Translations under genes and position numbers: made by a program | The notes under the pieces: generated by a model | The model's database searches: none | Told to the model about the DNA's origin: nothing | Seen by the model: the letters and a program-made list of their open reading frames with translations, nothing else | Shown here: positions 1 through 4,122 of the stretch, one piece after another | How the letters are laid out: every line of letters begins with the position of its first letter | Position numbering within the stretch: position 1 is the stretch's first letter | Origin: a virus | Taxonomy: Duplodnaviria; Heunggongvirae; Uroviricota; Caudoviricetes | Virus record (IMG/VR): IMGVR_UViG_2734482004_000012 | Reading direction: 5' to 3' (one strand) | DNA length: 4,122 bases

Positions 1-151
1 GTATTAAGCATGGATCATTAAGCCTGTCTCTGATAGGCTCATTCTGCTTTTGCGCAAAGCAGTGGGCCTGAGGTTTGCTTGTGATCCGGACGCATGAGCA
101 GATGGCTGGTGGGTGCCCCTAACACCCACCAGCCGCCCATTTACCACAAAT

Positions 152-175
152 AAAAAAGCCTTCACTGCGGAAGGC
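152..175 (-). terminator. Putative rho-independent terminator after the 65-aa ORF
   Basis: Plus-strand gccttc (158-163) and gaaggc (170-175) form a 6-bp stem with loop actgcg. On the minus strand the hairpin is followed by UUUUUU (plus A-run 152-157). It overlaps the stop codon of ORF 162-359. Short stem, so moderate confidence. Confidence 0.4.
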
Positions 176-359
176 GTCTGTAACAACCGAACTGATAGTC
201 TGCCAGACCCGCCATAACCAGCTGAGTCAGTATTAACTGGCAGCGTTCGCGTGAAAGGTAAGTATTCTGCGCTATCTCCCCGACTGTCGCCGGGTCGGTA
301 ACGCTTAATTCATTAAACACCACTCTGGCGGTTTCTGTCATATCCTGCTGTTTTAGCAT
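162..359 (-). CDS. Hypothetical small protein (65 aa), possible winged-helix/HTH DNA-binding protein
   Basis: ATG at 357-359 preceded by AAGGA about 6 nt upstream on the minus strand. The segment TVGEIAQNTYLSRERCQLILTQLVMAGL resembles an HTH recognition unit. It lies between two terminator-like hairpins. No family recognised from memory. Confidence 0.45.
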   Translation of the reverse strand: MLKQQDMTETARVVFNELSVTDPATVGEIAQNTYLSRERCQLILTQLVMAGLADYQFGCYRRLPQ

Positions 360-480
360 GTCTTTTCCTTTTCCGGTTAACGTGACACACCAATAACTCT
401 TGTCGAAAAAGCCAGCAAGCTGAAAGACAGGTATTCACCGCCACCAGCGCGTTTACTGTACTGACGCGATTTCAGTCATA

Positions 481-501
481 AAAAACCCGCCAGGCGGCGG
501 G
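481..501 (-). terminator. tR'-like intrinsic terminator downstream of the late promoter
   Basis: Plus 486-491 cccgcc pairs with 496-501 ggcggg (loop aggc). On the minus strand this GC hairpin is followed by UUUUU (plus A-run 481-485). It sits about 60 nt downstream of the predicted PR' start, where a Q-dependent terminator is expected. Confidence 0.5.
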
Positions 502-538
502 GTGTAAAAAATCTTCTAACGTCAGGCATAAAACGCCC

Positions 539-578
539 ATCGTTAGAGCAAATTTACCACAGATTCGGGAAAAATCAA
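539..578 (-). promoter_or_regulatory. Late promoter PR'-like with sigma-dependent pause element (probable Q engagement site)
   Basis: Minus strand reads TTGATT (plus 573-578), 16-nt spacer, TAAATT (plus 551-556), TGCTCT, then AACGATGGG (plus 536-544). From memory this matches lambda PR' (GGGTAAATTTGACTCAACGATGGG) in the -10 hexamer, the spacing and the AACGAT pause-inducing element. Predicted +1 near plus 544. Starts about 40 nt after the Q stop codon (TAG at 584-586). Confidence 0.5.
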
Positions 579-583
579 CAACA

Positions 584-1403
584 CTATCGCGTTACCCTCT
601 TTAACTGCCGCTCCGCCCATGCCTCTTCAATGTCAAACCGAACCACCAACGTATCGTAAAAGCGTTTCACTGATTTTTTCCACGTATCAAGCGTGATAGC
701 ACTCGTCACTTTGCATATGGCATTAAATGCCTCCGTTGATGGCAGCCTTTCACAGCCACGACCACCACAACGCTGGCAATCTCTGATAACAGGCATACCA
801 CGTTTTACCGACTCTTCACGATGAATGGCGACACCACGCCCACGGCAATCCTTACAGGCGGTGGAAACCTCACCCTTTCCGCCACACTCCGGACAGGCAA
901 CTTTTACCACCTCCCTGACTTTTTTCCATTCTTCCCAGTAAGACGGATACACGCCTTTTGTGCACTTTGCCCACACTGGTGGCTTACCATCCGGATACTG
1001 GATCTTGTTTGTAAAAACCTCGCTTTCAATAAATTTTTTTCCGTGACAGCAAGGGCACTGTTTTTTGCTCGCCGCGCTACGGGCATAATCTTCAAACGCA
1101 TACGAAGCCAATGCGCATCACTACCGGTTTTATTTCTGCCGGAAGTTTTCTCAACGCCGCCACACGATCGCACCGACTGAGTGCATAATCTGCCAGTAAT
1201 TCTGTTGCCCGCGCCCTGTCATTCATACTGATGCCCATTTTCCCCAGGAACGCAGAAAACCCCATCTCAGCCCGATTCTGTGTCATGCCCTGCGCGGCCA
1301 TCACATCAGTGATACTCAGCGCATCTTTTGACGTTGAGGCCGATGCATCGGTCAGGCCAGGGGATTTTGGGGAGTAGTATTTCGGTAAATCTTCCAGTTT
1401 CAT
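584..1403 (-). pseudogene. Q: Antitermination protein Q (lambda Q family), interrupted by an apparent frameshift near 1095-1111
   Basis: ORF 1092-1403 (MKLEDLPKYYSPKSPGLTD...DVMAAQGM...) matches the lambda Q N-terminus as I recall it (MRLESVAKFHSPKSP...DVMAAMGM...). ORF 584-1111 (LASYAFEDYARSAA...CxxC motifs...LDTWKKSVKRFYDTLVV...RVTR) matches the lambda Q C-terminus (LATFAYADYCRSAA...LTQPTWSRTVKPLYDALVV...AVTR). The two parts are in frames offset by one nucleotide and overlap by about 20 nt. The apparent start codon of the C-part is TTG and is really an internal Leu. The ATG at 1401-1403 overlaps the rusA stop (ATGA). Confidence 0.8.
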
Positions 1404-1774
1404 TTTTTGACCTGCTCTTCATGCATTATGGGGTAAATCTTCACCCCCATACGTCCACCAGATACTGGCTGACCACGAACGATATTGATTTCATCAAACT
1501 GCTCATCGTCCATTAACACTCCCGCATGCGTCAGCGCATCCAGCGGTGCTTTCAGGATATTGTCCAGGTCGCGACGACGCTTATCCGGTGGCTCTGCAAT
1601 CACCTTTATCGCCAGCCTTCCGGACAGGCTTAATTTCAGCCGCTGCTGGCGAACAATAAGCGCCACAGCCCGGCGATAACGCTTTCCCTCCTCCGAGATA
1701 AAATATGTGCTGCCACGGCGTCGCCAGTAAGTGTTCACCGTCGGCGGGTAAGGTAAAACCAAATCTATGAGCAT
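1400..1774 (-). CDS. rusA: Crossover junction endodeoxyribonuclease RusA (Holliday junction resolvase)
   Basis: 124-aa product with LPYPPTVNTYWRRRG, PDKRRRDLDNILKA, DALTHAGVLMDDEQ and GGR motifs, matching the RusA family including the acidic catalytic residues. Good SD (GAGGTG) 4 nt before the ATG at 1772-1774. Stop overlaps the Q start. Confidence 0.9.
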   Translation of the reverse strand: MLIDLVLPYPPTVNTYWRRRGSTYFISEEGKRYRRAVALIVRQQRLKLSLSGRLAIKVIAEPPDKRRRDLDNILKAPLDALTHAGVLMDDEQFDEINIVRGQPVSGGRMGVKIYPIMHEEQVKK

Positions 1775-1786
1775 CAGTCACCTCTT

Positions 1787-2807
1787 TTACCCAAGCACGC
1801 CAGTTGCAAAGGCGTGATCAAGAAAACGAAAAATTAAATCAACCTGAGAACCATGCTTTTCTTCGAACGCCAGAGGATCCGCATGAAGCTCGTTGTGATG
1901 CTCCCGACACAGCGGTAGCGTGAAAATATCGTGAGATTTTGTCCCCATTCCGCCCTGACCATGACCAATCAGGTGATGGGGATCGTCGGCTGGCTTACCA
2001 CAACACGCACACGGCTGTGTCTTCACCCAGCGTGTGTATTTCTCGTTAACCCNNNNNNNNNNGAGACTCAGGATCAACGGCAATGCTGACCACCGTCTCT
2101 TCCTGTGGCGGGTTTTGCTGGTGGGCGTGAGGCAGCGGCGCAAGATTTTTTGTGCGCTGCTTCAGTATGCTGGTGGCGGTCTGCTCTCCCGGTACGATGT
2201 CGCTTTCACGGTACATTGAGCGGATTTTTTCCGCACGCAACCCCAGCGAACGACGTAATACCGCTTCCGGTAGCGCGTCCGCCACCTGATTGCGGACCGC
2301 ACACCAGGATAATTCAGCCAGCGATAATTCCCGTTCCTGCGAGCCATTCATTGCATGGAGTATGACGTCAATCATCCATGCTGACAGGTTTTGATGAGCA
2401 AGTTGCTCGAGTGATTCGGATGTCTGGTCACGCAGCTGGTTGTCGCAGTGCCAGCACAACACCATTGCGCCGGTACCATAACGGTGAATGACGGTTTCGC
2501 TGTGATGATAATCGCCGTGTGGCCACTGGCAGGATTTAATATGGCGCAACAGCCAGTCAGACAATGCACCAGCACCACCAGCAGCACGAATCACCCGTGC
2601 GTTACTGAAAAACGGCAGCAATGTTTTGTCTTCCACTAGCGGCTGGCGAACGGCAGGAACAACCCCGGACGGCAGATTACGCATGCTTTTCGGTTCCGGC
2701 TCCACCAGTACCCGGGTATTGTGGAATACCGGCATGGATTCACGGCCCGGCTTAACGATCACCAGCCCGAGTTCCGGTACCAGAACAGGTCGAAGTAATA
2801 CTCGCAC
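1787..2807 (-). CDS. DUF968-family phage protein with C-terminal HNH-like Cys/His motif (YdfU-like), interrupted by a 10-N gap
   Basis: ORF 2046-2807 (N-terminal about 250 aa) and ORF 1787-2143 (C-terminal, ...NEKYTRWVKTQPCACCGKPADDPHHLIGHGQGGMGTKSHDIFTLPLCREHHNELH...) are separated only by the N-run at 2053-2062 and are most simply one gene of about 340 codons. GTG start at 2805-2807 preceded by GGAGG (plus 2812-2816). The frame offset across the gap is uninformative because gap length is arbitrary. Family assignment is from memory of Qin-type prophage proteins. Confidence 0.65.
2053..2062. other. Assembly gap (run of 10 N)
   Basis: Ten consecutive n characters in the sequence. Confidence 1.
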
Positions 2808-2808
2808 G

Positions 2809-3087
2809 TTACCTCCAGATGCGTTGCTGGAATGTGCGGGACGGACGCGGTGATCGTTCGGAGTAAGGAAGCCTGACGGAGATTATCCAGTGACGATAAT
2901 CGAGGCTGAGGGCTTTCTTAATCTCGTATCCGTGTCTGCGGTAGCACTGAATTAGCCACTCGGCCTGTTCTTCAGTGCATGGGGGATGCTGGAACCAGTC
3001 AGATTTGAAAGTGCGGGAACGCCGCCCGTGCCTGCTGGCAAAGACGGCAGAATCATCAGAATTGTGTAATTTGGTATCGTGCGCCAT
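2809..3087 (-). CDS. Small hypothetical phage protein (92 aa), possibly Rem-like
   Basis: First ATG (3085-3087) downstream of the terminator at 3160-3186. Product MAHDTKLHNSDD...EEQAEWLIQCYRRHGYEIKKAL... looks protein-like. Stop TAA (2809-2811) lies inside the SD of the next gene, suggesting translational coupling. Its own SD is weak. Position between hok and the DUF968 gene matches where rem sits in the E. coli K-12 Qin prophage as I recall it. Confidence 0.45.
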   Translation of the reverse strand: MAHDTKLHNSDDSAVFASRHGRRSRTFKSDWFQHPPCTEEQAEWLIQCYRRHGYEIKKALSLDYRHWIISVRLPYSERSPRPSRTFQQRIWR

Positions 3088-3159
3088 CGGTTGTCTCTGC
3101 TGGCGCAGCAGGTGCCAGTTGTTCAGGCTGGCGTGCGAATTGTAAACCAGAATGCCAGG

Positions 3160-3186
3160 AAAAAACAAAACCCGCCGAAGCGGGTT
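3160..3186 (-). terminator. Rho-independent terminator ending the hok transcript
   Basis: Minus-strand RNA reads AACCCGC-UUCG-GCGGGUU followed by UUGUUUUUU (plus stem 3169-3175 / 3180-3186, loop 3176-3179, A-rich 3160-3168). UUCG tetraloop, GC-rich stem, U tract. Confidence 0.55.
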
Positions 3187-3189
3187 ACG

Positions 3190-3205
3190 TGCGGGTGCGT
3201 TGAGG
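3190..3205 (-). promoter_or_regulatory. 3' fold-back (fbi-like) element of the hok mRNA, complementary to the 5' leader element at 3568-3582
   Basis: Plus 3190-3205 tgcgggtgcgttgagg is the reverse complement of plus 3568-3582 cctcaagcacccgca apart from one extra g. It lies immediately upstream of the terminator hairpin. Confidence 0.45.
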
Positions 3206-3254
3206 ATGCCTGACACATCAGAGGTGGCGAGGGATTTCTCCCTCGCCGGGTCTC

Positions 3255-3410
3255 TTACTCCTCAGGTTCGTAAACTGTGAAGACAGCGACCTCCGTCTGG
3301 CCGGTTCGGATTCGTACCTCGCAGAGGTCTTTCCTCGTTACCAGTGCCGTCACTATGACGGTTAAACAGATGACGATCAGGGCGATTAACATCGCCTTTT
3401 GCTGCTTCAT
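3255..3410 (-). CDS. hokD: Hok/Gef family type I toxin (51 aa), HokD/RelF-like
   Basis: Product MKQQKAMLIALIVICLTVIVTALVTRKDLCEVRIRTGQTEVAVFTVYEPEE has the single transmembrane helix and the conserved RKDLCEV...TGQTEVAVF core of the Hok/Gef family. It is near-identical to HokD/RelF as I remember it. SD AAGGAG 9 nt upstream of the ATG at 3408-3410. Confidence 0.85.
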   Translation of the reverse strand: MKQQKAMLIALIVICLTVIVTALVTRKDLCEVRIRTGQTEVAVFTVYEPEE

Positions 3411-3467
3411 AGCCTGCTTCTCCTTGCCTTTCGGCACGTAAGAGGCTAACCTAGATTTGCCGTTCAT
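3255..3467 (-). CDS. Mok-like in-frame leader ORF (70 aa) overlapping hok
   Basis: ATG at 3465-3467 with GAGG 8 nt upstream. The N-terminal extension MNGKSRLASYVPKGKEKQA is in frame with Hok. It resembles the MokC extension (...KVKEKRAMKQHKAM...) as I recall it. In hok-family loci, Mok translation is what allows Hok translation. Confidence 0.5.
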   Translation of the reverse strand: MNGKSRLASYVPKGKEKQAMKQQKAMLIALIVICLTVIVTALVTRKDLCEVRIRTGQTEVAVFTVYEPEE

Positions 3468-3567
3468 AGATTGAGCCTCAGATTAATGTTAAGCGTCTTG
3501 CAGGACGCGTAATATTAACTGGGGCTTTTCTCTATCTGCCTTTGGTGTTCATGCCTGAGGCAGATAG

Positions 3568-3582
3568 CCTCAAGCACCCGCA
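3568..3582 (-). promoter_or_regulatory. 5' leader (tac-like) element of the hok mRNA, complementary to 3190-3205
   Basis: See the paired element at 3190-3205. It is followed in the transcript by a 9-bp hairpin (plus 3532-3540 ctatctgcc / 3559-3567 ggcagatag). Confidence 0.45.
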
Positions 3583-3621
3583 GCAATTCTACTTAACTCC
3601 CGTCACCTCGCCAATATAAAA

Positions 3622-3711
3622 TCAATCAGAAAGGCGATCCATAAGAACAACAGCAAGACAATAAATTGCCATTACAGCCGCAATAGCTAGCGCACATTTG
3701 AGAACCAGCAC
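3622..3711 (-). CDS. Candidate small hydrophobic protein (29 aa, MLVLKCALAIAAVMAIYCLAVVLMDRLSD)
   Basis: Canonical SD AGGAGG (plus 3717-3722), 5-nt spacer, GTG start at 3709-3711, stop TGA at 3622-3624. 13 of 30 codons begin with G, a first-position bias typical of real coding frames, and the product is a single predicted transmembrane helix. Below the 60-aa threshold of the supplied ORF track. It conflicts with the alternative 96-aa frame 3626-3916. Confidence 0.3.
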   Translation of the reverse strand: MLVLKCALAIAAVMAIYCLAVVLMDRLSD

Positions 3712-3916
3712 GACAACCTCCTGTATTGGACGTACACCAGTTCTGATAAATATGAGGCTGTCTCATCATTGATTCAATATAACTATTGGGTATAGTTTCT
3801 GTGATTTTGTTCTGTAGAAATGGAACACAACAACCAGTCACCACCAGCACTTCTTTAAATACGCCAAGTCCGACGCAAGCTAACCTTCTAGTCCGCTTTG
3901 AGCGATCTGCAGACAT
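3626..3916 (-). CDS. Hypothetical Cys-rich 96-aa ORF (low confidence; alternative to the 29-aa ORF)
   Basis: Listed in the ORF track. SD is weak (GAAGG about 11 nt upstream). About 10 percent Cys and many rare codons (AGA, AGG, ATA, CTA, GGA). It overlaps the candidate promoters and the better-supported 29-codon frame. Confidence 0.15.
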   Translation of the reverse strand: MSADRSKRTRRLACVGLGVFKEVLVVTGCCVPFLQNKITETIPNSYIESMMRQPHIYQNWCTSNTGGCRAGSQMCASYCGCNGNLLSCCCSYGSPF

Positions 3917-4122
3917 TGCTAGCAGCCTTCTGTGTGAATTCTCAGGGAGCAGGTCGGCATAGCATCACGTTGAGGCTCTTACCCTACTTGTTGACACCAA
4001 CCCTAACTCCACAGACTGATTCATAAATTAGTAATCTGCGTGTTTCGCACTTTTCAGAAATGCTTTCATATTTTCATTAGGTCGCTCAATTTCGAAGTTA
4101 CTTCCATATAACTCTTGTAATT

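Follow-up and report, generated by a model that had tools for sequence, protein, structure and literature searches.

A small winged-helix gene paired with an M.EcoGII-type methyltransferase gene and a candidate structured leader RNA in the late region of lambdoid prophages

Genes and late-operon signals in the window

The 4,122-nt stretch of DNA analyzed here, hereafter the window, is a lambdoid prophage segment of Escherichia coli in which all genes are encoded on the minus strand. Prophages of UTI89, S88, APEC O1 and many other strains share 99.9% identity with positions 1–1450 of the window. Along the minus strand, the gene order is hok/sok, a small hypothetical gene, a DUF968 gene, rusA, the antiterminator gene Q, an ORF of 65 codons and the first codons of a DNA methyltransferase gene. 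The stretch spanning Q, the 65-codon ORF (a predicted winged-helix gene, see below) and the methyltransferase start is matched in 3068 of the 5426 complete E. coli genomes, and up to 8 places per E. coli genome match the first 1450 bases of the window.

The upstream part of the window holds a hok/sok type I toxin–antitoxin locus (3255–3579, minus), with an Rfam sok match of 113 bits at 3405–3579 and a Hok/Gef ORF at 3255–3467 (Pfam HOK_GEF). Beside it on the same strand, positions 3165–3246 give a sub-threshold match to isrK, a prophage sRNA family (27.8 bits against a gathering score of 50), which ends in a terminator-like hairpin. The DUF968/HNH-like gene (1787–2807, minus) contains a run of ten N at 2053–2062; thus the window stems from a draft or gapped assembly.

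The Q gene spans positions 584–1403 on the minus strand, with its stop codon at 586–584, and its product carries the Pfam Antiterm domain (PF03589) and a DnaJ-type zinc finger. Alignment against the intact 273-aa UTI89 gene revealed a 2-bp deletion (TA) near position 1111, which breaks Q of the window into two shorter ORFs, one of 103 aa and one of 175 aa. Either Q is a genuine pseudogene here or the assembly is wrong at this point. In the case of a real deletion, only a compatible Q from another prophage could switch on this copy of the downstream cassette.

Between Q and the 65-codon ORF lie a pR′-like late promoter and a tR′-like intrinsic terminator, both on the minus strand. The promoter-like element (539–578) comprises TTGATT at 578–573, a 16-nt spacer, an extended –10 sequence TGgTAAATT at 559–551 and a –10-like AACGAT at 544–539. 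It resembles the arrangement of lambda pR′ (TAAATT-N6-AACGAT). Given that its 8 of 12 consensus matches fall below the scan threshold, the assignment as pR′ is one that we infer. The terminator (478–501), which lies some 85 nt beyond the stop codon of Q, has a CCCGCC/GGCGGG stem at 501–486 followed by a T-run to about 478, with a folding energy of –12.6 kcal/mol. A terminator precedes the ATG of the small gene by 83–130 nt in 31 of 35 related loci, the terminator sequences themselves being different.

An earlier sequence-only reading of this DNA had described the first ORF after the tR′-like terminator as a non-hydrophobic protein of 65 aa followed by a second terminator-like hairpin, and both observations hold. 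This hairpin with TTTTTTATTT (152–175, minus) has a GCCTTC/GAAGGC stem at 175–158 followed by TTTTTT, with a folding energy of –8.9 kcal/mol, and it encloses the stop codon of the ORF. Its stem covaries across other genera, and a good T-run is present in only 12 of the 35 loci, that is, in a lineage-specific manner. Overall, 4 terminator-like sites were found within positions 1–700 of the window, compared to 0.5 expected from shuffles.

The 10-mer TGTGGTAAAT occurs twice on the minus strand, once in the –10 region of the pR′-like element (552–561) and once, at 139–148, immediately past the second hairpin and on the 5′ border of the structured leader described below. The two copies are followed by (AT)GGGCG, 11 nt and 0 nt later, respectively, and the second site reads TGTGAAAAT in other genera. 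Recombination may have left this repeat as a scar, or it may provide a second extended –10-like element.

The continuation beyond position 1 can be read from the UTI89 prophage, which is near-identical to the window. Its downstream order is methyltransferase, tRNA-Ile, tRNA-Arg, tRNA-Arg, a DUF1737 remnant, holin, lysozyme and spanin. The lysis genes are indeed found to the left of position 1, where the sequence-only reading would have looked for them: a class II holin is annotated about 3 kb downstream of the 65-aa gene, after the methyltransferase, the three tRNAs and the DUF1737 remnant. An Stx2a phage has the same layout, with Q, the winged-helix gene, the methyltransferase, tRNAs, stx2AB and the holin.

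The small gene, its protein and the motif upstream

The 65-codon ORF (162–359, minus) starts with an ATG at 359–357 and ends with a TGA at 164–162, and a Shine–Dalgarno sequence AGGA is located at 369–366, 6 nt before the ATG. The window contains 52 ORFs of at least 30 aa, so that the length of this ORF alone is not above chance. The protein matches PHROG 331, a phage family of unknown function, with an E value of 2.8e-37 and 127.8 bits, its residues 1–64 aligning to profile positions 35–98 of 111. The unmatched N-terminus of the profile can be traced to longer database entries whose starts were wrongly called too far upstream. Homologous proteins fall into 333 clusters that all share a core of 63–69 aa, to which the longer entries add unrelated N-terminal extensions. 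A profile search against 1.8 billion representatives yielded a narrow family of 84 clusters, including many fragments. The proteins are 80%–97% identical within Enterobacteriaceae, and the gene is under purifying selection, with a median dN/dS of 0.20 for 256 usable pairs from 33 loci at saturated synonymous sites. Conservation and dN/dS rule out a chance ORF. Judged from the PHROG match, the homologue clusters and the purifying selection, the ORF is a real gene, the family of which is already catalogued as uncharacterized.

The protein is predicted to be a stand-alone winged helix. Its AlphaFold model has a pLDDT of 90.9 and the order H1-b1-H2-H3-b2-b3 of a winged helix (wHTH), which bears out the HTH-like segment noted in the sequence-only reading. 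A GRAVY of –0.17 and a best 19-residue Kyte–Doolittle mean of 1.06 rule out a holin or another membrane protein. The protein is soluble and slightly acidic, with a pI of 5.1; family members have net charges between –5 and +3, and none of their basic residues is conserved throughout the whole family. The most conserved segment is helix 3, xRCQLILTQLxMAGL, which is unusually hydrophobic. The window protein has two cysteines (C40 and C59), and some members of the family have one.

In the Pfam search that the sequence-only reading had proposed, TrmB and MarR_2 were matched at 17.3 and 14.3 bits, and no family reached its gathering threshold (25.6 and 27 for these two) with the window protein. Among its relatives, one member passes DprA_WH (24.8 versus 22.9) and one nearly reaches HTH_45 (24.9 versus 25.5), and homologues bear the NCBI name 'TrmB family transcriptional regulator'. 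In Foldseek searches, the top matches include winged-helix dimerization modules of small-molecule methyltransferases, and the winged helices of SelB and Zalpha are also among the best structural matches. SelB and Zalpha winged helices bind RNA hairpins or Z-form nucleic acid. With the family profile as query, the PDB yielded only insignificant sequence matches (best E 0.11), and a fold search of BFVD gave generic winged helices only. Given the predicted fold, DNA binding is a reasonable prior for the 65-aa protein.

Upstream of the small gene, at 383–419 on the minus strand, there is an unstructured leader motif, CTTGCTG-N12/13-CAGAGTTAY..TGTRTG, located 25–65 nt upstream of the start codon. 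It is conserved in every lineage aligned, including the divergent loci L127–L131 and an AT-rich locus, and it is kept even where the protein is only about 35%–45% identical. The motif shows no stable RNA fold (z = 0.07) and no clear dyad, palindrome or direct repeat. Of 251 loci, 212 contain a single motif, and additional copies are as frequent as expected by chance; this single copy per locus rules out a regulon of such motifs elsewhere in the phage. As to promoters within the leader, a sigma-70 promoter was rejected, given that TTGCTG-N17-TAYNNN lacks the T at the sixth –10 base and the consensus scan found none, and a comparison by eye with the sigma-54 and sigma-32 consensus sequences was unconvincing. 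Altogether, no other non-coding sequence associated with the gene is as conserved as this motif, which is a candidate operator or promoter. One viral contig (L199) has two leader motifs and two of the structured leaders described below, about 3 kb apart, which suggests a tandem duplication of the cassette.

The methyltransferase, its structured leader and the mobility of the pair

The gene following the 65-codon ORF starts at the very edge of the window (1–11, minus; ATG at 11–9) and runs off it; by the UTI89 annotation, it encodes an N6-adenine DNA methyltransferase of the M.EcoGII family. The UTI89 enzyme has 349 aa, with an N-terminal DPPY motif and a C-terminal FxGxG motif, and is of the Beta-class N6-adenine type. 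It is 95% identical to the enzyme of phage 1720a-02, which has been named as very similar to M.EcoGII (PMC5778455). Via this likeness to the phage 1720a-02 enzyme, the downstream gene is assigned to the M.EcoGII family, and non-specific activity is predicted for the window copy. M.EcoGII itself methylates adenine in any context, is active alone both in vitro and in vivo, and forms a homodimer (PMC5778455, PMC11551740). It is reported to be silent in lysogens and harmful when constitutively expressed (PMC5778455, PMC11551740). No mechanism was given for this in PMC5778455, where the proposed purpose of the enzyme is to methylate progeny DNA against restriction.

The key point missed by the sequence-only reading is that the small gene and a methyltransferase gene of the M.EcoGII type form a conserved pair. 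Counting one genome per species, from Escherichia to Proteus, Providencia and Plesiomonas, the methyltransferase gene comes next on the same strand in 33 of 34 loci. In these species-level loci, it starts 339–356 nt after the start of the small gene and its product shares 59%–98% identity with the UTI89 enzyme. The sole exception is a decayed remnant, and one further locus has an interrupted enzyme gene. All 74 loci on IMG/VR viral contigs that have enough flank contain the same gene pair. In Klebsiella, Salmonella and Buttiauxella, an N6_N4_Mtase (Pfam) of 344–354 aa comes 134–151 nt after the homologue. A 60%-identical methyltransferase likewise follows the small gene in a divergent branch, whose protein matches the profile with an E value of 4e-6. 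Searching with the methyltransferase gave 2895 protein clusters at 90% identity; the homologues retrieved are relatives of at least 75% identity only, which is uninformative for distant homologues without the small gene.

The spacer before the methyltransferase is 133–153 nt long and shows stronger conservation than synonymous sites in the flanking gene. In this spacer, RNAalifold predicts a structured RNA leader of about 140 nt (9–150, minus) with two domains and 33 pairs. A 5′ hairpin domain at 140–94 is followed by a second domain closed by the pairing of 87–77 (GGAUCAcAAGC) with 23–12 (GCUUAaUGAUCC). The closing helix pairs the 12 nt directly 5′ of the methyltransferase AUG at 11–9, and three of its pairs show compensatory changes. 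In a hand-built alignment, 97.2% of cells are paired, with 9 compensatory pairs compared to 4.8 ± 1.2 in shuffles (0 of 500 reaching this number), and slid controls pair at only 26%–44%. A covariance-model alignment of 50 distinct sequences gave 98.3% paired and 10 compensatory pairs compared to 4.2 in shuffles; since this second alignment is fitted to its own model and many changes come from the Proteus/Providencia clade, the independent covariation events are fewer than these counts suggest. The E. coli leader alone folds likewise, with an MFE of –65.1 kcal/mol and z = –5.2; its G-U pairs favor the gene strand, and the covariance-model score of the structured leader is 127.6 bits. Even with E values of up to 10 allowed, the spacer matched no Rfam family on the gene strand, and no Shine–Dalgarno sequence is visible in the consensus before the methyltransferase start, CTTACTGATCTATG. 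In this predicted structure, the start region of the methyltransferase is buried, and the RNA is a candidate new cis-regulatory leader.

Several further features of this spacer are worth recording. A leader peptide was considered and rejected. Neither a 33-aa ORF at 140–39 nor, in other genera, a 7-codon MGGWWVL with tandem Trp codons is conserved at the peptide level; the underlying bases covary as parts of a stem, and Proteus has a different reading frame. A GATC (Dam site) at 13–16 on the minus strand, just before the start codon of the methyltransferase, is invariant across all aligned genera, and its pairing partner in the RNA helix (83–86) is also GATC in E. coli. In a divergent lineage (L128–L130; 3196–3268), the spacer before the methyltransferase is 73 nt long and is made up of a good Shine–Dalgarno sequence and a strong intrinsic terminator, the latter taking the place of the stop-codon hairpin; it has no structured leader, and none was found by the covariance model in these loci.

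The structured leader and the methyltransferase also occur without the small gene, in about 9 of about 109 loci. In some of these loci, a deletion has removed the gene and left the stop-codon hairpin; in others, the late terminator or a different ORF of 131 aa stands in its place. Thus, the small gene is dispensable in cis, and the up to 8 window-matching places per E. coli genome make a supply of the small protein in trans possible. In two viral contigs, L148 (about 1770–2210) and L218, an unrelated ORF of 131–132 aa with no Pfam match precedes the structured leader and the methyltransferase.

Comparison among phages revealed how the pair is exchanged. Phages mEp460 and Evi, which have the same Q, share only positions 478–1449 with the window and carry other genes downstream, whereas phages with different Q genes share only positions 1–501 by BLAST. 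These boundaries at 478–501 place the joint between the Q module and the cassette at the terminator, in agreement with the moron-style insertion put forward in the sequence-only reading. The upstream Q proteins vary in Pfam family (PF03589, PF06323, PF06530 or none), and HicAB, reverse-strand genes or tRNAs lie between Q and the cassette in some loci. By these sequence comparisons, the winged-helix gene and the methyltransferase gene constitute a mobile two-gene cassette, which is found behind late terminators that accompany three or more unrelated Q families. The stretch downstream of pR′/tR′ is a recognized moron site of lambdoid phages (PMC4104026); a first gene other than the holin, which had been regarded as unusual, is therefore ordinary here.

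The neighbors of the cassette are Q, the methyltransferase, tRNAs, HicAB and lysis genes, and no restriction endonuclease gene was found in it. The literature searched, on pR′ regions, M.EcoGII, prophage anti-sRNAs and Pas sRNAs, contains no mention of the ORF or the leader. Accordingly, the near-obligate pairing with the methyltransferase and the conserved structured leader appear to be undescribed in it.

A putative model for the cassette and its relation to known systems

Our best guess, held with modest confidence, is that the 65-aa protein regulates its cassette. In the putative model, Q-modified RNA polymerase would read through tR′ and the second hairpin, and both genes would be transcribed mainly at this stage. 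This dependence of read-through on Q would leave the toxic methyltransferase silent in lysogens and have it made late. The position of the small gene likewise makes it plausible that, as the sequence-only reading suggested, the gene would be expressed only under Q antitermination. In lysogens, the terminators and the start-burying RNA would together keep the enzyme off; late in the cycle, the methyltransferase would methylate the progeny DNA against restriction. Helix 3 (RCQLILTQL core, with Q41, T45 and Q46 probably exposed) would bind the leader DNA, CTTGCTG-N12/13-CAGAGTTA, and this binding would set or limit the expression of the cassette, with no role as a catalytic partner.

Tentatively, we lean toward the winged-helix protein being a nucleic-acid-binding regulator of its own cassette that acts at the conserved leader DNA, while granting that it may well be something else. 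We prefer this reading because nothing else associated with the gene is as conserved as the motif and helix 3, because the motif lacks structure and is present in a single copy, and because the enzyme needs no partner for its activity. Against it stand the acidic-to-neutral character of the protein, the lack of an invariant basic residue and the absence of a dyad in the motif. The Foldseek matches to dimerization domains, the about 9 loci without the gene, the failure to reach a Pfam threshold and the want of a convincing sigma-70 promoter also argue against it.

Some of these very features would fit a protein that binds the enzyme, antitoxin-like or as a targeting factor, and restrains or directs it, either protecting the cell or focusing methylation on phage DNA. 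Such a modulator might well be acidic to neutral with an unusually hydrophobic helix 3, its top Foldseek matches are dimerization winged-helix domains of methyltransferases, the gene is never found without the methyltransferase except in the decayed locus, and constitutive expression of the methyltransferase is deleterious. However, M.EcoGII is fully active alone as a homodimer, some methyltransferase loci have no small gene, and the two genes are separated by about 150 nt with a terminator-like hairpin, unlike typical toxin–antitoxin pairs. We thus regard modulation at the protein level as unlikely.

We give equally little weight to translational activation in the manner of Com, in which the winged helix would bind the leader RNA and open the start-burying helix, so that the enzyme is translated after the late accumulation of the small protein. 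The well-supported leader structure, whose closing helix pairs the 12 nt 5′ of the AUG, would suit such a switch, as would the lack of a visible Shine–Dalgarno sequence in the consensus before the methyltransferase start and the close structural matches to SelB and Zalpha. Phage Mu com-mom offers a parallel in gene order and in the toxic DNA-modifying enzyme encoded downstream. Nevertheless, the RNA and the small gene are separable, which weakens this model: the leader and the methyltransferase occur without the small gene in about 9 loci, and L128–L130 possess the gene and the methyltransferase with a 73-nt spacer that has a Shine–Dalgarno sequence and no structured leader. Moreover, the protein is not basic.

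An independent moron acting on the host or on another phage function, with the methyltransferase linked by co-inheritance only, is likewise improbable: its own conserved leader, its own downstream terminator in E. coli (a classic autonomous layout) and its position at a known moron hotspot speak for it, but no credible sigma-70 promoter was found in the leader, and the linkage survived divergence to 59% methyltransferase identity and the exchange of Q and lysis modules, which in highly mosaic phages argues for functional coupling.

A broader proposal would join the winged helix, the leader motif and the RNA of about 140 nt into an undescribed multilayer safety switch for an enzyme that methylates every adenine, the leader RNA being a new cis-regulatory class; we consider this doubtful. 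Its layers might be insulation by terminators, a trans-acting winged-helix factor and a start-sequestering leader, which might respond to a signal such as the protein, SAM/SAH or temperature. Enzymes of the M.EcoGII type are in wide use as tools for non-specific adenine methylation and are very common in enterobacterial prophages. The Q-dependent late position behind one or two terminators, together with a winged-helix partner and an RNA at the start site, offers a testable account of how such an enzyme is silenced and activated. In Stx phages, the cassette lies between Q and stx, so that its terminators and RNA are on the path of toxin transcription.

Several known systems are comparable to this cassette in part. 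Regulators with MarR-, TrmB-, IclR- or ArsR-type domains carry dimerization helices or effector domains; in TrmB/MarR regulators, extra helices or domains form the dimer. With 65 aa in total, the present protein is a winged helix alone and is without such dimerization helices or effector domains. The Zalpha signature consists of Asn and Tyr in helix 3 and Pro-Pro-x-Trp in the wing, and these residues are absent from the 65-aa protein.

With the morons of lambdoid late operons (stx and sRNA genes 3′ of pR′), the cassette shares the insertion site downstream of pR′/tR′ and upstream of the lysis genes, as well as a presence that varies among phages with the same Q (PMC4104026). Unlike stx and the sRNA morons, it has a regulator-like gene fixed to a methyltransferase, no virulence or fitness gene and no evident promoter of its own.

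The cassette is also reminiscent of the controller (C) proteins of restriction–modification systems, in that a small HTH-type protein is encoded beside a DNA methyltransferase and a conserved sequence lies upstream of its own gene. C proteins are Xre-type five-helix folds that bind palindromic C-boxes and time a restriction enzyme. In contrast, the present protein is a predicted winged helix, the cassette has no endonuclease gene, and the leader motif is not palindromic.

The closest functional analogy, which does not imply membership, is com-mom of phage Mu. Com is a zinc-finger protein (Cys4), and com overlaps mom. The 65-aa protein differs from Com in being a winged helix with two cysteines and no Cys4 zinc finger, and the two genes of the cassette are about 150 nt apart; in addition, some loci have the RNA but no small gene and others the small gene but no RNA, so that the two are not strictly coupled as in com-mom. 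In both systems, nonetheless, a gene of about 60–65 codons lies directly upstream of a late, cell-harming, adenine-modifying enzyme used against restriction, and an RNA structure, here a predicted one, occludes the start region of the downstream gene.

Follow-up and report, generated by a model that had tools for sequence, protein, structure and literature searches.

Pausing of RNA polymerase at +16 of the phage lambda late promoter needs a -10-like element, a GGG at +7 to +9 and a downstream AT-rich segment (Bird, Strobel and Roberts, PMC5001585), the GGG serving sigma region 1.2 as a discriminator element (PMC5001585). The lambda Q protein binds a 13-bp site between the -35 and the -10 element (PMC9388147). 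For phage P22, the curated record (BK000583) annotates P late, a qut-like site, the 5' nucleotide of the RNA and t late, the last two being about 59 nt apart. In Stx1 and Stx2a phages, a constitutive late promoter that is terminated just past Q gives rise to a short RNA in lysogens, StxS (PMC7547250). A literature search for mapped transcripts or pauses at late promoters of the Qin/quuQ type found none.

The stretch of DNA that was analysed here (4,122 nt in full, hereafter the window) very probably carries, on its minus strand, the cassette that controls the late genes of an E. coli prophage of the lambdoid (Qin/Stx-like) kind; judged from its elements, this cassette would operate by textbook Q antitermination. 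Though uncharacterised, it is typical of the Q antitermination cassettes of the lambda family and as such holds little new biology; the comparison with its relatives, however, corrects the view of how long the leader of such a cassette normally is.

Genomic setting

All genes in the window lie on the minus strand. The segment encoding hokD and the sok RNA, a type I toxin-antitoxin system (3255-3579; HOK_GEF Pfam match on a 70-aa ORF, Rfam sok match of 113 bits), is followed by a DUF968/ydfU-like gene, which contains 10 consecutive N (2053-2062) and hence appears as two ORFs, by rusA, which is located between this gene and the Q gene, and by the Q antiterminator gene itself (1403-584; Pfam PF03589). 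The late promoter-pause-terminator cassette occupies 583-480. The first gene past the terminator is a 65-aa ORF annotated as hypothetical (359-162), which is followed by another terminator-like hairpin (175-158), and the window closes with the start of a DNA methylase gene (ATG at 11-9). No tRNA genes were found in the window; in a reference genome the methylase, tRNA-Ile/Arg/Arg, holin and lysozyme genes are located farther downstream. The whole is a late region of the Qin/Stx-phage type in an E. coli lambdoid prophage. The nearest relatives of the window are E. coli chromosomal prophages with 99.8% identity over 1.2 kb, and among 5,426 complete genomes of this species 3,067 match the window to some extent, 1,080 with at least 80% coverage. 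The cassette is present in some form in more than half of the complete E. coli genomes.

The only Pfam signal of the 65-aa protein is a sub-threshold TrmB/winged-helix match; the ORF is kept in SfV (orf47) and in Stx2 phages. The run of 10 N also marks the source of the window as a gapped draft. As a further observation, the segment at 3165-3246 (minus strand) gives a sub-threshold Rfam match to IsrK (27.8 bits at a cut-off of 50, E 0.003) and ends in a hairpin resembling a terminator (3186-3169), shortly before a small ORF. Known from Gifsy-1, the IsrK RNA originates from an antitermination-controlled promoter.

The late promoter and its pause element

An earlier note on this DNA had proposed a lambda-like late promoter with an AACGAT pause element. 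The sequence it had quoted, GTGGTAAATTTGCTCTAACGATGGGCG, is found exactly at 560-534 of the minus strand. The window contains the arrangement TAAATT-N6-AACGAT only once, on the minus strand at 539-556; if up to one mismatch is tolerated, the expected count is 0.01, and any match was obtained in 3 of 200 shuffled sequences. The corresponding lambda PR' segment, GGTAAATTTGACTCAACGATGGG (J02459; positions 774-796 of locus L002), agrees with the window in 19 of 23 bases, the -10 hexamer, the length of the 6-nt gap and AACGATGGG being identical. A search of the window for the lambda 23-mer at three or fewer mismatches returned no match because there are four, all of them located within the 6-nt gap, and the gapped pattern was used in its place.

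With +1 set at 544 by analogy with lambda, the remaining promoter elements (all on the minus strand) can be read from the sequence. The -10 hexamer TAAATT (551-556), which is the lambda one, is preceded by a 16-nt spacer, TTTCCCGAATCTGTGG (557-572), a candidate Q-binding element that includes an extended -10 TG at 559-558, and by a candidate -35 element, TTGATT (573-578), which is invariant in 36 distinct close relatives. The resulting promoter, TTGATT-16-TAAATT, scores 8 of 12, which is under the threshold of a simple promoter scan that made no call at this site. The promoter lies 5 nt past the stop codon of the lambda-family Q gene.

The sigma-dependent pause element (536-544) is composed of AACGAT at 544-539 (+1 to +6) and GGG at 538-536 (+7 to +9) and is identical to lambda +1 to +9. 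Together with the AT-rich segment GTTTTATG at 527-534 (+11 to +18), all three components described for the lambda pause (PMC5001585) are present in the window. By analogy, a pause is predicted at about +16/+17 (529/528), where U17-G18 would fit the pause consensus. Lambda also has a -35-like TTGACT upstream of its pause element, for which the window has only TTGCTC as an equivalent. Among the 36 distinct close relatives, the -35 element, most of the spacer, the -10 hexamer, A1, A2, A5, T6 and G7 to G9 are invariant, while positions +3 and +4 vary. This pattern of conservation, nAnnAT followed by GGG, fits that expected of a -10-like element and a discriminator recognised by sigma regions 2 and 1.2, respectively.

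Another common haplotype carries CGTCAT at -6 to -1 (IMG/VR loci L247-L366, n = 43), and its terminator is directly followed by tRNA genes. Seven pause alleles are present in this group (AACGAT, 20; AATGAT, 8; AATAAT, AACAAT and AACTAT, 4 each; AAAGAT, 2; GATGAT, 1), and positions +3, +4 and +11 hold about two thirds of the minor-allele counts across -45 to +65 (110 bp). The haplotype of the window itself is monomorphic at the pause element (38 of 39). It might be speculated that the allele variety in the CGTCAT haplotype reflects a tuning of pause strength or, alternatively, a CpG hot spot.

A second stretch resembling the promoter, TGTGGTAAATGGGCGG, is located at 133-148 (minus strand) and repeats TGTGGTAAAT of the promoter together with GGGCG of the pause region. 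The occurrence of TGTGGTAAAT at 148-139 was considered as the remnant of a duplicated PR' and rejected, as the same string is kept upstream of the methylase gene in phages with an unrelated Q. By its sequence, TGTGGTAAATGGGCGG could be a weak extended -10 promoter.

The terminator and the leader RNA

The intrinsic terminator, the equivalent of lambda tR', is located at 480-501 (minus strand) and consists of a CCCGCC/GGCGGG stem (501-486) with the loop GCCU and a tract of six T (485-480). The stem-loop folds with -12.6 kcal/mol (z = -2.5), and in the SfV record the homologue of this hairpin carries the annotation of a terminator. Counted from 544, the stem spans +44 to +59 and the U tract +60 to +65, which agrees with the distance of about 60 nt given in the earlier note and predicts an RNA of about 64-67 nt. 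The same reading applied to lambda (J02459; +1 at L002 788, end of the U tract at about 981) yields 194 nt, in line with the value of about 190 nt that the note had given for the 6S RNA. The possibility that the hairpin is a bidirectional terminator was rejected, since on the plus strand GTGTAAAAAATC comes after it.

Upstream of the terminator, the first 27 nt of the leader (518-544, minus strand) are predicted to form a 5'-terminal hairpin with an AACG/CGUU outer and a GGGCGU/AUGCCU inner helix (-8.6 kcal/mol, z = -2.2). It is connected to the terminator by an A/U-rich linker, AGAAGAUUUUUUACAC (502-517), which is unpaired and single-stranded in the fold; among relatives the composition of this linker is conserved and its sequence is not. 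The CGTT of the outer helix, which is complementary to the transcribed AACG, is aligned and invariant in seven phages, lambda, P22 and the Qin type among them. In the main class of relatives, 90% of the cells of the covariation analysis pair, the changes are one-sided only, and there is no excess over shuffled sequences. A few compensatory pairs are found in distant relatives (AACAA/TTGTT, AAGAATG/CATTCTT and AGAAT/ATTCT). However, when the partner is left free, shuffled controls often yield helices of 4-5 bp as well, 60% reaching at least 4 bp. A selected RNA structure at the 5' hairpin is thus unproven and is not claimed here.

Leader length among relatives

The earlier note had held that a transcript terminated so close to its start would be unusually short. 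This view did not survive a survey of relatives of the window Q from IMG/VR and from one genome per GTDB species, in which the pause element was located with a small nhmmer profile and the first downstream hairpin followed by a U tract was taken as the terminator. The procedure recovers lambda tR' (stem end at +185); it miscalled the terminator at locus L106, where the hairpin by eye ends near +54, and probably also at L142. Over 80 distinct leaders adjacent to Q genes of the lambda family, the median position of the stem end is +58 (interquartile range 50-59), and the window, at +58/59, belongs to the 71 in which the stem ends between +47 and +69. These same 71 of 80 show the order Q, promoter, AAnnATGG, about 50-65 nt and terminator, and the arrangement is kept across dozens of enterobacterial species. 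Longer leaders are rare and are found at L100 (+123), L118 (+101), L125 (+160) and in lambda. The short layout is also present in HK97, SfV, K-12 Qin, PHB10 and a Klebsiella phage. Even among 80 IMG/VR loci whose Q is about 100% identical to lambda Q, 36 have the long lambda-type leader and 36 the short one of the P22/HK97 type, and short leaders accompany an unrelated Q family as well (PF06530, in a Stx2a phage). Thus, as read from these sequences, the leader of about 65 nt is the normal form of the cassette and lambda the outlier: a leader of about 50-65 nt is the rule, and the 194-nt 6S leader of lambda the exception. For annotation, the arrangement of a -10 hexamer, 6 nt, AAnnATGGG, about 45 nt and a terminator just past a PF03589 gene provides a reliable marker of late-operon starts in enterobacterial prophages.

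The terminator also coincides with a boundary between exchangeable parts. Stx2a and Stx2d phages with a Q of the Q21 family (PF06530) have the terminator, the 65-aa ORF and the methylase gene in common with the window, and in a Stx2a phage with such a Q the terminator stem begins about 70 nt past the Q stop codon. Conversely, the phages Evi and mEp460 match the window in Q, promoter and terminator and diverge from about position 480 on. Because the Stx2a phage with a PF06530 Q carries the terminator, 65-aa ORF and methylase of the window, the terminator is a mosaic joint at which Q cassettes meet late regions.

The antiterminator gene and the promoter spacer

The earlier note had also expected a lambda-type Q and a lambda-type site to occur together. 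The Q part of this expectation is borne out, as a PF03589 protein is encoded 5 nt away, with matches on both fragments of the gene (E 1e-27 and 8e-16) and on the intact allele (E 2e-49). The expectation falls short in two respects: the spacer is not lambda-like, and the Q gene is split by a 2-bp deletion. The intact allele of ATCC 11775 (WP_000762880.1; L001 3798-4616) encodes 273 aa and matches the lambda Q structure PDB 7UBM with an E value of 2.3e-38, residues 1-113 and 182-273 aligning to lambda residues 1-113 and 116-207. The residues in between, 114-181 (window ~861-1064), form a 68-aa cysteine-rich insertion with two extra CxxC pairs, which is carried by the Q clade of the window and sits at the base of the zinc-ribbon DNA-binding 'arm' of lambda Q; its match to the DnaJ zinc finger (DnaJ_CXXCXGXG) is below threshold. 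The Qin/SfV clade has a shorter insertion, and the four zinc cysteines are invariant in the Q alignment.

The consensus of the promoter spacer is TTTTCCsGAAnyTGTG in the clade of the window, TTCAAAAAAnnTGG in that of Qin/SfV and TTGAATAAnnTTGGG in that of lambda/P22, and the Q-binding spacer sequence of lambda is absent from the window promoter. Since this consensus changes with the Q clade, as a cognate site would, the spacer is a candidate for the Q-binding element. Q would bind there, and it is likely that the clade-specific spacer sets the specificity. The 68-aa insertion may explain why the spacer differs.

Relative to the Q gene of ATCC 11775, the window lacks two base pairs (TA) between 1111 and 1110, which results in two frames, 1403-1092 (103 aa) and 1111-584 (175 aa). 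This deletion is absent from all 5,426 complete genomes of E. coli, where the best matches show 98.6% identity, the shortfall being the 2-nt gap. It represents an inactivating mutation restricted to this sequence or else an error of sequencing, the source evidently being a draft. As the sequence stands, Q in this copy is probably disabled. A real deletion would abolish antitermination in cis, and the promoter would give rise to the short RNA alone unless a compatible Q were supplied by another prophage.

Proposed mechanism and alternatives

The analysis shows sequence elements that equal those of lambda PR' at the key positions, the family to which Q belongs, the fold of the terminator and a layout conserved across many phages; from these we infer a start site, a pause, binding of Q to the spacer and readthrough. 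In this reading, the sigma70 promoter (TTGATT, 16 nt, TGgTAAATT) right after Q would be constitutively active with a start at about 544. The first transcribed bases, AACGAT and GGG, would act as a second '-10 plus discriminator' to which sigma70 binds again, and this re-binding would stall RNA polymerase at about +16/+17. Without Q, transcription would end at the hairpin and U6 at 501-480, and an RNA of about 65 nt would be released. Once Q has bound the promoter spacer and been loaded onto the polymerase at the pause, the terminators at 501-480 and 175-158 would be ignored, and transcription would extend through the 65-aa ORF and the methylase gene into the tRNA and lysis genes. Speaking against this textbook reading are the weak -35 element at a site that the simple promoter scan did not call, the missing lambda Q-binding sequence, TTGCTC in place of the -35-like TTGACT, and the frameshift in Q; the switch may be dead in cis.

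The last point leads to the alternative that the cassette is a fossil in a cryptic prophage, in which Q has been inactivated and promoter and terminator control nothing, even if the short RNA is perhaps still made. The 2-bp deletion that splits Q and is private to this sequence would be accounted for, and the neighbourhood (hokD/sok, ydfU and rusA) resembles that of the cryptic Qin prophage. However, the promoter, the pause element and the terminator have all remained intact and match exactly their counterparts beside undamaged Q genes in many genomes. As the window comes from a draft with a 10-N gap at 2053-2062, the deletion may also stem from a sequencing error, and another prophage could provide a compatible Q in trans. 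We regard a fossil as possible but, on balance, somewhat doubtful. That the similarity to lambda arose by chance, TAAATT-N6-AACGAT and the hairpin being unrelated to late-gene control, might be argued from the poor -35 element and from the generic promoter scan that missed the site. A pattern expected 0.01 times in the window that lies 5 nt past a lambda-family Q and is conserved in dozens of enterobacterial species leaves next to no probability for this explanation, which the comparative data already effectively refute.

A different kind of alternative assigns the function to the RNA. The leader of about 65 nt might be the selected product, a trans-acting sRNA of the Hfq type that is made constitutively in lysogens and resembles StxS. 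Its predicted architecture, a 5' hairpin, an A/U-rich linker, a GC hairpin and U6, would suit such a role, and there is a precedent in StxS, which is derived from PR'-tR' of Stx phages, such leaders having been suggested to evolve sRNA functions (PMC7547250). The linker is the sole candidate for a seed, though, and its sequence is not conserved among relatives; a search with the Rfam 15 covariance models over 480-544 matched no family at E values up to 1; and the pause element, acting at the DNA level, and the terminator account for the conservation. Such a role for the leader thus appears quite unlikely. Hardly more probable, and still improbable, is the broader proposal that the leader is more than a spacer, namely a stable regulatory RNA of StxS-like build (5' hairpin, linker and terminator), with the pause element serving as an evolutionary tuning knob through positions +3, +4 and +11 and the seven nAnnAT-GGG alleles.

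Comparison with known late-control regions

The antitermination reading preferred here places the cassette among several described late-control regions. The same layout is found in K-12 Qin (ydfT/quuQ) and SfV, where hokD, ydfU and Q also form the same neighbourhood. The leaders of Qin and SfV are homologous to that of the window, AACGATGGGC being followed by CGTT and by a CCCGCn4-loop terminator at +44 to +59, and SfV also has the 65-aa ORF. In K-12, the homologous Qin RNA is predicted at about 1,642,360-1,642,422 on the complementary strand of NC_000913.3, with its 5' end at 1,642,422 and its 3' end at about 1,642,361. The Qin/SfV Q is different: it has 250 aa and is only 43% identical to the window Q by alignment (38% by tblastn). 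Its promoter differs as well, with the spacer consensus noted above, TAAAAT or TAAGAT as the -10 hexamer and TTGCAT as the -35 element.

The StxS system of Stx1 and Stx2a phages (PMC7547250) is similar in arrangement, its late promoter being likewise terminated just past Q. StxS differs in length, with 258 nt that are processed to 74 nt, and goes along with a Q clade of 144 aa. Some Stx2 phages share terminator, 65-aa ORF and methylase with the window, and unlike it have a Q of the Q21 family (PF06530). The anti-sRNAs AgvB and AsxR are no PR' leaders, being located elsewhere, in the moron site.

In common with lambda PR'-qut-tR', the window has a PF03589 Q gene immediately before the promoter, an identical -10 hexamer, a gap of likewise 6 nt and AACGATGGG at +1 to +9, followed by an AT-rich stretch before the pause site, a CGTT complementary to the 5' end and an intrinsic terminator. 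In contrast to lambda, the window has its own -35 element, its own spacer with the extended -10 TG, and a Q with the 68-aa insertion; judged from the spacer, its Q-binding site presumably differs from that of lambda. The leader is about 65 nt rather than 194 nt in length, and past +9 only CGTT is similar. The cassette is no sequence homologue of the 6S RNA: neither similarity over the 194 nt of the lambda leader nor the long interrupted tR' hairpin was found, and the terminator of the window is unrelated and located 130 nt closer to the start.

P22 (BK000583) and HK97 combine features of both: like the window, they have a lambda-family Q (gene 23 in P22), AACGAT as the pause element and a short leader, while the Q is of the lambda type with 207 aa, the spacer is lambda-like, and the sequences of leader and terminator are not those of the window. 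In P22, the RNA 5' nucleotide is located at locus position 1402 and the terminator at 1432-1460, giving about 59 nt. Thus, the short form of the leader to which the window belongs was already documented in the P22 record.

Follow-up and report, generated by a model that had tools for sequence, protein, structure and literature searches.

The closest relative of known structure to the antiterminator gene considered here is Q of bacteriophage lambda (Q-lambda; PDB 7UBM/7UBN, 4MO1; Pfam PF03589). Residues 1-44 of this protein fold, on NusA binding, into a torus which narrows the RNA-exit channel of RNA polymerase (RNAP), and a protein without residues 1-38 no longer antiterminates but still binds DNA (PMC9388147). 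Residues 61-113 and 153-207 make up a four-helix body, whose helix-turn-helix recognises the Q-binding element; a zinc-ribbon arm, residues 114-152, touches both sigma region 4 and the zinc-binding domain of RNAP (PMC9388147). A second described relative is QuuQ (YdfT) of E. coli K-12, the putative Q of its cryptic prophage Qin. Its neighbourhood is hokD, the DUF968 gene ydfU and then Q, with no rusA between ydfU and ydfT, and most late genes of Qin have been lost.

The stretch of DNA analysed as a whole, referred to below as the window (4,122 nt), resembles both systems. All its recognisable genes lie on the minus strand, and its whole length can be aligned to a prophage of E. coli UTI89, which is integrated next to ompW and in which a complete lambda-like head and tail region lies further downstream. 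In the direction of transcription, the window as far as the end of Q contains the following features.

4028-4122, minus strand: 3' end of a hypothetical gene (UTI89 annotation).
3255-3579, minus strand: hokD/sok type I toxin-antitoxin locus (Rfam sok, RF01794, at 3405-3579, 113 bits).
2809-3087, minus strand: open reading frame (ORF) of 92 aa.
1787-2807, minus strand: DUF968 (ydfU-like) gene, interrupted by a gap of 10 N.
1400-1774, minus strand: rusA, Holliday-junction resolvase, intact (PF05866, E 2.6e-17; annotated in UTI89).
1092-1403, minus strand: 5' part of Q, 103 aa, made of 98 native codons plus GFVCV, with TGA at 1092-1094 (ORF list, translation and Pfam).
1109-1111, minus strand: site of a 2-nt deletion, TA/AT of CATTATGG being lost to leave CATTGG (the single gap relative to UTI89).
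584-1111, minus strand: 3' part of Q, 175 codons corresponding to intact codons 99-273, out of frame with the 5' part.

The Hok ORF lies within 3255-3467, the annotated hokD being 51 codons from MKQQKAML, and the whole locus is identical to that of UTI89. The rusA gene shows no mismatch to UTI89 either, and its stop codon overlaps the Q start (ATGA). Altogether, the window differs from UTI89 by one substitution (2301), the N gap and one 2-nt gap. The substitution, TGG to TGT, changes Trp to Cys in the DUF968 protein (...LSWCAVRNQ...). The N gap, which the first-pass annotation of this DNA had pointed out near Q, lies at 2053-2062. UTI89 and N-free contigs carrying the same Q allele, such as L007, have 36 nt in its place; thus, the DUF968 gene is probably intact.

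The gene at 584-1403 on the minus strand encodes a lambda-type Q antiterminator in two open pieces which lie in different frames, as seen from the ORF list and its translation. Such a split by a frameshift, with both parts still recognisable, had been noticed in the first-pass annotation, and Pfam now places PF03589 ('Antitermination protein Q') on each half separately, with E values of 7.7e-16 for the N-terminal and 1.1e-27 for the C-terminal fragment. The scores are 58.4 and 96.4 bits, respectively, against 166 bits for the intact UTI89 allele and a cut-off of 26.7. Alignment to an intact Q, suggested earlier as the way to locate the indel, gave one 2-nt gap: the window reads ATGCGCAT--TGGCTTCG where UTI89 reads ATGCGCATTATGGCTTCG, with two bases gone at codon 99. 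This site, 1109-1111, falls inside the interval 1095-1111 within which the junction had been expected. The upstream frame, which opens with the native ATG at 1403, runs through ...VVMRI into GFVCV and a stop, while a new TTG at 1111-1109 occupies the exact place of the former Met99 ATG. The 3' part retains four CxxC motifs, the region aligning to the helix-turn-helix of Q-lambda and the C-terminal helix, and ends with the stop codon at 584-586. When the 2 nt are restored, one frame of 273 codons plus stop (822 nt) results, in agreement with the length of about 273 codons predicted for the repaired gene. No uninterrupted frame covers all the Q domains in the window, the frame being split at codon 99, and the window therefore holds a pseudogene of the PF03589 family rather than a functional member. 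With high confidence, we regard the Q gene of this Qin/lambda-like E. coli prophage as having become a pseudogene through a genuine, lineage-specific 2-nt deletion at codon 99.

The assignment of the gene to the lambda type, made earlier without database searches, is borne out by the intact allele. Among proteins in the PDB its best solved relative is Q-lambda (7ubm_Q; phmmer E 2.3e-38, BLASTP E 1e-37), to which it is 31% identical and colinear over the torus segment, the body and the zinc-ribbon CxxC pairs: residues 1-113 correspond to Q-lambda 1-113, and 182-273 to Q-lambda 116-207. In the window, residues 1-98 of the N-terminal fragment are colinear with Q-lambda 1-98, and the 3' piece aligns to residues 116-207. 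What Q-lambda lacks is a Cys-rich insert of 68 residues (intact residues 114-181) at the start of the zinc-ribbon arm, so that four CxxC motifs (CPCCHGKK, CPECGGKG, CKDCRGRG and CQRCGGRG) are present in the intact Q compared with two in Q-lambda. The same long architecture with four CxxC motifs is found in QuuQ, which is 40% identical over the full length. Thus, 'lambda-type Q' is right, and the gene is more precisely, as judged from its architecture, a QuuQ-like long variant. The situation in Qin is the reverse of that described here: its Q is uninterrupted (250 aa), whereas in the present case the prophage looks nearly complete and Q is broken. More closely related genes occur in phages mEp460, Evi and vB_EcoS-640R1 and in the Stx2a-converting phage Stx2_EH1910, with about 92-93% nucleotide identity over the whole gene; these are annotated as antitermination protein Q, often beside rusA, and are uninterrupted.

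The part of the window at 587-1060 (minus strand), with its four CxxC motifs, has a DnaJ-like arrangement, possibly with two zinc centres, as opposed to the single zinc ribbon of Q-lambda, and a DnaJ_CXXCXGXG match to the 3' part of Q is listed by Pfam below the cut-off. We know of no study of the contacts which an arm of this size makes with sigma region 4 and with the zinc-binding domain of RNAP.

A separate problem is whether the deletion belongs to the bacterium or to the assembly, a question which the first-pass annotation had left between the two. If it arose during sequencing or in the assembly of a draft, the true genome would carry the intact 273-codon Q. The 10-N scaffold gap near Q in the window speaks for such an error, and so does the result of a megablast search with 80 nt across the junction, which found the deletion in none of 5426 complete RefSeq E. 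coli genomes (2035 records matched, all at 97.6% identity or less, as expected from a 2-nt gap). An exact-pattern scan of JGI metagenome contigs for a 34-nt junction string likewise gave no match, in a collection which we assume to be probably mostly environmental. UTI89 and about 275 other complete E. coli genomes have the intact gene of 822 nt and 273 codons, with an identity of at least 99%; the best 30 complete-genome matches all span 822 nt and are annotated as a coding sequence for 'antitermination protein'.

It was the absence from RefSeq that first prompted the reading of the deletion as an artefact, and look-ups of the exact protein overturned it. The 103-aa product, which can arise only from the Q frameshift, is deposited as ELG55928.1 from E. 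coli KTE118, occurs on 27 contigs in all (NCBI, ENA and Logan) and is indexed in 58 blocks of the protein collection. Checking the junction string in the DNA itself confirmed the deletion in the ENA gut-metagenome scaffolds ERZ28662779 (L002), ERZ28659576 (L003/L012) and ERZ28641164 (L008), in the Logan assemblies ERR10177566 (L007) and SRR29636582 (L011), and in OZ040181.1, the 5.0-Mb GenBank chromosome of GCA_964049065.1 (L010). L002, L003 and L007 equal the window at every overlapping non-N base, and L008 does so except for one substitution and an N gap of its own; L010, L011 and L012 are mutually identical over 12-20 kb. All four carriers which cover position 2301 (L002, L003, L007 and L008) have the window base there, which makes this substitution a linked lineage marker.

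Thus, no fewer than seven independent assemblies, which stem from different projects and assemblers and include N-free contigs and a 5.0-Mb chromosome, share an identical deletion, and it is linked to the same substitution at 2301. The context of the deletion is not a homopolymer, as had been remarked before, nor is it a simple repeat, and the intact 273-aa protein is correctly assembled on at least 1000 other contigs, which indicates that short-read assemblers are not systematically wrong at this motif. Against these observations an assembly error appears very improbable. Since the same lesion recurs in independent sequencing projects on one consistent haplotype, we conclude from the assembled sequences that a minor, near-clonal E. 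coli lineage carries the deletion as a genuine allele. The assemblies behind this conclusion are drafts, metagenomes, Logan assemblies and GenBank-only records, and the absence of the allele from the complete RefSeq genomes is what marks the lineage as minor.

Internal runs of N in metagenome scaffolds can imitate such lesions. L009, considered as a second independent Q disruption, was rejected, as it has only an N gap (1381-1459), which produces a spurious 'split Q', and its junction is intact; a short rusA in L008 proved likewise to be due to an N gap (about 910-920). Fragment clusters in protein databases mix artefacts of this kind with true frameshift alleles.

Residue 98/99, where the frame breaks, lies within the first segment of the body (Q-lambda 61-113). 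The 103-aa fragment keeps the torus segment and loses the zinc ribbon and arm, the helix-turn-helix and the C-terminal helix, so that nothing would be left to load the torus onto RNAP at the promoter. The remainder of 175 codons is devoid of the torus segment and of part of the four-helix body. Neither piece should antiterminate, as far as this can be read from the Q-lambda structure. Some translation of the C-terminal piece is possible, as the new TTG is preceded by GGTAGTGAT, whose pairing with the 3' tail of 16S rRNA is predicted at -9.3 kcal/mol (-7.3 for the native Q start and -11.5 for rusA).

One may ask, then, whether the split gene could still give an active Q, either by +1 slippage at GUU-UGA (1097-1092) or by two polypeptides assembling in trans. 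The N-terminal frame ends with GTT TGA A, and a +1 shift there would enter the 3' frame at EDYARS..., at the cost only of replacing MASYAF by GFVCV. There is, however, no stimulator resembling a Shine-Dalgarno (SD) sequence upstream of the stop, unlike in prfB, and the P-site tRNA-Val would, as reasoned from the codons, mispair at the first position on UUU. For a two-piece Q, the 3' frame does begin with TTG at the former Met99, behind the weak SD-like GGTAGTGAT, but the break runs through the first segment of the body, residues 61-113 of Q-lambda. Moreover, the split is confined to one near-clonal haplotype, whereas close and distant homologues are uninterrupted. Retained activity of either kind therefore has, in our estimation, only a marginal chance of being real. 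The lack of conservation of the split led us to reject a programmed frameshift: the best 30 complete-genome matches, the phage homologues and QuuQ of K-12 are all single frames. If the lineage nevertheless kept a Q rescued by low-level +1 slippage, or assembled in trans from the 103-aa piece and the TTG-initiated 175-aa piece, the late-gene switch would be attenuated and not dead; alternatively, the free N-terminal fragment might bind the RNA-exit channel of RNAP. We consider these to be long shots.

The consequences of an inactive Q depend on what lies downstream of it, where the window continues as follows.

539-578, minus strand: PR'-like late promoter with sigma-dependent pause element (-35 TTGATT at 578-573, -10 TAAATT at 556-551, AACGAT at 544-539, then GGG).
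476-501, minus strand: tR'-like intrinsic terminator, CCCGCC-GCCT-GGCGGG then TTTTTT (terminator scan).
162-359, minus strand: ORF of 65 aa, the first gene after tR' (ORF list; a hypothetical protein in UTI89).
148-175, minus strand: second intrinsic terminator, GCCTTC-CGCAGT-GAAGGC then TTTTTT, ahead of the DNA-methyltransferase gene.
11-9, minus strand: ATG opening the first codons of the DNA-methyltransferase gene (UTI89 annotation mapped via the alignment).

In an alignment to the lambda Q-S intergenic region, the segment GGTAAATTTG..AACGATGGG is conserved with lambda PR' and its pause element. TAAATT, AACGAT and GGG are common to both, but the spacer between -35 and -10 (16 nt in the window), which is the site of the Q-binding element in lambda, is not conserved. 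A generic sigma-70 promoter scan did not list this promoter (8 of 12 matches), which was identified by the lambda alignment. The tR'-like terminator lies about 65 nt downstream of the pause element and is followed by the 65-aa ORF, in the position where lambda has its orf-64. Judged by resemblance, Q thus lies just upstream of a late promoter with pause element and terminator, and the lambda layout of Q, PR', tR' and an orf-64-like ORF is repeated; this region, with the promoter, the pause element and the terminators, shows no difference from UTI89. The product of the 65-aa ORF (162-359) has a weak TrmB-like winged-helix match (E 0.0044, below the cut-off).

The proposal in the first-pass annotation that late expression would lack its antiterminator finds a fitting downstream layout here, and the effect on transcription is what we would predict from it. 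RNAP starting from the intact PR'-like promoter would not be modified by Q and would stop at tR' (476-501); with no active Q, a PR' transcript is expected to reach no further than about 65 nt past the pause element. In L010 the genes beyond this point are the methyltransferase, three tRNAs, holin, lysozyme, an Rz-like gene, Nu1 and gpA, which are called full length. From the lesion and this layout we infer loss of antitermination and of late transcription: the methyltransferase, the three tRNAs, the lysis cassette and the head and tail genes would be silent, and the lytic cycle of the prophage would not be completed. The three tRNA genes (L010 12492-12741; anticodons CAT, TCG and TCT) separate the methyltransferase gene from the lysis cassette. 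As part of the presumed Q-dependent late transcript, they too would fall silent with the loss of Q. The tRNA with anticodon CAT is called Met by ARAGORN and Ile in RefSeq UTI89.

The lesion had earlier been likened to the typical state of a cryptic prophage, and this part of the interpretation does not hold. Four substitutions and the Q deletion are the only differences between the carrier L010 and UTI89 in the 20.3 kb surrounding the lesion, and L010 has open frames for its repressor, cro, lysis and terminase genes. Given so few changes and open genes elsewhere in the prophage, sequence comparison suggests that Q was knocked out recently in an element which otherwise looks complete, and which is not an old cryptic remnant. 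The CI-like repressor of L010 (2193-2831, minus strand) is an open ORF of 212 aa with an N-terminal helix-turn-helix and an S24 part. A 112-aa repressor consisting of the S24 part (UTI89 1394327-1394665, L010 and L012), considered as a second lesion, was dismissed: the DNA is identical to that of L011, and, with the 212-aa ORF open, the short form reflects a discrepancy in start-codon calling.

The Q lesion is an ordinary frameshift pseudogene, in a well-known gene family and a well-known kind of element, and already in public records; the finding matters little beyond annotation. For annotation, the frameshift should be kept and marked as a pseudogene, not 'corrected', and the 2-nt deletion could be used to recognise the lineage. 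Tools for prophage prediction are likely to call the element 'intact', though lysis and particle formation are probably impossible. In this minor, apparently UTI89-like lineage of E. coli, the lambdoid prophage by ompW is probably locked in via the loss of Q.

Follow-up and report, generated by a model that had tools for sequence, protein, structure and literature searches.

The stretch of viral DNA analysed in this study (the window; 4,122 nt, IMG/VR record IMGVR_UViG_2734482004_000012) carries on its minus strand, at positions 584–1,403, what appears to be a disrupted gene for a Q antiterminator whose product has four cysteine motifs of the CxxCxGxG type. A preliminary description made from the sequence had regarded the protein as a Q variant with an expanded, DnaJ-like set of motifs, the middle two of which lay in an insertion relative to lambda Q and which together would allow two zinc centres. 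The locus raises the questions of whether such a protein is distinct among Q proteins, which of its motifs are additional to those of lambda Q, and how the four motifs would share zinc.

Identity and distribution of the Q gene

On sequence grounds, the locus very probably encodes a late-gene antiterminator of the lambda Q family (Qλ) in its long, QuuQ-type form, with a four-motif arrangement that is a trait of the subfamily and not specific to this locus. The intact allele, as found in UTI89, encodes a protein of 273 aa (WP_000762880.1) that is annotated as “antitermination protein”. A profile search with PF03589 gave 166.1 bits for the repaired protein against a gathering cut-off of 26.7, and both of the fragments encoded by the window matched the same profile (81 and 99 bits). 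The homology of the repaired protein with lambda Q, in sequence as well as in fold, spans the N-terminal segment, the helix-turn-helix (HTH) body and the arm. The position of the gene is also typical of the Qλ family: the nin/rusA region lies 5' of it, and immediately 3' come a late promoter, its σ-dependent pause element and a terminator. The Q proteins of phages 21 and 82 belong to other families that are unrelated to Qλ.

The carrier of the gene is a lambdoid (Qin-like) prophage of Escherichia coli. Megablast matched the region 560–1,420 in 2,495 of 5,426 complete E. coli genomes, about half, and 275 records in those genomes have at least 99% identity to it, the annotation “antitermination protein” and an adjoining RusA gene. 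The gene is an ordinary and very common one that has been annotated before, and its motif pattern is a known signature of the subfamily.

A side observation is that PF03589 (87 positions) gave strong matches to both halves of Q, at residues 24–111 and 178–265 of the repaired protein, and did likewise in lambda Q. We considered whether these “Antiterm” stretches were a duplicated zinc module and rejected that idea, as the two stretches correspond to the N- and C-terminal halves of the protein and are present in lambda Q too. BLASTP found no similarity between the two halves, and the double match seems to reflect a quirk in the construction of the Pfam model and not a real repeat.

The four cysteine motifs and their relation to lambda Q

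All four of the motifs that had been reported are present on the minus strand in a single frame, that of the 175-aa ORF. Motif 1 is CPCCHGKK (1,034–1,057; C117 and C120 of the repaired protein), motif 2 CPECGGKG (872–895; C171 and C174), motif 3 CKDCRGRG (833–856; C184 and C187) and motif 4 CQRCGGRG (755–778; C210 and C213), with spacings of 54, 13 and 26 for motifs 1–2, 2–3 and 3–4, respectively. Motif 1 has the form CxxCxGxx, without the last glycine, and its counterparts in relatives are mostly CxCCxGxG. Chance is excluded as the origin of the four motifs: shuffling the repaired 273-aa protein 200,000 times gave a maximum of two CxxCxG matches versus the four observed, and in the same number of shuffles of the 175-aa ORF three matches were reached twice and four never.

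In lambda Q there are exactly two motifs of this kind, CRDCHGTG at 118 and CGRCKGVG at 144. They form one zinc ribbon (PMC9388147), in agreement with the preliminary description. In phmmer alignments, residues 1–113 of the repaired protein match residues 1–113 of lambda Q and residues 182–273 match residues 116–207. This leaves a block of 68 residues, 114–181 (863–1,066, minus strand), at the junction of body and arm for which phmmer and MAFFT found no counterpart in lambda Q. An insertion of about 60 residues had been anticipated and is borne out, but it was expected to hold the middle two motifs. By HMMER, MAFFT and gapless scoring alike, the two lambda motifs correspond to motifs 3 and 4, which have the same spacing of 26 in both proteins. 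In the gapless BLOSUM62 comparison, the first lambda motif and its next 18 residues scored 39 against motif 3 and 5, 15 and −3 against motifs 1, 2 and 4; when the motif positions were masked, motif 3 scored 9 and the other three −17, −15 and −33. Judged by these alignments, the added block would carry the first two motifs and not the middle two. The placement of the indel is formally ambiguous because the motif is repeated and motif 1 also follows a conserved RSAA(S/T).

The equivalent of the lambda Q arm is accordingly placed by the phmmer alignment and AF2 at residues 182–218 (752–862, minus strand), where a knuckle, strand, helix, strand and knuckle follow one another (strand 192–195, helix 196–202, strand 206–209 in the AF2 model). 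In lambda Q, the arm is residues 114–152, a zinc ribbon that touches positions 11–13 of the Q-binding element and whose tip (133–137) contacts σ region 4; residues 110–112, 117 and 122–126 contact the β' zinc-binding domain of RNA polymerase (PMC9388147). The insertion point of the 68-residue block falls between these β'-contacting residues.

Conservation of the motifs in the long-form subfamily

The distinctiveness implied by calling the protein a Q variant did not survive comparison, as the region is shared by the QuuQ-type protein of K-12 and by 107 full-length relatives. In an alignment of the latter, which come from many enterobacterial genera and have 55–95% identity, all eight cysteines (C117, C120, C171, C174, C184, C187, C210 and C213) are invariant. 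An exhaustive search of 1.84 billion representatives at 50% identity found only 226 clusters. If CxC is accepted at motif 3, all four motifs are present in 28 of 45 near-full-length representatives; in several others the first motif is of a variant kind, and only ~4 are lambda-like forms with two motifs. Our first count by regular expression had suggested a class with three motifs, which was rejected when alignment revealed CxC in place of CxxC at motif 3; on recounting, those proteins have four.

Most long-form Q proteins at greater distance (P0123, P0128, P0129 and others) have CxCxGxG at motif 3 and a motif 3–4 spacing of 25, not 26. Such a knuckle is unusual, and the site where it occurs is homologous to zinc ligands of lambda Q. 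One relative (P0001, 337 aa, from a 1.8-kb contig) has a duplicated piece of its motif 1–2 region fused before the N-terminal part of Q, which is probably an assembly artefact or a rearrangement.

In a phage collection, the long form matched in one piece in 131 of 249 matching records, including phages mEp237, mEp460, ST104, Fels-1 and mEp021 as well as Stx2c-converting, Klebsiella, Erwinia and Yersinia phages; Q proteins of the lambda/P22/HK022 type matched in two pieces. In precomputed annotation, nearly all proteins of the 107-relative set already bear PF00684 (DnaJ_CXXCXGXG), and one annotation source names a relative “chaperone protein DnaJ”.

Probable arrangement of the cysteine motifs

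The four motifs are likely to form two tandem zinc ribbons, with motifs 1 and 2 paired in one and motifs 3 and 4 in the other, based on the homology of the second pair to the lambda zinc site, the strands in the AF2 models, the motif spacings, the joint loss of motifs 1 and 2, and alignment to the DnaJ profile. For residues 125–170 (896–1,033, minus strand), between motifs 1 and 2, AF2 predicts a long β-hairpin whose tip carries two short helices. Its strands, 125–136 and 159–170, have 12 residues each in the full-length model and also in a model of the isolated module (encoded by window positions 725–1,087; pLDDT 76.6). Short strands flank each knuckle in the models (114–116, 179–181, 183, 192–195, 206–209 and 218), a predicted pattern that would match a pair of zinc ribbons in succession. 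Among family representatives, the spacing of motifs 2–3 is always 13 and that of motifs 3–4 is 25–26 (a single representative has 23 and another 27), whereas that of motifs 1–2 ranges from 14 to 63, a combination which fits a loop with its ends held together. Short forms of the protein are without motifs 1 and 2 jointly. When aligned to PF00684, motifs 2, 3 and 4 of Q correspond to DnaJ motifs 1, 2 and 3, and the two lambda motifs to DnaJ motifs 2 and 3; in DnaJ, one zinc is shared by motifs 2 and 3, and the neighbouring motifs 1 and 2 are not known to share one. As judged from these alignments and models, motifs 1 and 2 of Q are most likely the first and second knuckles of an extra ribbon that binds another zinc and thereby pins the base of the long, variable β-hairpin. 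A comparison of the two ribbons for internal duplication produced a weak match of 29 residues (E 0.001 for the single comparison).

Of the other arrangements, a true DnaJ-type cysteine-rich domain within Q, having interleaved zinc centres (1+4 and 2+3) and the middle two motifs as a nested insertion, is the better survivor, though an unlikely one. The DnaJ-likeness that had been proposed holds for the four CxxCxG repeats, and there is a weak fold match to DnaJA2, but it fails for the profile score and for the J-protein context. Against a PF00684 gathering score of 32.7, the window protein reached 28.0, below it, K-12 YdfT 35.4, above it, and lambda Q 23.1. Since the single ribbon of lambda Q is already a 23-bit match, the resemblance is generic to this type of knuckle. 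Outside the motif region, Pfam and NCBIfam detected no J domain, G/F region or C-terminal substrate-binding domains, and TIGR02349 scored 21.9 bits versus a cut-off of 377. The spacings in the PF00684 profile are ~17/26/14, as opposed to 54/13/26 in Q here.

It is considerably less probable that the extra cysteine pairs hold no second zinc and are disulfides or a structural relic, leaving one zinc as in lambda Q. The absence of the final glycine from motif 1 here and the variant first motifs of some family members (CKNCSSMG, C-PDPD-C) would be in keeping with this, but the cysteines of motifs 1 and 2 have remained invariant in the 107 relatives while the hairpin between them varies freely. Moreover, the cytoplasm is reducing, making structural disulfides unlikely, and paired CxxC knuckles between flanking strands are the classical signature of a zinc ribbon.

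The frameshift in the window copy

Alignment with UTI89 identified the sole difference between the product of the window and WP_000762880.1 as a 2-bp deletion (TA) at 1,110–1,111 on the minus strand, which shifts the frame and results in two overlapping minus-strand ORFs. The upstream ORF, 1,092–1,403 (103 aa), stops six codons past the deletion, and the ORF 584–1,111 (175 aa) is the downstream frame. The Q reading frame in the window is not intact and no intact Q is encoded by its sequence as given, a defect that is confined to this copy and does not affect the family assignment. A search of complete E. coli genomes, 5,426 in all, did not find the deletion allele (best match 80/82); the gene without the deletion is in these genomes up to identical to the window copy. 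A scan of representative-genome contigs also gave no match to the deletion allele.

A run of 10 N at 2,053–2,062 breaks the DUF968 (ydfU-like) gene (1,787–2,807, minus strand) into two listed ORFs, an indication that the sequence of the window is draft or scaffolded. As none of the genomes searched has the deletion and the window has this N run, the break in Q is either private to the strain, making the gene a pseudogene, or an error of sequencing or assembly. It is scarcely credible that the split gene works as it stands, through cooperation of its two fragments (103 and 175 aa, both still open) or a programmed frameshift that restores full-length Q, given that the deletion is missing from every complete E. 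coli genome searched, that it falls inside and interrupts a helix of the Q body, and that the N run makes a sequencing or assembly error at least as likely.

Genes and transcription signals around Q

Upstream of Q on the coding strand are hokD/sok, a small ORF, the DUF968 (ydfU-like) gene and rusA, as in UTI89. The Qin prophage of K-12 likewise has hokD and DUF968/ydfU upstream, but no rusA between ydfU and ydfT. The hokD/mokD type I toxin locus occupies 3,255–3,579 (minus strand), with a Hok ORF (MKQQKAMLIAL...) ending at 3,255, and Rfam placed sok (RF01794) at 3,405–3,579 with 113 bits.

A PR'-like late promoter (539–578, minus strand) follows the Q stop codon. It is comprised of a −35-like TTGATT (578–573), 16 nt, TGgTAAATT with the −10 at 556–551, 6 nt, and AACGATGGG (544–536), which includes AACGAT at 544–539. 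Both GGTAAATTTG and AACGATGGG recur unchanged, and equally spaced, in lambda PR' and its σ-dependent pause element. A consensus scan called no σ70 promoter, and the PR'-like element was seen only by direct comparison with lambda. The Q-binding region is presumed to lie between and around the promoter hexamers. Lambda differs both in the DNA preceding the −10, the location of the Q-binding element, and in the arm-tip residues that contact σ region 4 (TELWG in lambda Q, SVKRG here), which is consistent with a DNA specificity other than lambda's.

Downstream of the promoter, a strong terminator-like hairpin, CCCGCC-GCCT-GGCGGG (480–501, minus strand), has six G-C pairs and is followed by T6, with the hairpin at 501–486 and the T run extending to 480, ~45–65 nt past the predicted start. 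It is a candidate tR' and putative target of Q. A terminator hairpin is found at the same position in UTI89, and an analogous one in K-12 Qin, which has the same layout of promoter, leader and terminator and a PR'-like element with AACGATGGG. The predicted leader is ~65 nt, compared to 194 nt for lambda 6S RNA. The first gene past the terminator is a 65-aa ORF (162–359, minus strand), a hypothetical protein in UTI89, after which there is a second terminator-like hairpin at 175–158.

Discussion

By analogy with lambda Q, the intact long-form protein would be an antiterminator composed of four parts: an N-terminal segment whose lambda counterpart forms a nozzle at the RNA exit channel, a helical HTH body, a lambda-type arm with motifs 3 and 4, and the 68-residue addition. 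It would bind near the PR'-like late promoter just downstream of its gene, engage RNA polymerase paused at the pause element and let it through the terminator at 501–480. Possibly, the zinc-pinned hairpin of the addition is a second functional arm that adds a contact with upstream DNA, σ or RNA polymerase, an idea that stems from its emerging between the residues which in lambda Q touch the β' zinc-binding domain (110–112, 117 and 122–126). If that were true, long-form Q would have a Q-binding-element layout or a loading pathway unlike the one solved for lambda.

The view of this gene has to be corrected in three respects: four motifs are the norm of its subfamily, the lambda zinc site corresponds to the last two of them, and the gene is frameshifted in this copy. 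A broader implication is that the long form represents most of the diversity of the Qλ family, with textbook lambda Q being a minority, shortened form, and that the prevalent form has, where it meets RNA polymerase, what is probably a second zinc ribbon. Our search of the literature on quuQ, on Q and zinc or DnaJ, and on the Q types of Stx phages found no description of the extra module and no structural or functional study of long-form Q. As some Stx2c-converting phages have a long-form Q, its loading mechanism could, speculatively, bear on toxin expression.

Among known systems, one of the closest counterparts is YdfT/QuuQ of the K-12 Qin prophage (b1559, 250 aa), which has the same family and architecture. 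Its motifs are in the same order (CEHCSGTG, CQHCHGKG, CRGCKGKG and CGRCNGNR) and have the same motif 2–3 and 3–4 spacings of 13 and 26, but its hairpin between motifs 1 and 2 is shorter, its motif 4 ends in NR and, unlike the window copy, it is not frameshifted. Lambda Q (207 aa; PDB 4MO1, 7UBJ–7UBN) is homologous in its nozzle-forming N-terminal segment, HTH body and zinc-ribbon arm, with its zinc ligands C118/C121 and C144/C147 corresponding to C184/C187 and C210/C213 here, but is without residues 114–181 and therefore without motifs 1 and 2 and the long hairpin. Anti-TRAP (RtpA; PDB 2BX9) has two neighbouring CxxCxGxG motifs 13–14 residues apart, a layout resembling that of motifs 2 and 3 in the window protein or, in minimal family members, of motifs 1 and 2. 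It has 53 residues, a single zinc and a function unrelated to that of Q, and its weak matches are far below curated cut-offs. Lastly, the cysteine-rich domain of DnaJ/Hsp40 (PF00684) likewise has four repeats of the CxxCxGxG type with two zincs possible, but the likely pairing of those repeats is sequential in long-form Q and interleaved in DnaJ.

Follow-up and report, generated by a model that had tools for sequence, protein, structure and literature searches.

The closest described relative of the locus analyzed here is hokW-mokW-sokW of the Stx2 phages 933W and Sakai prophage 5 (Sp5), whose architecture is the same: mok has 70 codons and shares the frame of a 51-codon hok, and the antisense RNA is 71 nt long. 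In the record of phage 933W (AF125520), mokW, hokW, and sokW are annotated, sokW as a 71-nt RNA. The Sp5 hokW-sokW pair is a working type I toxin–antitoxin system; HokW is toxic when induced, sokW represses this toxicity from its own promoter, mitomycin C treatment brings about RecA-dependent production of HokW, and deletion of hokW-sokW halves phage release after induction, so that lysis and phage yield are altered (PMC8621323). A second relative, hok/sok of plasmid R1, is plasmid-borne and has proven post-segregational killing. Its mRNA switches from an inactive to an active fold (PMC9841398, PMC1635323), its Sok is 64 nt long with an 11-nt tail (PMC1635323), and a YUNR U-turn motif speeds Sok binding, the motif being a kinetic aid rather than a criterion of family membership (PMC6562991). 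Two further relatives are found in E. coli K-12, namely hokC/mokC/sokC (gef), which occupies a core-chromosome site and in which IS186 lies in the 3' UTR and has removed fbi, and hokD (relF), which forms the end of the relBEF operon in the Qin prophage. The mok frame of R1 differs from that of hok, while in mokC and mokW, as in the locus described here, the two genes share one frame.

We analyzed a 4,122-nt stretch of DNA from a tailed-phage record (IMG/VR IMGVR_UViG_2734482004_000012), referred to as the window. Its minus strand very probably (roughly 0.9) carries an intact hok/mok/sok type I toxin–antitoxin cassette of the hokD/hokW type, complete from its own promoter through its own terminator. 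The cassette extends from 3614 (the −35 hexamer) to about 3160 (the end of the T-tract); the limits of 3160–3605 in the initial annotation were approximately right, with the upstream one moved to 3614 by the −35 hexamer. Every gene in the window lies on the minus strand, and together they correspond to the early-right portion of a lambdoid prophage. The order starts with the last part of a hypothetical gene (above 4028) and continues with the hok locus, a PHROG 1212 gene of 92 codons, a DUF968/YdfU gene, rusA, and a gene for a Q-type antiterminator. The cassette is located in the early-right (nin-like) region, with replication genes on one side and DUF968-rusA-Q on the other.

The 4.1 kb of the window are 99.9% identical to E. 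coli UTI89, where the counterpart is flanked by repressor and replication genes and by a methyltransferase gene, tRNA genes, and lysis genes. The Q antiterminator gene downstream of hok has a 2-nt deletion in the window relative to UTI89, and because of this frameshift the window prophage may be defective. While the window locus is placed in the nin-like region upstream of Q, the hokW copies of 933W and Stx2 phage I are among early-region ORFs, one of which resembles P22 EaA; the Stx2 phage I copy is a few kb from the attachment site.

The toxin gene is an ORF of 51 codons on the minus strand (3255–3410), recognized by Pfam HOK_GEF, by its identities to known Hok proteins, and by PGAP. Its product matches HOK_GEF (PF01848) with 77.3 bits against a cut-off of 22, as expected of a small Hok/Gef membrane peptide, and PGAP assigns it to WP_000813256.1, “toxin HokD”. 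The identification of the toxin as essentially HokD/RelF was correct, since 50 of its 51 residues are the same as in K-12 HokD and A46V is the sole change. Upstream of the start codon is the hok Shine–Dalgarno region AAGGAGAAG (3417–3425, minus strand), with GGAG at 3420–3423 as read from the sequence; this region shows no variation in 71 viral loci and is the place where the homology with K-12 hokD begins. An overlapping mok ORF of 70 codons in the frame of hok (3255–3467, minus strand) appears in the ORF list and matches PHROG 251, “MokW-like host killing”, with 110 bits. Its product shares 62 of 70 residues with MokW of 933W. The mok Shine–Dalgarno region GAGGCU (3474–3479, minus strand; mRNA nt 101–106), also read from the sequence, provides a GAGG site 8 nt 5' of the mok start.

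A consensus scan placed the hok mRNA promoter, TTGGCG-17 nt-TAGAAT, at 3586–3614 on the minus strand, with 9 of 12 positions matching. The start of transcription would lie about 7 nt 3' of the promoter, at 3579, and the Rfam hok-leader model likewise has its position 1 there. The full-length hok mRNA is predicted to be about 418 nt long (3162–3579, minus strand), based on the Rfam start, the fold, and the block conserved in 71 distinct viral loci. At its 3' end, a terminator scan found an intrinsic terminator, AACCCGC-TTCG-GCGGGTT followed by a T-tract (3160–3186, minus strand). Conservation across loci begins at about −35, at the hok promoter, and stops at this terminator. With the mok frame and its Shine–Dalgarno site, the hok Shine–Dalgarno site, the pairing of the mRNA ends, and the terminator all located on the minus strand, the parts of an autonomous hok-type mRNA noted in the initial annotation are accounted for.

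The covariance-model search suggested there was also positive: Rfam RF01794 matched the window on the hok-sense strand over its full length (model positions 1–157) with 113.3 bits (E = 3e-26), compared with a gathering score of 59. Although the family is named “sok”, RF01794 describes the hok leader, because the canonical loci also match on the hok-sense strand (R1-type hok, 88.9 bits; K-12 hokC, 118.3 bits; 933W hokW, 113.5 bits). The match from model position 1 argues against a leader that is the truncated remnant of a longer locus. The mRNA is also unusually stable, with a fold energy of −175.4 kcal/mol against −126 ± 5.8 for shuffled sequences (z = −8.5), and none of 100 shuffles was equally stable.

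The predicted secondary structure contains the regulatory elements of the R1 family. The tac element at the 5' end (GGGUGCUUGAGG; nt 1–12; 3568–3579, minus strand) pairs with fbi (CCUCAACGCACCC; nt 375–387; 3193–3205, minus strand) through 12 predicted pairs around one bulged C, in both the minimum-free-energy and the centroid fold. Among 71 viral loci tac is constant except in one sequence, and the bulged C is the only common variable position within fbi. In the full-length fold the mok Shine–Dalgarno site is masked by the ucb or anti-SD box (AGCCCC; nt 54–59; 3521–3526, minus strand). When the 3' end is removed in silico, the fold switches: in folds of nt 1–372, 1–365, and 1–360, tac pairs with ucb, and the mok Shine–Dalgarno site leaves ucb for the dcb box (AGCCUC; nt 133–138; 3442–3447, minus strand), with which it pairs only in the truncated form. 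In mRNAs cut to 372 nt or less, the mok start region is predicted to become a hairpin (nt 108–132; 3448–3472, minus strand) with the loop ACGGCAAA, complementary to the Sok 5' tail. The fold also contains a 3' UTR hairpin, GGCGAGGGAGAAAUCCCUCGCC (3226–3247, minus strand), within a larger stem of nt 314–371, and this hairpin is presumed to be a road-block for 3' trimming by analogy with R1 (PMC1635323).

The R1-type locus has the same element set and the same predicted switch, from tac/fbi and ucb/SD-mok to tac/ucb and SD-mok/dcb, and is likewise matched by RF01794. Two of the R1-type loci were cut by IS elements in the leader and set aside; the third, which is intact, was used for comparison, and its mRNA adopts the same fold as that of the window (z = −8.3). 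The tac/fbi helix differs between the two in a compensated manner, with GGCGCUU/AAGCGCC in R1 and GGGUGCUU/AA(C)GCACCC in the window, that is, a C:G to U:A change plus an extra G:C pair. At the protein level only 22 of 51 Hok residues are the same. Within the viral loci, the variable tac/fbi pairs are few and change from G-C to G-U, apart from a single instance of A-G. Compensatory changes occur in the tac hairpin, where 15:46 goes from A-U to G-C in five sequences and 21:40 from C-G to U-A in one. The variation agrees with the structure, although few changes are compensatory, and the covariation support is thin because the comparison loci are closely related (80 IMG/VR loci, mostly at least 94% identical).

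Consensus scans and minimum-free-energy folds over-predict, and general caution therefore applies to the idea that these pairings and the ORF are a real RNA element rather than chance features of prophage DNA. The E-value of the covariance model, the z-score of the fold, the sharp boundaries of the cassette in many genomic contexts, and the experimental validation of a 93%-identical locus make an origin by chance scarcely credible. The reading of the locus as an intact hok/mok/sok cassette extends to the opposite strand, where an antisense RNA gene is located.

The sok promoter, TTGCCT-17 nt-TAACCT (3424–3452, plus strand), was read from the sequence and shows conservation of at least 0.97 in 71 viral loci; a generic promoter scan missed it because the −10 hexamer TAACCT is weak by consensus. 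A change in the sok −10 region of the Sp5 locus unleashed HokW toxicity in the “pro-less” construct of Takada et al. (PMC8621323), and, as we read primers YO-421/422, TAACCT is the hexamer that was altered to GAGCCG there. The putative Sok RNA, mapped from the sokW misc_RNA of 933W, is about 71 nt long (3459–3529, plus strand) and consists of a 14-nt single-stranded 5' tail, a long hairpin, and UUUU. Its predicted fold is the same as that of SokW (−31.0 kcal/mol). At the sequence level, then, the window has a cis-encoded antisense gene that possesses a promoter of its own, a 5' tail, and a terminator hairpin and is co-linear with sokW as annotated in 933W.

The comparison with hokW-sokW shows which parts are shared and which have diverged. 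Over mRNA nt 1–397 the two loci have 92.7% nucleotide identity, 47 of 51 Hok residues are the same, the Sok hairpin bodies are nearly identical, and the −35 and −10 hexamers of sok are identical. In contrast, 7 of the 14 positions of the Sok 5' tail, and of its target, are different; the loop of the target is CUGAACA with a YUNR motif in 933W and ACGGCAAA in the window. The Hok C-termini also differ (FTVYEPEE in the window, FVDYESEK in HokW), as does the sequence after fbi, where the window has a canonical terminator hairpin. The chromosomal hokC is more distant, with 74.6% nucleotide identity over nt 1–349 and 40 of 51 Hok residues the same. The 933W, hokC, and PPompW alleles have the YUNR motif; it is absent in or beside the Sok-target loop of the window (nt 117–124). 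The Sok-target region around the mok start is the most variable stretch of the leader.

K-12 hokD, reportedly termed a rearranged locus by Pedersen and Gerdes in 1999, differs from the window locus on one side only of a sharp boundary. Identity is 98% across the hok ORF, 3' UTR, fbi, and terminator (nt 156–418 of the window mRNA), and the Qin neighborhood is like that of the window, with a ydfU/DUF968 gene and Q downstream. The match begins only at mRNA nt 156, 14 nt before the hok ATG, so K-12 hokD lacks the hok promoter, tac, ucb, the mok Shine–Dalgarno site and start codon, the Sok target, and sok, all of which the window has; the statement that the K-12 gene is without regulatory elements of its own was thus accurate. 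In K-12, relE ends 71 nt before the hokD ATG and takes the place of the leader and sok, whereas the window has no relBE. The relBEF arrangement (relE about 71 nt before hokD, no leader, and no sok) is not that of the window locus.

No relB or relE was found in the window, within 6 kb of the locus in UTI89, or within 4 kb in ATCC 11775. Searches by tblastn with K-12 RelE, RelB, and Rem against the window, 12.5 kb of UTI89, and 8.5 kb of ATCC 11775 gave chance matches only (E > 0.5), in agreement with the earlier claim that relE and relB do not lie upstream. The complete genomes UTI89, ATCC 11775, and others carry the identical hok locus without relBE, and in UTI89 and ATCC 11775 the genes upstream of it are hypothetical genes; an upstream relBE hidden beyond the end of the window, which the initial annotation had named as a test, is therefore not encountered in these assemblies. 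The full set of hok/mok/sok parts supports its description of a self-contained toxin–antisense module, free of relBE, in a lambdoid prophage.

One observation alone, the 98% identity to K-12 hokD across the hok ORF and 3' UTR, would fit an alternative origin in which relBE was lost and the locus is what decay has left of a K-12-like relBEF operon or a longer locus. Such an origin is very improbable. The 155 nt upstream of the K-12 breakpoint are a full-length hok leader that matches RF01794 from position 1, and neither the window nor the 12.5 kb of UTI89 shows similarity to relB or relE. Within 10 kb in K-12 Qin, where the region upstream of relB was examined, there is no remnant of a hok leader; a simple insertion of relBE in K-12 was rejected for this reason, in favor of a replacement or a chimera. 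In addition, an Enterobacter plasmid carries relB-relE and the same 71-nt spacer, 91% identical to K-12, ahead of an R1-type hok, which indicates that K-12 relBEF is a derived chimera. From the sequences compared, it looks like a chimera joined within the conserved stretch of the hok Shine–Dalgarno site and ATG. The relevant passage of PMC6379469, citing Ramisetty and Santhosh 2016, likewise treats the K-12 form as derived, with the integration of relBE having cut an ancestral 70-codon hokD to 51 codons.

The intact hokD cassette is also the more frequent form. A 501-nt query of the locus was found at a coverage of at least 80% in 3849 of 5426 complete E. coli genomes, and a 190-nt query of the leader in 4257 of the 5426 (78%); in the genomes matched at all, the median number of places is 2 and the highest is 10. 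The K-12 relE-hokD junction is present in only 1166 of the 5426. The complete hokD form is the common form and the relBE-fused copy of K-12 is the oddity, so the rarity of a complete locus that the initial annotation implied is not borne out. PGAP marks only the 51-codon hokD and leaves mok, Sok, and the regulatory RNA unannotated, and as a result the complete locus can seem unusual to a reader who knows K-12 alone. At least 593 viral contigs in IMG/VR encode a close relative, and the names given to relatives in phage records include MokW, HokD, host killer protein, and “phage maintenance protein”. The element in the window is real, ordinary, already known, widely distributed, and partly characterized.

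Conservation among 71 distinct viral sequences is about 0.9 or above from approximately −19 to +413, and the −35 hexamer is also largely conserved, compared with about 0.4–0.6 in the flanks. This contrast indicates that the hok unit is a promoter-to-terminator cassette placed in varied contexts. A discrete unit of this kind with varied flanks corresponds to a phage “moron”, and PHROG lists the matched family under “moron, auxiliary metabolic gene and host takeover”. These results confirm the complete hokD locus as part of the standard accessory equipment of lambdoid prophages, and the relBEF operon of K-12, familiar from textbooks, as a derived chimera.

By homology with R1 hok/sok and Sp5 hokW-sokW, we propose that a weak constitutive promoter would produce a stable hok mRNA of 418 nt. 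In the full-length molecule, tac would pair with fbi and ucb would mask the mok Shine–Dalgarno site, and because of these two pairings the mRNA would escape both translation and Sok binding. Slow trimming at the 3' end, by about 40–45 nt, would take off fbi, after which tac would pair with ucb and the mok start region would refold as the Sok-target hairpin. The short-lived 71-nt Sok from the opposite strand would then use its 5' tail to base-pair with the mok start region, stop the translation of mok and hence the coupled translation of hok, and lead to destruction of the duplex. Once Sok is no longer synthesized, because the element has been lost, transcription has been shut off, or the prophage has been induced, Hok would be made and would damage the inner membrane. 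The toxicity of the window allele is likewise expected by analogy, since overexpressed K-12 HokD is toxic (bioRxiv 2025.08.07.668861).

The cassette lies upstream of Q in the orientation of the early operon, and for this reason early transcription after induction would run through it and converge on the sok promoter. Such a transcript could extend to Q only by reading through the hok terminator. Judging from the gene order, this arrangement could link the release of Hok to induction. A survey found hok enriched in prophages and left its role there open (bioRxiv 2025.08.07.668861). In a rough split among possible roles, we favor help in lysis and phage release upon induction, as in Sp5, though with somewhat less than even odds. 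Prophage addiction is a possible but weaker candidate, exclusion of other phages is doubtful, and the lack of any selectable role is improbable. With regard to exclusion, partial exclusion of phage T4 by R1 hok/sok is cited in PMC8621323. With regard to addiction, the earlier work as summarized in bioRxiv 2025.08.07.668861 saw no post-segregational killing by the chromosomal hokA, hokB, and hokC, so completeness of a locus does not by itself imply addiction.

The same chromosomal loci provide the model for another explanation, in which the sequence is complete yet the locus is a biologically silent passenger: its loss would not kill, and the phage life cycle would proceed as it does without it. 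This would be consistent with the Sok-target loop without YUNR, with the frameshift in Q and a possibly defective prophage, and with the finding that hok loci are often interrupted by IS elements, which suggests that functional loss is tolerated or even favored. However, none of the regulatory parts is disrupted and all vary very little among 71 distinct viral copies, the locus is found in 78% of complete E. coli genomes at a median of 2 and up to 10 places, and its close relative hokW-sokW is active and alters lysis and phage yield (PMC8621323). On balance, we consider a silent passenger unlikely, and a functional cassette with the Sok-controlled mechanism proposed above is the preferred reading.

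Among hokD-type alleles at least five classes of Sok tail were seen, while the hairpin body and the promoter are nearly invariant; the class to which the window belongs has in addition lost the U-turn loop with YUNR. It is tempting, if speculative, to suppose that hokD-type loci fall into several Sok-specificity classes and that a short membrane ORF of 27–34 codons is possibly a further part of the cassette. If the Sok classes are orthogonal, each co-resident prophage (with up to 10 copies per genome) would be guarded by its own non-cross-reacting toxin–antitoxin pair.

Several other candidate features were considered. A weak match to isrK at 3165–3246 (27.8 bits against a cut-off of 50) was read as two generic hairpins plus the terminator. 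The name “mobile element protein” in some phage records belongs to a short opposite-strand ORF that lies across the hok 3' UTR; no genuine mobile element is involved. An ORF of 96 codons at 3626–3916 was judged spurious, since it has no family match and overlaps a better-supported 29-codon ORF in another frame. This unannotated 29-codon ORF, located at 3622–3711 just upstream of the hok locus, encodes a putative membrane peptide. In related loci, a conserved unannotated membrane ORF of 27–34 codons often ends about 41–42 nt before the hok start.

The part of the hok leader that varies most among the loci is the Sok target (window 3448-3472, minus strand) together with the 14-nt 5' tail of Sok that is predicted to pair around the mok start (3459-3472, plus strand), while the rest of the leader is nearly invariant. 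The tail reads GCCGUUCAUAGAUU in the window as compared to GUUCAGCAUGGAUU in SokW, the antisense RNA of the phage 933W hokW-mokW-sokW locus, a difference at 7 of 14 positions. At least five classes of Sok tail were observed, and two loci from one source genome, L048 and L083, carry tails of different classes. YUNR, the U-turn motif of the Sok-target loop, is absent from the class to which the window belongs. Within the hok ORF, codon 47 reads TAC and the next base is G (UACG, inside UUUACGAAC; 3269-3272, minus strand), and codon 46 encodes Val (GTT) in the window as opposed to Ala (GCT) in most copies.

The Rfam model RF01794 is named “sok antitoxin”, although in the leader it hits the hok-sense strand, and its match ends at the hok AUG (window 3405-3579). 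Strand and end point were the same in every locus tested (the window and the comparison loci L095, L004, and L006), and the true Sok strand of the window scored only 19.9 bits. A weak Rfam match to isrK (27.8 bits; cut-off, 50) spans the hairpin of the hok 3' UTR and the terminator (3165-3246, minus strand), and probably reflects a generic two-hairpin resemblance; isrK is an sRNA of the Salmonella Gifsy-1 prophage.

Judging from sequence comparison, the K-12 relBEF operon, in which hokD is the third gene, looks like a chimera that recombined inside the conserved stretch of the hok Shine-Dalgarno and ATG. We draw this from an Enterobacter hormaechei plasmid locus (L097, positions 1-455), because its relB-relE and 71-nt spacer are 91% identical to K-12 relBE (L002) as far as the hok ATG, yet an R1-type hok follows downstream. 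Four other hok loci fetched for comparison (L093, L094, L010, and L006) are interrupted by insertion sequences, namely IS150, ISKpn28, IS421, and IS186, which sit in leader or 3' UTR sequence and leave the hok ORF uncut in all four cases.

Two other prophage genes read as split in the window. Compared with UTI89, the window has a 2-nt deletion (TA) at 1110-1111, which divides the 273-codon Q-type antiterminator gene, annotated as intact in both ATCC 11775 and UTI89, into ORFs of 103 and 175 codons, and marks either a genuine pseudogene or an error in the sequencing. Ten consecutive N at 2053-2062, probably masking or an assembly gap, stand for 36 nt of a DUF968/YdfU-like gene as read in UTI89 and split it into two apparent ORFs.

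Upstream of hok lies an unannotated hydrophobic ORF of 29 codons (3622-3711, minus strand; product MLVLKCALAIAAVMAIYCLAVVLMDRLSD), with a GTG start, GGAGG 5 nt upstream of it, and a stop 42 nt upstream of the hok +1. Its product has no significant match in Pfam, NCBIfam, or PHROG. Of 5426 E. coli genomes, 1328 contain the region; none of the sampled rows for these genomes annotates the ORF. Of 80 viral hok loci, about 33 carry an intact copy, among them L080, which has a 34-codon version, 54% identical and with its own AAGGAGG site. Many other loci carry a different membrane ORF of 27 codons (MTWPEAF...YSICRWG), whose stop lies 41 nt upstream of the hok +1.

What the first reader, a model, noticed from the sequence alone, without database searches (positions are those of the whole stretch)
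3190..3582. 15/16-nt long-range inverted repeat bracketing mok/hok (candidate fold-back pairing)
Plus 3568-3582 (cctcaagcacccgca) and plus 3190-3205 (tgcgggtgcgttgagg) are reverse complements apart from a single-nucleotide bulge, about 365 nt apart. In a minus-strand transcript the 5' segment UGCGGGUGCUUGAGG would pair with the 3' segment CCUCAACGCACCCGCA. This is the architecture described for hok mRNAs, where a 3' fbi element pairs with the 5' tac element to keep full-length mRNA translationally inert until 3' processing. An exact match of this length at both ends of one small locus is unlikely to be chance.
Basis: seen in the sequence. Interest (0 to 1): 0.55.

Follow-up and report, generated by a model that had tools for sequence, protein, structure and literature searches.

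The report
hok mRNA tac–fbi fold-back helix
The two matching segments are the 5' and 3' ends of a prophage toxin (hok) messenger RNA that pair to keep the message silent until its 3' end is trimmed, a textbook feature of the hok/sok toxin-antitoxin family, so the finding is real but already known.

Summary
It is far beyond chance; the best of 300 dinucleotide shuffles reached 12 pairs. The window matches a lambdoid prophage of E. coli ATCC 11775. The locus on the minus strand is a complete hokD/hokW-type hok/mok/sok module.

The fold-back (tac-fbi) interpretation is supported:
- In the predicted full-length mRNA all 12 core pairs have probability of at least 0.97.
- RNAalifold recovers the helix on its own from 63 distinct homologous loci.
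- The helix covaries (U-A 31 against C-G 28 at one pair, many G-U pairs).
- In every intact homologue kept for the alignment, the 5' end's best partner lies 41-71 nt after the hok stop codon.
- The two alternative tac pairings of the published model (metastable hairpin, tac-ucb) are also present and conserved.

One refinement. Promoter spacing matches that of R1-type hok loci, and the Rfam model also starts there, so transcription most likely starts at G3579. The outer three pairs (3580-3582 with 3190-3192) are probably not in the RNA and are not conserved. The functional helix is 12 bp plus a bulged C.

Verdict: already known, low interest.

The parts
3609..3614 (-). hok mRNA promoter, -35 box (TTGGCG)
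   Evidence: Consensus scan: TTGGCG, 17-nt spacer, TAGAAT, 9 of 12 matches. Prediction only.
3586..3591 (-). hok mRNA promoter, -10 box (TAGAAT). It is followed by 6 nt and then G3579, the predicted +1.
   Evidence: All 21 homologues inspected show a -10-like hexamer, 6-7 nt, then the GG(G/C) start; the spacing is 6 nt in R1-type loci. There, taking the first G of GGCGCTT as +1 reproduces the published nucleotide numbering (G4/C5/T6, A70/G71/C72, G105/A106 of PMC9841398).
3580..3582 (-). Probably upstream of the transcription start.
   Evidence: These bases lie between the -10 box and the predicted +1. Their pairs with 3190-3192 are kept in only 42-65% of homologues.
3568..3579 (-). tac, the translational activator element: the 5'-terminal GGGUGCUUGAGG of the hok mRNA and the 5' arm of the fold-back helix.
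   Evidence: (pair probabilities 0.97-1.00). Position 1 of the Rfam RF01794 model aligns to 3579.
3551..3561 (-). Partner of tac in the metastable hairpin of the nascent transcript (GCCUCAGGCAU).
   Evidence: The fold of the first 45 nt pairs 3577-3567 with 3561-3551. The helix is 88.7% paired across 63 homologues, against 29-50% when the partner columns are slid.
3532..3567 (-). Stable 5' hairpin, the upper part of the tac stem (GCUAUCUGCC...GGCAGAUAGA).
   Evidence: Present in the full-length, truncated and nascent folds. 93% paired, with compensatory changes at 3 pairs.
3521..3527 (-). ucb, the upstream complementary box (anti-SD), AAGCCCC. It pairs with the mok SD in the full-length fold and with tac in the truncated fold.
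   Evidence: both folds. The tac-ucb helix is 95.7% paired in 63 homologues.
3476..3479 (-). mok Shine-Dalgarno sequence (GAGG).
   Evidence: Lies 8 nt upstream of the mok AUG at 3467. Paired to ucb in the full-length fold.
3442..3447 (-). dcb, the downstream complementary box (AGCCUC). It pairs with the mok SD region in the truncated fold.
   Evidence: Truncated-mRNA fold. Assigned by analogy to the published model (PMC9841398).
3255..3467 (-). mok reading frame (70 codons), overlapping hok in the same frame.
   Evidence: ORF list. The identical 70-aa protein is on record as a Hok-family toxin (P0001). The homologous ORF is annotated mokW in 933W.
3255..3410 (-). hok toxin gene (51 aa; annotated hokD in the reference genome).
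   Evidence: Pfam PF01848 HOK_GEF, 78.6 bits, E = 2.6e-22. RefSeq annotation is hokD.
3459..3529 (+). Sok antisense RNA. Coordinates are transferred from the sokW annotation of phage 933W. Putative promoter: -35 TTGCCT at 3424-3429, -10 TAACCT at 3447-3452.
   Evidence: 933W annotates sokW at the colinear position (ungapped 417-nt match, 93% identity). The promoter was read from the sequence. It was not picked up by the consensus scan, and its -10 box matches the consensus at only 3 of 6 positions.
3226..3247 (-). 3'-UTR hairpin (GGCGAGGGA-GAAA-UCCCUCGCC). This is the expected 3' end-protecting stem of the processed (truncated) mRNA.
   Evidence: Perfect 9-bp inverted repeat (I7). Present in all folds and conserved in the alignment. 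Its role is inferred from R1 (PMC9841398).
3193..3205 (-). fbi, the fold-back inhibitory element: CCUCAA-C-GCACCC, the 3' arm of the helix, with a bulged C at 3199.
   Evidence: It lies 50-62 nt after the hok stop codon, within the 41-71 nt range seen in the intact homologues kept for the alignment.
3190..3192 (-).
   Evidence: Complementary to 3580-3582 in the DNA. The pairing is not conserved.
3160..3186 (-).
   Evidence: Terminator scan and folds. Shared with other chromosomal hokD-type loci but not with 933W, whose homology ends at 3183.

Best explanation
The two arms are the tac (5') and fbi (3') elements of a hok-family toxin mRNA. The mRNA is transcribed from the minus strand of a lambdoid prophage, from about G3579 to the terminator at about 3163, roughly 417 nt.

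Proposed pathway:
1. During transcription, tac is first held in a metastable hairpin with 3561-3551.
2. Once the 3' end is made, tac pairs with fbi (3579-3568 with 3205-3193, 12 bp plus a bulged C).
3. This closes the molecule and leaves ucb (3527-3521) free to sequester the mok Shine-Dalgarno sequence (3479-3476). The full-length mRNA is therefore stable, untranslatable and a poor Sok target.
4. Slow 3'-exonucleolytic trimming back to the hairpin at 3247-3226 removes fbi.
5. tac then switches to ucb and the mok SD is released.
6. The mRNA is then either bound by Sok antisense RNA (+ strand, about 3459-3529) and degraded or, if Sok has decayed, translated (mok, then coupled hok) to give the membrane toxin.

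Shown here: the sequence elements, their predicted pairings, and their conservation and covariation. Inferred from R1 hok/sok and hokW/sokW: the processing, the translational coupling, the Sok action and the toxicity.
For: - Locus identity. HOK_GEF Pfam hit. A mok ORF overlaps hok. Rfam RF01794 scores 113 bits against a gathering score of 59, starting exactly at 3579. The locus is 93% identical to the annotated hokW/mokW/sokW of 933W, and hokW-sokW is an experimentally verified type I TA system (PMC8621323).
- Thermodynamics. In the full-length fold all 12 core pairs have p = 0.967-1.000 and ucb pairs with the mok SD. In the truncated fold (3579..3218) tac pairs with ucb instead. The first 45 nt form the metastable hairpin.
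- Comparative data. 63 distinct homologous mRNAs from Escherichia, Kluyvera, Photorhabdus, Pantoea, Erwinia, Klebsiella, Buttiauxella, plasmids and other sources.
- RNAalifold predicts columns 7-11 paired with 455-459 without any prior.
- One pair shows U-A 31, C-G 28, U-G 3.
- The 5' 13-mer's best partner lies 41-71 nt after the stop codon in every intact locus kept for the alignment, in 41 distinct tac/fbi combinations. Cognate duplexes average -21.1 kcal/mol against -18.5 for non-cognate ones; none of 10,000 permutations reached the cognate mean.
- G-U pairs are frequent (22 sequences each at two positions). Such pairs are tolerated only in RNA of the hok-sense strand.
- The alternative tac pairings are also conserved: 88.7% and 95.7% paired, against 29-60% in the slid controls.
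- In locus L063 a single U-to-C change in tac is matched in fbi, in ucb and in the metastable partner (C-G:1). This is the coupled covariation expected for one segment with three alternative partners.
- The published model is described in PMC9841398 and PMC3851714.
Against: - Nothing here measures RNA. The transcript ends, the 3' processing, Sok expression and toxicity of this particular copy are all inferred.
- The Sok promoter has a weak -10 box (TAACCT) and was not found by the consensus scan.
- Chromosomal hok loci tested earlier did not mediate post-segregational killing, according to the literature summarised in bioRxiv 10.1101/2025.08.07.668861. The biological role of this copy is therefore open.
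- In the MAFFT alignment the distal half of the helix shows only about 50-95% pairing per column. This is because the bulge sits at different places in different clades. The alignment-free analysis resolves it, but that analysis picks the best duplex and so leans towards pairing.
Confidence: 0.93

Rival explanations
1. The 5'-3' helix serves mainly to stabilise the mRNA by protecting both ends from RNases, and perhaps to help 3'-end formation, rather than to control translation. On this view, silencing is achieved by the ucb-SD stem alone.
For: In the full-length fold the mok SD is sequestered by ucb, not by fbi. The helix buries the 5'-terminal nucleotides and sits 6 nt before a terminator. 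In the published model the tac/fbi stem is said to strongly stabilise the closed full-length mRNA (PMC9841398).
Against: This is not really exclusive. tac and ucb are complementary and that pairing is 95.7% conserved. In the truncated fold tac takes ucb away from the SD. Holding tac in the fbi helix is therefore what keeps ucb on the SD. In R1, mutations at G4, C5 and T6 of tac abolish toxicity by blocking the switch (PMC9841398).
Confidence: 0.1
2. The repeat acts at the DNA level, as terminal inverted repeats of a small mobile or recombining hok cassette, or as a protein-binding palindrome, and not as an RNA helix.
For: Homology between this locus and 933W hokW ends at 3183 and 3599, a few bases outside the two arms. 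The arms therefore lie near the edges of the exchangeable cassette.
Against: The pairing tolerates G-U but not A-C (G-U in 22 sequences at each of two positions, U-G at three others). That pattern makes sense only for RNA of the hok-sense strand. The 5' arm starts at the conserved +1, exactly 6 nt after the -10 box. The same 5' segment has two other conserved RNA partners. No transposase or target-site duplication is associated with the locus.
Confidence: 0.02
3. The repeat is a chance inverted repeat with no function.
For: None beyond the general frequency of short inverted repeats.
Against: 15 pairs observed against a maximum of 12 in 300 shuffles. The helix is conserved with compensatory changes across genera and replicon types.
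Confidence: 0.01

Closest known systems
hokW/mokW/sokW of Stx2 phages 933W and Sp5 (E. coli O157:H7)
   Same: 93% DNA identity over window 3183-3599. The tac and fbi core sequences are identical. The gene layout is the same, and both loci sit in a lambdoid prophage. hokW-sokW has been shown experimentally to be a type I TA system whose toxin is produced on prophage induction (PMC8621323).
   Different: The Hok C-termini differ (..FTVYEPEE here..FVDYESEK in HokW). The sequence after fbi also differs: this locus has its own intrinsic terminator at 3186-3169, whereas homology with 933W stops at 3183. The position within the prophage is different too: here the locus lies next to the nin/Q region.
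hok/sok (parB) of plasmid R1, the reference system for tac/fbi
   Same: The set of elements and their order are the same: -10 box, 6 nt, +1, tac, metastable partner, 5' hairpin, ucb, mok SD, dcb, the Sok promoter inside mok, hok, 3' hairpin and fbi. The three alternative tac pairings are also the same.
   Different: Hok is about 40% identical. tac is GGGUGCUUGAGG here and GGCGCUUGAGG in R1, with matching fbi differences (GCACCC against GCGCC). The R1 5' hairpin is about 20 nt longer. In the R1 sequence fbi occupies nt 387-396. From my memory of the literature the R1 full-length mRNA is 398 nt, so it would end right after fbi, whereas here about 30 nt including a terminator hairpin follow fbi. 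R1 is a plasmid post-segregational killing system; this copy is in a chromosomal prophage.
hokD (relF) of E. coli K-12
   Same: The toxin is 98% identical, and the 3' UTR with hairpin, fbi and terminator is the same (H21-H24).
   Different: K-12-type loci match only window 3161-3424. relE sequence replaces tac, mok, the Sok promoter and ucb (L016 and L021). They therefore carry an orphan fbi and cannot form the fold-back helix. The window holds the intact ancestral-type locus.

Membership tests
[quoted passage not shown] | A small hydrophobic Hok/Gef toxin (Pfam PF01848) | tested here: met
   Window 3410..3255 encodes 51 aa. HOK_GEF scores 78.6 bits against a cut-off of 22, E = 2.6e-22.
[quoted passage not shown] | A mok reading frame that starts upstream, overlaps hok and has its own SD | tested here: met
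   A 70-codon ORF at 3467..3255 in frame with hok. GAGG lies 8 nt upstream of its start. The homologous ORF is annotated mokW in 933W.
[quoted passage not shown] | A cis-encoded Sok antisense RNA complementary to the mok translation-initiation region | tested here: inconclusive
   The sokW annotation of 933W transfers colinearly to + strand 3459-3529. The hok-leader/Sok region matches Rfam RF01794. However, the putative promoter (TTGCCT, 17 nt, TAACCT) fell below the consensus-scan threshold, and expression cannot be tested here.
[quoted passage not shown] | Long-range tac-fbi pairing between the 5' terminus and the 3' UTR | tested here: met
   12 bp plus a bulge, p >= 0.97. Predicted by RNAalifold. 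Covarying. Beyond chance.
[quoted passage not shown] | Alternative pairings: ucb with the mok SD in the full-length form, tac with ucb after 3' truncation | tested here: met
   The folds of 3579..3163 and 3579..3218 switch exactly in this way. The tac-ucb helix is 95.7% paired in 63 homologues.
[quoted passage not shown] | A metastable 5' hairpin that sequesters tac in the nascent transcript | tested here: met
   The first 45 nt fold into 3577-3567 paired with 3561-3551. 88.7% paired in homologues, with compensatory changes at 3 pairs.
[quoted passage not shown] | Slow 3' processing of the full-length mRNA to a translatable truncated form | not testable with these tools
   Only the expected stop hairpin (3247-3226) is seen. 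Testing this needs a northern blot or 3' RACE after rifampicin treatment.
[quoted passage not shown] | Toxicity of Hok and its neutralisation by Sok | not testable with these tools
   Shown for the 93%-identical hokW-sokW locus (PMC8621323), not for this copy.

The most novel reading that the evidence does not exclude
In the chromosomal and prophage hokD-type clade the module may have been re-tuned. A dedicated intrinsic terminator adds a tail of about 30 nt beyond fbi, and a conserved bulged pyrimidine interrupts the fold-back helix. Together these could set a different 3'-processing rate from R1, so that Hok activation is timed to prophage induction or loss rather than to plasmid segregation. 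A related possibility is that some transcripts start 2-3 nt upstream and form the longer 15-bp helix, giving two populations with different activation kinetics.
Probability: 0.1. Interest if true: 0.3.

Novelty: already known. Interest (0 to 1): 0.1.

Why it matters
The finding does not change current understanding. The tac-fbi fold-back and the hok mRNA folding pathway have been described since the 1990s and were re-examined recently (PMC9841398). hok loci in prophages are known and common (bioRxiv 10.1101/2025.08.07.668861; PMC8621323). A match to this locus occurs in 4741 of 5426 complete E. coli genomes. The value is for annotation: RefSeq labels only the hokD CDS here, whereas the locus is a complete mok/hok/sok module with every regulatory RNA element intact, unlike the truncated hokD of K-12. 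It also shows that the first-stage reader can recover a true long-range RNA interaction from raw sequence.

Tried and rejected
- RNAduplex between 170-nt upstream and downstream windows gave long, uninformative duplexes. I replaced it with the 5' 16- or 13-mer against the 3' UTR.
A 4-sequence alignment worked.
- Column-wise pair counts on the MAFFT alignment understate pairing in the distal half of the helix, because the bulge or mismatch sits at different positions in different clades. I did not hand-edit the alignment, to avoid fitting it to the structure, and used an alignment-free cognate against non-cognate test instead.
- The sub-threshold Rfam hit to isrK (27.8 bits against a gathering score of 50; 3165-3246) was rejected as a generic resemblance of a hairpin plus a terminator. 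The other weak Rfam hits (ceN48, Fungi_SRP, CsrC, P26) were rejected as chance.
- The Steif & Meyer 2012 paper was not in the held library. I did not attempt Gultyaev et al. 1997 or Pedersen & Gerdes 1999. What I say about these three papers, and about the 398-nt length of the R1 mRNA, rests on my own knowledge.
- Eight loci were left out of the alignment because they are disrupted or have lost tac or fbi: L016 and L021 (relE fusion), L030 (insertion after the 3' hairpin), L068 (frameshifted hok), L009, L043, L057 and L085. They are reported rather than hidden. In each of them the best partner of the 5' segment is weak or displaced.

Full report
**Observation.** On the + strand, 3568-3582 reads cctcaagcacccgca and 3190-3205 reads tgcgggtgcgttgagg. 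They are reverse complements except for one extra base, G3199, which gives 15 Watson-Crick pairs with a 1-nt bulge. The arms are 362 nt apart. The repeat finder returns the same repeat as two ungapped pieces: I6 at 9/9 pairs, and I2, which covers the other six. I scored the best long-range inverted repeat allowing at most one bulge and requiring arms at least 300 nt apart. The real 446-nt region scores 15. In 300 dinucleotide-preserving shuffles the scores ranged from 6 to 12, with a mode of 8.

**Context.** Window 3140-3640 is 100% identical to the chromosome of E. coli ATCC 11775 (NZ_CP033092.2). RefSeq annotates only a hokD CDS there. The neighbouring genes are an antitermination protein, RusA, a DUF968 protein and a DNA methyltransferase, which mark a lambdoid prophage. 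A match to the locus is present in 4741 of 5426 complete E. coli genomes. It is 93% identical to the hokW/mokW/sokW locus annotated in Stx2 phage 933W.

**The locus on the minus strand.**
- A 51-aa Hok toxin at 3410..3255 (Pfam HOK_GEF, 78.6 bits).
- A 70-codon overlapping mok frame starting at 3467.
- An Rfam RF01794 match of 113 bits (gathering score 59) over 3579..3405, on the hok-sense strand.
- A sigma-70-like promoter, TTGGCG, 17 nt, TAGAAT, at 3614-3586.
- A perfect 9-bp 3'-UTR hairpin at 3247-3226.

**Where the RNA starts.**
- All 21 homologues I inspected have a -10-like hexamer, 6-7 nt, and then the GG(G/C) start of the conserved 5' segment.
- In R1-type loci the spacing is 6 nt. Taking the first G of GGCGCTTGAGG as +1 reproduces the nucleotide numbering used in a mutational study of R1 hok: G4/C5/T6, A70/G71/C72, and GAGG starting at 105 (PMC9841398).
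- The window has the same spacing, which puts +1 at G3579. Position 1 of the Rfam model aligns to the same base.
- Across 63 homologues these three pairs are formed in only 42-65% of sequences, against 84% for the 12 core pairs.
- The RNA helix is thus most likely 3579-3568 with 3205-3193: 12 bp with a bulged C at 3199.

**Folding.** All results are.
- *Full-length RNA (3579..3163).* Every core pair is predicted with probability 0.967-1.000. In the same structure AAGCCCC (3527-3521, ucb) pairs with the mok Shine-Dalgarno region (GAGG, 3479-3476).
- *Truncated RNA (3579..3218).* When the RNA is cut just after the 3' hairpin, the 5' end pairs with ucb instead (GGG.GCUU with AAGCCCC), and the SD region pairs with AGCCUC (3447-3442, dcb).
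- *Nascent RNA.* The first 45 nt fold into a hairpin in which the 5' segment pairs with 3561-3551.

These are the three mutually exclusive tac pairings of the published hok model: a metastable hairpin, tac/fbi in the inert full-length mRNA, and tac/ucb in the processed, translatable and Sok-accessible mRNA (PMC9841398; PMC3851714).

**Comparative test.** I collected 79 loci from one-genome-per-species bacterial assemblies, 9 plasmid loci and 933W. I aligned 63 distinct full-length mRNA regions with MAFFT, using no structural information. They come from Escherichia, Kluyvera, Pseudocitrobacter, Citrobacter, Photorhabdus, Pantoea, Erwinia, Kalamiella, Enterobacillus, Klebsiella, Buttiauxella, Dryocola and Siccibacter, plus IncF-type plasmids.
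- RNAalifold on this alignment predicts the 5'-3' helix (columns 7-11 with 455-459) without any prior.
- Counting pairs for the window's helix gives, for the proximal half: four invariant pairs formed in all 63 sequences; the terminal G-C pair in 46 of 63; and one strongly covarying pair with U-A 31, C-G 28, U-G 3 and one broken.
- The distal half scores lower per column, because the bulge or mismatch sits at different places in different clades and MAFFT cannot follow it.
- I therefore also ran an alignment-free test. In every intact locus kept for the alignment, the best partner of the 5'-terminal 13-16 nt within 140 nt downstream of hok lies 41-71 nt after the stop codon. There are 41 distinct tac/fbi combinations.
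- Examples of these combinations are GGGCGCUUGAGA with UCUCAAGCGCCC, GGGUGCCUGAGG with CUCAGGCGCCC, and GGGUGCUUGAAG with CUUCAUAGCACCC.
- Cognate duplexes average -21.1 kcal/mol against -18.5 for non-cognate pairings. None of 10,000 permutations reached the cognate mean.
- G-U pairs are common, in 22 sequences at each of two positions. This fits RNA of the hok-sense strand and argues against a DNA-level repeat or an antisense-strand structure.
- The metastable hairpin is 88.7% paired, and the tac-ucb helix 95.7%. Slid controls give 29-60%.
- In locus L063 a U-to-C change in tac is matched in fbi, in ucb and in the metastable partner (C-G:1). This is the coupled covariation expected when one segment has three alternative partners. 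From my own knowledge, it was first described for this family by Gultyaev, Franch and Gerdes in 1997.

**Mechanism.** The best-supported mechanism is the canonical one. The tac-fbi helix closes the full-length hok mRNA and keeps tac away from ucb, so ucb stays on the mok SD. The mRNA is then stable, untranslated and largely invisible to Sok. 3' trimming back to the hairpin at 3247-3226 removes fbi and triggers the tac-ucb switch. After that the mRNA is either destroyed with Sok or translated to kill the cell. The sequence elements, the predicted pairings and their conservation are shown here. The processing, the coupling of mok and hok translation, Sok expression and toxicity are inferred from R1 (PMC9841398) and from hokW-sokW (PMC8621323).

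**Rivals.** Three alternatives were considered.
- A role mainly in mRNA stability is not really separate from the model. It does not explain the conserved tac-ucb complementarity.
- A DNA-level role as cassette-terminal repeats has one point in its favour: homology with 933W ends just outside both arms, at 3183 and 3599. It is contradicted by the G-U-tolerant covariation and by the fixed position of the 5' arm at +1.
- Chance is excluded.

[quoted passage not shown] All sequence-level defining features that could be tested were met. Sok expression was inconclusive, because its -10 box, TAACCT, is weak and fell below the scan threshold.

It differs from R1 in three ways:
- clade-specific tac and fbi sequences;
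- a shorter 5' hairpin;
- its own terminator about 30 nt beyond fbi.

It differs from K-12 hokD in being intact. K-12-type loci retain only window 3161-3424, so they have fbi but no tac, mok start or Sok (H21-H24).

The tac/fbi mechanism, its conservation in chromosomal and prophage copies, and the enrichment of hok in prophages are all in the literature (PMC9841398; PMC8621323; bioRxiv 10.1101/2025.08.07.668861). The finding is therefore correct, well interpreted and already known. Its practical value is a fuller annotation of a locus that RefSeq labels only as a hokD CDS.

Noticed in passing
window 1109; 2053-2062; 2301: The window differs from the matching reference genome (NZ_CP033092.2) at three places. 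There is a 2-nt deletion (reference AT) after 1109, inside the annotated antitermination-protein CDS, which would frameshift it. A 10-N run stands in for 36 reference bases inside the DUF968 CDS. There is one substitution at 2301 (A in the window, C in the reference). None of these touches the hok locus.
   Followed up: partly
window 3161-3424 (H21-H24); L016 and L021: Some E. coli genomes (four of the 25 sampled hits, K-12-type relBE-hokD) match only the 3' half of the locus: the hok CDS, 3' hairpin, fbi and terminator. relE coding sequence replaces tac, ucb, the mok start and the Sok promoter. These copies therefore carry an orphan fbi and cannot form the fold-back helix.
   Followed up: partly
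L030, about 25 nt after the hok stop (E. coli hokC locus): Directly after the 3'-UTR hairpin the sequence switches to CATAAGCGCTAACTTAAGGGTTG. From memory this looks like an IS186 end. fbi is displaced, and the 5' end's best partner is weak and out of place.
   Followed up: no
L012, L031, L036, L082, L083, L084: hok loci that are nearly identical to the E. coli hokD type, or that encode the same Hok protein as the IncF-plasmid hok (L004/L005), occur in assemblies labelled Veillonella parvula MAG, Acinetobacter idrijaensis, Xanthomonas pisi, Ferruginibacter MAG, Streptomyces morookaense and Oscillibacter MAG, mostly on short contigs. This is most likely contamination or mis-binning rather than real host range.
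   Followed up: no
window 3183 and 3599: Homology with the 933W hokW locus begins and ends a few bases outside fbi and just upstream of the -10 box (H30). The exchangeable hok cassette is therefore bounded almost exactly by its promoter and its fbi element. The terminator at 3186-3169 belongs to the local context and is not shared with 933W.
   Followed up: partly
window 3199, and the equivalent position in homologues: Most clades keep an imperfection in the middle of the tac-fbi helix: a bulged C or U, or a mismatch as in R1. The Photorhabdus, Erwinia and some Pantoea loci have a perfect helix instead. Whether the imperfection tunes helix opening or 3' processing is unknown.
   Followed up: no
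window 3622-3711 (minus strand): A 29-codon ORF encoding a hydrophobic peptide (MLVLKCALAIAAVMAIYCLAVVLMDRLSD) lies just upstream of the hok promoter and has no Pfam match. Some genomes annotate a hypothetical protein under this part of the match (H3-H5).
   Followed up: no
window 3165-3246 (minus strand): A sub-threshold Rfam hit to isrK (27.8 bits against a gathering score of 50) covers the hok 3'-UTR hairpin, fbi and the terminator. I judged it a generic resemblance of a hairpin plus a terminator.
   Followed up: no

What the first reader, a model, noticed from the sequence alone, without database searches (positions are those of the whole stretch)
3410..3560. Expected Sok-like antisense RNA could not be located confidently
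A hok-type locus normally encodes a short, strongly expressed antisense RNA on the opposite strand, overlapping the mok translation initiation region. On the plus strand I find only a weak candidate promoter (TTGCCT 3424-3429, 17-nt spacer, TAACCT 3447-3452) and a small hairpin (gcgtc 3493-3497 / gacgc 3504-3508) with no clean hairpin-plus-T-run terminator. Either the antitoxin RNA is diverged beyond what I can read by eye, or it is absent and the toxin is controlled another way, or the toxin is silent.
Basis: inference. Interest (0 to 1): 0.45.

Follow-up and report, generated by a model that had tools for sequence, protein, structure and literature searches.

The report
Ordinary Sok antitoxin RNA, now located
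The "missing" antisense antitoxin RNA is present: a conventional ~71-nt Sok gene lies on the plus strand at about 3459-3529, opposite a complete prophage hok toxin gene, so this is an ordinary, already described toxin-antitoxin locus.

Summary
The window is a lambdoid-prophage segment, 99.9% identical to E. coli UTI89. It carries a complete hok/mok/sok type I toxin-antitoxin locus.

Window 3407-3451 is identical to the sokW promoter region of Sakai prophage Sp5, where mutating this -10 box abolished antitoxin activity and a sokW RNA was seen on northern blots (PMC8621323).

The curated K-12 sokC start and the Sp5 sokW probe both align to G3459.

It is followed by UUUUCUCU (3526-3533), so it is an intrinsic terminator. 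This gives a Sok RNA of about 71 nt.

Every intact relative examined has the same layout. In 37 of 40 distinct sequences the hairpin is more stable on the Sok strand.

The hok mRNA (3579 to 3165, minus strand) keeps its leader structure and its 5'-3' fold-back pairing.

Verdict: a conventional, already known locus. Expression in this strain was not measured.

One side observation: the Sok 5' tail is a sharp diversity hot spot among otherwise near-identical loci.

The parts
3424..3429 (+). Sok promoter -35 hexamer, TTGCCT
   Evidence: Sequence. TTGNNN is present at this position in all 105 distinct relatives, and TTGCCT in 61 of them. It lies within the stretch identical to Sp5 oligos YO-406 and YO-597 (PMC8621323).
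3447..3452 (+). Sok promoter -10 hexamer, TAACCT, 17 nt after the -35
   Evidence: Sequence. It is the commonest -10 in the family (43 of 105), and the common variants keep the (T/C)AnnnT form. In Sp5 the identical hexamer was mutated to GAGCCG by primer YO-421 to make the 'promoter-less' sokW, and that construct lost antitoxin activity.
3459..3529 (+). Predicted Sok antitoxin RNA, about 71 nt. The 3' end may lie up to about 3535.
   Evidence: G3459 is the 7th base after the -10. It aligns with the first base of the curated K-12 sokC and with the end of the Sp5 sokW northern probe YO-592. The Sp5 paper gives a 71-nt sokW/hokW complementary region, and 71 nt from G3459 ends at the last U of UUUU. 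By homology with the sokC annotation the end would be about 3535.
3459..3473 (+). Single-stranded 5' tail of Sok (GCCGUUCAUAGAUUG). It is antisense to the mok start codon and to the loop and 5' arm of the target hairpin.
   Evidence: Unpaired in the fold of the 71-nt RNA and unpaired or nearly so in the longer folds. It covers CAT 3465-3467, the complement of the mok ATG. This is the most variable stretch of the locus: pi 0.34 against 0.019 at hok third codon positions.
3474..3526 (+). Sok terminator hairpin.
   Evidence: -29.3 kcal/mol, z -7.7. The core 3475-3525 gives -27.6 kcal/mol on the Sok strand and -18.3 on the hok strand, with 3 G-U pairs on the Sok strand and none on the other. The base stem GCCUC/GGGGC is nearly invariant in 43 aligned relatives.
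3526..3533 (+). U-run of the Sok terminator (UUUUCUCU). U3526 is also predicted to pair with A3474.
   Evidence: Sequence. A matching T-rich tail follows the stem in nearly all aligned relatives.
3255..3410 (-). hok toxin gene (51 aa, 'HokD-type')
   Evidence: ORF within. It is 80% identical to K-12 HokC and matches the Hok family profiles, though below the curated cut-offs. RefSeq annotates identical DNA as hokD.
3255..3467 (-). mok reading frame (70 aa), in frame with hok. ATG at 3467-3465; GAGG ribosome-binding site at 3479-3476.
   Evidence: This is the same in-frame arrangement as K-12 mokC/hokC.
3165..3579 (-). Full-length hok mRNA (about 415 nt): leader 3579-3405, tac 3579-3568, fbi 3205-3191, terminator 3186-3169
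   Evidence: Rfam RF01794 matches end to end at 113 bits against a gathering score of 59. The fold pairs the 5' end with the 3' region (-175 kcal/mol, z -7.45). A terminator is predicted at 3186-3169.
3586..3614 (-). Predicted hok promoter (TTGGCG, 17 nt, TAGAAT)
   Evidence: 9 of 12 matches. It places the start about 7 nt downstream, at the first base of the Rfam match (3579).

Best explanation
The plus strand encodes a conventional Sok antitoxin RNA of a hok/mok/sok type I toxin-antitoxin module. The module sits in the nin/Q region of a lambdoid prophage.

Transcription starts at about G3459 from the promoter TTGCCT-17-TAACCT. It ends at the UUUU(CUCU) that follows the long hairpin 3474-3526, giving an RNA of about 71 nt.

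The single-stranded 5' tail (3459-3473) is perfectly complementary to the hok mRNA across the mok start codon and the loop of the mok-SD/dcb target hairpin.

By analogy with R1 hok/sok and Sp5 hokW/sokW, the mechanism would be as follows (inferred, not tested here). Sok pairs with the 3'-processed, refolded hok mRNA. This blocks mok translation, and therefore the coupled hok translation, and marks the duplex for RNase III. When Sok synthesis stops, for example on prophage induction or loss, the unstable Sok decays. The stable hok mRNA is then translated and Hok damages the inner membrane.

Shown here: the sequence anatomy, homology, family-wide conservation and strand-specific structure. Inferred: expression, half-lives and phenotype in this strain.
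For: 1. Identity with a tested promoter. Window 3407-3451 matches Sp5 oligos YO-406 and YO-597 with no mismatches. The mutagenic primer YO-421 changes exactly TAACCTA to GAGCCGG. That mutant lost antitoxin activity and was partly rescued by sokW supplied in trans. A sokW RNA was detected by northern blot, with a 71-nt complementary region reported (PMC8621323).
2. Start site. The curated K-12 sokC start and the boundary of the sokW probe both align to G3459.
3. Terminator. Hairpin 3474-3526 folds at -29.3 kcal/mol, z -7.7, followed by UUUUCUCU.
4. Family-wide layout. Of 105 distinct relatives, all keep the conserved -35 and about 17-nt spacing. All but nine give a 48-73-nt RNA with a mostly single-stranded 5' tail, a hairpin and a U-run. 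The nine exceptions are IS-disrupted, cut off by a contig end, or carry a tail variant the search pattern did not cover. Alignment.
5. Strand specificity. The hairpin is more stable on the Sok strand in 37 of 40 distinct sequences (mean -18.2 against -10.4 kcal/mol). In most of them there are 2-4 G-U pairs on the Sok strand and none on the hok strand. The U-G pair in the base stem is present in 42 of 43 sequences.
6. The target is intact. The hok and mok ORFs are complete, the leader scores 113 bits against Rfam, tac/fbi pairing forms in the fold, and the mok-SD/dcb hairpin forms.
7. The same 471 nt occur at 99% identity or more in 187 E. coli records.
Against: No RNA data exist for this strain or for this exact allele.

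The promoter is weak by consensus (7 of 12) and is not found by the generic scan. Sites of that quality are common by chance.

The bases between the -10 and the start, and Sok positions 2-15, differ from Sp5 (YO-422 has 8 mismatches in the window). These could change promoter output or RNA stability.

The 3' end is uncertain by about 6-10 nt.

The relatives compared are phylogenetically related, so the 37-of-40 count and its p-value overstate the number of independent observations.
Confidence: 0.9

Rival explanations
1. The Sok gene is present in sequence but not functional in this allele. The weak promoter, combined with the altered start-proximal sequence, would give too little Sok. Hok would then be held off only by the mRNA fold-back (tac/fbi), or the locus would be effectively silent.
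For: The promoter has 7 of 12 consensus matches and no extended -10. Positions 3454-3474 differ from the tested Sp5 allele. No expression data exist for this allele.
Against: The -35, spacer and -10 are base-for-base identical to the functional Sp5 promoter. Several loci from independent contigs carry exactly this tail allele with an intact hok, and the 471-nt locus is at least 99% identical in 187 records. An intact toxin without a working antitoxin would be hard to maintain. The invariant G at the start and the invariant CAT inside a hypervariable stretch argue for continuing selection.
Confidence: 0.06
2. The toxin is controlled in another way and has no antisense RNA, as in the K-12 relBE-hokD arrangement. 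The RefSeq name 'HokD' would suggest this.
For: RefSeq names the identical protein HokD and annotates no Sok RNA here. True relBE-hokD loci exist among the relatives; L090 has relB, relE and then hokD, with no Sok promoter.
Against: The window has no relBE upstream of hok. It has the full 175-nt leader, mok, the Sok promoter and the Sok terminator. In relBE-hokD loci the homology breaks inside the -35 region (CTCCT|GTCAACGC...). In the window it continues.
Confidence: 0.01
3. The plus-strand hairpin and hexamers are only the mirror image of structures selected on the hok mRNA strand. They would carry no function of their own.
For: The same DNA encodes the hok leader, which is itself highly structured and conserved. 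Any hairpin is also a hairpin on the complementary strand.
Against: The hairpin is systematically stronger on the Sok strand, and G-U pairs sit on the Sok strand, where the complement would have A-C mismatches. The stem is followed by a U-run only on the plus strand. Promoter mutation and trans-complementation in the Sp5 homologue show that a plus-strand product acts as the antitoxin.
Confidence: 0.03

Closest known systems
hokW-sokW of Sakai prophage 5 (Stx2 phage Sp5), E. coli O157:H7 (Takada et al. 2021, PMC8621323)
   Same: Both lie in lambdoid prophages and have the same architecture. The Sok -35, spacer and -10 are identical. Both give a predicted RNA of 71 nt with the same terminator hairpin, apart from one loop base and one G-U to A-U change. 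The hok leader and the mok/hok arrangement are the same.
   Different: The discriminator and the Sok 5' tail differ: AGATTTGCCGTTCATAG here against ACATGTGTTCAGCATGG in Sp5. That is 6 mismatches under the 30-nt sokW probe, so recognition specificity may differ. The Hok C-terminus also differs (Sp5 primers encode ...DYESEK; the window has ...VYEPEE). The prophage backbone is different (UTI89-type, not an Stx phage).
hokC (gef)/mokC/sokC of E. coli K-12
   Same: Hok is 80% identical. mok is in frame with hok. The Sok start aligns base for base, and the base stem GCCUC/GGGGC and the tail CUUUUCUCUAU are the same.
   Different: The SokC hairpin is 18 nt shorter (33 nt against 51 nt), so by the same rule the RNA is 53 nt rather than 71 nt. 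The promoter is TTGACC/CACTCT. The locus is chromosomal and next to IS186 in K-12.
hok/sok (parB) of plasmid R1, and the R1-like plasmid loci in Klebsiella and Enterobacter
   Same: All the named elements are present: tac, fbi, mok SD/dcb, mok-hok coupling, a Sok promoter overlapping dcb, and a Sok with a 5' tail, hairpin and U-run (PMC9841398 for the R1 model).
   Different: Hok identity is only about 40%. The -10 is TATCCT and the Sok hairpin is short (GUGGGUUAAUGAAAAUUAACUAC). The role is plasmid maintenance rather than a prophage function.
hokD (relF) of the K-12 Qin prophage, in the relBE-hokD operon
   Same: The toxin differs by one residue, A46V. This is why RefSeq labels the window's gene hokD.
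   Different: K-12-type hokD sits directly behind relE and lacks the leader, mok and the Sok promoter. The window has all of them, so it is the complete form of the module, not the truncated one.

Membership tests
hok/sok type I toxin-antitoxin family (R1 parB paradigm; Hok/Gef toxins) | A small (~50 aa) hydrophobic Hok/Gef toxin ORF | tested here: met
   The 51-aa ORF at 3255-3410(-) is 80% identical to HokC, with the conserved C, T, TR, L, E, R and EVA positions. It matches the NCBIfam Hok profiles at E 6e-12, though below the curated cut-off of 73 bits. Identical DNA is annotated hokD in RefSeq.
hok/sok type I toxin-antitoxin family (R1 parB paradigm; Hok/Gef toxins) | An overlapping upstream mok reading frame with its own ribosome-binding site, through which hok is translated | tested here: met
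   The 70-aa ORF at 3255-3467(-) has GAGG 7 nt upstream of its ATG. Translational coupling itself was not tested.
hok/sok type I toxin-antitoxin family (R1 parB paradigm; Hok/Gef toxins) | A conserved structured hok mRNA leader | tested here: met
   Rfam RF01794 matches 3579-3405(-) end to end at 113.3 bits, against a gathering score of 59.
hok/sok type I toxin-antitoxin family (R1 parB paradigm; Hok/Gef toxins) | Long-range 5'-3' fold-back (tac/fbi) that closes the full-length mRNA | tested here: met
   In the minimum-energy fold of 3579-3165, the first 12 nt pair with CCUCAACGCACCC near the 3' end.
hok/sok type I toxin-antitoxin family (R1 parB paradigm; Hok/Gef toxins) | An antisense promoter on the opposite strand, within the dcb region just downstream of the mok start | tested here: met
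   TTGCCT-17-TAACCT at 3424-3452 is conserved in position across 105 distinct relatives. It is identical to the functionally tested Sp5 sokW promoter.
hok/sok type I toxin-antitoxin family (R1 parB paradigm; Hok/Gef toxins) | A short Sok RNA: a single-stranded 5' tail antisense to the mok translation start, then a hairpin and a U-run | tested here: met
   The start is homologous to the curated sokC start.
hok/sok type I toxin-antitoxin family (R1 parB paradigm; Hok/Gef toxins) | Sok is expressed and unstable, neutralises Hok, and the duplex is cut by RNase III | not testable with these tools
   Shown for the Sp5 homologue (northern blot, promoter mutant, trans rescue, partial dependence on RNase III and Hfq) and for R1. 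Not shown for this allele.
relBE-hokD (K-12 Qin prophage type) | hok lies immediately downstream of relE, with no mok, no leader and no Sok promoter | tested here: not met
   The window has the full leader, mok and the Sok promoter. Genuine relBE-hokD loci such as L090 diverge from it inside the -35 region.

The most novel reading that the evidence does not exclude
The 5' recognition tail of Sok, together with the complementary mok codons 2-5 and the target-hairpin loop, is a hot spot of diversification. It would generate mutually orthogonal hok/sok alleles, so that several lambdoid prophages in one cell, plus the chromosomal hokC, can each run an independent toxin switch without cross-neutralisation. 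The window carries one of at least ten such alleles.

Support. Among 39 near-identical loci, nucleotide diversity is 0.34 in 3459-3473 against 0.019 at hok third codon positions. The start G and the mok CAT stay invariant inside the variable stretch. In three of the four genomes that held two or more prophage-type copies, the copies had different tails; in the fourth they were identical.

Alternative. The stretch may simply be the only part of the leader that is not constrained by overlapping structures, with old alleles shuffled by recombination.
Probability: 0.4. Interest if true: 0.35.

Novelty: already known. Interest (0 to 1): 0.1.

Why it matters
It matters little for discovery. The finding dissolves into a textbook hok/mok/sok module whose prophage version, hokW-sokW, has already been characterised.

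Its practical value is for annotation, in three ways.
- RefSeq labels this gene hokD and annotates no Sok RNA here. That label invites the wrong inference that the locus is the Sok-less K-12 relBE-hokD form.
- The Rfam family named 'sok' matches the hok-leader strand. Automated strand calls for Sok made from that model would point the wrong way.
- The window gives usable coordinates for Sok in the UTI89-type prophage: 3459 to about 3529.

If the hypervariable tail reflects selection for orthogonality, it would be a compact natural example of antisense specificity evolving among co-resident prophages.

Tried and rejected
- The generic sigma-70 and terminator scan found neither the Sok promoter (7 of 12 is below its threshold) nor the Sok terminator, probably because the stem is long and interrupted. 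It did find the hok promoter and the hok terminator. Its silence on Sok therefore reflects the scan's criteria, not absence.
- Rfam also gave a plus-strand 'sok' hit at 3521-3643 (19.9 bits, E 0.22). I rejected it. It is far below the gathering score and rests on the near-palindromic tac hairpin.
- The sub-threshold Rfam hits (ceN48, P26, Fungi_SRP, CsrC) were dismissed as chance.
- RNAalifold on the 43-sequence alignment recovered only the invariant 6-bp base stem and no compensatory changes. The inner helices differ in length and MAFFT did not align them. I therefore folded each sequence on its own and compared the two strands.
- NCBIfam found nothing for the 29-aa ORF at 3622-3711(-) or for the 135-aa ORF at 2809-3216(-).
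- One regular-expression attempt to extract the tails returned nothing and was redone.
- I did not build a custom covariance model. The alignment and the Rfam hit already establish homology of this DNA, and a model of the Sok strand would match by construction.
- The co-residence test could not be extended to the 4,741 E. coli genomes that carry the locus, because the search tool lists only one place per record.

Full report
**What the window is.** All the genes read on the minus strand. They are a Q-like antiterminator, RusA, a DUF968 protein, a small unnamed ORF and then a Hok-family toxin. The window is 99.9% identical to a prophage of E. coli UTI89. The 471 nt around the finding occur at 99% identity or more in 187 complete E. 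coli records, and at lower identity in 4,741 of 5,426 genomes. They also occur in about 100 phage records, where the gene is variously called MokW, HokD, 'host killer' or gef.

**Checking the observation.** The promoter is indeed poor by consensus: 4 of 6 plus 3 of 6 matches. A standard scan does not report it. Sites of comparable quality occur about 1.7 times per kb in this window. On their own, then, the hexamers prove nothing.

Folding the plus strand shows that gcgtc/gacgc is the tip of a long hairpin from A3474 to U3526. Its energy is -29.3 kcal/mol (z = -7.7; none of 200 shuffles as stable). It is followed directly by UUUUCUCU.

**Locating Sok by homology to tested and curated loci.** Takada et al. 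(PMC8621323) characterised hokW-sokW of Sakai prophage Sp5. They reported four things:
- a sokW RNA detected on northern blots;
- a 71-nt region of sokW complementary to the hokW 5' UTR;
- loss of antitoxin activity when the sokW -10 box is mutated;
- partial rescue by sokW supplied in trans.

I mapped their oligonucleotides onto the window.
- YO-406 and YO-597 match 3407-3428 and 3422-3451 with no mismatches.
- The mutagenic primer YO-421 covers 3428-3453 and changes TAACCTA to GAGCCGG.
- The sokW probe YO-592 maps to 3459-3488, so its boundary falls on G3459, the 7th base after the -10.

Independently, the curated sokC RNA of K-12 (16952-17010, plus strand, opposite hokC/mokC) aligns with its first base on G3459. 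Its last base falls about six bases beyond the UUUU. Seventy-one nucleotides from G3459 end at U3529, the last U of the run. I therefore place Sok at 3459 to about 3529, and at most about 3535.

**Family-wide anatomy.** I collected 160 loci that encode Hok relatives, 80 from viral contigs and 80 from one genome per species, using a Hok protein alignment that is blind to the Sok side. On the strand opposite hok, every intact locus has the same order of parts:
- TTGNNN as the -35 (TTGCCT in 61 of 105 distinct sequences);
- a spacer of about 17 nt;
- a -10, which in the common variants has the form (T/C)AnnnT (TAACCT in 43 of 105);
- in most loci a G seven bases further on;
- a 5' tail, mostly single-stranded, that contains the complement of the mok ATG in nearly all loci;
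- a hairpin whose base is GCCUC/GGGGC;
- CUUU(U)CU.

The predicted RNAs are 48-73 nt long. The window's hairpin is 18 nt longer than in SokC (51 against 33 nt), and all of the extra length is at the tip.

Loci that break this pattern are recognisable derived forms. In relBE-hokD loci, homology stops inside the -35 region (L090 encodes RelB, RelE and HokD). Other loci carry an insertion element inside the Sok hairpin.

**Is the plus-strand structure selected for itself?** A hairpin in DNA is a hairpin on both strands, and the hok leader is itself conserved. I therefore compared the two strands for 40 distinct hairpin sequences. The Sok-strand version is more stable in 37 of them (mean -18.2 against -10.4 kcal/mol). 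In most of them it holds 2-4 G-U pairs, and the complementary strand holds none; on that strand those positions become A-C mismatches. For the window the values are -27.6 against -18.3 kcal/mol.

In the aligned base stem, the U-G pair is present in 42 of 43 sequences. These sequences are related, so the counts are not independent, but the direction is consistent. RNAalifold found no compensatory changes because the inner helices, which differ in length, were not aligned.

**The toxin side is intact.**
- The hok (51 aa) and mok (70 aa, in frame, GAGG 7 nt upstream) ORFs are open.
- The leader matches Rfam RF01794 end to end at 113 bits.
- A promoter, TTGGCG-17-TAGAAT, places the mRNA start at 3579, and a terminator lies at 3186-3169.
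- The 415-nt mRNA folds with its first 12 nt paired to CCUCAACGCACCC near the 3' end. This is the tac/fbi fold-back of the R1 model (model summarised in PMC9841398).
- The mok-SD/dcb hairpin forms. The first bases of Sok are complementary to its loop.

Nothing suggests a silent or decayed toxin.

The Rfam family called 'sok' hits the window on the minus strand. In K-12 it likewise hits the hokC and hokB strand, over about 150 nt, while the curated sokC and sokB genes lie on the opposite strand inside those intervals. The model ends in the hok AUG. It therefore identifies the locus but not the strand or the limits of Sok.

**Mechanism.** The sequence anatomy is shown here; the dynamics are inferred from R1 and Sp5. 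Sok is made constitutively and pairs through its 5' tail with the processed hok mRNA at the mok start. This prevents mok translation, and hence hok translation, and exposes the duplex to RNase III. When Sok synthesis stops, Hok is made. In Sp5 this happens on prophage induction and speeds lysis and phage release. The same role is plausible here but untested.

**Side observation.** Among 39 distinct loci that align over the whole module, nucleotide diversity is 0.34 in the Sok tail (3459-3473) and 0.24 in the six bases before it. It is 0.019 at hok third codon positions and 0.026 in the Sok promoter. G3459 and CAT 3465-3467 are invariant inside the variable stretch.

At least ten discrete tail alleles occur. 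In three of the four genomes that held two or more prophage-type copies, the copies carried different alleles; in the fourth they were identical. PMC9841398 reports that the chromosomal Sok RNAs of K-12 do not protect against R1 hok, so lack of cross-talk between distant loci is known. Whether the fine-scale allelic variation seen here reflects selection for orthogonality is open.

**Verdict.** This is a conventional, already described kind of locus, and the antitoxin gene is present and locatable. The remaining uncertainty is experimental only: expression of this allele, and the exact 3' end.

Noticed in passing
window 3453-3474 (+): There is a sharp diversity hot spot in the Sok 5' tail, which is also mok codons 2-5 and the target-hairpin loop. 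Diversity (pi) is 0.34 against 0.019 at hok third codon positions among 39 near-identical loci. G3459 and CAT 3465-3467 are invariant inside it. At least ten discrete alleles occur. In three of the four genomes with two or more prophage-type copies, the co-resident copies differ.
   Followed up: partly
window 3405-3579 (-); L083 602-754 (-); L084 667-818 (-): The Rfam family RF01794, named 'sok antitoxin', matches the hok mRNA leader strand and ends in the hok AUG. The curated K-12 sokC and sokB genes lie on the opposite strand inside those matches. A strand call for Sok based on this model would be wrong.
   Followed up: yes
L001 (UTI89) 5106-5261, equivalent to window 3255-3410: RefSeq annotates only 'hokD' here, with no mok and no Sok RNA. 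Yet the locus is the complete hok/mok/sok form, not the relBE-linked, Sok-less hokD of K-12.
   Followed up: yes
window about 1109-1110 (antiterminator gene, 582-1403, minus strand): Relative to UTI89, the window lacks two bases (AT). This splits the Q-like antitermination gene into two ORFs, 1092-1403 and 584-1111. It is either a pseudogene or a sequencing error.
   Followed up: partly
window 2053-2062: A run of 10 N lies inside the DUF968 gene. It replaces 36 nt that are present in UTI89 and breaks the reading frame. It looks like an assembly gap or a masked stretch.
   Followed up: partly
window 3165-3246 (-): There is a sub-threshold match to Rfam isrK, a Salmonella prophage sRNA (27.8 bits against a gathering score of 50; E 0.003). 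It covers the hok mRNA 3' end: a hairpin, the fbi element and the terminator. It may only reflect a shared terminator-like structure.
   Followed up: no
window 3622-3711 (-): An unannotated 29-aa hydrophobic ORF (MLVLKCALAIAAVMAIYCLAVVLMDRLSD, GTG start) lies just upstream of the hok promoter on the same strand. It has no NCBIfam match. Conservation among relatives collapses beyond about 3600, so this may mark the edge of the mobile hok/sok module.
   Followed up: partly
L085, L129, L132, L142, L161, L163 (Sok hairpin); L059, L090, L095, L113, L123, L148 (-35 region): Two kinds of disruption recur among relatives. In the first, an insertion-sequence end (TGTACTGACCCCAAAAAGTTGGACAG...) sits inside the Sok hairpin just after GCCTCG. 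In the second, everything upstream of the -35 is replaced by relBE, including on a Klebsiella plasmid contig.
   Followed up: partly
L082/L091 (Sp5-type) and L083/L103 (hokC): The predicted SokW and SokC RNAs share their first nine bases (GUUCAGCAU), although they belong to different loci. Cross-recognition between a prophage Sok and the chromosomal hokC is conceivable.
   Followed up: no
L086, L104, L109, L120-L122, L140, L156: Near-identical enterobacterial hok loci sit on short contigs in assemblies labelled Veillonella, Acinetobacter, Xanthomonas, Ferruginibacter, Streptomyces, Oscillibacter, Dysgonomonas and Vagococcus. These are most likely contaminating E. coli or plasmid DNA, or binning errors.
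   Followed up: no

Follow-up and report, generated by a model that had tools for sequence, protein, structure and literature searches.

The inner membrane of enterobacteria contains small single-pass proteins such as AcrZ, MgrB, MgtS, KdpF and CydX, and prophages carry morons, independently expressed accessory genes of which bor, lom and rexAB of lambda are examples. ORF29, a 29-codon open reading frame of a lambdoid prophage, resembles both. It shares with the AcrZ-type proteins (20-50 residues) a single helix, a short polar tail, a Shine-Dalgarno (SD) sequence of its own, a history of being routinely missed in annotation and the conservation of hydropathy rather than of exact sequence. The likeness is one of size and architecture, however, and whereas the AcrZ-type proteins belong to the core genome, ORF29 resides on prophages and plasmids, in Escherichia and Shigella only. 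Like a moron, ORF29 is an accessory gene, located between the replication genes and nin/Q, found in some relatives but missing or truncated in others, and conserved promoter hexamers, which are comparative rather than experimental evidence, point to a promoter of its own. It differs from morons in having no terminator of its own, so that it probably shares the 3' end of hok, and in not being variable cargo itself, as it marks the fixed edge of the slot that holds such cargo.

The type I toxins (Hok/Gef, Ldr, TisB, Ibs, ShoB, Zor and DinQ) are also similar to ORF29 in size, in their helix and in their charged end, and here the likeness is physical as well, with ORF29 adjoining a hok/sok locus. 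Unlike these toxins, ORF29 has no profile match, no similarity to HokD and no conserved antisense or divergent complementary RNA; its leader is short and unstructured, and its tail is acidic rather than basic. Finally, mok, the overlapping frame needed for hok translation, is likewise a small frame 5' of hok on the same strand, but it is a separate frame here (3467-3255), whereas ORF29 is located 5' of the hok promoter, has no overlap with hok and is retained in some loci that lack it.

The whole stretch of DNA analysed (4,122 nucleotides, hereafter the window) is part of a lambdoid prophage with its genes all on the minus strand, in the order cargo genes, hokD, a 92-aa hypothetical gene, DUF968, RusA and an antiterminator. 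The last 923 bases of the window are 100% identical to E. coli UTI89, S88, APEC O1 and other ST95-type chromosomes, and ten N (masked or unknown bases) occupy positions 2053-2062, within the DUF968-like gene. The features at and around ORF29 are as follows.

3905-3723, minus strand: conserved non-coding block 5' of ORF29, holding the predicted promoter and the palindrome AACTAT-N5-ATAGTT
3777-3772, minus strand: predicted ORF29 -35 hexamer TTGAAT, exactly 17 nt from the -10 hexamer
3754-3749, minus strand: predicted ORF29 -10 hexamer CATATT, the same in five upstream types and on the Shigella virulence plasmid (pINV)
3743-3712, minus strand: predicted ORF29 5' leader of about 32 nt, placed from the -10 hexamer, with a putative transcription start site (TSS) at about 3743
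3722-3717, minus strand: ORF29 SD sequence AGGAGG, 5 nt ahead of the GTG
3711..3622, minus strand: ORF29 coding sequence, GTG start, 29 codons, TGA at 3624-3622
3916..3626, minus strand: rival 96-aa frame, rejected as a gene
3614-3609 and 3591-3586, minus strand: hok promoter, TTGGCG and TAGAAT separated by N17, sigma-70-like, 7 nt past the ORF29 stop
3579..3169, minus strand: hok/sok locus (context), comprising the hok mRNA, mok, the hok coding sequence, the fbi-like element and the terminator
3467-3255, minus strand: mok
3410-3255, minus strand: hok coding sequence, hokD in RefSeq at the equivalent place
3205-3193, minus strand: fbi-like 3' element of hok
3186-3169, minus strand: hok terminator

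Just 5' of the conserved ORF29/hok block is a slot (window positions 3905-4122 and upstream) whose fixed right edge is a hairpin at 3914-3891 on the minus strand and whose cargo differs between prophages (loci L001, L003-L005, L092, L093 and L095-L097). The cargo seen there includes a SIR2 protein, DUF4145, the reverse transcriptase of retron Ec67, a restriction endonuclease, a restriction-modification system, QueH and an alpha/beta hydrolase, while in UTI89 the slot holds two hypothetical genes with weak HEPN/RES-NTD1 and GNAT matches. The slot looks like a defence or moron hotspot.

A prior inspection of the window that used the letters and open reading frames alone (the sequence-only reading) had described a hydrophobic 29-codon frame, with AGGAGG, a 5-nt spacer and a GTG start, directly 5' of hok, and all of these elements were confirmed on the minus strand, the spacer between AGGAGG and the GTG (3711-3709) being TTGTC. 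Its product in the window, MLVLKCALAIAAVMAIYCLAVVLMDRLSD, consists of one hydrophobic helix (approximately residues 2-24) followed by the acidic tail DRLSD. The GRAVY value of 1.81 places the peptide in the top 0.5% of 29-residue windows taken from all open stretches of the window, and its best 19-residue stretch has a mean KD of 2.70. The motif AGGAGG-N4-9-DTG was seen once in the window against 0.39 occurrences expected, and at least one occurrence arose in 59 of 200 shuffles. The window alone is therefore only suggestive and not clearly beyond chance, so that the case for ORF29 being real is carried by comparison between relatives.

Homologous loci were drawn from complete E. coli genomes, IMG/VR, GTDB genomes, phages and plasmids, with the short peptide queried through a three-sequence alignment and, for the protein clusters, through an in-frame 40-codon stretch of the window. 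The 97 loci with ORF29 represented 17 distinct 87-nt haplotypes and 9 protein variants, and the frame was intact in 97 of 97, with a GTG start, a GGAG-type SD sequence, 29 codons (35 in one) and no internal indels. GGAGG is conserved in nearly all haplotypes, pINV included, with the BL21 type reading GGAGA, and the 5-nt spacer and a GTG or ATG follow it in every locus that has ORF29. As most copies are >90% identical, intactness alone is weak evidence. Substitutions between close haplotypes fell 4/2/13 at codon positions 1/2/3 (p=0.0019), 12 of them synonymous and 7 nonsynonymous, and a minimum spanning tree of all haplotypes, whose counts are not those of a true phylogeny, held 55 substitutions (24 synonymous and 31 nonsynonymous), with 28% synonymous expected (p=0.01). 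The replacements themselves were conservative, with a BLOSUM62 sum of +15 versus -15 simulated (20,000 simulations, p=0.001), and they kept hydropathy (summed hydropathy change, p=0.0002 by simulation) as well as a tail of the form M-(D/E)-(R/H)-(L/F)-S-D.

Changes per site were lowest in the block within ORF29 (0.19, versus 0.49 upstream and 0.40 in the hok promoter), and its dN/dS, 0.16 against pINV and 0.26-0.85 for other pairs, points to a moderate degree of constraint, as would be expected of a membrane-spanning helix. The non-coding block at 3905-3723, which is common to most loci from about position 3905 and carries deletions in three haplotypes, lacks codon-position bias in two of its three frames (44/38/38 and 38/38/46). 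In loci L007-L011, L095 and BL21, homology begins just 5' of the SD sequence, and in L087 (S. flexneri chromosome) and L094 (E. coli) it stops just 3' of the ORF29 stop. Comparison thus shows that purifying selection acts on the ORF29 frame and maintains a hydrophobic helix with a short tail, and the proposal of a single-helix hydrophobic peptide encoded by a selectively maintained frame is borne out by the substitution pattern across the loci and pINV. We conclude that ORF29 very probably is a genuine gene, whose product would be a membrane peptide of 29 residues.

An independent lineage comes from Shigella and EIEC-like E. coli, whose large virulence plasmids carry an approximately 80% identical copy of the promoter and ORF29 segment (134 plasmid records at 60-80% identity; Shigella accounted for 124 of 143 matching records). 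On pCP301 (L099), ORF29 is located some 290-380 nt 5' of the icsP/sopA ATG, and the elements kept are TTGAGT-N17-CATATT, AGGAGG with its 5-nt spacer, ATG as the start codon, 29 codons and TGA; the product is MLVLKGTLAIAAVMTIYCLIVVLMERFSD. Between the window and pINV, ORF29 has 10 synonymous and 7 nonsynonymous differences (dS 0.74, dN 0.12, dN/dS 0.16), versus dN/dS of 0.43 and 4.6 in the other two frames, and the leader with the SD sequence is the best-conserved segment of this comparison (89% identical). The whole prophage-derived fragment on pCP301 (L099 3022-3250) lies immediately 5' of icsP/sopA (icsP ATG at L099 3467); besides an intact ORF29 with its promoter, it holds a decayed hok promoter with a leader fragment, which is all that remains of hok on pINV. 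The icsP literature treats the pINV DNA that bears ORF29 as regulatory or intergenic.

Upstream of ORF29, the consensus TTGA(A/G)(T/G)-N17-CATATT recurs in five otherwise diverged upstream types and on pINV. The -35 hexamer varies (TTGAAT, TTGAAG or TTGAGT) at a fixed spacing of 17 nt, and the spacer sequences differ. Retention of hexamers and spacing between diverged spacers is the signature of a sigma-70 promoter, with a predicted start near 3743 and a leader of about 32 nt, and TTGAAT-N17-CATATT in the window looks like ORF29's own conserved promoter. Its weak points are that 17 loci (the L019-type haplotypes) have an altered -35, with TCTCAT in place of TTGAAT creating the palindrome TCTCATCA/TGATGAGA, that the -35 is absent from the E. 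albertii locus (L091) and that the promoter is missing from the BL21/REL606 copy, which adjoins a truncated DUF977 gene and may be expressed only by read-through. The copy in BL21 Star(DE3) (L098, approximately 1500-1620) reads MLVLKCTLAIVAVMAIYCLVIVLMDHLSD; its upstream promoter is lost and its SD sequence, GGAGA, is weaker. A perfect palindrome, AACTAT-N5-ATAGTT, lies just 5' of the predicted -35 (3797-3781, minus strand) and could be an operator.

ORF29 was found in 1,896 of 5,426 complete E. coli genomes, 215 IMG/VR contigs and four sequenced phages, and a search of 5.8 billion proteins returned 33 clusters, the named ones all from Escherichia (E. coli or E. albertii), with no Pfam domain and only the names "hypothetical protein" or "membrane protein". 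Its range is thus restricted to Escherichia and Shigella. Three MAGs labelled Collinsella, Scatousia and Haemophilus (L086, L089 and L090) contributed short contigs of near-identical E. coli prophage with ORF29, most likely binning contamination rather than true hosts. The sequence-only reading had called the frame unannotated, which is true of the identical UTI89 region in RefSeq and of all 30 rows among the matches listed, but homologs have been annotated elsewhere, as hypothetical or membrane protein. An exact-sequence look-up recovered the window's ORF29 sequence as GCZ25347.1; further deposits are the homolog WP_000960667.1, the REL606/BL21(DE3) variant (ACT39199.1 from REL606, and ACT43394.1), the pINV variant in the UniRef cluster represented by A0A0M1UIT1, and a Prokka call, CP037924_00134, for the copy in M90T pWR100. 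The ORF29 call itself is therefore not new, although the gene is uncharacterised, and neither the peptide nor the WP accession turned up in full-text literature searches. In phage HannyBb (L101 2908-3093), a 61-aa ORF is annotated on the opposite strand across ORF29, probably a mis-call given the frame-specific selection on ORF29.

With slightly better than even confidence, we favour the explanation that ORF29 is a stand-alone gene of lambdoid prophages and pINV, separable from hok and transcribed from its own promoter, whose product is a single-pass inner-membrane peptide and likely modulates a partner. In lysogens, ORF29 would be transcribed from its own promoter, and it would also be carried on phage early-right read-through transcripts; in the window, where hok is not preceded by a terminator, the ORF29 transcript probably runs on into the hok leader. 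Its peptide would insert into the inner membrane and most likely bind and modulate a larger membrane protein or complex, which is how the majority of characterised small membrane proteins of enterobacteria work, rather than act as an RNA-controlled pore-forming toxin. This partner-binding mode of action is our best guess, reached by analogy and from the absence of toxin-antitoxin features. ORF29 is truncated without apparent consequence in O157 prophages, which is a further weak point of this explanation.

We regard it as unlikely that ORF29 is instead a toxin, whether of an unrecognised type I module or as a free-standing membrane-damaging or abortive-infection peptide, controlled by RNA and in tandem with hok/sok. 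The peptide is small and very hydrophobic, as a type I toxin (a hydrophobic membrane peptide of <60 aa) should be, with a single helix and a charged tail; its gene has a genuine type I system as neighbour, at the edge of a slot carrying defence genes, and most copies start with a weak GTG. However, Pfam and NCBIfam gave no family at E<=10, PADLOC none at E<=0.01 and PHROGs none, and BLASTP produced no alignment with HokD. A search of the opposite strand for an antisense RNA, as the sequence-only reading had recommended, uncovered one promoter-like site, on the plus strand at 3593-3622, whose RNA would be antisense to the 3' end of ORF29. This site is not conserved: it is affected by a -10 T/C polymorphism in about half of the haplotypes, is lost with an 11-nt deletion in L005 and does not occur in L087, L094 or pINV. 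An antitoxin RNA might still arise from a promoter that departs from the consensus.

Nor were direct repeats able to encode a trans-complementary sRNA found at the ORF29 locus, and the predicted leader of about 32 nt contrasts with a long structured 5' UTR. The RNA fold of 3770-3580 was no better than that of shuffled sequences (z = -0.29), and the energy of a Sok-ORF29 duplex equalled that of shuffled sequence. The pINV copy combines an ATG with a strong SD sequence and has no recognisable antitoxin. In view of the lack of a conserved antisense promoter, repeat, unusual fold or toxin-family match, the type I toxin reading that had been suggested by comparison with the TisB, Ldr and Ibs families is unsupported. 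Two other leads were rejected. An 11-nt inverted repeat, 3763-3753 against the hok 5' end, falls in the promoter spacer and was treated as chance because that spacer varies between upstream types. Among the Pas sRNAs, PasA, near which Sok is common according to a 2026 preprint, adjoins lysis genes and not the ORF29 locus.

A broader and similarly unlikely suggestion is that ORF29 founds a new family of membrane-active peptides carried by mobile elements and restricted to Escherichia and Shigella, whose members might be toxins or abortive-infection effectors under non-canonical control, or might act with or against Hok in the membrane, with retention beside icsP on the Shigella virulence plasmid reflecting a role in envelope physiology or in the regulation of virulence.

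Returning to ORF29 as a translated stand-alone gene, we consider it rather improbable that the frame is untranslated and that its conservation stems from a non-coding function, as DNA upstream of hok or as an RNA element, or from recent common ancestry. The near-identity of most copies (>90%) is compatible with such an origin, as is the similar identity to pINV of ORF29 (80%) and its flanks (74-79%), and an SD sequence with a start codon arose by chance in 30% of shuffles. Furthermore, the Shigella dRNA-seq TSS table (M90T) has no entry for ORF29; on pWR100, this one dataset places icsP TSSs at 90709 and 90726 on the minus strand and none between 90,800 and 91,199, the stretch in which the ORF29 TSS would be expected (approximately 91,030). 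The missing TSS is not decisive, since the stretch borders DNA involved in H-NS silencing, for which the region 800 to 350 bp upstream of the icsP TSS is required according to a review (PMC5192488), and the conditions were those of the laboratory.

Against an untranslated element stand the excess of position-3 and synonymous changes, which occurs in the ORF29 frame only, and the conservative, hydropathy-preserving nature of the replacements. Indels have been accepted at both edges (2 nt inserted ahead of the SD sequence in L006, and 11 nt deleted past codon 29 in L005), yet none within the frame, across lineages diverged by up to 21%. The start codon has been improved to ATG on pINV, and the RNA fold is not unusual. 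The promoter and the translation of ORF29 both rest on comparison, and ORF29 stands as a candidate gene that is very probably genuine.

The relation of ORF29 to its neighbour bears on a further alternative, in which ORF29 acts mainly in cis. Rfam model RF01794 (hok/sok) matches 3579..3405 on the minus strand with 113 bits and places the hok mRNA 5' end at 3579, which together with the position of the hok promoter has the hok mRNA begin approximately 43 nt past the ORF29 stop. This was the sole Rfam model matching in the window, with none over ORF29; a match to isrK at 3246-3165 (27.8 bits versus a threshold of 50) was dismissed as the hok 3' end. The 5' end of the hok mRNA, GGGTGCTTGAGG (3579-3568), is complementary to the 3' element CCTCAACGCACCC (3205-3193) that immediately precedes the terminator, a pairing that fold-back inhibition of hok would predict. 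Where the sequence-only reading had the ORF29 stop inside the hok promoter region, we found that it abuts the promoter, 7 nt upstream of the -35, and lies outside the core. No terminator was found between the ORF29 stop (3622) and the hok start (3579), making read-through from ORF29 into hok likely; the one terminator-like hairpin, within ORF29 (3687-3668), is weak, and such sites were no more numerous than in shuffles.

The two genes are nonetheless separable. Although hok is directly downstream of ORF29 in 85 of 89 loci, ORF29 is kept where hok has been replaced (L087 and L094) or has decayed (pINV), and in O157 prophages hok is kept while ORF29 is truncated by inserted cargo, its remnant being called a pseudogene by PGAP. 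As each persists where the other is replaced, decayed or truncated, ORF29 and hok are best regarded as separable modules. In the O157:H7 prophages L092 (2405-2540) and L093 (2495-2525), no more than the last few ORF29 codons are left next to the hok promoter, the rest having been removed by cargo insertions, and in L093 an inserted restriction-modification system cuts off hok itself. Of the suggestion that the two units are regulated together, what stands is that read-through is plausible with no terminator between them; the presence of ORF29's own promoter and the separability of the modules count against it.

That transcription or translation of ORF29 across the hok promoter serves mainly to tune hok/sok in cis, by promoter occlusion or through a 5'-extended hok mRNA, would suit the 7-nt distance from stop to -35, the lack of an intervening terminator and the near-constant presence of hok downstream. 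We nevertheless judge this improbable, as the amino acid sequence itself is conserved, beyond a mere open frame, ORF29 remains intact where hok is replaced or decayed, and hok loci elsewhere, for example in O157, do without it. For the same reasons, namely a conserved peptide and hydropathy and persistence without hok, ORF29 was rejected as a uORF or regulatory leader peptide acting on hok. No upstream ORF is mentioned in the hokW-sokW paper.

The remaining alternative, that the overlapping Cys-rich 96-aa frame (3916..3626) is the real gene, is effectively refuted, for although it is open in the window, with at least 96 codons open in many close relatives, it lacks the position-3 and synonymous excess (44/38/38 substitutions by codon position upstream, and 2 synonymous versus 15 nonsynonymous changes over the ORF29 segment), its ATG lies outside the conserved block, and no more than 36-56 of its codons stay open in loci whose upstream DNA differs. 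No significant family match was found for it in Pfam, NCBIfam or PHROGs, the best being a PHROG of unknown function (E=0.2). The sequence-only reading had named conservation of one frame over the other as the deciding comparison, and because the 96-aa frame is not conserved as coding, the outcome favours the 29-codon frame.

If the ORF29 peptide is made, approximately one in three E. coli strains, and practically every Shigella virulence plasmid, would express an unstudied membrane peptide, one that has gone unnoticed because annotation pipelines usually skip it. Among the strains examined, those in which ORF29 is absent or damaged include the O157 prophages, where it is truncated, and BL21 has a promoterless copy only. 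Reporter constructs and deletions made for the study of icsP may unknowingly have carried or removed a coding gene. Ultimately, its position at the fixed edge of a slot for anti-phage cargo and directly beside hok/sok makes ORF29 a candidate player in phage-host or membrane-stress biology.

Follow-up and report, generated by a model that had tools for sequence, protein, structure and literature searches.

Organization of the locus

The window, the whole 4,122-nucleotide stretch of DNA analyzed here, is a piece of a lambdoid prophage. The chromosome of Escherichia coli ATCC 11775 is 99% identical to it across its full length, and its right-hand 673 bases are identical in many strains of the B2 group, including UTI89, S88 and APEC O1. 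The genes read leftward in the order cargo genes, hokD, a 92-aa protein, a DUF968 protein, RusA and a Q-type antiterminator. The last cargo gene (WP_000354966.1, minus strand, 3' end at 4028–4122) encodes a 333-aa protein with a weakly GNAT-like C-terminus. The cargo proteins of this prophage give weak GNAT and HEPN/RES-NTD hints only, and no PADLOC system is found among them.

The promoter region lies inside a 617-nt gap that extends from the hokD start codon (3410) to the position at which the last cargo gene stops (4028), and RefSeq lists no feature in this gap. An Rfam model of the sok/hok leader matches at 3579–3405 with a score of 113 bits, which places the 5' end of the hok mRNA at 3579, and a scan for promoters and terminators finds the hok promoter (TTGGCG-17-TAGAAT, minus strand, 3586–3614, with its −35 at 3614–3609) as well as a strong terminator beyond hok/sok at 3186–3169. 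Between 3600 and 4030, an Rfam search of the whole window (E ≤ 1) returned chance-level matches only; the sole overlap of the hok/sok model (RF01794) with that interval is such a match, at 19.9 bits, the true match lying downstream at 3405–3579.

On the far side of the hok promoter is a 29-codon ORF (minus strand, 3622–3711) with a GTG start and the translation MLVLKCALAIAAVMAIYCLAVVLMDRLSD, a single hydrophobic helix followed by a charged tail. The −35 of the hok promoter begins 7 nt past its stop codon, and no RefSeq feature is listed beneath it. Its predicted 5' leader of ∼31 nt (minus strand, 3712–3744) carries the Shine–Dalgarno sequence AGGAGG at 3722–3717, five nt before the GTG. Two promoter-like sites follow on opposite strands: a leftward one with a −35 element TTGAAT (minus strand, 3772–3777), a 17-nt spacer (plus 3755–3771) and a −10 element CATATT (minus strand, 3749–3754), from which a start at ∼3742–3744 would be expected; and a rightward one with a −35-like TTGATT (plus strand, 3769–3774), a 16-nt spacer and a −10-like TATAGT (plus strand, 3791–3796), with a predicted start at ∼3803. 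The predicted leftward and rightward starts correspond to ∼1,399,770 and ∼1,399,709 in UTI89 (NC_007946.1) and to ∼2,719,743 and ∼2,719,804 in ATCC 11775 (NZ_CP033092.2). Beyond these are a conserved non-coding flank (3798–3890), a 24-bp inverted repeat (3891–3914) and cassette-specific sequence (3915–4027). A separate palindrome, AACTAT-N5-ATAGTT (3781–3797), lies just upstream of the leftward −35. We considered it as a repeated operator and rejected that role, since no second copy occurs in 12.7 kb of the prophage, immunity region included.

The rightward promoter-like site

The initial annotation described the two sites as back-to-back promoters whose −35 hexamers share a palindromic core, and both hexamer pairs, with their spacings, are present in the sequence at the positions given above. 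A promoter scan of the window called 6 sites, compared with 4.2 ± 2.4 in shuffled sequences. The rightward site, with 9 of 12 consensus positions, is one of these 6. The leftward site matches TTGACA/TATAAT at 8 of 12 positions (TTGAAT 4/6; CATATT 4/6, including A2 and T6), which is under the scanner threshold of 9/12, and was hence not called. By consensus match alone, then, neither promoter exceeds chance. By conservation across related loci, the minus-strand site is far above chance, but the plus-strand site is not. For this comparison, the 120 nt upstream of the GTG were grouped at 80% identity into eight sequence families, one of which represents a deletion in BL21 and six of which are informative.

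Among close relatives, the plus-strand −35 reads GTGATT in ∼70%, TTGATT as in the window in ∼20% and TTGATG in ∼10%; the last variant destroys the minus-strand −35. No plus-strand promoter is seen here in the other families, whose sequences at the two hexamers are TTACTT/GTTGCG, CTACTT/GTGGTG, TTGCTT/ATTGTT and the like. TATAGT is conserved in the closely related family only, where it lies within a 20-nt run that is the same in all 37 distinct close relatives. Given how densely variable sites occur here, about one invariant run of this size is expected by chance, and its length is not statistically remarkable.

The rightward transcript was predicted to lack a credible ORF, which agrees with our finding of no conserved ORF downstream of the site; we rejected a 58-codon plus-strand frame (3786–3962), since mEp460-type phages carry a 14-nt deletion that interrupts it. 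The suggestion that this transcript is a non-coding RNA gains nothing beyond the consensus match: the site is absent from the other families, most close relatives have a weaker −35, the 14-nt deletion is tolerated, and the plus-strand RNA of 3800–4030 has no Rfam 15 match at E ≤ 1 and a folding z-score of +1.15 relative to shuffled sequences. Acquired DNA that is rich in AT often initiates transcription, and the rightward site may well do so, but nothing shows that it is under selection, and we regard any selected function as doubtful. If active, it would send transcription across ∼95 nt of flank and the 24-bp repeat into whatever cargo is installed, without producing a dedicated RNA; in the window, such a transcript would cover the 3' end of the cargo operon in antisense orientation.

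A rival reading of the region is a switch, in which two functional promoters with a palindromic −35 overlap bind RNA polymerase exclusively, so that either the small ORF or a non-coding RNA on the rightward strand is transcribed. Both hexamer pairs are well spaced, the −35 hexamers overlap by 3 bp, TATAGT sits in the invariant 20-nt stretch, and plus-oriented cargo, present in about half of related loci, would need a promoter. The palindromic core ttgattcaa at 3769–3777 is also real, with arms TTGA and TCAA complementary around a central T. However, the palindrome requires T3769, which is G in ∼70% of close relatives, so that the core is a minority allele and therefore not a conserved design feature. 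The mutual exclusion proposed for the two sites hinges on this same base, and it is unlikely to be a designed switch. Given also the lack of a plus-strand promoter in other families, of a conserved ORF and of any Rfam family matching 3600–4030, together with the tolerated deletion, the unremarkable fold and the chance expectation for the invariant run, the switch as a whole seems an improbable account of the region.

The 29-codon ORF is a conserved small gene

We compared the ORF across a sample of nine annotated loci and 120 IMG/VR contigs that hold it. Of 131 loci, 126 carry an intact copy, each time with 29 codons, a GTG start and GGAG. The nine aligned loci retain all three of these features and differ from one another by synonymous changes, and all nine also keep, in the leader, GGAG together with the block T(G/A)TACGTC. 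Polymorphic sites are distributed over the three codon positions as 6/5/18, amino-acid changes are conservative (A/T/V, V/I, D/E, R/H), and pN/pS is 0.26 when pooled and 0.18 for codons outside the search pattern. The ORF is a real, unannotated small gene under purifying selection.

The gene is common. The interval 3600–3905 is matched in ∼2,560 of 5,426 complete E. coli genomes, typically as one block covering ∼71% of the query and carrying no annotation, and also in four lambdoid phages. We found it only in Escherichia, Shigella and three metagenome-assembled genomes assigned to other genera. Searches of the peptide MLVLKCALAIAAVMAIYCLAVVLMDRLSD against Pfam, NCBIfam and PHROG gave no meaningful family match, an exact look-up in nr returned the names ‘membrane protein’ or ‘hypothetical’ only, and a literature search with the peptide sequence found nothing relevant. 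The BL21 annotation suggests that 3600–3734 could be a mere remnant of the 3' end of DUF977. We rejected this idea, as the BL21 arrangement results from a deletion that joins DUF977 to the leader of the ORF.

Downstream of the ORF, hok follows directly in 100 of 113 loci, and other sequence is found there in the remaining 13. The ORF is therefore an independent module that usually travels with hok. This linkage raises the question of whether the ORF encodes the toxin of a second type I toxin–antitoxin pair beside hok/sok, controlled by an unrecognised antisense or trans-acting RNA. A 29-residue peptide with one hydrophobic helix and a charged C-terminus would be suitable, as would a strong Shine–Dalgarno sequence and the leftward site, which would then be the toxin promoter. 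The only plus-strand candidate for an antisense RNA, TTAACT-18-TAAAAT (3593–3622), would direct antisense transcription into the ORF at its 3' end. The −10 of that site is not conserved, however, being TGAAAT or TGTAAT in other loci, and the ORF region matches no Rfam antitoxin family. Nor does the predicted mRNA of the small ORF fold in an unusually stable manner (z = −0.78), and its Shine–Dalgarno sequence is left largely unpaired; across this mRNA, its antisense strand and both strands of 3800–4030, no z-score goes beyond −0.8. Taken with the 13 loci in which the ORF occurs without hok, these observations make a second toxin–antitoxin pair unlikely.

The probable leftward promoter

The leftward site was proposed to drive the 29-codon ORF, and conservation, purifying selection on the ORF and a strong ribosome-binding site all support this assignment. 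None of the 9 key positions (TTG and CATATT) varies across the six diverged families, whereas just 16 of the 66 upstream columns are free of variation (hypergeometric P = 3e-7, a calculation that treats columns as exchangeable). The −35 hexamer varies among TTGAAT, TTGAAG, TTGATT and TTGCTG, always with TTG intact. Wherever a family retains the upstream region, CATATT is unchanged and its distance from the GTG does not vary. The spacer diverges widely in sequence across the six families while its length remains constant at 17. Both elements are kept in ∼90% of the intact-ORF loci with enough upstream sequence; in ten loci (∼8%), CTCATC replaces TTGAAT and the ORF is retained. Because the sequence families are homologous, part of this conservation reflects shared ancestry, and in one upstream family a recombination joint lies inside the leftward spacer.

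From this pattern of conservation, which is good but indirect evidence, we think it likely that TTGAAT-17-CATATT is a working sigma-70 promoter of weak consensus with a start near 3742. Transcription beginning there would give a leader of ∼31 nt in which AGGAGG precedes the GTG by five nt, and would allow the peptide gene to be expressed regardless of which cargo is installed or how it is oriented. The transcript would be expected to run on through hok/sok and to end at the terminator at 3186–3169. Read-through into hok is probable because there is no terminator between the stop codon of the ORF (3622) and the −35 of the hok promoter (3614–3609). Read-through into the ORF itself, from the phage early operon or from cargo, could provide an alternative route to its expression.

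In its strongest form, that alternative holds that neither hexamer pair works, both being chance matches in AT-rich non-coding DNA, and that the ORF is transcribed by read-through only. The number of promoter-like matches in the window, within the range of the shuffled sequences, is what such a reading predicts, and the neighboring genes all point in the same direction. In BL21, moreover, the ORF stands directly behind a truncated DUF977 gene without a promoter of its own; the leftward promoter is missing there because the deletion fuses the truncated gene to the ORF leader. Against this, TTG and CATATT are invariant at a 17-bp spacing in six families whose spacers and flanks diverge, which is hard to explain without selection on those positions, and loci with plus-oriented cargo have nothing upstream that reads toward the ORF. 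We therefore consider it quite unlikely that both sites are chance matches.

It is very unlikely that recombination rather than transcription accounts for the block TATTGAA...CATATT, which would then be a scar or joint formed by duplication of the DUF977 3' end at the border of the cargo: a similar block, TATTGAAGTGACGAGA...CATTAG, does overlap the DUF977 stop codon across the cargo in many loci, so that an imperfect direct repeat brackets the bay, but this copy has a degraded −10 (CATTAG) and 16-nt spacing, CATATT at 17 nt occurs before the ORF only, and both hexamers are kept in families that lack the duplication. The degenerate copy at the DUF977 stop codon does imply that some of the conservation may reflect recombination history and not transcription.

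The probable promoter region borders a cargo bay

The reading that we prefer for 3745–3800 combines the leftward promoter with its surroundings. Similarity to the window ends at ∼3905 in almost every close relative, and what follows is one of more than 25 different cargo sets, in either orientation, that extend to the DUF977 gene. This abrupt stop, followed by varied cargo, indicates that the promoter region is the fixed edge, on the left, of a bay for exchangeable cargo, the boundary of which sits 115–140 nt upstream of the leftward promoter. The intervening non-coding flank is conserved in ∼2,500 E. coli genomes, where it is unannotated, and some phages carry the 14-nt deletion within it. 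The interval 3745–3800 is thus probably the promoter region of a 29-codon membrane-peptide gene and also, in Escherichia and Shigella lambdoid prophages, the constant left-hand edge of the bay.

On the cargo side of the boundary, 3915–4027 looks like a decayed 5' leader of a cassette, judging from the resemblance of CAGGGAGCAGGTC to the Shine–Dalgarno region of other cassettes, and 3915–3963 resembles P2 cargo-side sequence that lies beside the same 24-bp repeat. A search of the right flank of the bay for a promoter that might serve minus-oriented cargo found none that was convincing.

A 24-bp inverted repeat marks the edges of the bay

The exact edge of the variable cargo is a 24-bp inverted repeat, GTCCGCTTT-GAGCGA-TCTGCAGAC (3891–3914), within which the similarity breaks off and which is located ∼95 nt downstream of the predicted rightward start. 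At the other edge of the cargo, beside DUF977, is an inverted partner, GTCCGCTTT-GTGCCA-nnAGCGGAC, which is ∼45 nt upstream of the ribosome-binding site of the first cargo gene. Phage P2 has a third kind of copy, which separates gpFI from the Z/fun hotspot. Scanning IMG/VR for the repeat identified 207 instances with 108 distinct cargo-side sequences and at least 44 different flanks, usually arranged as two inward-facing sites with, in some cases, a third internal one. The centre of the repeat depends strictly on its side: all 53 lambdoid flanks on the left have GAGCGA, all 58 on the right have GTGCCA, and 34 of the 35 flanks on the gpFI side of P2 have GAGCGA or GAGCAA.

The repeat is shared between phage types together with the cargo that it bounds. 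Four cassettes were found behind both a lambdoid left flank and a P2 gpFI-side flank. One of these, 1033 bp in length, is 99.7% identical between a lambdoid contig (L097, 11633–12665) and a P2-like contig (L173, 5664–6696), and the homology stops exactly at both repeats. In every case of a cassette shared between contexts, the left arm and the centre track the flank, and the sequence from the next base onward tracks the cargo. The repeat thus has the layout of a core site for site-specific recombination, with inverted arms in a 9+6+9 arrangement and junctions at the 3' edge of the centre.

Two other roles for the repeat were rejected. It is not an intrinsic terminator, there being no U tract after it on either strand, and it is not a structured RNA, since C/T and G/A positions in the arms vary independently, without covariation. 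A GC-rich contig that carries arrays of the repeat (L213) has no match among GenBank phages. A literature search with the 24-bp sequence returned nothing, and a boundary palindrome did not come up in term searches of two papers that deal with P2/P4 hotspots, the 2026 one of which describes the mechanism of the swaps as unresolved.

The repeat could serve a recombinase as its core site, with two heterospecific centres, or it could be a 24-mer held in common at which short-homology recombination takes place. We favor the former because the junction is fixed and the centre is strictly paired with the side. None of the cassettes examined encodes a recombinase. In one unrelated contig, a serine recombinase gene adjoins a pair of the repeats; nothing ties that enzyme to the site. 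We tentatively suggest, as a possibility of somewhat less than even weight, that 3891–3914 is the putative core of an unrecognised site-specific cassette-exchange system in which inward-facing GAGCGA and GTGCCA sites bracket each bay. Were this the case, whole defence or accessory cassettes would be swapped with fixed polarity among lambdoid, P2-like and other temperate phages, and the promoter region would be a permanent ‘dock’ flanking the bay.

Implications

The peptide gene is under purifying selection in prophages of about half of complete E. coli genomes and is usually joined to hok/sok. Its product may be a toxin, may act as an immunity factor or may modulate membrane proteins. Annotating the ORF, along with read-through into hok if this is found, would change the interpretation of a module that is common in prophages. 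A promoter of weak consensus before a membrane-peptide gene that lacks annotation is useful for annotation and for hok/sok biology, and it is unsurprising; the boundary repeat is the more unusual feature. How defence cassettes move between unrelated mobile elements is listed as unresolved in a 2026 survey (PMC13586616). A boundary site of 24 bp that is common to the P2 hotspot, with identical cassettes, offers a sequence handle on that question.

Comparison with known systems

Symmetric bidirectional promoters have −10 elements that overlap on opposite strands and starts that are ∼18 bp apart. The present arrangement is of a different kind, with −10 elements 36 bp apart and predicted starts separated by ∼61 bp. 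It is closer to the divergent sigma-70 pairs of enterobacterial intergenic regions, with which it shares promoter-like sites on opposite strands and overlapping −35 elements. It differs from such pairs in that only the leftward member is conserved and the overlap palindrome is a minority allele.

In lambdoid phages, a moron is a gene with its own promoter that has been inserted among the core genes, as seen in comparisons of HK97 and HK022. The small ORF is moron-like in being an accessory gene with its own predicted sigma-70 promoter, placed between the replication and nin/Q modules, and it may be expressed in the lysogen. Unlike a moron, it lacks a dedicated terminator and abuts the hok promoter, so that it probably shares the hok terminator. 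The peptide resembles the type I toxins Hok, TisB, ShoB, Ibs, ZorO and DinQ in size, composition and prophage location, and its gene adjoins hok/sok, but it differs from them in lacking family similarity, a conserved antisense promoter and any sign of a leader fold that would block translation.

With its 9-bp inverted arms and 6-bp centre, the 24-bp repeat resembles the core sites of tyrosine recombinases and of natural cassette systems, such as shufflon sfx/Rci, integron attC/attI and heterospecific sites of the lox type. Its arms differ from those of sfx, attC, dif and lox, and its sites face inward rather than forming direct repeats. The GTGCCA-type centre shares the sequence GTGCCAA with the core of R64 sfx, and the string GTGCCAATCCGGT occurs in published papers; this sequence match to the shufflon core is only a lead. 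A counterpart of the bay is the P2 hotspot beside gpFI, which carries the 24-bp repeat too and in part even identical cassettes; the bay differs from it in lying in lambdoid prophages, between DUF977 and the small ORF and hok.

Structure of the cargo bay boundary

The edge of the variable-gene region, or cargo bay, coincides exactly with a 24-bp inverted repeat (window 3891-3914) that consists of 9-bp arms and a 6-bp center. A partner copy is located at positions 8652-8681 of L001, a locus of this prophage, and the cargo bay is flanked by two inward-facing copies of the repeat, with centers that differ (GAGCGA vs GTGCCA). The 24-bp repeat occurs 207 times in the data set, next to 108 different sequences on the cargo side and at least 44 types of flank. 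Phage P2 also carries a copy (L006 1501-1524), and identical cassettes are found in both lambdoid and P2-like phages, with homology stopping at the 24-bp repeats.

The sequence that adjoins the repeat on the cargo side (window 3915-3963) is ∼80% identical to the corresponding P2 sequence. It is similar to the region of other cassettes that comprises the leader and ribosome-binding site (CAGGGAGCAGGTC...), but no start codon follows, and the segment probably represents what is left of the 5′ end of a former cassette in plus orientation that has since decayed. The present cargo of the prophage is a two-gene set (L001 6579-8558) whose 3′ end lies within the window at 4028-4122. The first protein (320 aa) gives a weak match to a HEPN/RES N-terminal domain and the second (333 aa) has a weakly GNAT-like C-terminus; the two-gene cargo matched no system in PADLOC.

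The repeat arms, GTCCGCT and AGCGGAC, also recur as tandem arrays in GC-richer viral contigs (L213 310-1400; L214 277-2740; L220 100-170 and 6766-6835; also L146, L194, L168 and L215), where the array centers are GGGTCA, GGGCCA and ACCCCC, i.e. other than those of the cargo bay. The neighboring genes in these contigs encode capsid, terminase and methylase proteins; L220 additionally has a gene for a large serine recombinase beside the arms.

Degenerate copy and loss of the probable small-ORF promoter

A degenerate copy of the promoter block of the small ORF, the unannotated 29-codon reading frame upstream of hok, overlaps the DUF977 stop codon (TATTGAAGTGACGAGA...CATTAG; L001 8750-8790 compared with window 3745-3780). 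An imperfect direct repeat of ∼35 nt thus lies on either side of the whole cargo bay, and only its ORF-proximal copy, not the DUF977-side copy, retains a good −10 element. In E.coli BL21(DE3), a deletion fuses codon 99 of DUF977 to the small-ORF leader (L011 2073-2135), so that the annotated 'DUF977 family protein' finishes as an out-of-frame read across the small ORF, which has itself lost its own promoter to the deletion.

In ten related contigs (e.g. L109, L104, L036 and L074), CTCATC replaces the leftward −35 hexamer TTGAAT. The substitution makes the local sequence (window 3761-3777) a perfect palindrome, TCTCATCA-A-TGATGAGA, and looks like a template-switch (quasi-palindrome) mutation; the leftward −35 is lost and a plus-strand TTGATG is retained.

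Other features of the window

Relative to the E.coli ATCC 11775 chromosome, the Q-type antiterminator gene lacks 2 nt (AT) at window ∼1109-1110, which divides it into ORFs of 175 and 103 aa, and 36 nt of the DUF968 gene are replaced by a run of 10 N (window 2053-2062). The differences are either mistakes in the draft assembly or the mark of a genuine Q pseudogene. Downstream of hok, a weak match to isrK, an sRNA of Salmonella Gifsy-1, spans the two hairpins and the terminator (window 3165-3246, minus strand); it reaches 27.8 bits (E = 0.0034), where the gathering score is 50.
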